Shown here: piece after piece, positions 1 through 26,810 of the stretch | Numbering within the stretch: the stretch's first letter is position 1 | How the letters are laid out: every line of letters starts with the position of its first letter | Origin: a virus | Lineage: Duplodnaviria; Caudoviricetes | Virus record (IMG/VR): IMGVR_UViG_3300042997_000098 | Location: 1-26,810 of that record | DNA length: 26,810 bases | Strand: one strand, 5' to 3' | Position numbers and translations under genes: made by a program | Notes under the pieces: model-generated | What the model saw: the letters and a program-made list of their open reading frames with translations, nothing else | Databases searched by the model: none | What the model was told of the DNA's origin: nothing

Positions 1-101
1 ACTTCTTCGATAGGTGCAGGAGCAGGAGCAGGTGCTTCTACTTGTGGCATATCTTCGAACAAAGCCCTAATTTGCATAATTGCATCTTTTGCGTTCATCA
101 T
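1..101 (-). CDS. N-terminus of probable capsid scaffold protein (runs off the window)
   Basis: Manual translation from ATG at 101 or 98 gives MMNAKDAIMQIRALFEDMPQVEAPAPAPAPIEE. It lies directly after the prohead protease and is Pro/Ala/Glu-rich. Function is inferred from position. Confidence 0.55.
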   Translation of the reverse strand, partial: MMNAKDAIMQIRALFEDMPQVEAPAPAPAPIEE

Positions 102-109
102 TCTTTTTG

Positions 110-147
110 TTTAAATATTAATAAAAGATTTAGTTTATCATTTAACC
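110..147 (-). promoter_or_regulatory. Candidate late promoter, copy 1 (GGTTAAATGATAA-N13-TTAATATTTAAA)
   Basis: Identical 13-nt and 12-nt blocks with the same 13-nt spacing also occur at 726-763. Both copies sit just upstream of head-gene starts. Confidence 0.65.
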
Positions 148-722
148 CGTTGCAATATTTCCTTTATTGCATTCATAAGTTCTTGTTCTTTGCTTGGCTT
201 AGTCTTATAGGTAAATAAACCCTCTACGCTAAACCCTTTGAATTTGCCCTCTTTAACGTCGTTCCATACTGCATCATTTTCTACTTTGAACGAACCGAAC
301 CACGAGCCGTCTGGTGCATCTTCAAAACCCTTCATTGGTTGTATGCCTCTGCTCTCGTCTGTAATAAAGCTCTCAAACATTGTTACCCCTTCTACCTGAG
401 CATCAGGAGAATGCATTAAGTTTACGTTTGATTGGTAGCCTTTTTTGAAAAACTTTTGAGCAATCTTAAAAATAGTATCCTTAGAGAACACCACATAATA
501 ATCCCCGTAAGTAGCATCGCTGCGAAAAATAGGTACATCAGCCAACATAAGAGGGCCAGAGATAATTCGCTTATCTTCGCTAACCACTTCAAAGCGCTGT
601 TGGTTTTTAAAGGCATTCCAATTCTTTTGTATAGCCGGTCTGTCTACGAGTGCAACGTAATCTACTTCTGCATCGTCATTCATATCCTCGCTAATGTCTA
701 ATAAATAAACAGGTAAATCCAT
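138..722 (-). CDS. Prohead serine protease, XkdF-like
   Basis: VALVDRPAI, KRIISGPLMLADVPIFR, NLMH, GSWFGSFKV and GKFKGFSVEG are typical XkdF/S78-type protease motifs. Confidence 0.85.
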   Translation of the reverse strand: MDLPVYLLDISEDMNDDAEVDYVALVDRPAIQKNWNAFKNQQRFEVVSEDKRIISGPLMLADVPIFRSDATYGDYYVVFSKDTIFKIAQKFFKKGYQSNVNLMHSPDAQVEGVTMFESFITDESRGIQPMKGFEDAPDGSWFGSFKVENDAVWNDVKEGKFKGFSVEGLFTYKTKPSKEQELMNAIKEILQRVK

Positions 723-725
723 ATC

Positions 726-763
726 TTTAAATATTAAGTGTTTTAAATTGTTATCATTTAACC
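726..763 (-). promoter_or_regulatory. Candidate late promoter, copy 2 (GGTTAAATGATAA-N13-TTAATATTTAAA)
   Basis: Same bipartite motif as 110-147. It ends 3 nt before the protease ATG. Confidence 0.65.
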
Positions 764-2617
764 GAACCTTGCCCTTTGTTGAATAGCTGCTATTCTTTGT
801 TGGTTACTCGTTACATCGTTCTCTACAACGTAGGCTCTAACGGCTTGGTTGCCTATTGCGTTAATTGTCTGATTGCTTAATGTAGTTGTTTGAGGTTGAG
901 GAGGTTGTAATGGCGCTCCTGCTGAAACGCTTGGAGCAGAAGCTCCACCGCCTACTCCACCTGAGCCACCGCCTTTAAATTTAGCTATTGAAGTAGCTGC
1001 AATAGCTGCAATACCTGCACCTGCTCTTATTTTTGCACCTAAAATATATTTTGCTTTAATTAAAGCACCACCATCTGGTAATAAACTCCACGTTGGGTTA
1101 GCTCCATACGCTGAAATTTCTCTTTGTGTATCTACAACAATTTTAGCGATAGCTAAGGCTTTATCAATTACAAAAATAGCATTTGCTATCTTTTCATTTT
1201 CTCCTGCTAAACTAGCCAATAAATTAAGACCTGCTGCTGCTGCTTGAAATTTTGCATCTTGTAAAGCTTGGTCGGCTTGTAGCTCAGCTAGTCTTGCTTC
1301 TTCTTTTAATTTTTGGTCTTTTAATATACTTTGATAAGTGTAGTTAGTTATTTTAGCTAATGAATTTATTATTTCCTGTTCCTTTTTTCTCCTTTCTTCT
1401 GCTTCTTGGGCATCTAACGCATTTAGTTCTTTTTGGGTTAATATTTTAGCATTTTTTGCGTCTTTCCTTCTCTTATCGTATTCAGCTAATAAATCATCTG
1501 TTAGCTTCTTTTCTTTTGCAAGTTCATTTTCAATCCTTGTTGATTGTGCTTCTGCTGCTTCGTTTGCTGCTGCTTTGTCAATAGCATTGATAGATAATTG
1601 ATAACCTGCTCTTTTATTCTTTAAATCTACTAATGATTTGTCAATAGCAGCTATTGTCTCTTTACCTTTTTTCTCTGCTTCTACTGGGTCAAATACTAAC
1701 CCTGCAATACCGCCAGAAAACTTCTCTTCTAATTTGAAATCTTTGCCTAATGCCTTTCCTACCTGGTCAACAGTAGTTAAGATAAGTGATAAAGGAGCAA
1801 ATAAAAATCTAACAATGCCCTGTAAGATTTCCTTGTTTCTTTTCTCAGCTTCTAACTGAGCTTTTACAACTACTTTTTGTTGTGCTAACTGCTGCTCAGT
1901 TGCTTTAATTACCTCATCAGTTTGTTTAATTTTAATTCCTAAAATCTCCTTTTCTGATTTGCCTTGCAGCTTTAAAATATTATCTTGGCTATCAATAGCT
2001 GATAACTTCTCTTGTTGAGCCTTTACATTCTTATTTGTTTCCTCTGTTAGCTTCTTTTGTTCTACACTTACACCGCTTACTGCTGCTTTAATCTCATCCC
2101 AATAAGCAACTATTGCCCCTAATGCTAATACTAATAAACCAATGCCACTTGAACCGATTGCAGCTTTAATACCCTTGAAGGCATCAATAGCAACAGTCTT
2201 AACATTCTTAAACGCATCTCCTAAGTCTCCTAATTGTTCAAGACCTTGCGATAGTGCAAGAGCTGACTGCACTTTTGCCAATGTCTTTTGTACATCTTCG
2301 CCTTCTGCACCAAGTAGACCCAATGCTCCTTGTACCGCAGCAAATCCACCGGCTACTGAGCTAAGTGTTTGAGAAAAAGCCTTAAACTTAGTATCTGGGT
2401 TAAAGGCATCAATTAAGTTTTTAGAGTCACCGATTGCGTCTTTTAGTTCAGATGCTCTCTTAGCTGCTGCTACTGCTTGTTCCGATGTAGCACCAAACTT
2501 CTCAGATAAAGCCTGTACCTCTGCCGTTGCTTGTCTTAACTGCGTTTTTAACGAGCCTAAGGCTTGTTCTGTGTTGCCGCCTACTGTTATATTTATACCT
2601 ACGTTCTCTTGTGCCAT
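758..2617 (-). CDS. Tail tape measure-like protein
   Basis: 619 aa, Ala/Lys/Gln-rich and helical, with hydrophobic Gly/Ala stretches (GIGLLVLALGAIVAYW) and a C-terminal RAYVVENDVT motif. It lies among structural genes. Confidence 0.75.
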   Translation of the reverse strand: MAQENVGINITVGGNTEQALGSLKTQLRQATAEVQALSEKFGATSEQAVAAAKRASELKDAIGDSKNLIDAFNPDTKFKAFSQTLSSVAGGFAAVQGALGLLGAEGEDVQKTLAKVQSALALSQGLEQLGDLGDAFKNVKTVAIDAFKGIKAAIGSSGIGLLVLALGAIVAYWDEIKAAVSGVSVEQKKLTEETNKNVKAQQEKLSAIDSQDNILKLQGKSEKEILGIKIKQTDEVIKATEQQLAQQKVVVKAQLEAEKRNKEILQGIVRFLFAPLSLILTTVDQVGKALGKDFKLEEKFSGGIAGLVFDPVEAEKKGKETIAAIDKSLVDLKNKRAGYQLSINAIDKAAANEAAEAQSTRIENELAKEKKLTDDLLAEYDKRRKDAKNAKILTQKELNALDAQEAEERRKKEQEIINSLAKITNYTYQSILKDQKLKEEARLAELQADQALQDAKFQAAAAGLNLLASLAGENEKIANAIFVIDKALAIAKIVVDTQREISAYGANPTWSLLPDGGALIKAKYILGAKIRAGAGIAAIAATSIAKFKGGGSGGVGGGASAPSVSAGAPLQPPQPQTTTLSNQTINAIGNQAVRAYVVENDVTSNQQRIAAIQQRARFG

Positions 2618-4668
2618 TAGTATTGTGTTTCTATTACTTTAAGAAATGATAGTTTAGTAGTATTGTATTCCATAGGGTTGAAGTTCTCAACTTTATTAAG
2701 TCTAAATAATACCCCGTCTATAAATACATACTTACTAAAATCTAAGTTGAAAATGTCTATAATATCAAGTAAACCAAAGCAGGTTAATAGTTTACTATCC
2801 TTGCTTGTTATCTCTGCAATATAAGGACTATGATAAGCATTAAATACGTTTGTGCTTGGGTATCTATTAGGATTAAATTGTAGCTCTTTTGGTGCGCCAA
2901 AGTTTATATCGTTATTAGGGTTAATTGGGTCATCTAAGTGTCCGGCATAACCATAGCTTGTATAAGATGCTAAAACAGTTGCTCCATTCATTATGTTCCA
3001 ACTACTAACTTCTGTTATTTTTTTAACCTGCATAATTCTTATTATGCTATCCATTCTGTCCTCTGCGTTATTCGTATTGGACTTCTTATAGATTGCCGGG
3101 AACACTTTGTCCTGTCCTGTTGCTTGGTATAATGTAGATGCCGCAAATATAACTTCTAAGGTGTCGGTTTCTTTTACAAAGTCAAACTCAGTATCATAAA
3201 TAAAATCTCCATAGCCTTCTGTGTACTTCTTGCGGTAGTTCTCGCCATAGAAATCATTATCAGGCTTGAACTTGTAGTTATAGTAACGAGCATTAATCTC
3301 ACTCATTGGCTTAATACTAAAAGGCTTTGCTCTATCTATTTTGTTAGTCCAATCTTCTGCATTAGCCGATACCTCAGGATAGAAGTCCACATACGGACTA
3401 ATAACCAGCTCCTTGTCGTTAAACTTATTCTCATAAACGTAAAGGTTAAACATCTTAACTATACTCAAAAAGAAATCTCTTTGAAATATACCTCTTGGTA
3501 TTGTTTCGTTTATCTTAATATTTTCTCCTAAATTAATTTGTACTAATGTAGGTTTTGCAGTTGTGATAGTTAAGTTACCTGTAAATATTTCAACTTCCAT
3601 TAATGTACCGAGTATCTCAACCTGTATGTAATCTGTATTAGCAAAAGTTATATTGTCTACTGTGAAATCACAAGCTATAATTCTTCTAATACTTGCATCA
3701 AAATCTTGACTTCCTATTGGAACTCCATTTTTTCTTAATATAACAGAAAAGTTAGAGTTAGAAGGATTGAATGAATTTACAAAACCGCTTAACGTTACTC
3801 TTATACTTGTGCTGATACTAGAACCTGTATAAGTAAATACTTCTCCAAATGCATCTGCCGTAAAGCTACCTGCCGTTGTTATAGTATATCTGACATAAGG
3901 TTCGCTTGTTAAGTTCATTGTCCTGTTATTAGCAGTAGCACTAAAACTTGTATTATTAGAAGCCGTTATGTTTGTCTGGTTATGCGGTATAATCAAGCGG
4001 TTAAATAAAGCCGTATTAAAGAACGAGCAATCAAATGTATAATCTGTTCCGGCAAATATCTTTTGTATATACTCCTTAACATATAAAGCCGGTCTAAACG
4101 TTGTATATTGAAAGTCCTTTTTAGCTACCCCATTAACTCCTGTGCTAACATTTCCGTAATCAATAAGCGGATAGTAGTAACCAGAGCCTCCGGCATTATC
4201 CCAACTAGAACTAATATTAGCCACGCTATAAGTATGGTTGTAAGCACTAAAATCTAAATCTTCTAAACGTCTATTTCCTAGCTGATTAATAAAACCGCCA
4301 AGCTCTCCTACTACGCTACATTGGTATTCAATAGTTTCTTTGTCTATAACTATTTCCAATATTCGTAAAGTGCCCTTAAATATCTGTACCTTATCAATAA
4401 AGATTTTGCAGTTAGCTTGTTTAGTTACGTTGAAATTATAGCCAACGTTCGGAAGCGTGTTGTCTGTGAAGTTAGCATTGTTAAGTTCGAAGATGTAACC
4501 AAAGACAAGGTTGTTGTTTGCCGTTCCCGGTATGCTAATTGTTTTGCTATAAGAAGTATTGCGGCTACCAAACTCACTTACATCATCAATGGCATAAGTG
4601 AACTCGGTAGATATATCCTGCAATAAATCTATCTTCTGCTCTTCTATGTATATCTCTGTGCTAATCAT
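2617..4668 (-). CDS. Virion structural protein (tail tip/hub-like)
   Basis: 683 aa, beta-rich, with N-terminal SYSKTISIPGTANNNLVF and YYYPLIDYG motifs of the kind seen in Bacteroidota phage tail proteins. Its stop overlaps the TMP start (TAATG). Confidence 0.6.
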   Translation of the reverse strand: MISTEIYIEEQKIDLLQDISTEFTYAIDDVSEFGSRNTSYSKTISIPGTANNNLVFGYIFELNNANFTDNTLPNVGYNFNVTKQANCKIFIDKVQIFKGTLRILEIVIDKETIEYQCSVVGELGGFINQLGNRRLEDLDFSAYNHTYSVANISSSWDNAGGSGYYYPLIDYGNVSTGVNGVAKKDFQYTTFRPALYVKEYIQKIFAGTDYTFDCSFFNTALFNRLIIPHNQTNITASNNTSFSATANNRTMNLTSEPYVRYTITTAGSFTADAFGEVFTYTGSSISTSIRVTLSGFVNSFNPSNSNFSVILRKNGVPIGSQDFDASIRRIIACDFTVDNITFANTDYIQVEILGTLMEVEIFTGNLTITTAKPTLVQINLGENIKINETIPRGIFQRDFFLSIVKMFNLYVYENKFNDKELVISPYVDFYPEVSANAEDWTNKIDRAKPFSIKPMSEINARYYNYKFKPDNDFYGENYRKKYTEGYGDFIYDTEFDFVKETDTLEVIFAASTLYQATGQDKVFPAIYKKSNTNNAEDRMDSIIRIMQVKKITEVSSWNIMNGATVLASYTSYGYAGHLDDPINPNNDINFGAPKELQFNPNRYPSTNVFNAYHSPYIAEITSKDSKLLTCFGLLDIIDIFNLDFSKYVFIDGVLFRLNKVENFNPMEYNTTKLSFLKVIETQY

Positions 4669-5882
4669 TATCTGAATTGGCTTGTTAAGTATTTGCCTAC
4701 TTCTATTTCAATATCAAAGTTAAATAGTTTGTCTGCGCTTTCTAGCTTATACTCGTAATTCGTTGTGGTTATGGTAACAGGGAAGTAAGCACCAAGTACC
4801 TCCATATATACAATAGGACTTGATACAAGCTGAGCCAACCACGCATAGTCCTGTTCGCTAACCCAATCAGAAGTAAGCCTATATCTATCTTTATGCTGAA
4901 TAGCATAGTTGAAAGTTGTTTCGTTATATCTGTTATATCCATCTATATTTGTCATTTGTCCACCTACAAGCTGCCAATCGCTTCGCCTATATGATGCTCT
5001 TTGATATTCGCTTGACCTTCTATTTACAAGGGCAAACTTCTTTGTGTCCCAACCGCCTAATCTATTTAGGAACTCTAAGTTAAATTGTTGGTATTTAGGA
5101 TAACACTTATGTCTTATCTTAATAACCCTCGTCTTTGCAGCACCTCTTTTCAAATAGAAGTTATAGCCGTAAGTATCTTCATTTATTATAGTTCCAGAAG
5201 CAAAGTCATTAATATGTGCTGCTTGTAGGTTAAACATATTAAACTGACCGCTTAGGGTTATATTGCCGGATACTGTGTTAGTAACAACATCGCCTTGCCC
5301 TAATACTTCAACCCAAGCAGAATAGCCGCCTGTTGATATGCGAAGGAACGTAATGTAAAAATTATCTCCGTATTCTAGCGTAATCTCGTCTGTATCTCTT
5401 TCGGTCAAAAAGTCATCAGTAAAGTTTTCTAATAGTAAATTATCGTAATAGTCAGATAACACTAACGGGGTCTGGTTCTTTGTCAGGAACACATCTGCAA
5501 ACAATGGCGGTACAAAGTTGTAAGCTGAGTAGCTGCCGGAAGCTAAGTTAGTAGTTGTTACCCCACTTACCTCTTCACCTATCCTTACTTGATAATCTAC
5601 TTTAATCTTATCGTTTGATGCTACAAGTATTGAGTTGCCAGAAGGCTCAAAGTAATTAGTTACGAAACTTCTAACCATTGGAGAAGCGTTGAACACCCCA
5701 TAGCTGCCTTCTGCACTTGGAGAAGGGAATACTTTTGACCTAATTACCTGACTGCCGTTTATATAGACATCATAAACAAACTTAAAGTTTGTAGTTCCGC
5801 TATTAGTAGAACTTGAAACGAACCACAAGTTATCGTGCATTGACGAATAAGGCGCAGGGCTACTTGTTATTGTTATTGCCAT
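4668..5882 (-). CDS. Virion structural protein (distal tail-like)
   Basis: Likely start is MAITITSSP at 5882. It has the FLNRLGGWD and LTSDWV..LAQLVSSPIVY motifs and sits in a structural context. Confidence 0.6.
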   Translation of the reverse strand: MAITITSSPAPYSSMHDNLWFVSSSTNSGTTNFKFVYDVYINGSQVIRSKVFPSPSAEGSYGVFNASPMVRSFVTNYFEPSGNSILVASNDKIKVDYQVRIGEEVSGVTTTNLASGSYSAYNFVPPLFADVFLTKNQTPLVLSDYYDNLLLENFTDDFLTERDTDEITLEYGDNFYITFLRISTGGYSAWVEVLGQGDVVTNTVSGNITLSGQFNMFNLQAAHINDFASGTIINEDTYGYNFYLKRGAAKTRVIKIRHKCYPKYQQFNLEFLNRLGGWDTKKFALVNRRSSEYQRASYRRSDWQLVGGQMTNIDGYNRYNETTFNYAIQHKDRYRLTSDWVSEQDYAWLAQLVSSPIVYMEVLGAYFPVTITTTNYEYKLESADKLFNFDIEIEVGKYLTSQFR

Positions 5883-6525
5883 TGATTGCTTGTTTGATTT
5901 GAATTTGCACATCGCCACCTAATGCGACTGCTAAATTTTGGATAAATTCTTTATTAAATATTTGAGCTACTGCTCTGTCAAAGTAGTGAGTAGATTTTAA
6001 ACCTTTTCTGTGTATGCTACGGGCAATTAAAAAGGCTAAGGACTTGTTGCCCTCTATTCCCTTCCTCTCAGTTCCTAGTCTTGTATATCTCGATACCGAT
6101 ACCGATTTGAGCTTGTTGTAACTAAGCCATTTTTCTATTTGGCTAACCGGCACGGCTTTTTTATTGGTCTTAAAAGCGTAGGGTGTTTTGCTATCTGCCT
6201 TTACGTTCTTAGTACCTTTAACCCCTTTATTTACAAAGTCATAGTATTTAGAGGCTTCACTACCCGGCTCATAACCTAAGCTTAAAACGTAGCCTGTTCC
6301 GAACTTTGTAATGATAGGTTGAGCTGGGTCTGCTAACTTACCAGAACTTGTAATGTTTTCATTATCTAATATTTCAGTAAGTCTATTATTAAAGGCTTCT
6401 CCATAAATAGCAAGTACCCTCTCCAATATAGGTAACTCATTTGGATTGACTATGTTAAAGCCACCTCCTAAGCTTTGTATAAAGTTTTCTCTTAATGCTT
6501 CTATTTGCGCTCTTGATATGCTCAC
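5860..6525 (-). CDS. Neck/tail-completion protein (HK97 gp10-like)
   Basis: GTG start. Motifs include SSGKL, YYDFVNKGVKG and AFLIARSIHRKGLKSTHYF. Confidence 0.55.
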   Translation of the reverse strand: MSISRAQIEALRENFIQSLGGGFNIVNPNELPILERVLAIYGEAFNNRLTEILDNENITSSGKLADPAQPIITKFGTGYVLSLGYEPGSEASKYYDFVNKGVKGTKNVKADSKTPYAFKTNKKAVPVSQIEKWLSYNKLKSVSVSRYTRLGTERKGIEGNKSLAFLIARSIHRKGLKSTHYFDRAVAQIFNKEFIQNLAVALGGDVQIQIKQAINGNNNNK

Positions 6526-6547
6526 GCTAATAAATATAAGGAAGGTA

Positions 6548-6582
6548 TAAAAATAACTAACCCCACCAAAAATGGCAGGGCT
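6548..6582 (-). terminator. Probable intrinsic terminator
   Basis: Minus-strand stem AGCCCUGCCA-UUUU-UGGUGGGGUU followed by AGUUAUUUUU. It lies just after the stop of the -1 frame ORF at 6595. Confidence 0.55.
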
Positions 6583-6594
6583 TGTCTGGGGGTC

Positions 6595-6874
6595 TTATTT
6601 AAGTTTCCTATGCTGCTCCTTGTCAAAGTCAGCTTTTGCCTTTAAGTAGGATAGGGTGTTTAAGAATTGGATTGTTGCAAGTTCATAGCTTTGGTCAACT
6701 GTGATATTTTCGTGGTCGGCAACAGATTTGGCGCAATATTGCCATCCAAACTGCTGCATAAAATTTGAACCGCCTCTTGTGCCAATTCCGGTGTCATTCC
6801 CTTCGCCATCATCTCTTGTATCAAATAAGCCTGAGAAACTTCTATCCAATTTCTGTATACTTGATAAAAAAAAA
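6595..6874 (-). CDS. -1 frame extension (gpGT-like C-terminus) of the 6660..7352 gene
   Basis: The -1 frame is open from the T9 run at 6866-6874 to a stop at 6595: ...FFLSSIQKLDRSFSGLF...FGWQY...FLNTLSYLKAK. There is no strong independent start near the T9 run. Confidence 0.65.
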
Positions 6875-7352
6875 CAACCGAATGATAAATATGTACAAAA
6901 TTAGAGGCTTGTAGGTCTGCTGCATAATCGCTATGCTTGGCAGCGTCGTAGGTATCATCTACCCATCTGCCGTACCAAGTCCTGCGCTGAGGCATAACCA
7001 TAGAGGCTGCTAACTTGTGTAAGTTACCAACTAAGTCCGTGCTAAATACTTTGCTCTCGATGTATCTGGCTGCTTTAATCTGCTGAACATCATAGATAAA
7101 TCTATAACGTTTGCCGTTTACTTCTGTGTACCTGACCGGCTTACCTTCTATCTTATCGTCTAAAAAACTTAGTGTACCCCTTAGATTATTGAACTGCTGA
7201 ATAGTCAAGCTATCCACCTGAGTATCTGTAAGGTTGTAGATTATGCCTACTAACTTACTCTCTACATCTAAGTTAGTCCAATCCTTCTCAGGCTTTGTAA
7301 CTATTGGATAGATTTGTTGGTACTGCCATACTGTTAATTCGTTCCAAGTCAT
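6660..7352 (-). CDS. Putative tail assembly chaperone (gpG-like) with slippery site
   Basis: 230 aa starting MTWNELTVWQYQ. It contains GTT TTT TTT TAT (VFFY) at the point where a second frame opens. Confidence 0.6.
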   Translation of the reverse strand: MTWNELTVWQYQQIYPIVTKPEKDWTNLDVESKLVGIIYNLTDTQVDSLTIQQFNNLRGTLSFLDDKIEGKPVRYTEVNGKRYRFIYDVQQIKAARYIESKVFSTDLVGNLHKLAASMVMPQRRTWYGRWVDDTYDAAKHSDYAADLQASNFVHIYHSVVFFYQVYRNWIEVSQAYLIQEMMAKGMTPELAQEAVQILCSSLDGNIAPNLLPTTKISQLTKAMNLQQSNS

Positions 7353-7594
7353 AATTTTTCTATTTCAGTTTTAACTTCCTGCCAATATTCAATACATTCA
7401 TCAACCATATCCGAATAAAGTTCTATGTAACTACTTTTTAATGGATTTGTTGGTGATGCATCTATTATCTCGTCTACTGCTATTAAGGCGCATTGTTTAG
7501 CTAATTGCTTATCCATACCAAACCTAATATCCGTATTATTAGGCTTCATTAAAAAATCAATACATAATTTATCTGCCTTTTCTTTTGGTGTCAT
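7349..7594 (-). CDS. Small conserved phage hypothetical protein
   Basis: The pattern MTPKEKA...AKQCALIAVDEII...YWQEVKTEIEKL is one I recognise from Bacteroidota phages. ATGA overlap with the next gene. Confidence 0.7.
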   Translation of the reverse strand: MTPKEKADKLCIDFLMKPNNTDIRFGMDKQLAKQCALIAVDEIIDASPTNPLKSSYIELYSDMVDECIEYWQEVKTEIEKL

Positions 7595-7691
7595 TTGCGT
7601 AGTTTTAACATTATCTCATAAGCAAGATGCCCACCTATGTAGCATAACGCTGCCAAAGGTAAGCAAATTGCAAAGAAGTATAATATTTTTA

Positions 7692-8249
7692 TTATTTTAA
7701 TGATACGGCTACGTTTGTGGTGCTACTCTTTGCCGGTGGGTAAACCTTTTTAACCTCGCCAGTAACTCCGTTAATAATTTCAAGCCCTTGATGTGGCACC
7801 TTCTTTAAGAACTCTTCCATATCCTTTTTACGCTTTGTGGCATCGTTAAAGTCAGCCATTATATCCTCGTAGTCTGTGCTTTCGCATTTAGAGAAGTCGT
7901 ATTTAACCCCTACCTCTCTGATGTTAAACTTAGCACTCATATACTCAAAGTCCTTGCCATTTAATACGGCTGCTTGTAATACGGCATCTTTATAGTCCTT
8001 GTTGTTCTTTAATGTGTCAAGCATATCCTCTAAGGCTTTAACCTGTATATGCGTTTTTAACGGGTCAAGCTCCCCTGCGTTTAAGCGTTCAATTACTTGG
8101 TGGGTAAACTCCACCCTTTGTTCTTTTGTTGTTTCAAAGATTAATTGTAGTTCCATTTGTTTGTTTATTTGTAGTTTATATGGTTCTGTTGTATTAACTG
8201 ATATTCTTGGCATACCAAAATATCCATCGTCATCAAAATAAAAACTCAT
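7692..8249 (-). CDS. Hypothetical phage protein (alternative start 8156, MELQLIF)
   Basis: Long ORF with KYDFSKC and a TGEV..PPAKSSTT C-terminus. There is an A-rich leader before 8156. Confidence 0.7.
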   Translation of the reverse strand: MSFYFDDDGYFGMPRISVNTTEPYKLQINKQMELQLIFETTKEQRVEFTHQVIERLNAGELDPLKTHIQVKALEDMLDTLKNNKDYKDAVLQAAVLNGKDFEYMSAKFNIREVGVKYDFSKCESTDYEDIMADFNDATKRKKDMEEFLKKVPHQGLEIINGVTGEVKKVYPPAKSSTTNVAVSLK

Positions 8250-8458
8250 ATTGTTTCTGGTTTGTAATTATCAATGTCAAAAAAGCCTACTTCTGATTTA
8301 TCTACCGGCTTCCTTAATCTGCGTTTAGAAGGTTCGTAACCCTGCTCGTTGCAGTAAGTAAGTATTTCCAGATAGGTAGCATCTATGTTATTCATCATTA
8401 TGCTGATAGGCTCACTTGCGTAATATTTGTCTATGTATTCTTTGTTGCTTTGGGTCAT
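8246..8458 (-). CDS. Hypothetical protein
   Basis: 70 aa from ATG 8458 (MTQSNKEYIDKYY). Overlaps both neighbours. Confidence 0.6.
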   Translation of the reverse strand: MTQSNKEYIDKYYASEPISIMMNNIDATYLEILTYCNEQGYEPSKRRLRKPVDKSEVGFFDIDNYKPETI

Positions 8459-8537
8459 AATTTTTAATTGTGTAGTCAAATAATGCTGCCATTACAAAAC
8501 CTGTTGCAATTAGCAGAAGGCAGATAGCGTATATCAT
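8412..8537 (-). CDS. Small membrane peptide (41 aa, not in ORF track)
   Basis: MIYAICLLLIATGFVMAALFDYTIKNYDPKQQRIHRQILRK, with ATGA coupling to the upstream peptide. Confidence 0.55.
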   Translation of the reverse strand: MIYAICLLLIATGFVMAALFDYTIKNYDPKQQRIHRQILRK

Positions 8538-8620
8538 TTTGAGTAAAAATCTTGTAATTGACCAATAAGGTAACAAGCTGCTACTAATACTGCTAAAAAT
8601 TGTGCGGTTTCTTTTTTCAT
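8534..8620 (-). CDS. Small hydrophobic peptide (28 aa, not in ORF track)
   Basis: MKKETAQFLAVLVAACYLIGQLQDFYSK, preceded by the leader AACCAAACACAATG. Confidence 0.55.
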   Translation of the reverse strand: MKKETAQFLAVLVAACYLIGQLQDFYSK

Positions 8621-8676
8621 TGTGTTTGGTTTAGTTGGTTAAATTGTGCGTTGAATAGTCGCACCCCTATTTTTGT

Positions 8677-8808
8677 TTATTTGATTGCTTTGATTTTTTT
8701 GCTAATCGCTAAGTAGGTTTCGCAGTATTCATTTGTTGTTAAAAGCTTTTGTGCAAAAGCAATTCTTAGGTCTTGTAGTTGTTTTTCTAATTGGGTTAAA
8801 GTTGTCAT
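8677..8808 (-). CDS. Small hypothetical protein (43 aa)
   Basis: MTTLTQLEKQLQDLRIAF..., preceded by the leader AAACAAAACACAATG and a promoter-like box. Confidence 0.6.
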   Translation of the reverse strand: MTTLTQLEKQLQDLRIAFAQKLLTTNEYCETYLAISKKIKAIK

Positions 8809-8837
8809 TGTGTTTTGTTTTATGGTTAATTGGTATG

Positions 8838-8870
8838 TAAATCTACAACCTTTTAACATTCAACAATCAA
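8838..8870 (-). promoter_or_regulatory. Host-type (Bacteroidota sigma70-like) promoter variant
   Basis: TAGATTTA (TAnnTTTG with a final A) at 8838-8845, with TTG 18 and 22 nt upstream, in the gap after terL. Confidence 0.45.
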
Positions 8871-8930
8871 ATGGGTAAACTTTTTTTTAAAAATTGTGAT
8901 GAACGGCAAATATTAAGGATAAGCGGTAAA

Positions 8931-10079
8931 TTATAGGAATGCATACCTGCCTGTGCCACGTTTAAGGCTGAAATTCTGCCAAGCCAATGCCAGAGCCATA
9001 ACGGCATCATCATGGAAGCCGGAAGGTGCAGAGTACTTTACACCCGTTGCAGTATATTGATACTCAAAGACTTCAAGCTCTTGGCTTATTATCCCCTCTG
9101 GATAGCCAATCTTACCTTGATGTATCGCAGCCTGTAAGCCTTCCATTAGTTGCTGCTTACTTGAACTTGTGAACTTTAAGCCTTGTATCATTACCCCTTC
9201 TCTTTGTAGGTCTTCTAAGATAGGGTCTCCAACCCCCGTAGAATCGACTAAAATAGGGCATTTAGGCAGTCTAAGGATAGTTTGCTTGGTATTGTGCCAA
9301 TCCATTTGGAAGCGGTCAAAATAAGCCACATTTCCGTCTTCGTCTAAGCCTACTATTACAGTCCAATCGACTGACTTCGCAAGGTCAATCCCATAAGCTA
9401 CTACCGGCATACTTGTAACAGGGTGTAAGCACTTGCGTATATGTTGGCTGCCGAAGGGGTTAGCTGCGTTCTCTGCCGGGTTTGCCATATACTCCTGCTC
9501 AAACACAACCTCTGGTAATTGCTTTCTAGCATCGTCTATCTCGTTAGGGTCTATGTACGGGTTATCGTATGTAGTAAACTTAAAGCTCTGCCAATCCGGC
9601 TCTGCTTTGCTAAACAAACTAAAAAAGTAATTCTTACCTTTTGGGGTGCTAAGGAATATAGCTTTACCCTTGTAGTCTGTTAAGGTAGGTCTTATTGAGT
9701 TTAGCCACCCGTCTTCTAAGTTAGGTATAAAGGAAGCCTCGTCTACTATTACCAGATTGAACTTTCTACCTCTCAGGTTATCCAAGCGTTCCCCTGTAAA
9801 GAACTCCACCTTGCCACCATTAGGGAAGCTAATATTTAAGTCCGATTTGTTATTAGGGAAGGGAAGGCTATTGCAAAGCTTCTCAAAAAATACCTTTGCT
9901 AGTTTATAGGTAGGGGTTATGTAAGCAACCTGACCGCCTTTAATTGCGGTTGTAATACATTTGATTTGGCTTAACTCCGATTTGCCGAACCTTCTACCGC
10001 ACATCACAACTATGTATCTGGCTTCGCAGTCAAGTATCTTCTTTTGGTTTATATGTCCGTTAGGTAGTTCTATCCGCAT
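8931..10079 (-). CDS. terL: Terminase large subunit
   Basis: Walker A GRRFGKS, Walker B LVIVDEA, coupling motif STP, and RNase H-like nuclease motifs GIDLA and HDDAVMALALA. Confidence 0.95.
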   Translation of the reverse strand: MRIELPNGHINQKKILDCEARYIVVMCGRRFGKSELSQIKCITTAIKGGQVAYITPTYKLAKVFFEKLCNSLPFPNNKSDLNISFPNGGKVEFFTGERLDNLRGRKFNLVIVDEASFIPNLEDGWLNSIRPTLTDYKGKAIFLSTPKGKNYFFSLFSKAEPDWQSFKFTTYDNPYIDPNEIDDARKQLPEVVFEQEYMANPAENAANPFGSQHIRKCLHPVTSMPVVAYGIDLAKSVDWTVIVGLDEDGNVAYFDRFQMDWHNTKQTILRLPKCPILVDSTGVGDPILEDLQREGVMIQGLKFTSSSKQQLMEGLQAAIHQGKIGYPEGIISQELEVFEYQYTATGVKYSAPSGFHDDAVMALALAWQNFSLKRGTGRYAFL

Positions 10080-10441
10080 TAAAGAATTGTCTTGCCGTCT
10101 ACAAATACTATTTCAATTCTGTTATCTGTTTGTATATCCATTTGTTCTTTTGGCTTACCATAAACACGGGTTAGCAAAGTTTCTAAACTATAAAGGCTGC
10201 CCTTCTCTAAGCTCTTACGCATAGCTGCTGCAATCGTCTTTTCTAATATCGTTGCCTTCGGGTTATCCCATACTGTTTTAAGTTCCTCTAAGTCCATTGA
10301 CATCATAGCTTGGATAGTATCGTTTATCTCCGCAAGTTTATAGCCTTGCTCTTTGAGTAGGCTTACATACTTACGAGGTCTGCCATTTGGGTTTCTTATC
10401 TCGCCTTTTTGTACTGGTTTCAAATTATGTTCGTTTGCCAT
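10079..10441 (-). CDS. terS: Terminase small subunit
   Basis: N-terminal NLKP.QKGE.RNPNGRP motif and C-terminal YGKPKEQ. It lies immediately upstream of terL with a TAATG overlap. Confidence 0.7.
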   Translation of the reverse strand: MANEHNLKPVQKGEIRNPNGRPRKYVSLLKEQGYKLAEINDTIQAMMSMDLEELKTVWDNPKATILEKTIAAAMRKSLEKGSLYSLETLLTRVYGKPKEQMDIQTDNRIEIVFVDGKTIL

Positions 10442-10465
10442 ATCTTCTTATTTATCTCTTTGTTA

Positions 10466-11635
10466 TTACAAAGGTAACCCGTTCTTTTTAATAACTAATG
10501 TCGGGTCAAGTTTACGCATCCTATCTACTATCACTTGGCAATATTTAGGGTCAAGTTCCATTCCGTAGCACTTCCTTTTTAATTGGTGTGATGCTATCAT
10601 TGTAGAACCAGAACCTAAAAAGAAATCAAAAACTATACTACTTAAATTTGAACTTATCTTAATTTCATTTGCTATTAATTCTATTGGCTTTATAGTAGGG
10701 TGGTCATTTGATTTTTCATTATCTAATATAAAATATTTCCCATAATTAACATCTAAACCTGAATTAAAAATAGCTGATTTAGATATATAAATTAAATATT
10801 CTGTATCTGGGAAATGATGATTATTTGAAGCTGGTATAAAAGATTTTTTATGCCAAGTTAAAATATTAAAATTAAATTTATTTTCTTTTGCCCAAATACA
10901 ATAATCTGGAACTAAATCAGTGTTGCAAAAAATATAAGCATTTATGCCTTTATTAAAAACCAATGGTAAAGTTTGTAGAAAATCAGTTGGGTCAAAGTTT
11001 ACTATATCTTTTATGTCTTCTTTTAATTTTTCATAACCTTCATTAAACACGCCACCACTTCCCATTTTTTTATACCTATATGGTGGGTCTGTAAATACCA
11101 TATCAGCCTTTTGCCCGTTCATTAACAAAGCCACTTGGTCGCTATCAGTACTATCTCCACAAAGCAATCGGTGTTCCCCTATCTCGAATAAATCTCCTAA
11201 TACTATATCCGTTTCAATGCCTCCGTCTGGAACTGCAAAATCGTCTTCCTCAGCTTCTATAACTTCTGCATCAAAACCAGGTATGTCTAACCCCCAATCT
11301 TGTAGCTGCTCTGCATCCCAATTATTTGCAAGGTCGTTCCAATCCCACTCGCCATAGCCTACGTTGTCTTTAACTATAAACTCCTTTTGTTGCTGCTCGG
11401 TTAATTCACTTGCTTTAATAATAGGTATCTCTTTAAGTCCGGCTTCCTTACAAGCCTTTAATCTCATATTGCCACCTAGAACTACCATATCATCATTTAC
11501 AACAATAGGTCTAAGGTTTAGCATCTGAGGGAACTCGTTAATTGACTTTACAAGCTTTGCAAACTTATCGTCTTTAATTATTCTGGGGTTGTTCGGGTTT
11601 GCTTTAACTGTGTTGATTGCTACGTTTTGTATCAT
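10466..11635 (-). CDS. ParB-N domain fused to N6A/N4C DNA methyltransferase (beta class)
   Basis: ParB-like NPNNPR...LGGNMRLKA, catalytic DPPY, HPTIKP, and SAM motif DFFLGSGST located after the catalytic motif. Confidence 0.9.
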   Translation of the reverse strand: MIQNVAINTVKANPNNPRIIKDDKFAKLVKSINEFPQMLNLRPIVVNDDMVVLGGNMRLKACKEAGLKEIPIIKASELTEQQQKEFIVKDNVGYGEWDWNDLANNWDAEQLQDWGLDIPGFDAEVIEAEEDDFAVPDGGIETDIVLGDLFEIGEHRLLCGDSTDSDQVALLMNGQKADMVFTDPPYRYKKMGSGGVFNEGYEKLKEDIKDIVNFDPTDFLQTLPLVFNKGINAYIFCNTDLVPDYCIWAKENKFNFNILTWHKKSFIPASNNHHFPDTEYLIYISKSAIFNSGLDVNYGKYFILDNEKSNDHPTIKPIELIANEIKISSNLSSIVFDFFLGSGSTMIASHQLKRKCYGMELDPKYCQVIVDRMRKLDPTLVIKKNGLPL

Positions 11636-11853
11636 AGTATTCCGTTGATTATGTCGTTTGCTTCGTCTATTGCGTCTTCTTGGTCTAAGTAAGTGTCTAC
11701 ATCTGCTATGTGCTTATTTATTAAAGTTTCTGCCATAGCATAGGTATAATTGCCTATGGTGGTCATATCGTCTCCATTCATACCTGTCTTACATACTGCA
11801 ACAAAGTAAGCCTTATGTGTAAGGAGCAGCCATATAGCAGTTAGCTTTCTCAT
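11632..11853 (-). CDS. Hypothetical protein
   Basis: 73-aa ORF with ATGA overlaps on both sides. Confidence 0.65.
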   Translation of the reverse strand: MRKLTAIWLLLTHKAYFVAVCKTGMNGDDMTTIGNYTYAMAETLINKHIADVDTYLDQEDAIDEANDIINGIL

Positions 11854-11972
11854 CTGCCTTGCCCTTTATATGCTTTCGGTCTCGGGTTATGTTTATTAAA
11901 GGACTTCTTAGCAAAGCCTCGCTTCCTTTTCCCAAAGCTAATTTTATTCTTGTTCTCGCTACCTTTTGCCAT
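11850..11972 (-). CDS. Small basic protein ending in YKGQGR (40 aa, not in ORF track)
   Basis: MAKGSENKNKISFGKRKRGFAKKSFNKHNPRPKAYKGQGR. It fills the gap exactly, with ATGA coupling to the next gene. Confidence 0.75.
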   Translation of the reverse strand: MAKGSENKNKISFGKRKRGFAKKSFNKHNPRPKAYKGQGR

Positions 11973-12231
11973 TTGGTATGTTTTTTAAATGTATCTCAAA
12001 TATTTCCTCAGCAGTCCACCTATTTTTAAAATCATAGTCGTAATGGCACTCTCTACACATAGCACATAAATTAGTTATATGGTCTTGGAGTTGTTTTCTT
12101 TTACTGCCAAATTTAGACCTTGCAACTATGTGTGCTATATCTACGGCTACTTTGCCACACACTTCACAAAGAATGGTATCTGACGAATCAAACCCCATTC
12201 CTTGTAAATAGTTTAAAGTGTGTCTCTGCAT
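11959..12231 (-). CDS. HNH endonuclease-like protein (packaging-associated)
   Basis: CEVC...DIAHI...NLCAMCRECH zinc/HNH pattern, close to the terminase genes. Confidence 0.75.
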   Translation of the reverse strand: MQRHTLNYLQGMGFDSSDTILCEVCGKVAVDIAHIVARSKFGSKRKQLQDHITNLCAMCRECHYDYDFKNRWTAEEIFEIHLKNIPNGKR

Positions 12232-12294
12232 AGTTTCCCCATTAAATTTTCCGTTGATTAATAATTAATTGATTAAAAAATTTAACTATGCAAA

Positions 12295-12717
12295 TTATTT
12301 TCCGTCTATCTCTTTTAGTTTGTTAATAGCCCACTCAATCCCACTCGTACCGCCCCATGCGTCAAACATAAGACCACCACAACCTTCGCTATATGGTACA
12401 TCTTTATGCTGCTGATGTCTTTTAAAGGAAGCCATACGAGCAATAGTGTCTCTGCTAATCGGCTCTCTGTTTGCTAACTGCCTTGCTCTTGCTTTGCCGG
12501 TTGCTTCTCCGCATGAACCCCACCCGTGTTTCTCTACCCACTCCAAAGCTCTCTTTGCGTTATTAGTTGCTGATTCTGGGTAATCGGTATAGCTATCCGC
12601 AAACTTGCCATATGCAAGAATAGCTTTCCAAACTTGCATAGCTTTTTCTTCGGTATTGTAAACACAACCTCCGTTACCTATTCTCCATTTTCCTGAACTG
12701 CATTTATATATTGGCAT
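12295..12717 (-). CDS. Conserved phage protein of unknown function
   Basis: The domain SYTDYPESATNNAKRAL...GKARARQLANREPIS...WGGTSGIEWA recurs in phage head regions. Confidence 0.7.
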   Translation of the reverse strand: MPIYKCSSGKWRIGNGGCVYNTEEKAMQVWKAILAYGKFADSYTDYPESATNNAKRALEWVEKHGWGSCGEATGKARARQLANREPISRDTIARMASFKRHQQHKDVPYSEGCGGLMFDAWGGTSGIEWAINKLKEIDGK

Positions 12718-13708
12718 CTATTAGTTTTGTATAAATATACTTTCTGTCTAAATTTATCTCCTCAAAGTTATAGTTCTTTTTGCAAAACTCAAATAGTTTC
12801 TCTCCGCTTTCCTTTCGCATCTGCTCATCATTAACTAAATCTTTAATATGCTTATACCAATCCTTTTGACTTTTAACATAATGTACCGGCATATTTAGGT
12901 AAGGATTGACATAACTAACAACGGCAGGGTTCTTTTTTGCAGCCGTTTCTAATACTTTTAAATTTGACTTCATAGCGTTAAACTTGTTATCTACCAGAGG
13001 AACTATTGAAATGTCGCTATCTGTATAAGCCCCCATATATTCTGTAACCTTTGCATAGTTGTAAATAGTTGGGTTAAGTTTTAGTCCACAAGTAAAGGCA
13101 TCTATCATTTTATCCCATACAGGCTTTTCGCCATCGTTGTACCCGGCTATTACAGTTCTTATATTCATACCTTGTAACCTTTTAAAAGGGTGTCTAATTA
13201 AATCAAGGTCTCGTTCGTGTGTTCCGCTGCCTGACCAGAATAGTCTAATCTTGTCGCTATCTAACTTCTCATCTCTAAATTGCTCGTCTCCATAAGGTAA
13301 AGCGTTTGGTAAGATGTGAACGTTCTTATTGTATTTAGTTATCTCTGCTGCTAATCTTTCGTGAGTGCAGGTGCAAAGGTCAGCAATTTCTAAATAATCA
13401 GTAATAAGTTTAGGTATGTTATTGAGCTTGTATCTTAAATACAACAAATGGCTTTCGTTAAGTTCCCAATAATCATCGTTATCTACTACTAACTTAAAGC
13501 CGTATTTAGTGCGCCAAGCCTCCATTTGCTTTGCATCTATCTCATTAAGCATTCTGTTCATTAGCACAATATCCCACCCTTGTTCTAATAACTCATCATT
13601 AAGTACGTCTGTGATAAGCGCATACTCTTTTTCCATGTGTACTATTGGCATCATTATTCTGTGGAAGCCAACACCTGAGTTAGCAGAAGTTATACAAAGT
13701 ATTCGCAT
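12704..13708 (-). CDS. Glycosyltransferase, GT-B fold (GT4-like)
   Basis: Likely start MRILCIT at 13708. Motifs include SGVGFHR, VVDNDDYW, ILPNA, WSGSGTH and DISIVPL..NKFNAMKSNLKVLE. Confidence 0.8.
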   Translation of the reverse strand: MRILCITSANSGVGFHRIMMPIVHMEKEYALITDVLNDELLEQGWDIVLMNRMLNEIDAKQMEAWRTKYGFKLVVDNDDYWELNESHLLYLRYKLNNIPKLITDYLEIADLCTCTHERLAAEITKYNKNVHILPNALPYGDEQFRDEKLDSDKIRLFWSGSGTHERDLDLIRHPFKRLQGMNIRTVIAGYNDGEKPVWDKMIDAFTCGLKLNPTIYNYAKVTEYMGAYTDSDISIVPLVDNKFNAMKSNLKVLETAAKKNPAVVSYVNPYLNMPVHYVKSQKDWYKHIKDLVNDEQMRKESGEKLFEFCKKNYNFEEINLDRKYIYTKLIDANI

Positions 13709-14373
13709 CTTATATTCTTTTGGTTGTGATAGATGTCCTGATATTTTTCCCACACGCTTTGCGCCCTTGCCAAGCTTTCGTCTTTCATTCGTCTGTAATC
13801 TGTTCCGTTGCCTACATCGTGTCCGATGTGTTCTGACCTCATATCCGGCAGGTAGTAATTTGTAAAGCCTGTAATAGTTGCTCGTTCTCCGTAATCTCTA
13901 TCCTGCATTCCGTAGGGGTCGTACTCTTCGTTATAACCGCCAACCGCGTCTATAAGCTCACGAGTGATAAAGTTATCGCCAAAAGGTGTATGCGTTTTAT
14001 GTACCCCGTCTACTATTGGTGGCAGTTCCTCTACACAATGTATACCAATAATGCCAGTTTTTGACACACGTTGAGAAAACATAACCCATTTTGACAACCA
14101 ATTCTCAGGTAGTAAAATGTCATTGGCTAATAAACAAACCGCATCATAGTTTTGAGTTATCCTAAGTCCTGCATTTACTCCGGCTGCTATTCCTCGCTTT
14201 TCTTTTGATAAATCATATCCGGCAAACGGATAGTTAAAGTTCTCGTGCGTATCGCTGCCGTTATCTATTAAGAAGCAGTCTGCATTGTAACCTGAGTTGT
14301 AAAAGTTCTGGTTAATTACACGCTGCGTTAAATCGTGCCTGTTTTGTGTAAGTAATAAAATAGCTACTTTCAT
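13690..14373 (-). CDS. Glycosyltransferase, GT-A fold (GT2-like)
   Basis: LIDNGS, GIAAGVNAGL, LANDILLP (DxD variant) and GGYNEEYDPYGMQDRDY. Confidence 0.85.
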   Translation of the reverse strand: MKVAILLLTQNRHDLTQRVINQNFYNSGYNADCFLIDNGSDTHENFNYPFAGYDLSKEKRGIAAGVNAGLRITQNYDAVCLLANDILLPENWLSKWVMFSQRVSKTGIIGIHCVEELPPIVDGVHKTHTPFGDNFITRELIDAVGGYNEEYDPYGMQDRDYGERATITGFTNYYLPDMRSEHIGHDVGNGTDYRRMKDESLARAQSVWEKYQDIYHNQKNIRCEYFV

Positions 14374-14852
14374 TATCTTATATTTGAGCCGATTTCCCTT
14401 GCCGGAACTCCTGCGTATTTAGTATTTGCTTTTGCTTCGCCTTTTAAGAAGGCACTTGCTCCTATCATACAGTTCTCGCCAACGTGTGCAAACTGATGTA
14501 GAACTGCGTTAAGTCCTATATTGCTTCCTTCTTCTATAATCGAATGTCCACCTATTTTTGCTCCGCAGCTTATTGTAACGTTGTCTAAAATATTACAATC
14601 GTGTCCAATGTGTGCGTGTTTCATTATGAAACAATTATTACCAATGAAGGTGTCTATCTCCGTTCCTGCATCTATTGTTACAAGTCCTGTAATAACATTG
14701 TTATCGCCAATGTAAACTTTGCCTTTTTCTTTTTGCCAGAACTTCTTATGCTCGGCTTTGTCTCCGATAATACAATAAGGACCGATGTAGTTGCCATCTC
14801 CGATAATTACGTTATCGCCTATAATAGCGGTAGGGTGGATAAAGTTTGCCAT
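14373..14852 (-). CDS. Left-handed beta-helix acyl/acetyltransferase (LpxA-like)
   Basis: Hexapeptide repeats, IHPTAII, HAHIGHDC (matches the LpxA catalytic His region) and AGVPAR. Confidence 0.85.
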   Translation of the reverse strand: MANFIHPTAIIGDNVIIGDGNYIGPYCIIGDKAEHKKFWQKEKGKVYIGDNNVITGLVTIDAGTEIDTFIGNNCFIMKHAHIGHDCNILDNVTISCGAKIGGHSIIEEGSNIGLNAVLHQFAHVGENCMIGASAFLKGEAKANTKYAGVPAREIGSNIR

Positions 14853-14854
14853 AG

Positions 14855-15559
14855 TTAAGTAGTACAAGCGCAGTCATACGCAGGGTTTATGTTATCTAAA
14901 TCAAATTCCTTAAACAAGTTATTCTGTGATATACTTTTAAGCGTTTCTATTGTTACTCCGTTAAAGTAAGTGTATTTGCTATTCTTTTCGTCATTTATCC
15001 ATTCGTCTGCAAGTTCTGGGAACTCCCTCAATATTGCTAAGATAGCGTTTTTACCTTTCATAAAACACAAAGTACAGTTGCCTAATATAGAAGGTATTTC
15101 CAAAGTGTAAGGCTTTTTGCTCCAATACTCATTTACCATTTGCTTGGTTACCTTGTTTTCAAACAAAGGGAACTTATCGTGTACCTTCTTAAATCTTTGA
15201 GTGCGTCTGCTAACTCGCATTGGTTCGTCATATCTAAACCCTACTAAGTTTTCAAATTCTCTAACTCCTATGCTTCTTAAATATCTTTTAGCAGTTTTAA
15301 TCTTTAATTCTATTGTGCAAAATCTTTTGAACTGATTAGGTAAGGCTTTATTCTTTTTTAACATTCCAGTAAAGCCACCTTCATAACTTATTCTTGTTAC
15401 GGGTATATTTTCAAATGCTTCAAAGTCATTAATAAATTTATAGGTCTTAGGGTGTTCCCTCATAGTATCGCAGAACAATACTATATCTCCCGGCTTATAT
15501 TCTTGGATAGTCATATAAGCAGAAGTTTTGCCACCGCTAAAATTAATTACTCTTTGCAT
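14855..15559 (-). CDS. PAPS-reductase family / PP-loop protein
   Basis: FSGGKTS PP-loop, DTMREH, RFCTIELK, GFRYDEPMR, GNCTLC and terminal CAC. Confidence 0.85.
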   Translation of the reverse strand: MQRVINFSGGKTSAYMTIQEYKPGDIVLFCDTMREHPKTYKFINDFEAFENIPVTRISYEGGFTGMLKKNKALPNQFKRFCTIELKIKTAKRYLRSIGVREFENLVGFRYDEPMRVSRRTQRFKKVHDKFPLFENKVTKQMVNEYWSKKPYTLEIPSILGNCTLCFMKGKNAILAILREFPELADEWINDEKNSKYTYFNGVTIETLKSISQNNLFKEFDLDNINPAYDCACTT

Positions 15560-15797
15560 TGCGTTTAGGTTTTGGTTGTTCTTCGTACCAAGTATACAAG
15601 CGTTTAATCATATCGAATATACAATTTCCGCACCATACTGTTAAGATAAAATCTGCACTCATATACTTCCGGTAAATATGCTCGTACATTTTTAAGATGT
15701 CTAAATCGATATTACGCACATAACCATTCTGGACTGTGTGCCAATTACCAACGTTATCATCTAAAAATTTTCTGTGTTCTATTTCCATAAGTTCCAC
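15543..15797 (-). CDS. Hypothetical protein with CxxC
   Basis: 84 aa with WCGNC. Overlaps both neighbours. Confidence 0.65.
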   Translation of the reverse strand: MELMEIEHRKFLDDNVGNWHTVQNGYVRNIDLDILKMYEHIYRKYMSADFILTVWCGNCIFDMIKRLYTWYEEQPKPKRNAKSN

Positions 15798-16012
15798 ATT
15801 AGTTTAGATAGTAAAGGTGCTGCCACTCCCGGTATAAATACAAACGCAATAACATCGGTACATATTGCAGGTAGTAAATATAAAGCCAATCCGCTCCAAG
15901 CTGCTAAACAACTCGTGCAGCTAAACGGCTTAAAATCTAGTTTCCACTTTCTATGAAATTGGTGTATCTCTACAAAGAATATTGCAAAGCATATAGCTGC
16001 TATAATTATCAT
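15779..16012 (-). CDS. Small membrane protein with CxxC
   Basis: Hydrophobic segments flank KPFSCTSCLAAW. ATGA-coupled to the sigma-like gene. Confidence 0.65.
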   Translation of the reverse strand: MIIIAAICFAIFFVEIHQFHRKWKLDFKPFSCTSCLAAWSGLALYLLPAICTDVIAFVFIPGVAAPLLSKLMWNLWK

Positions 16013-16485
16013 TTGCGTAATTGTTTTTTAAGTTCTCGTTTAGTTAGTTTAAGTTCCCTATGTATTGACATATAAGGTATGCCGGTTACTCTGCTTAGTT
16101 CTTTTGCGTTGCAGTTATGCTTTATAGCGTACACCCTTAAAAGTTCTGCTTTGTACCAATGCATCTTAGATAACTCGTCTTCTACTTTGTTAAGCAAATC
16201 CTCGTCTCTATCATGTGCTATTAACTCAACTTCTAATGGCTTTCTATAAGTCCTATAAAATTGGCTAGTATTACTCTGCATCATGTTAATCATAGTGCGA
16301 ACCAAGTAGAATTTTAATACGTTTCTTTTTCGCATATCTATTATGCGTTCCTCGTCCATTTCACATAGAACTTTAAATAGTTCACTTCTTAAATCTTCTC
16401 GCAGGTCTTCCGGCTGCATCTTGTCTATTGCTTCCTTTAATTCTCGGCTCTCCCAAAGTTCTAATATGATGCTATTCTTGTTCAT
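16009..16485 (-). CDS. Phage sigma70/ECF-like transcription factor
   Basis: Region 2-like EDLRSELFKVL...FYLVRTMIN and region 4-like HTH LSKMHWYKAELL...AKELSRVTGIPYMSIHRELK. Confidence 0.65.
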   Translation of the reverse strand: MNKNSIILELWESRELKEAIDKMQPEDLREDLRSELFKVLCEMDEERIIDMRKRNVLKFYLVRTMINMMQSNTSQFYRTYRKPLEVELIAHDRDEDLLNKVEDELSKMHWYKAELLRVYAIKHNCNAKELSRVTGIPYMSIHRELKLTKRELKKQLRK

Positions 16486-16777
16486 ATTCTTTTAAGGTTA
16501 GTTTGCCGTTCTCTTCGGTTGCTATGTAGCAGAAACAATTTGATGTCTTTGCTAAGTTTAAAAATGCTATTTGATAGCTGCTGAGTTTATCTCCTATGGC
16601 TTTGGTCTCGCAGTATACTGCTACTCCTGTTTGTGTGTGGAAGCCAACAACATCTGGAACTCCTTTAAGTCCTATAAAAGTTCTACCTCTAACCGCTAAA
16701 TTGTTATTGCGCCATACAAAGCACCCGTTTTTGTTTAAGGTCTTTATTGCTTCTTTGGTTAATTCGTTTGCGGTCAT
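16472..16777 (-). CDS. VRR-NUC (PD-(D/E)xK) nuclease / resolvase
   Basis: Likely start MTANELTK at 16777. Motif GVPDV...CETK..GDKLSSYQIAF. Confidence 0.85.
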   Translation of the reverse strand: MTANELTKEAIKTLNKNGCFVWRNNNLAVRGRTFIGLKGVPDVVGFHTQTGVAVYCETKAIGDKLSSYQIAFLNLAKTSNCFCYIATEENGKLTLKEYEQE

Positions 16778-16781
16778 AAAG

Positions 16782-16789
16782 CAAAAATA
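16782..16789 (-). promoter_or_regulatory. TAnnTTTG -7 box (TATTTTTG), probably giving a leaderless transcript
   Basis: Exact match to the Bacteroidota consensus, 4 nt upstream of ATG 16777. Confidence 0.5.
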
Positions 16790-16791
16790 TA

Positions 16792-17544
16792 CTAAACTTT
16801 TTGATATTGAGAAATACTTTTGAAAATTTGATAAGCTACCTGTGGCACTATTGCATTTCCGTAGGCTTTGATTGATTGGTTTCTCCATTTAGAAAAGGTT
16901 TTAAAGTCCAATCTTTGGGAAATCCCATCATCTCTTCTAAGTATTGGGGGTTGAGAAGGGAATGCGGAGAAATCCCTTTTCTCAAAAGATAGCCTACAAT
17001 GTGTAGCCTTTTCATTTGACTTGGTGGGAATGTACTGTTTGTAAACTCTTGAAGTGTCGGAGTGGGCAATAAACCAAATTCGGTCTCTCCTGTGTGGTGT
17101 GCCAACGGCACAAGCTGGAAGTAAAAACGGGAGGACTTCGTAGCCTTCAATTTCCAAGTCAGACTGCACCTCGTCGAATACCAATCCCCCGTTCCAATTA
17201 GTAAGTCCGCGAACGTTCTCGCCCACAACCCAACTCGGTTGAATTTCCCGAATTGCTCTAAGCATTTCCGGCCAGAGGTGTCTCTCATCTTCTTTGCCAA
17301 GTCGCTTTCCTGCACTTGAATAGGGTTGGCAAGGGAATCCACCGCTAAGGATGTCGATTGCTCCTCTGTGAATAGAGAAGTCTGTTTTGGTAATGTCATT
17401 GTAAGATATTGATTTTGGGAAGTGATGTTTTAATACTTTTTGTCCAAAGGTATTCCATTCACAATGAAATACGTTTTCCCATCCGCACCATTCTGCTGCT
17501 AAATCAAAGCCACCTATTCCGCTAAATAAACTTCCATGTCTCAT
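16792..17544 (-). CDS. C5-cytosine DNA methyltransferase, alpha polypeptide
   Basis: Motif I SLFSGIGG, IV GGFPCQPYS, VI ENV, VIII PHRRDRIW and X YGNAIVPQV. Motif IX is absent from this frame. Confidence 0.92.
   Translation of the reverse strand: MRHGSLFSGIGGFDLAAEWCGWENVFHCEWNTFGQKVLKHHFPKSISYNDITKTDFSIHRGAIDILSGGFPCQPYSSAGKRLGKEDERHLWPEMLRAIREIQPSWVVGENVRGLTNWNGGLVFDEVQSDLEIEGYEVLPFLLPACAVGTPHRRDRIWFIAHSDTSRVYKQYIPTKSNEKATHCRLSFEKRDFSAFPSQPPILRRDDGISQRLDFKTFSKWRNQSIKAYGNAIVPQVAYQIFKSISQYQKV
16848..17399 (-). CDS. Nested beta polypeptide of the C5-MTase (carries motif IX)
   Basis: The alternative frame lies wholly inside the MTase gene and reads LLPTP...LNPQYLEEMMGFPKDWT. Confidence 0.75.
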   Translation of the reverse strand: MTLPKQTSLFTEEQSTSLAVDSLANPIQVQESDLAKKMRDTSGRKCLEQFGKFNRVGLWARTFADLLIGTGDWYSTRCSLTWKLKATKSSRFYFQLVPLAHHTGETEFGLLPTPTLQEFTNSTFPPSQMKRLHIVGYLLRKGISPHSLLNPQYLEEMMGFPKDWTLKPFLNGETNQSKPTEMQ

Positions 17545-18299
17545 TTGAATGTGGTTTTGTTTTGTATAATTTGTTCCTCAAAAAATAAAGCTACTGCTAC
17601 TGCTCTGGCTTGGTTCTTTAACCATTGTTCAGTCCACTCGTCTCGGTATTGCTTTGCGCTGATTATATCCATTTTATTAGCCTTGTAGGTAATGATTTCC
17701 ATTAGTTTCTTTTTAGCAAATGCTCCGTCTTCTTTTGACCAAGTCTTAATGCCAGAATTATGCAGCTTTGTAAATACTGATAAAGGGTTAAACAATCTGT
17801 CAAAAGTTCTATTTTCTAGAACCTTATATTCCTGATAACTGTAATCAATTATCTCTAAATCAGTCAAATGTGGTATTGCTTGTTCTCGTTCCTGTGGCAT
17901 CATTTTTCTTACTTCGTTTGCTTTTTTCTTGTATCTATCCATAACCTGACTAAAATAAGCCGGGCTAAAATTTTGATAATGGTCTATGAAGTCATTAGCT
18001 ACCATTTGCTTAAACGCTACTTTAACCTCGTTTATTGTAAAGCCACCGTATTCAGTCCTTATCCAATCCTCTAAAATTGCTAACTTAACTTCGCCGGGAT
18101 TGTTAATGCCTACAAGCTGCATCAAATAAATAAGGTTTTGGTTAAATATGATAGAGTTTAGATTCCGGACTCTCTCCCCCGAAAATGCGGTCATAATCTC
18201 CTGCTCCGTAGGAAGTAGAGTAGATAAAGTTGTAGTTTTTAAGGTTTTCGAGTTCGTGCTTATCAAGTTTTCGTTGATTATTTGAAGTTCCTTTTGCAT
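17541..18299 (-). CDS. Replication protein, putative helicase loader/inhibitor
   Basis: Overlaps the initiator gene by 158 nt. Contains the helical motif FTINEVKVAF...HYQNFSPAYFSQVM. Function is inferred from position. Confidence 0.5.
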   Translation of the reverse strand: MQKELQIINENLISTNSKTLKTTTLSTLLPTEQEIMTAFSGERVRNLNSIIFNQNLIYLMQLVGINNPGEVKLAILEDWIRTEYGGFTINEVKVAFKQMVANDFIDHYQNFSPAYFSQVMDRYKKKANEVRKMMPQEREQAIPHLTDLEIIDYSYQEYKVLENRTFDRLFNPLSVFTKLHNSGIKTWSKEDGAFAKKKLMEIITYKANKMDIISAKQYRDEWTEQWLKNQARAVAVALFFEEQIIQNKTTFK

Positions 18300-18930
18300 A
18301 TTGTTTAGCGTTTGTTATCCAATTATTTACTGCGTGTGTCCAACTTTTCATAGGGTTCTTACCTACTCTCCACCCGTTGCTCGTGTAGTAATTTACAAAT
18401 TTTTCTGCTTCTACCTTAGCTTGTTCTGTTCCTATCCGGATTGCCATATATTCGTAAACCTCTTCAAAAGTACATTTTGAATTTGTATTTTCTGCAAGTT
18501 TTTTCTTTACCATTACCTTATCCTTATCCATATCCATTTCCTTATCCATATCCATAGCACCATATAAGGGGCTTACAAGGGGCTTAAATTCGTCATCTAA
18601 CAAATTGTATTTTTGTAAAATTTTGATGATTCCTCCGTGTGCTTTGTTGTCTGGGTTAAGTCCGCTTGGATATTGAAAATCGATAAAGGAAGGTATATAC
18701 CATTTATTTCCGTTATCAATCCTTACCAGCTTGTCTCCAAAAAATTTAACCGCGTCTTGTTCGTTAATATCCTCGCCTATTCTTATTCTGGCTACATCAA
18801 TATCTACCTGCCAGATTCCTGCGTGGTCGCAGTCATCACAGATGTAAAGCCATAAAAGTTTGTAAGGTGCTGATAGTTTACGAATAAAAGGTTTTTTCCA
18901 TTTCTCCGTGTCTGTAAATCGTTTAGCCAT
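18142..18930 (-). CDS. Replication initiator / replisome organiser
   Basis: N-terminal KRFTDTEKW...KLLWLYICDDCDHAG wHTH-like domain, MDMDKE low-complexity linker, and C-terminal AEKFVNYYTSNGWRVGKNPMKSW. Confidence 0.8.
   Translation of the reverse strand: MAKRFTDTEKWKKPFIRKLSAPYKLLWLYICDDCDHAGIWQVDIDVARIRIGEDINEQDAVKFFGDKLVRIDNGNKWYIPSFIDFQYPSGLNPDNKAHGGIIKILQKYNLLDDEFKPLVSPLYGAMDMDKEMDMDKDKVMVKKKLAENTNSKCTFEEVYEYMAIRIGTEQAKVEAEKFVNYYTSNGWRVGKNPMKSWTHAVNNWITNAKQYAKGTSNNQRKLDKHELENLKNYNFIYSTSYGAGDYDRIFGGESPESKLYHI
18516..18586. repeat. Short direct repeats inside the initiator gene (candidate iterons)
   Basis: TCCTTATCCATATCCAT twice (18-nt period, at 18521 and 18539) and AAGGGGCTTA twice (11-nt period, at 18566 and 18577). 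Confidence 0.6.
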
Positions 18931-19020
18931 AAAAAAATAAACCCCGATAGCTGCGAACTATCAGGGTTATTATTATTTAACCACTAAACACATAGGCGGT
19001 TCGCAGTTCGTCTATGTGTC
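18931..19020 (-). promoter_or_regulatory. Structured 5' leader: two hairpins with complementary loops plus U-tract
   Basis: GACACAUAGACG-AACUGCGAAC-CGCCUAUGUGUU and AACCCUGAUAG-UUCGCAG-CUAUCGGGGUU-UAUUUUUUU-AUG. Confidence 0.75.
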
Positions 19021-19031
19021 TTTTATATCTG

Positions 19032-19039
19032 CAAATATA
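19032..19039 (-). promoter_or_regulatory. TAnnTTTG -7 box (TATATTTG) for the replication operon
   Basis: Exact consensus match, in the gap directly upstream of the structured leader. Confidence 0.65.
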
Positions 19040-19041
19040 CA

Positions 19042-19470
19042 CTAAATCTCTTTAAGTTCTAATTTTATACAAAGTTTTTTTAGCTTTGTTTTAAACCAAT
19101 CCTCAGTTTCAATTAGGTTATTCGCTTGTTTTATGTTATGGATAGCAGTTGTGTGGTCGCTTGTTCCTGTGTACTGGCTTATCTCTTTAAGGCTCAACTT
19201 AGTGTACCTTCTAAGTAAATAAGCAGCAGCTTTGCGACCGAACGTTGTTTTTAAGCTCCTATCCTTTACCAGAACATCGCACTCAAACTCTTCGTCTACC
19301 AATTTGACAATCGTTCTTGCACCAATGTCTAAACCCAAAGGCTCGTTATCTTCTATGCCTAACAACCCTAACTGCTGCATCATTTCATGAAGCTGTAAGT
19401 GTGTGTTGCGTTGCGCATAATAAAGCTCCTTTAACTGTCTTATTGATATATCTCTTTTTCTAGTTAGCAT
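19042..19470 (-). CDS. DnaA C-terminal (domain IV)-like DNA-binding protein
   Basis: RKAAAYLLRRYTKLSLKEISQYTGTSDHTTAIHNIK matches the DnaA signature R..AMYL.R..T..SL.EIG..FG.RDHTTV.H. Confidence 0.8.
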   Translation of the reverse strand: MLTRKRDISIRQLKELYYAQRNTHLQLHEMMQQLGLLGIEDNEPLGLDIGARTIVKLVDEEFECDVLVKDRSLKTTFGRKAAAYLLRRYTKLSLKEISQYTGTSDHTTAIHNIKQANNLIETEDWFKTKLKKLCIKLELKEI

Positions 19471-19472
19471 AA

Positions 19473-19691
19473 TTAAAACGGCAGTCCTTCCGTATCATCT
19501 TTTGGTTTTGAATAAGTTTTGTTTTCAGGGTTAAAATCATTAATGTAAATTTTATAGTCCGGCTGCTTATCTTCTGTCTTGTAAGCGTTTTTCCACATTG
19601 AGTATTTAACATCGTTAATTGTAAAATTAATTACTTCTCCTTTGGCGGTGCTATTTTTCCAACCGCCTGTACTCCATTTTTTCTCTTGCAT
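19473..19691 (-). CDS. Small SSB-like protein
   Basis: Aromatic beta-rich core, KQPDY motif and acidic DDTEGLPF tail. Close to the ERF gene. Confidence 0.6.
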   Translation of the reverse strand: MQEKKWSTGGWKNSTAKGEVINFTINDVKYSMWKNAYKTEDKQPDYKIYINDFNPENKTYSKPKDDTEGLPF

Positions 19692-19694
19692 TTT

Positions 19695-19904
19695 TTACTT
19701 TTTAATTAGTGAATATTTACTTACAAATTTAGGTTGTTTCTTGTTACCTACGTTAATTAAATTGGACTGTATCTTATATCCTTTTCGTTTAAGTTCAAAG
19801 ATAACTGCCGATAATCTTAGGCTATTAAATTTCGTTAGAGCCTGGATTGGTGTCAAGGTCTTGCCCGTAAGCAAGTGGTTCAAGATTTGTTGTTGTTGTG
19901 TCAT
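19695..19904 (-). CDS. Winged helix-turn-helix protein
   Basis: QQQQILNHL..GKTLTPIQAL..FNSLRLSAVIFELKRKGYKI. Confidence 0.8.
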   Translation of the reverse strand: MTQQQQILNHLLTGKTLTPIQALTKFNSLRLSAVIFELKRKGYKIQSNLINVGNKKQPKFVSKYSLIKK

Positions 19905-20061
19905 TGTTATTGATTGGGTTAAAAAATACTGGTTTGTCTAATTTGTTTTCATACTTTTTAATAAAGGCTAATAAGTCCTCGTATGCCTCTTCGTTATACC
20001 AAGCGTAATGGTATACTTCTGCCAAGAGCATCTGCCTTTCAAATGGTAATAGTTCCCTCAT
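19825..20061 (-). CDS. Hypothetical protein
   Basis: TAATG-coupled to erf. 78 aa. Confidence 0.55.
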   Translation of the reverse strand: MRELLPFERQMLLAEVYHYAWYNEEAYEDLLAFIKKYENKLDKPVFFNPINNNDTTTTNLEPLAYGQDLDTNPGSNEI

Positions 20062-20594
20062 TAGCTTTTCTTTATTGTTTCTTTAATCTTGTTAAATTCC
20101 TCTAAGGTCTTGATAGCTTTGATTTTCTCAATAGCTTTATACTTTTGTTCCTGAGTAAACTTTGTTTTATCAAGTGCTTCAATTAAGAACGCTTTTTGAC
20201 CTTCGCTGACCTCGTCTTTATGCTCATTAGTAGCATCTGCATCTTTTGTATCGTCTATTGCAAACAGTCCGTTAAGCGCATACTTTCTGGCATAGCTACT
20301 AGCTGCACCTGTAATTTGTGAAGCGTCCATTCCCTTTTTATTTTCCTCTTCACGAGCAAGACCCGTGCAGGTAATATTGTCATCTCCGTTAGATAGACAA
20401 GCCGTAGCCTTTACATATACCCTGCCACCTACTTCTATAACCTCATCGCTTAACATTAAAGCGTAGCCGTATTTATGGCAGATTGGTTTTGCAGCTTCGA
20501 TAATATCTTCTGCACTTCGGTACTTGTATTTAGCAAAAGCGTTGAATTGGTTTTTAGGTGCTTTAAGCTCCTGTTGGATTTTAATTAGGCTCAT
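20061..20594 (-). CDS. erf: ERF-family single-strand annealing protein
   Basis: LKAPKNQFNAFAKYKYRSAEDI and SQITGAASSYARKYALNGLFAIDD. Confidence 0.92.
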   Translation of the reverse strand: MSLIKIQQELKAPKNQFNAFAKYKYRSAEDIIEAAKPICHKYGYALMLSDEVIEVGGRVYVKATACLSNGDDNITCTGLAREEENKKGMDASQITGAASSYARKYALNGLFAIDDTKDADATNEHKDEVSEGQKAFLIEALDKTKFTQEQKYKAIEKIKAIKTLEEFNKIKETIKKS

Positions 20595-20595
20595 A

Positions 20596-20814
20596 TTAGT
20601 TGTTTAAAATTAAGGTAATGTTTACGTTATTTTTATTACATTCAAACCAATTATTCTTTTTGTTAAAATTTAATTCATATCCTAATTGATTTAAATGCTC
20701 CATTAAAGAAGCAGTTGCATATCCTTGTAATTTTATCTCGTAAAAAAGTGTTACACAATAAAACTTGTCTAGGTCTAAACCTAAGTTTAATAAATCTTCT
20801 ATTTGTTTTTTCAT
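20596..20814 (-). CDS. Hypothetical protein (AT-rich)
   Basis: 72-aa ORF tightly packed in the early operon. Confidence 0.6.
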   Translation of the reverse strand: MKKQIEDLLNLGLDLDKFYCVTLFYEIKLQGYATASLMEHLNQLGYELNFNKKNNWFECNKNNVNITLILNN

Positions 20815-20816
20815 TG

Positions 20817-21002
20817 TTATTGGATTGTATAATGTTCTAAAATTTCGATGATTGGTTCTTGTCTTTTTTTAAGGCTCACAAAGTATTCATAAGCCTGTGA
20901 GTACTCTAAGTACATACTAGAACTATCATACTTGTTATCTACTAAGGTGTAGTAGAATATTGTTCCGTCTGGCTTGGTTTCTTTTACAAAATCAATTTTC
21001 AT
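20817..21002 (-). CDS. Hypothetical protein
   Basis: 61-aa ORF tightly packed in the early operon. Confidence 0.65.
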   Translation of the reverse strand: MKIDFVKETKPDGTIFYYTLVDNKYDSSSMYLEYSQAYEYFVSLKKRQEPIIEILEHYTIQ

Positions 21003-21198
21003 AATCTTGCGTTTTTAATAGTTCAAGCTCTGATTGATTTTCTACCCAACGACTAAACGTGTAATCATCATCTTCGTAGTCGTAGTTTTTAGGCAGTAAT
21101 TGAGGGTCATTGGGGTTTTGTGTACTGCTCCCGTCTTGCAGTAAGATGTTCCCAAATCTCTCGAATTGGAACTTCTGGTAGTTGGTTAAATGTGTCAT
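20992..21198 (-). CDS. Hypothetical protein, first gene of early operon
   Basis: Likely start MTHLTNYQKFQ at 21198, after the leader AAACAAAACACAAATG. Confidence 0.65.
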   Translation of the reverse strand: MTHLTNYQKFQFERFGNILLQDGSSTQNPNDPQLLPKNYDYEDDDYTFSRWVENQSELELLKTQDYEN

Positions 21199-21214
21199 TT
21201 GTGTTTTGTTTGCA

Positions 21215-21248
21215 CAAATATACAACAATACACAATATAAAGTGCAAA
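21215..21248 (-). promoter_or_regulatory. Early promoter TTTG-N22-TATATTTG
   Basis: Bacteroidota -33/-7 consensus at the head of the early operon. Confidence 0.7.
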
Positions 21249-21275
21249 ACTATTAAAATATTTTATAATTATTTT

Positions 21276-21375
21276 TGCAACAAGGTTGCATTTGTACATA
21301 GAAACGTACAAAGTAACGTACAAAGTAAAGCTAAAACTTGACTAAAAATGTAATAAAGTAAAGGTATAACTTGAC
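21276..21375. repeat. Cluster of short repeats in the late/early junction
   Basis: Palindrome TGCAAC-AAG-GTTGCA (21276-21290), tandem AACGTACAAAGT twice (21303-21326), and AAAGTAAAG(C/G)TA(A/T)AACTTGAC twice (21322, 21355). Confidence 0.7.
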
Positions 21376-21398
21376 AAAGTCGGAAGTAAAATGCAGCC

Positions 21399-21424
21399 AA
21401 AAGTAGTAAAAATACTACCTTTTA
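21399..21424 (-). terminator. Probable terminator after the GNAT gene
   Basis: Minus strand AAAAGGUAGUA-UUUU-UACUACUUUU, directly after the stop codon. Confidence 0.45.
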
Positions 21425-21850
21425 TAGTAGCTTTTGGAAGTAAAGTTTGTCAGAACCCCCGTATGAATACTCCGGCAGGTACAGTCTAAACCCGCAATTA
21501 ATAAGGTTATTAGCGGAAGGGAAATTGTCTAAGGTTGTGTAAGTGATAGCTATGTGGCAAAAGGTAGATGCAGCTTTGAGCCGGGTCTTAATCATTCGCC
21601 TTTGTATGCCTTGCCCTCTATGTGATTTTTTAACCCAAGCCCTGTTAAATATGCAGATGCCTTTGGAATAAATAGAACCGCAATAAGCTACTATCTCGCC
21701 TTCATCTAAGATAACCCACCACTCCCGGTTGAACTGAAACTCATCTCCGCAGCCCTTAAAGTTTGGGTTGTTATAGTCTAGTTCCCTAAGTTGCTCATAG
21801 GTTTCTCGGTCTAAGATATTACCAAAGCTAAATATCTTTTTGAGGCGCAT
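21422..21850 (-). CDS. GNAT-family acetyltransferase
   Basis: Motif A VKKSHRGQGIQRRMI and motif B NFPSANNLINCGF. Likely start MRLKKIF at 21850. Confidence 0.85.
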   Translation of the reverse strand: MRLKKIFSFGNILDRETYEQLRELDYNNPNFKGCGDEFQFNREWWVILDEGEIVAYCGSIYSKGICIFNRAWVKKSHRGQGIQRRMIKTRLKAASTFCHIAITYTTLDNFPSANNLINCGFRLYLPEYSYGGSDKLYFQKLL

Positions 21851-22031
21851 TGTGTATTTGTTCAAGTTTAGTAAGGTAGAGAATCGCATCTTGCAGTTCT
21901 TGTTTCAAATGCGTTATCCATTGACCTGTTGTTAAATCTTCTCTATCCATTGTAGTTCCGTATTTAACTTTACCTACTTGCTCCCGGCTACGCATATCTT
22001 CTATAACTGCTGCTAATATTTTGCTATCCAT
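21828..22031 (-). CDS. Small all-helical protein, MazG/nucleotide pyrophosphohydrolase-like
   Basis: GKVKYGTTMDREDL...WITHLKQELQDAILYL. The fold assignment is inferred. Confidence 0.5.
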   Translation of the reverse strand: MDSKILAAVIEDMRSREQVGKVKYGTTMDREDLTTGQWITHLKQELQDAILYLTKLEQIHNAPQKDI

Positions 22032-22032
22032 T

Positions 22033-22767
22033 TTATTTGTCTGTTTTGCTATGTATCTTAAAACAAGTCTTACACTTATATAAAATCTTCTTTACTCCTG
22101 TTGCGGTTGTGCGCCTCATTTGTATTGTTATCTCATCGCTGCCACACTCAGGGCAAGTGCCTCTATCCTGACCGAAGATAACTCCGTAATGTGTTTTCGG
22201 TTCTATGTGTAGCTTCAATGCGTTAAACACCTGCTCTAATAAAACCACATCCTTCTGGCAGTACTTAATCATTTTAGCCATAGCCACTTTATCCTTATGC
22301 AAGACAATGTCCTTCCATAAACTATATTCTGTTTTAATCTTAGTGCCGATGCCTAAATAGTCAGCTATGTAGTTAAGCTTGTTGCTATTAAATCTAAACT
22401 TCTGACGAGCTACCTTTAAGGTATCAATAGTAACATAAGAAGGAAACATCTCAATGCCGTGAAACAAGCAGCGTGTTCTTATCCACGCTAAGTCGAACTT
22501 GTCTCCGTTGTGTCCTACTAACTCCGATGCGGTGTTTGCTACTTCTATAAAACTTTGTAGCATTCGTTTGTCGTTCTGTTTGCTATCCCATTGTAAGTGG
22601 TAAACCTCTTTTTCGTCTTCCCATTTATAGCAGATGCAAATGATAGCACGTTCTTGAATTATGCTGTCAGCAGTTACATTAAGTTTATATCCGGCAGACC
22701 AGAAAAAGCCAACGTTTGGCGAAGTTTCGATGTCAAAGAATAGTCGTTTGCGTTTTGATTTTAGCAT
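22033..22767 (-). CDS. RNase H-like (DEDD/YprB-type) exonuclease with C-terminal Zn ribbon
   Basis: FFDIETS, GHNGDKFD, IDTLK, SNKLNYIA, KYCQKDV and CPECGS...CKTC. Confidence 0.85.
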   Translation of the reverse strand: MLKSKRKRLFFDIETSPNVGFFWSAGYKLNVTADSIIQERAIICICYKWEDEKEVYHLQWDSKQNDKRMLQSFIEVANTASELVGHNGDKFDLAWIRTRCLFHGIEMFPSYVTIDTLKVARQKFRFNSNKLNYIADYLGIGTKIKTEYSLWKDIVLHKDKVAMAKMIKYCQKDVVLLEQVFNALKLHIEPKTHYGVIFGQDRGTCPECGSDEITIQMRRTTATGVKKILYKCKTCFKIHSKTDK

Positions 22768-22770
22768 TGT

Positions 22771-22989
22771 TTATTTTTGGCTGAATTTATCTATTGTAGT
22801 AGTACCCATCGCAGCTATGCAAATAACCATAACGGCATCTACAAGTTTATCCGAAGGGGCAATCTCTTGATGCGTAAAGCTATTAGCTAATAAGGTAATA
22901 CAAATAAATAAAGCCGATAGTAAAGCAATAACTCGCTTTGTAGATACGCTACCTCTCTCGTCTGCTAATAAGTTGGCTAACCATTTCAT
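22771..22989 (-). CDS. Putative holin (2 TM)
   Basis: Two hydrophobic helices and an STKR motif, adjacent to the endolysin. Confidence 0.65.
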   Translation of the reverse strand: MKWLANLLADERGSVSTKRVIALLSALFICITLLANSFTHQEIAPSDKLVDAVMVICIAAMGTTTIDKFSQK

Positions 22990-22998
22990 ATTTTTAAT

Positions 22999-23445
22999 TT
23001 AAGGTGTGAAGTATAATTTAGATTCTGCATCTCTGCGTCTGGTAAGTCCTGCTAATACTTTGCCCCCAGCCTTGTTCCATTTAGCAAACTCCTGAGCTAT
23101 TGTAGGGTCGTTAGGGTTAGCGTTTACTTTTCTTAATAAAGTAGAGCTTCTAAGATTACCGATACCTGCGTTATAGGCAAAGCTTGTAAGTGCAGCGAAC
23201 TGATTAGGTGTAACTGTACTCTTAACTAATGGCTTTACTCTATCAGCAAAGTCCTTAGCTATGATTTCAAATAACTCATTTGCTCTTTGTTGCGTAATCT
23301 TATCTCCTGGTTTTACAGGTGTTCCGTCTTCATAAAAGGTATTACCATAGCCGATAGTATCTTTTGCAGCACTACATTTATAAGCTACTAATTTGCAGCC
23401 CTCGAATAATTTGATTAGGTCTTTGCCTTTGTCGTTTAATTGCAT
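22999..23445 (-). CDS. Endolysin, GH24 lysozyme
   Basis: FEG...AYKC.....TIGYG (E-x8-C-x5-T), QFAALTSFAYNAG, STLLRKVN and GLTRRRDAE. Confidence 0.95.
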   Translation of the reverse strand: MQLNDKGKDLIKLFEGCKLVAYKCSAAKDTIGYGNTFYEDGTPVKPGDKITQQRANELFEIIAKDFADRVKPLVKSTVTPNQFAALTSFAYNAGIGNLRSSTLLRKVNANPNDPTIAQEFAKWNKAGGKVLAGLTRRRDAESKLYFTP

Positions 23446-23446
23446 T

Positions 23447-23887
23447 TTAATTTATTTGTGAGTATAAAAATAAAGTTAGCATAGCAAACAGAACAGAGTT
23501 AAGTCTGTGTAGTTTTATTTCAAACTGAACCGCTTTTTCATACTGCTCATAAATTGCTATATTTTTATAGTACCTGTTTCGATAGTCGTTTAACGTATCA
23601 ATCGCAATTTTATTGCGTTGTGTTAAAGTATCTTTTAAGGTAAGTAAGTCAATGCGTAGGCTATCCCTTGTCTTAATGTTAGCTCTTAATAAGCTATCTA
23701 TACGGGTGTTCTGGTAGCTTACTAAATTAGTTAGGCTATCAAAAGAGTTGTTAATCTTCTCGCCTTCTGACCGGCTAATAACAATCTTGTCCTCACCGCC
23801 TATCTTCTTAACGTATTGGGCGAAGCTGAAACTTGGTGCTATTAGTATCGACAGAATTAGCAGAATCCAATTTAGCCTTAACTTCAT
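23447..23887 (-). CDS. Exported coiled-coil protein with C-terminal hydrophobic anchor
   Basis: Signal peptide ending SFA|Q, a helical middle, and C-terminal SVLFAMLTLFLY. Confidence 0.65.
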   Translation of the reverse strand: MKLRLNWILLILSILIAPSFSFAQYVKKIGGEDKIVISRSEGEKINNSFDSLTNLVSYQNTRIDSLLRANIKTRDSLRIDLLTLKDTLTQRNKIAIDTLNDYRNRYYKNIAIYEQYEKAVQFEIKLHRLNSVLFAMLTLFLYSQIN

Positions 23888-24098
23888 TTAGTTCTGTTTT
23901 TAATTCTTTTACTGTTTCCTTTAAGGTAACTATTGTTTTTACTGTCTTAGTAATTACCTTCTTATTATCCTGAGCTGCCACCCCTTGCACCTCTACACTC
24001 TGCATCTGGCTTTGTTCTACTTTATTTTTAAGCGTTTCTAATTGCGTGTCTTGTTTAACTCCGCAACCTATTAATGCTACCAATATTAAATAACGCAT
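23808..24098 (-). CDS. Lipoprotein with coiled coil (o-spanin-like)
   Basis: Lipobox MRYLILVALIG|C and heptad LKETVKELKTELNEVKAKL. Confidence 0.6.
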   Translation of the reverse strand: MRYLILVALIGCGVKQDTQLETLKNKVEQSQMQSVEVQGVAAQDNKKVITKTVKTIVTLKETVKELKTELNEVKAKLDSANSVDTNSTKFQLRPIR

Positions 24099-24371
24099 TT
24101 ACTTAAACTTTTTTAAAGCCTTTAAGTCTACTGCCATTTCCAAACGAGCCGTACTTGCTGCGTTGCTGCTATCACTTTTACGCACCATTTCATACAAGCT
24201 CCCTATCTTTTCGTCTTGCTTTTCGTTACGCTTTGCGTTGTCTATATACAAATAACTAATGCCGCAGATACATAAAAATAGCATACCAACAACAGGGTTT
24301 TTACTAAATTCCTTGAATGTAATAGGTAACGGGTTTGCCGATACGTTTACGCTTTTTGCTGCTTTTGCCAT
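24099..24371 (-). CDS. Single-TM protein (i-spanin- or holin-like)
   Basis: TM segment VVGMLFLCICGISYLYI followed by a helical domain. Confidence 0.55.
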   Translation of the reverse strand: MAKAAKSVNVSANPLPITFKEFSKNPVVGMLFLCICGISYLYIDNAKRNEKQDEKIGSLYEMVRKSDSSNAASTARLEMAVDLKALKKFK

Positions 24372-24372
24372 A

Positions 24373-24804
24373 TTATTTACGTCTCCAAAAGAATAAGATT
24401 AGCGTTATTATCAATATAAGGGCTATTAGAGCCTTATAGAACTCGCCAAAGGACTTATCCTTATTTTTAGTTATCTTCGAAATTTGGGTTGTTTCTGTGC
24501 GATTTAGAGCCATTGAGTCAGTCTTGGTCTGCTTACTATCCGTTTGCTTTTCTTTTGTGCCTCTTGTGTAGGTCTCGGTGTACTTAGGTACTGTTATCAT
24601 ACTATCCTTAGTAACCCACAAAGTATCGTAGTAAGTAATGGTCTTGGTAAAATACTCTTCCTTTTCTACTATTTTAGTAACGCTATCTAAAACGACTACA
24701 CGCACAGAATCAAATGTTTTGACTACTGTGCTATCTAAACGTTCCGATGCTTTCTTTACAGAAGCGCACGAAGTAAGTAATAAGGCTAAAAGTATTAATC
24801 TCAT
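24373..24804 (-). CDS. Unimolecular spanin-like lipoprotein
   Basis: Lipobox LLLTS|C, Thr/Val beta-rich middle, C-terminal TM ALIALILIITLILFFW and basic RRK tail. Confidence 0.7.
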   Translation of the reverse strand: MRLILLALLLTSCASVKKASERLDSTVVKTFDSVRVVVLDSVTKIVEKEEYFTKTITYYDTLWVTKDSMITVPKYTETYTRGTKEKQTDSKQTKTDSMALNRTETTQISKITKNKDKSFGEFYKALIALILIITLILFFWRRK

Positions 24805-24971
24805 TTTAGTTTCTTAGTCATTTTATAGTAATAGCGTATAGCCATACCGCCAGAAACAATAGCCACCAAACTTGCAATCAATGTGAATAGTGGTTGAATA
24901 CTTGTAATGCTAATTGTTGCACTTACTAATGATACCATTGTTGATTGGTCTGCTTGGTGGTTATTTTCCAT
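24801..24971 (-). CDS. Small membrane protein, holin-like (56 aa, not in ORF track)
   Basis: MENNHQADQSTMVSLVSATISITSIQPLFTLIASLVAIVSGGMAIRYYYKMTKKLK. It fills the gap exactly, with an ATGA overlap. Confidence 0.7.
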   Translation of the reverse strand: MENNHQADQSTMVSLVSATISITSIQPLFTLIASLVAIVSGGMAIRYYYKMTKKLK

Positions 24972-25358
24972 TTATAGTTCTTCTTCTTCTTGTTTGTTAA
25001 ATTCTATGCCGGTAGTCCAATCCTGTAAAAAAGTAAAGTCCTGCAACCCTTCTTGATTGACTACGTTAATTATTTGAAAATCAAATTCTTTATCATTTAA
25101 GGCTTCAATATCTTTTGTCAGCTTCTTAATGCCTTCCTTTGAGAATTTGTAATTTCCCTTCTCGTCTAATAATAAGCAGTCCTTATCATCGGTCTGAGCA
25201 TTGTCTAAACGCAAAATCTCAACTTCGGCTTGATAGTCCTCGTGATGTTTTTTAACTCGTTCATAAATTTTAACGAGCTTCTTTTGGGTCTTTGTTTCGC
25301 TGTTACCGATTACGGCATTAAGGTTTGCTACTAATTGGAGCAGTTGTTTGTTCTTCAT
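24972..25358 (-). CDS. Hypothetical helical protein (tail-fibre associated)
   Basis: 128 aa, charged and helical, downstream of the tail fibre. Confidence 0.65.
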   Translation of the reverse strand: MKNKQLLQLVANLNAVIGNSETKTQKKLVKIYERVKKHHEDYQAEVEILRLDNAQTDDKDCLLLDEKGNYKFSKEGIKKLTKDIEALNDKEFDFQIINVVNQEGLQDFTFLQDWTTGIEFNKQEEEEL

Positions 25359-25725
25359 TTTCGTTTGTTTTTGTTTGTAAAGATAATTGTGGATTGCTAA
25401 ACGGCAAAGGTAATGTTACAATTTTTGGATTGATTTGGTCTGCTATCTGGCTATCTAAGTTCTGCTCTAAGGCTTCTTTGTCAAGTCCTGCTTCTAGCCA
25501 ACCGCATACCATTTCATAGGTTACTTGTTCATAAGGTACGAAGTTTGCCGGGTCAGGAGCAGCTACGCTTAACGTTCCGTAAACATCTGCGTTGTAAGTT
25601 TTCTCTCCGTCTACTTGCTCGGCTTGGTATCTCCAATGTATTACGCAGATTACGTCTGTTAAACCTTCTGCATTTTTCGGGTATGATTCAAGTGCGCTAA
25701 TTACCCATTTGTAAGTTGTTGCCAT
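25318..25725 (-). CDS. Tail-fibre accessory protein
   Basis: The pattern TYKWVI...DVICVIHW...FVPYEQVT...GWL...PLPF commonly follows S74 fibres. Confidence 0.65.
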   Translation of the reverse strand: MATTYKWVISALESYPKNAEGLTDVICVIHWRYQAEQVDGEKTYNADVYGTLSVAAPDPANFVPYEQVTYEMVCGWLEAGLDKEALEQNLDSQIADQINPKIVTLPLPFSNPQLSLQTKTNENEEQTTAPISSKP

Positions 25726-25727
25726 TT

Positions 25728-26810
25728 TTATTTATTTTTTAATGTGTCTAATTGATTTTGTAAATCTTCAATCTTAGCCATTGCTTCTTGAAGTACTTTG
25801 ATTGTAGCGTGGTGCAAGTCAGCGGTATAAATAGATTTTAATGGAACTCCGTCTTTTGGAGTATCTCCCCACCCGTCTACGTCTACAAACTCAGGAGCAA
25901 CTTTTTCTAATTGTTGAGCAATTACGCCAATATTAAAGTCATCGTGTGTTTGGTCTTTGTATTTAAACTTAACCATTTCGATAGCTTTAAACTTATCCCA
26001 ATAAGAACCTAAAGGAGTAATGTCTTTTTTAGTTCTTATGTCTGATAGGTTTACATCATTTGCTTGATAGTTTGCTATACCGCCATTAGAACGAACTTCA
26101 AATCTTAAAGTAGTTCCACTATTATCTGTACAATATAAAAATGGATTACTTGTATTGTTTTTATTAGCAGCCGTATATTGTATAATTATACCATTTGGGC
26201 TTGTTGTACTTGCATTTGTTATAACGTGCGACCAATCAGCTATTGATGTAGTTTGACTTATTTGACCCCCACTTGTTATGCGCATAGCAGGATTGTAACT
26301 TTGTCCTGTTCTAAAAATCATATTATCACAAACAATGTCAAAGTCAAAAAACGCATTTGTAGACCTATTGTAAGTTTGTAAAAATGCCCCACCACTTACA
26401 GAACTATTGCCTTGCATTTCTATTCCTCCCGCACCTGAATTAGAAACAACAAATTTTGTACTTGGATTGTTAGTACCTATACCTACGTTACCGCTTGAAT
26501 TAATAAGCATTCTTTGAGAACCATTAACTCTAAAATCCATTTGAGTATTTCCTGCTAAATATATTCCTGCGTCATTTAAGTTCGTGTCATATATTGCAAC
26601 ACCTTGACTATCGCTATATAAAAAGCCTGACTTTCTACCACCTGCATTTGCCCATCTAATAGTTCCAACACTCCCGTCAGGTCCTCTTACATCTAACTTA
26701 TAGCTATCATTAGTATTACCCAAAGATAAATTACCTGAAGCGTTTAACGTCATTGCTTGGGTAAAGGATATAGCGTTACCTGCCGTTCCTGAAGGAGCTG
26801 AAAACCATCT
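25728..26810 (-). CDS. Tail fibre/spike with intramolecular chaperone (peptidase S74), 5' end outside window
   Basis: GNVGIGT repeats, cleavage motif SDIRTKKDI, GVIAQQL and a terminal coiled coil. The frame stays open to 26810 (RWFSAPSGTAGNAISFTQAMTL). Confidence 0.9.
   Translation of the reverse strand, partial: RWFSAPSGTAGNAISFTQAMTLNASGNLSLGNTNDSYKLDVRGPDGSVGTIRWANAGGRKSGFLYSDSQGVAIYDTNLNDAGIYLAGNTQMDFRVNGSQRMLINSSGNVGIGTNNPSTKFVVSNSGAGGIEMQGNSSVSGGAFLQTYNRSTNAFFDFDIVCDNMIFRTGQSYNPAMRITSGGQISQTTSIADWSHVITNASTTSPNGIIIQYTAANKNNTSNPFLYCTDNSGTTLRFEVRSNGGIANYQANDVNLSDIRTKKDITPLGSYWDKFKAIEMVKFKYKDQTHDDFNIGVIAQQLEKVAPEFVDVDGWGDTPKDGVPLKSIYTADLHHATIKVLQEAMAKIEDLQNQLDTLKNK

Follow-up and report, generated by a model that had tools for sequence, protein, structure and literature searches.

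A putative kissing-loop attenuation leader in front of replication genes of Bacteroidota phages

The replication locus and its leader

The window, that is, the whole 26.8-kb stretch of phage DNA analysed here, carries on its minus strand a gene of 262 codons (18142..18930) that is likely to encode a lambda-O-like replication initiator. The assignment was based on short tandem repeats inside the gene (18510..18556; repeat families D3, D5, and D7, possibly origin repeats), on the likeness of the C-terminal half of its product to a DUF1376-type protein encoded behind an identical leader (56% identity over 114 aa), and on the overlapping gene that follows (17541..18299, minus strand), a candidate helicase loader by its position, with a weak match to a PHROG of unknown function. 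The initiator gave no Pfam match and no fold match (model pLDDT 59.8, no PDB match), and the atlas suggested 'replisome organizer' at 0.93, on a low shared count. The gene upstream (19042..19470, minus strand) encodes a protein with a DnaA C-terminal HTH domain (PF08299, E 1.9e-11). Further along the minus strand, a 183-aa ORF (16848-17399) is nested, in another frame, within a 250-aa cytosine methylase gene (16792-17544).

The upstream gene ends 2 nt before a promoter box, TATATTTG (19039-19032, minus strand), which was assigned as a -7 box of the Bacteroidota type by the consensus TAnnTTTG. The motif TTAG lies at -33 spacing relative to this box (19062-19059, minus strand). In relatives, the box is kept as TATATT[TC]G, and TTG occurs at a spacer of 17-21 in 16/41 cluster representatives, the commonest spacer being 20. 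A second TATATTTG box (21215-21222, minus strand) heads the early gene block and has similar upstream letters, with no kissing hairpins.

On the minus strand, read 5' to 3', the box is followed by hairpin A (19021-18986), composed of a 10-bp lower stem, a conserved 1x1 A.C mismatch (19011/18996), a 2-bp upper stem, and a 10-nt loop (19008-18999) with 2 unpaired, 7 kissing, and 1 unpaired nucleotides. The kissing core of this loop, CUGCGAA (19000..19006), is complementary to that of hairpin B (18968-18940), a terminator-like hairpin of 11 bp, including a U-G pair, in which the core UUCGCAG (18957-18951) makes up the entire 7-nt loop. An A/U-rich linker of 17 nt (18969..18985) separates the two hairpins, and a U-run (18939-18931; 7 U in 8 nt) leads from hairpin B directly to the initiator ATG (18930). 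Re-reading of the minus strand placed both hairpins, the box, the U-run, and the ATG where the original prediction had put them. The only ATG found between the box and the initiator start in the window lies inside stem A, so that no leader peptide was recognised.

Folding of the leader gave z = -4.1 on the minus strand and z = -3.7 on the plus strand, with 0/200 shuffles as low on either strand, and a kiss detector run across the whole window returned this leader as the only site. Hairpin B, with its G/C-rich stem and U-run, was picked up by a terminator scan as an intrinsic terminator; at least 6 U in 8 nt follow hairpin B in 38/41 representatives, a figure partly built into the scan pattern. 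A search for expression yielded contig-level runs of small share, and four of the ten, when aligned, gave patchy coverage. Hairpin A starts a median of 4-5 nt past the promoter box, and stem B ends a median of 11 nt before the ATG. The linker is near-invariant in the window's subfamily, even in loci that were collected through protein homology. The minimum-energy fold predicts that, in a read-through RNA with a closed hairpin B, the linker base-pairs with the U-run and the start codon; the kiss would be expected to prevent such pairing.

Loop pairing, strand, and geometry

Close relatives were collected with a scan anchored on the linker and blind to both loops, which yielded 119 loci, 117 of them with both loops readable. 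The cores, of six loop types, were exactly complementary in 115/117 loci, compared with 22 expected by free assortment, and loops were mismatched in the other two. In an alignment of the window with 37 of 60 distinct variants (38 rows), the seven kiss pairs were paired in 99.2% of cells with no G-U, five of the seven changed on both sides, and sliding the partners out of register cut pairing to <40%. These analyses revealed that the loop complementarity is preserved in homologues through compensatory change, the check proposed when the loops were first described as exact reverse complements. That description stood, but the 8-bp kiss claimed with it did not, the conserved kiss being 7 bp: the eighth pair, which uses the closing G of hairpin B, is never doubly changed and is unpaired in 4/38 rows. 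The mismatch in stem A had been read as a G-U pair of the plus strand, but it is unpaired in 38/38 rows, with the variants A.C, A.A, or G.A, and is thus a conserved internal loop. Among stem-A/stem-B site pairs of the close relatives, 30/74 failed the four-gamete test, which indicates crossovers or recurrent changes across the linker between the two stems.

Beyond the close relatives, two loop-blind viral scans were run with patterns that specified only the promoter box, terminator end, and ATG, a match being at least 6 bp. Matched loops were found in 58/95 and 31/86 distinct viral leaders in which both loops could be defined (another 6 and 18, with undefinable loops, lie outside these totals), compared with 1.4% of 8838 and 1.2% of 7290 non-cognate control pairs in the first and second scan, respectively. 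The first pattern, run on cellular genomes, gave 3/75 matched, one of them convincing (45/120 undefinable). The pattern itself required the U-run and GGG in the scan-derived loci, and the closing-pair rule allowed sense G-U. A chance origin of the loop complementarity was ruled out by these scans and by the excess in close relatives; judged from its sequence pattern, the leader is a real, widespread RNA element.

In 114 elements (41 clusters), 43 different cores were counted, and the core holds 4 G/C in 30/41 representatives, as if its strength were tuned. Some core base bias was present (G1 in 29/36, U2 in 34/36), although the window's subfamily does not share it. Such a bias is one of two points in favour of a small-molecule riboswitch of the guanidine-IV (GGAM-1) design, the other being the common topology, in which the loop of a first hairpin kisses the loop of a terminator hairpin. 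In the published accounts available to us, however, guanidine-IV has a highly conserved ligand-binding sequence and occurs mostly in Firmicutes before guanidine exporters, whereas the leader occurs in Bacteroidota phages before replication or nuclease genes, its loops vary freely, neither conserved nucleotides of that kind nor sugE-type downstream genes were found, and it has no Rfam match, which leaves a riboswitch extremely improbable.

The strand on which the element acts was assessed from wobble pairs. Among 114 elements, G-U outnumbered A-C on the sense strand both in stem B (100:1) and in stem A (56:20); the ratios among the 41 representatives were 20:1 and 23:6, respectively. The closing-pair rule slightly favours sense G-U in these counts. 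This bias points to the sense RNA as the functional molecule. Hairpin B was stabler on the sense strand in 51/58 subfamily variants, while for hairpin A the sense strand was better in 26/58 and the antisense strand in 32/58, and in the window hairpin A folds at -16.7 kcal/mol antisense vs -11.5 kcal/mol sense. The proposal that hairpin A ends an antisense RNA found no support: the antisense TAnnTT[TC]G box was absent in 112/112 close relatives, antisense promoter boxes in the 41 representatives numbered 2 vs 1.4 expected in the leader and 1 vs 4.2 in the next 100 nt, and a U-run lies behind antisense hairpin A in 5/41 representatives only.

These counts bear directly on a control logic of the I-complex plasmid type, in which the kiss would activate expression and would be blocked by an antisense RNA that covers hairpin A and starts at a phage-specific promoter within the linker. 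I-complex rep control operates at the level of translation and depends on a leader peptide as well as on an antisense RNA. The plasmids (ColIb-P9 repZ, IncB/K) resemble the present case in the loop pairing in the rep leader, where loop letters could define specificity groups, and in the portions of the literature available small loop differences separate compatible IncK groups (PMC10724649). Antisense hairpin A has the same loop as hairpin B, scores as a terminator in the window, and is there the more stable form; the near-invariant linker of the subfamily and the kiss devoid of G-U also agree with such logic. Nevertheless, neither a host-type antisense promoter nor a leader ORF was seen, antisense boxes are not enriched, U-runs are rare, and most variants form no plus-strand pair at the mismatch. 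The linker motif was also not above chance elsewhere in the window (3 matches at <=3 mismatches vs 1.4 expected, by which the linker was rejected as a repeated late promoter). Taken together, this makes the I-complex logic clearly unlikely.

Additional pairing partners were sought as well. No extra loop copy was found at a shared place in five genomes and the window, and a third pairing site was at or below the non-cognate background in the 41 representatives (near the start codon, 1/41 each way), by which a three-site layout of the P4 CI or P1 C4 type was rejected. The result near the start codon also weighs against purely translational control, in which hairpin B would rarely terminate and the kiss would decide the unfolding of a start region free of a Shine-Dalgarno sequence. 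The short distance from stem B to the ATG, a predicted fold that buries the start region, and, in the portions of the source available, the tuning of Bacteroidota initiation by mRNA structure (PMC6847099) agree with it. The U-runs of 5-7 in 8 nt after hairpin B in loci found by homology (L001, L010, L040, L048, L057, L072, and L076; L051 was mis-folded by the script) speak against it, and we consider translational control alone distinctly unlikely. The same source reports that Bacteroidota hosts have no Shine-Dalgarno sequences, so that sequestration of such a sequence does not apply.

The spacing of the two loops is narrowly kept. With 34-62 nt allowed in the core-gap scan, the gap between cores was 38-46 nt in 59 leaders found by protein homology (about 42, near-constant), and the arm lengths of A and B were anti-correlated (rho -0.36, P 0.02); the near-constant gap and the pairing of long A with short B arms fit an interaction in cis. 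According to a crude helix model, 16/41 representatives need >6 Å per linker nucleotide to hold both stems and the kiss, and in these the kiss and both full stems could not coexist. The window's subfamily needs about 3.7 Å per linker nucleotide in the same crude model, so that kiss and full stem B could coexist there. Long-B stems of some subfamilies (L086, L089, L458, L488) carry AGUA/GAA or tandem G.A internal loops, presumably akin to loop-E motifs, which are absent in the window's subfamily. The linker of long-A subfamilies (L106, L116, L126, L542) contains a small GGUU...AACC hairpin; the corresponding hairpin in the window (18965-18983) would overlap the base of stem B.

Distribution, downstream genes, and loop types

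The initiator-homology set comprised 80 loci, 76 with enough upstream DNA, and the leader was found by script in 59/76 and by eye also in L047 and L049. A Cro-like gene abuts the initiator in 14 loci, none of which (0/14) carries the leader, and one locus (L079) has neither. All eight cultured-phage loci examined have the leader, four detected by script and four by eye where the minimum-energy fold differed: Flavobacterium phages tooticki6-1, lillamy9-1, elemoC_14-1A, and 11b, Cellulophaga phages phi18:3, phi19:3, and phi13:2, and Olleya phage Harreka_1. Initiator homologues from approximately 400 Bacteroidota genomes had no leader (0/7). The covariance model R1 picks up other subfamilies weakly (E about 1e-3 to 0.6).

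Several other records were noted during these searches. The only cultured match to the N-terminus of the window's initiator (58%) is L572 (ON968456, 'Pseudanabaena phage Pan5'), which is without a leader and whose recorded cyanobacterial host may deserve a check. A kiss of swapped polarity, CCAUCAC/GUGAUGG, occurs in the large phage contigs L459 (92 kb), L474 (147 kb), and L532; the gene behind this leader is unannotated, and its sole phage-record match is from human faecal samples. In gut-type contigs (L084, L093, L096, L098, L101, L115, L183), a different conserved leader comprises the box, GCAGTGC..., GGTTA.ATGCTC, and the terminator end; it had no Rfam match in L084 and presumably resembles C4-type antirepressor leaders.

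In relatives, too, the leader heads the replication operon, immediately ahead of its first gene, in keeping with the position before the initiator noted for the window. In a set of 49 downstream ORFs chosen to span scan-found leaders, 32 belong to replication-type families (13 DUF6291; 12 HTH_36, O-like, or DnaD-like; 3 Lin1244_N; 3 primase types; 1 DUF1376), 7 encode HNH or GIY-YIG nucleases, and 10 are without a family match. At least three unrelated N-terminal domains follow an identical leader, namely the window type, DUF1376-like, and Lin1244_N (window 18142-18930; L321, L341, L360), with the C-terminal half common to the window and DUF1376 types. In the complete 34-kb relative G002, the recognisable genes lie on one strand and include portal, terminase, and maturation protease (28 ORFs scanned).

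The leader lies 4-25 nt before whichever ATG comes first. Nuclease genes (HNH or GIY-YIG-like) are inserted exactly after the U-run in 23/113 subfamily loci (L004, L016, L027, L047, L057, L058, L069, and others), where the leader sits ahead of the new first ATG; this insertion hot spot may help to shuffle leader types. That the element keeps to the operon's first ATG even with a nuclease gene inserted also argues against a structure at the DNA level, with single-stranded hairpins or cruciforms at an origin. Folding on both strands and the position beside a replication gene would suit such a structure, but an element that begins a few nucleotides past a promoter box and ends in a U-run makes it highly improbable.

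On a tree of the upstream gene (61 distinct rows), the six loop types are widely dispersed, with 31 changes against a minimum of 5 and a shuffled mean of 37.5, indicating that the leader is exchanged as a cassette. The counts per type (17, 13, 10, 9, 9, 3) are more even than neutral (F 0.196 vs 0.39, P 0.003) in a test that assumes one neutral, unstructured population, while the loci come from many samples, re-sampled viruses, and a linker-anchored choice. The even frequencies are, as a sequence pattern, a lead for balancing selection such as exclusion alleles would show, and not proof of it.

They bear on a purely cis reading, in which read-through would be fixed or timed, either by kinetic competition between kiss and terminator or by a Rom-like protein of the phage or the host that stabilises the kiss, with no RNA acting in trans. 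The near-constant gap, the arm compensation, the rarity of mismatched recombinants, the lack of a second loop copy at a shared place in five genomes and the window, and the HTH gene just upstream agree with cis dosing. It leaves 43 cores in 114 elements and six evenly frequent types unexplained, however, each core change costing two mutations, and we regard it as rather unlikely to be the full account.

A tyrosine integrase was found in 1/38 leader-bearing metagenomic records and in 3/8 cultured carriers, and hence the leader is not tied to lysogeny. ParA or resolvase was detected in none of the 36 leader-bearing metagenomic records searched; with integrase lacking in 37/38, there is no evident need for copy control of the plasmid kind. 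A strict link between the leader and the lack of integrase was rejected, as leader and integrase occur together in G007 and in three Cellulophaga phages, and integrase is also missing from two complete records of the Cro type. These two records of 67 kb (G040 and G041; loci L059 and L061) have a Cro-like gene before the initiator and no tyrosine integrase, ParA, or resolvase, and G041 has inverted terminal repeats.

Proposed mechanism and relation to known systems

The leader is likely an RNA switch that limits the amount of replication protein, as its sequence pattern suggests, and the loop-loop kiss is likely to oppose full closure of the terminator-like hairpin B and thereby to permit transcription and translation of the replication genes. 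In the first step, loop A, made first, would catch loop B as it emerges from the polymerase, and the tethered kiss would strain the linker and hinder the base of hairpin B, so that the polymerase would read through and the start codon would be left accessible; without a kiss, hairpin B would close, and transcription would stop at the U-run or the start codon would stay masked. By analogy, this cis step is probably correct. It would act on translation as well, given the dependence of Bacteroidota initiation on mRNA structure (PMC6847099). In guanidine-IV, the available parts of the published work report that a kiss with the terminator loop hinders terminator closure sterically and that the effect fades as the terminator stem lengthens (PMC7736828, PMC11611296). 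In the second step, released leaders of approximately 95 nt with both loops would become more abundant as genome copies increase and would pair in trans with loop A or loop B of nascent transcripts. The cis kiss would thereby be blocked, the supply of initiator would come under negative feedback, and co-infecting phages that share a loop type would interfere with each other. The whole model, cis kiss with trans feedback by terminated leaders, is put forward tentatively, at somewhat less than an even chance.

The covarying kiss, the sense G-U bias, the near-constant gap, the arm anti-correlation, and the tuned core strength would support the cis part, and the six loop types scattered over the neighbour-gene tree at even frequencies would support an effect in trans. 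Since neither ligand-type conservation nor an antisense promoter was found, the terminated leader itself would be the simplest specific input, and it would account for loop codes that are both diverse and even in frequency. Against the model, the geometry of the window's subfamily could let the kiss and full stem B coexist, released leaders kissing internally could not act in trans, hairpin A by itself does not tell the strands apart in the subfamily (sense better in 26 variants, antisense in 32), and the scarcity of integrase, ParA, and resolvase genes gives little reason for copy control as in plasmids.

Short same-strand leader RNAs that act in trans on their own transcript are reported, in the portions of the source available, for P4 CI RNA (seqA/seqC) and Gifsy-1 IsrK, and in phage P4 the CI RNA stops transcription of replication genes (PMC4825925). 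There, CI RNA is processed and pairs with two flanking sites, and IsrK pairs with a downstream ORF and activates, whereas the present leader offers just its two hairpin loops, shows no third site, and mostly occurs without an integrase. The IsrK precedent, and the presence of both loops on the short leader RNA, would allow released leaders to turn on read-through or translation at high copy number or multiplicity; yet such cooperation would favour a common type, while the types are even, and no target beyond the two loops was found in the genomes and representatives searched, so that trans activation is very unlikely. In the pT181/pIP501 systems, attenuation uses an overlapping antiterminator helix and a countertranscript. 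The terminator directly before rep is shared with the present leader, in which neither of these two elements was found.

The expectation that the leader belongs to no Rfam family was borne out, with 0 matches in the window and in 16 loci (Rfam 15); in 20 further loci, Rfam 15 gave nothing on the leader at E <= 0.5, and the best local match in the window was the trpB motif (28.7 bits vs a cut-off of 59). In the published literature searched, no description of the leader was found. Fremin et al. 2023 (PMC10690425) list anonymous viral candidates, DNAVirus_187, 4859, 704, and 4653, with no kiss, mechanism, or terminator call in the parts of that work available; these are mostly freshwater and lie <=25 nt from DUF1376, DUF4373, HTH_36, or Phage_rep_O genes, DNAVirus_187 being 49 nt long. 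Judged from the listing, they share downstream gene families with the leader and may be pieces of its family, in which case it would already be catalogued. New from the window are the 2+7+1 subfamily, the evidence for recombination and evenness, and the cultured carriers. Compared with the known systems, the leader is likely a kissing-loop attenuation variant absent from Rfam.

The element heads replication operons of Bacteroidota phages from lakes, sea, and gut, whichever initiator family follows. If the model is true, switching by competition between a kiss and a terminator would extend past guanidine-IV to a ligand-free setting, and the cultured carriers make it directly testable. It is possible, albeit doubtful, that the leader is a self-sensing RNA lock-and-key of mostly non-integrating phages, in which the terminated leader would be both by-product and regulator, counting genome copies without an antisense gene or a repressor protein, and in which the 7-bp code would be kept polymorphic by frequency-dependent selection because same-code phages shut down each other's replication. 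The leader would then replace a Cro/CI-type switch, and none of the 14 initiator loci with an abutting Cro-like gene carries it. Natural loop pairs are candidate orthogonal regulators for Bacteroidota, and the leader may represent an RNA-based copy-number and exclusion system in repressor-less phages.
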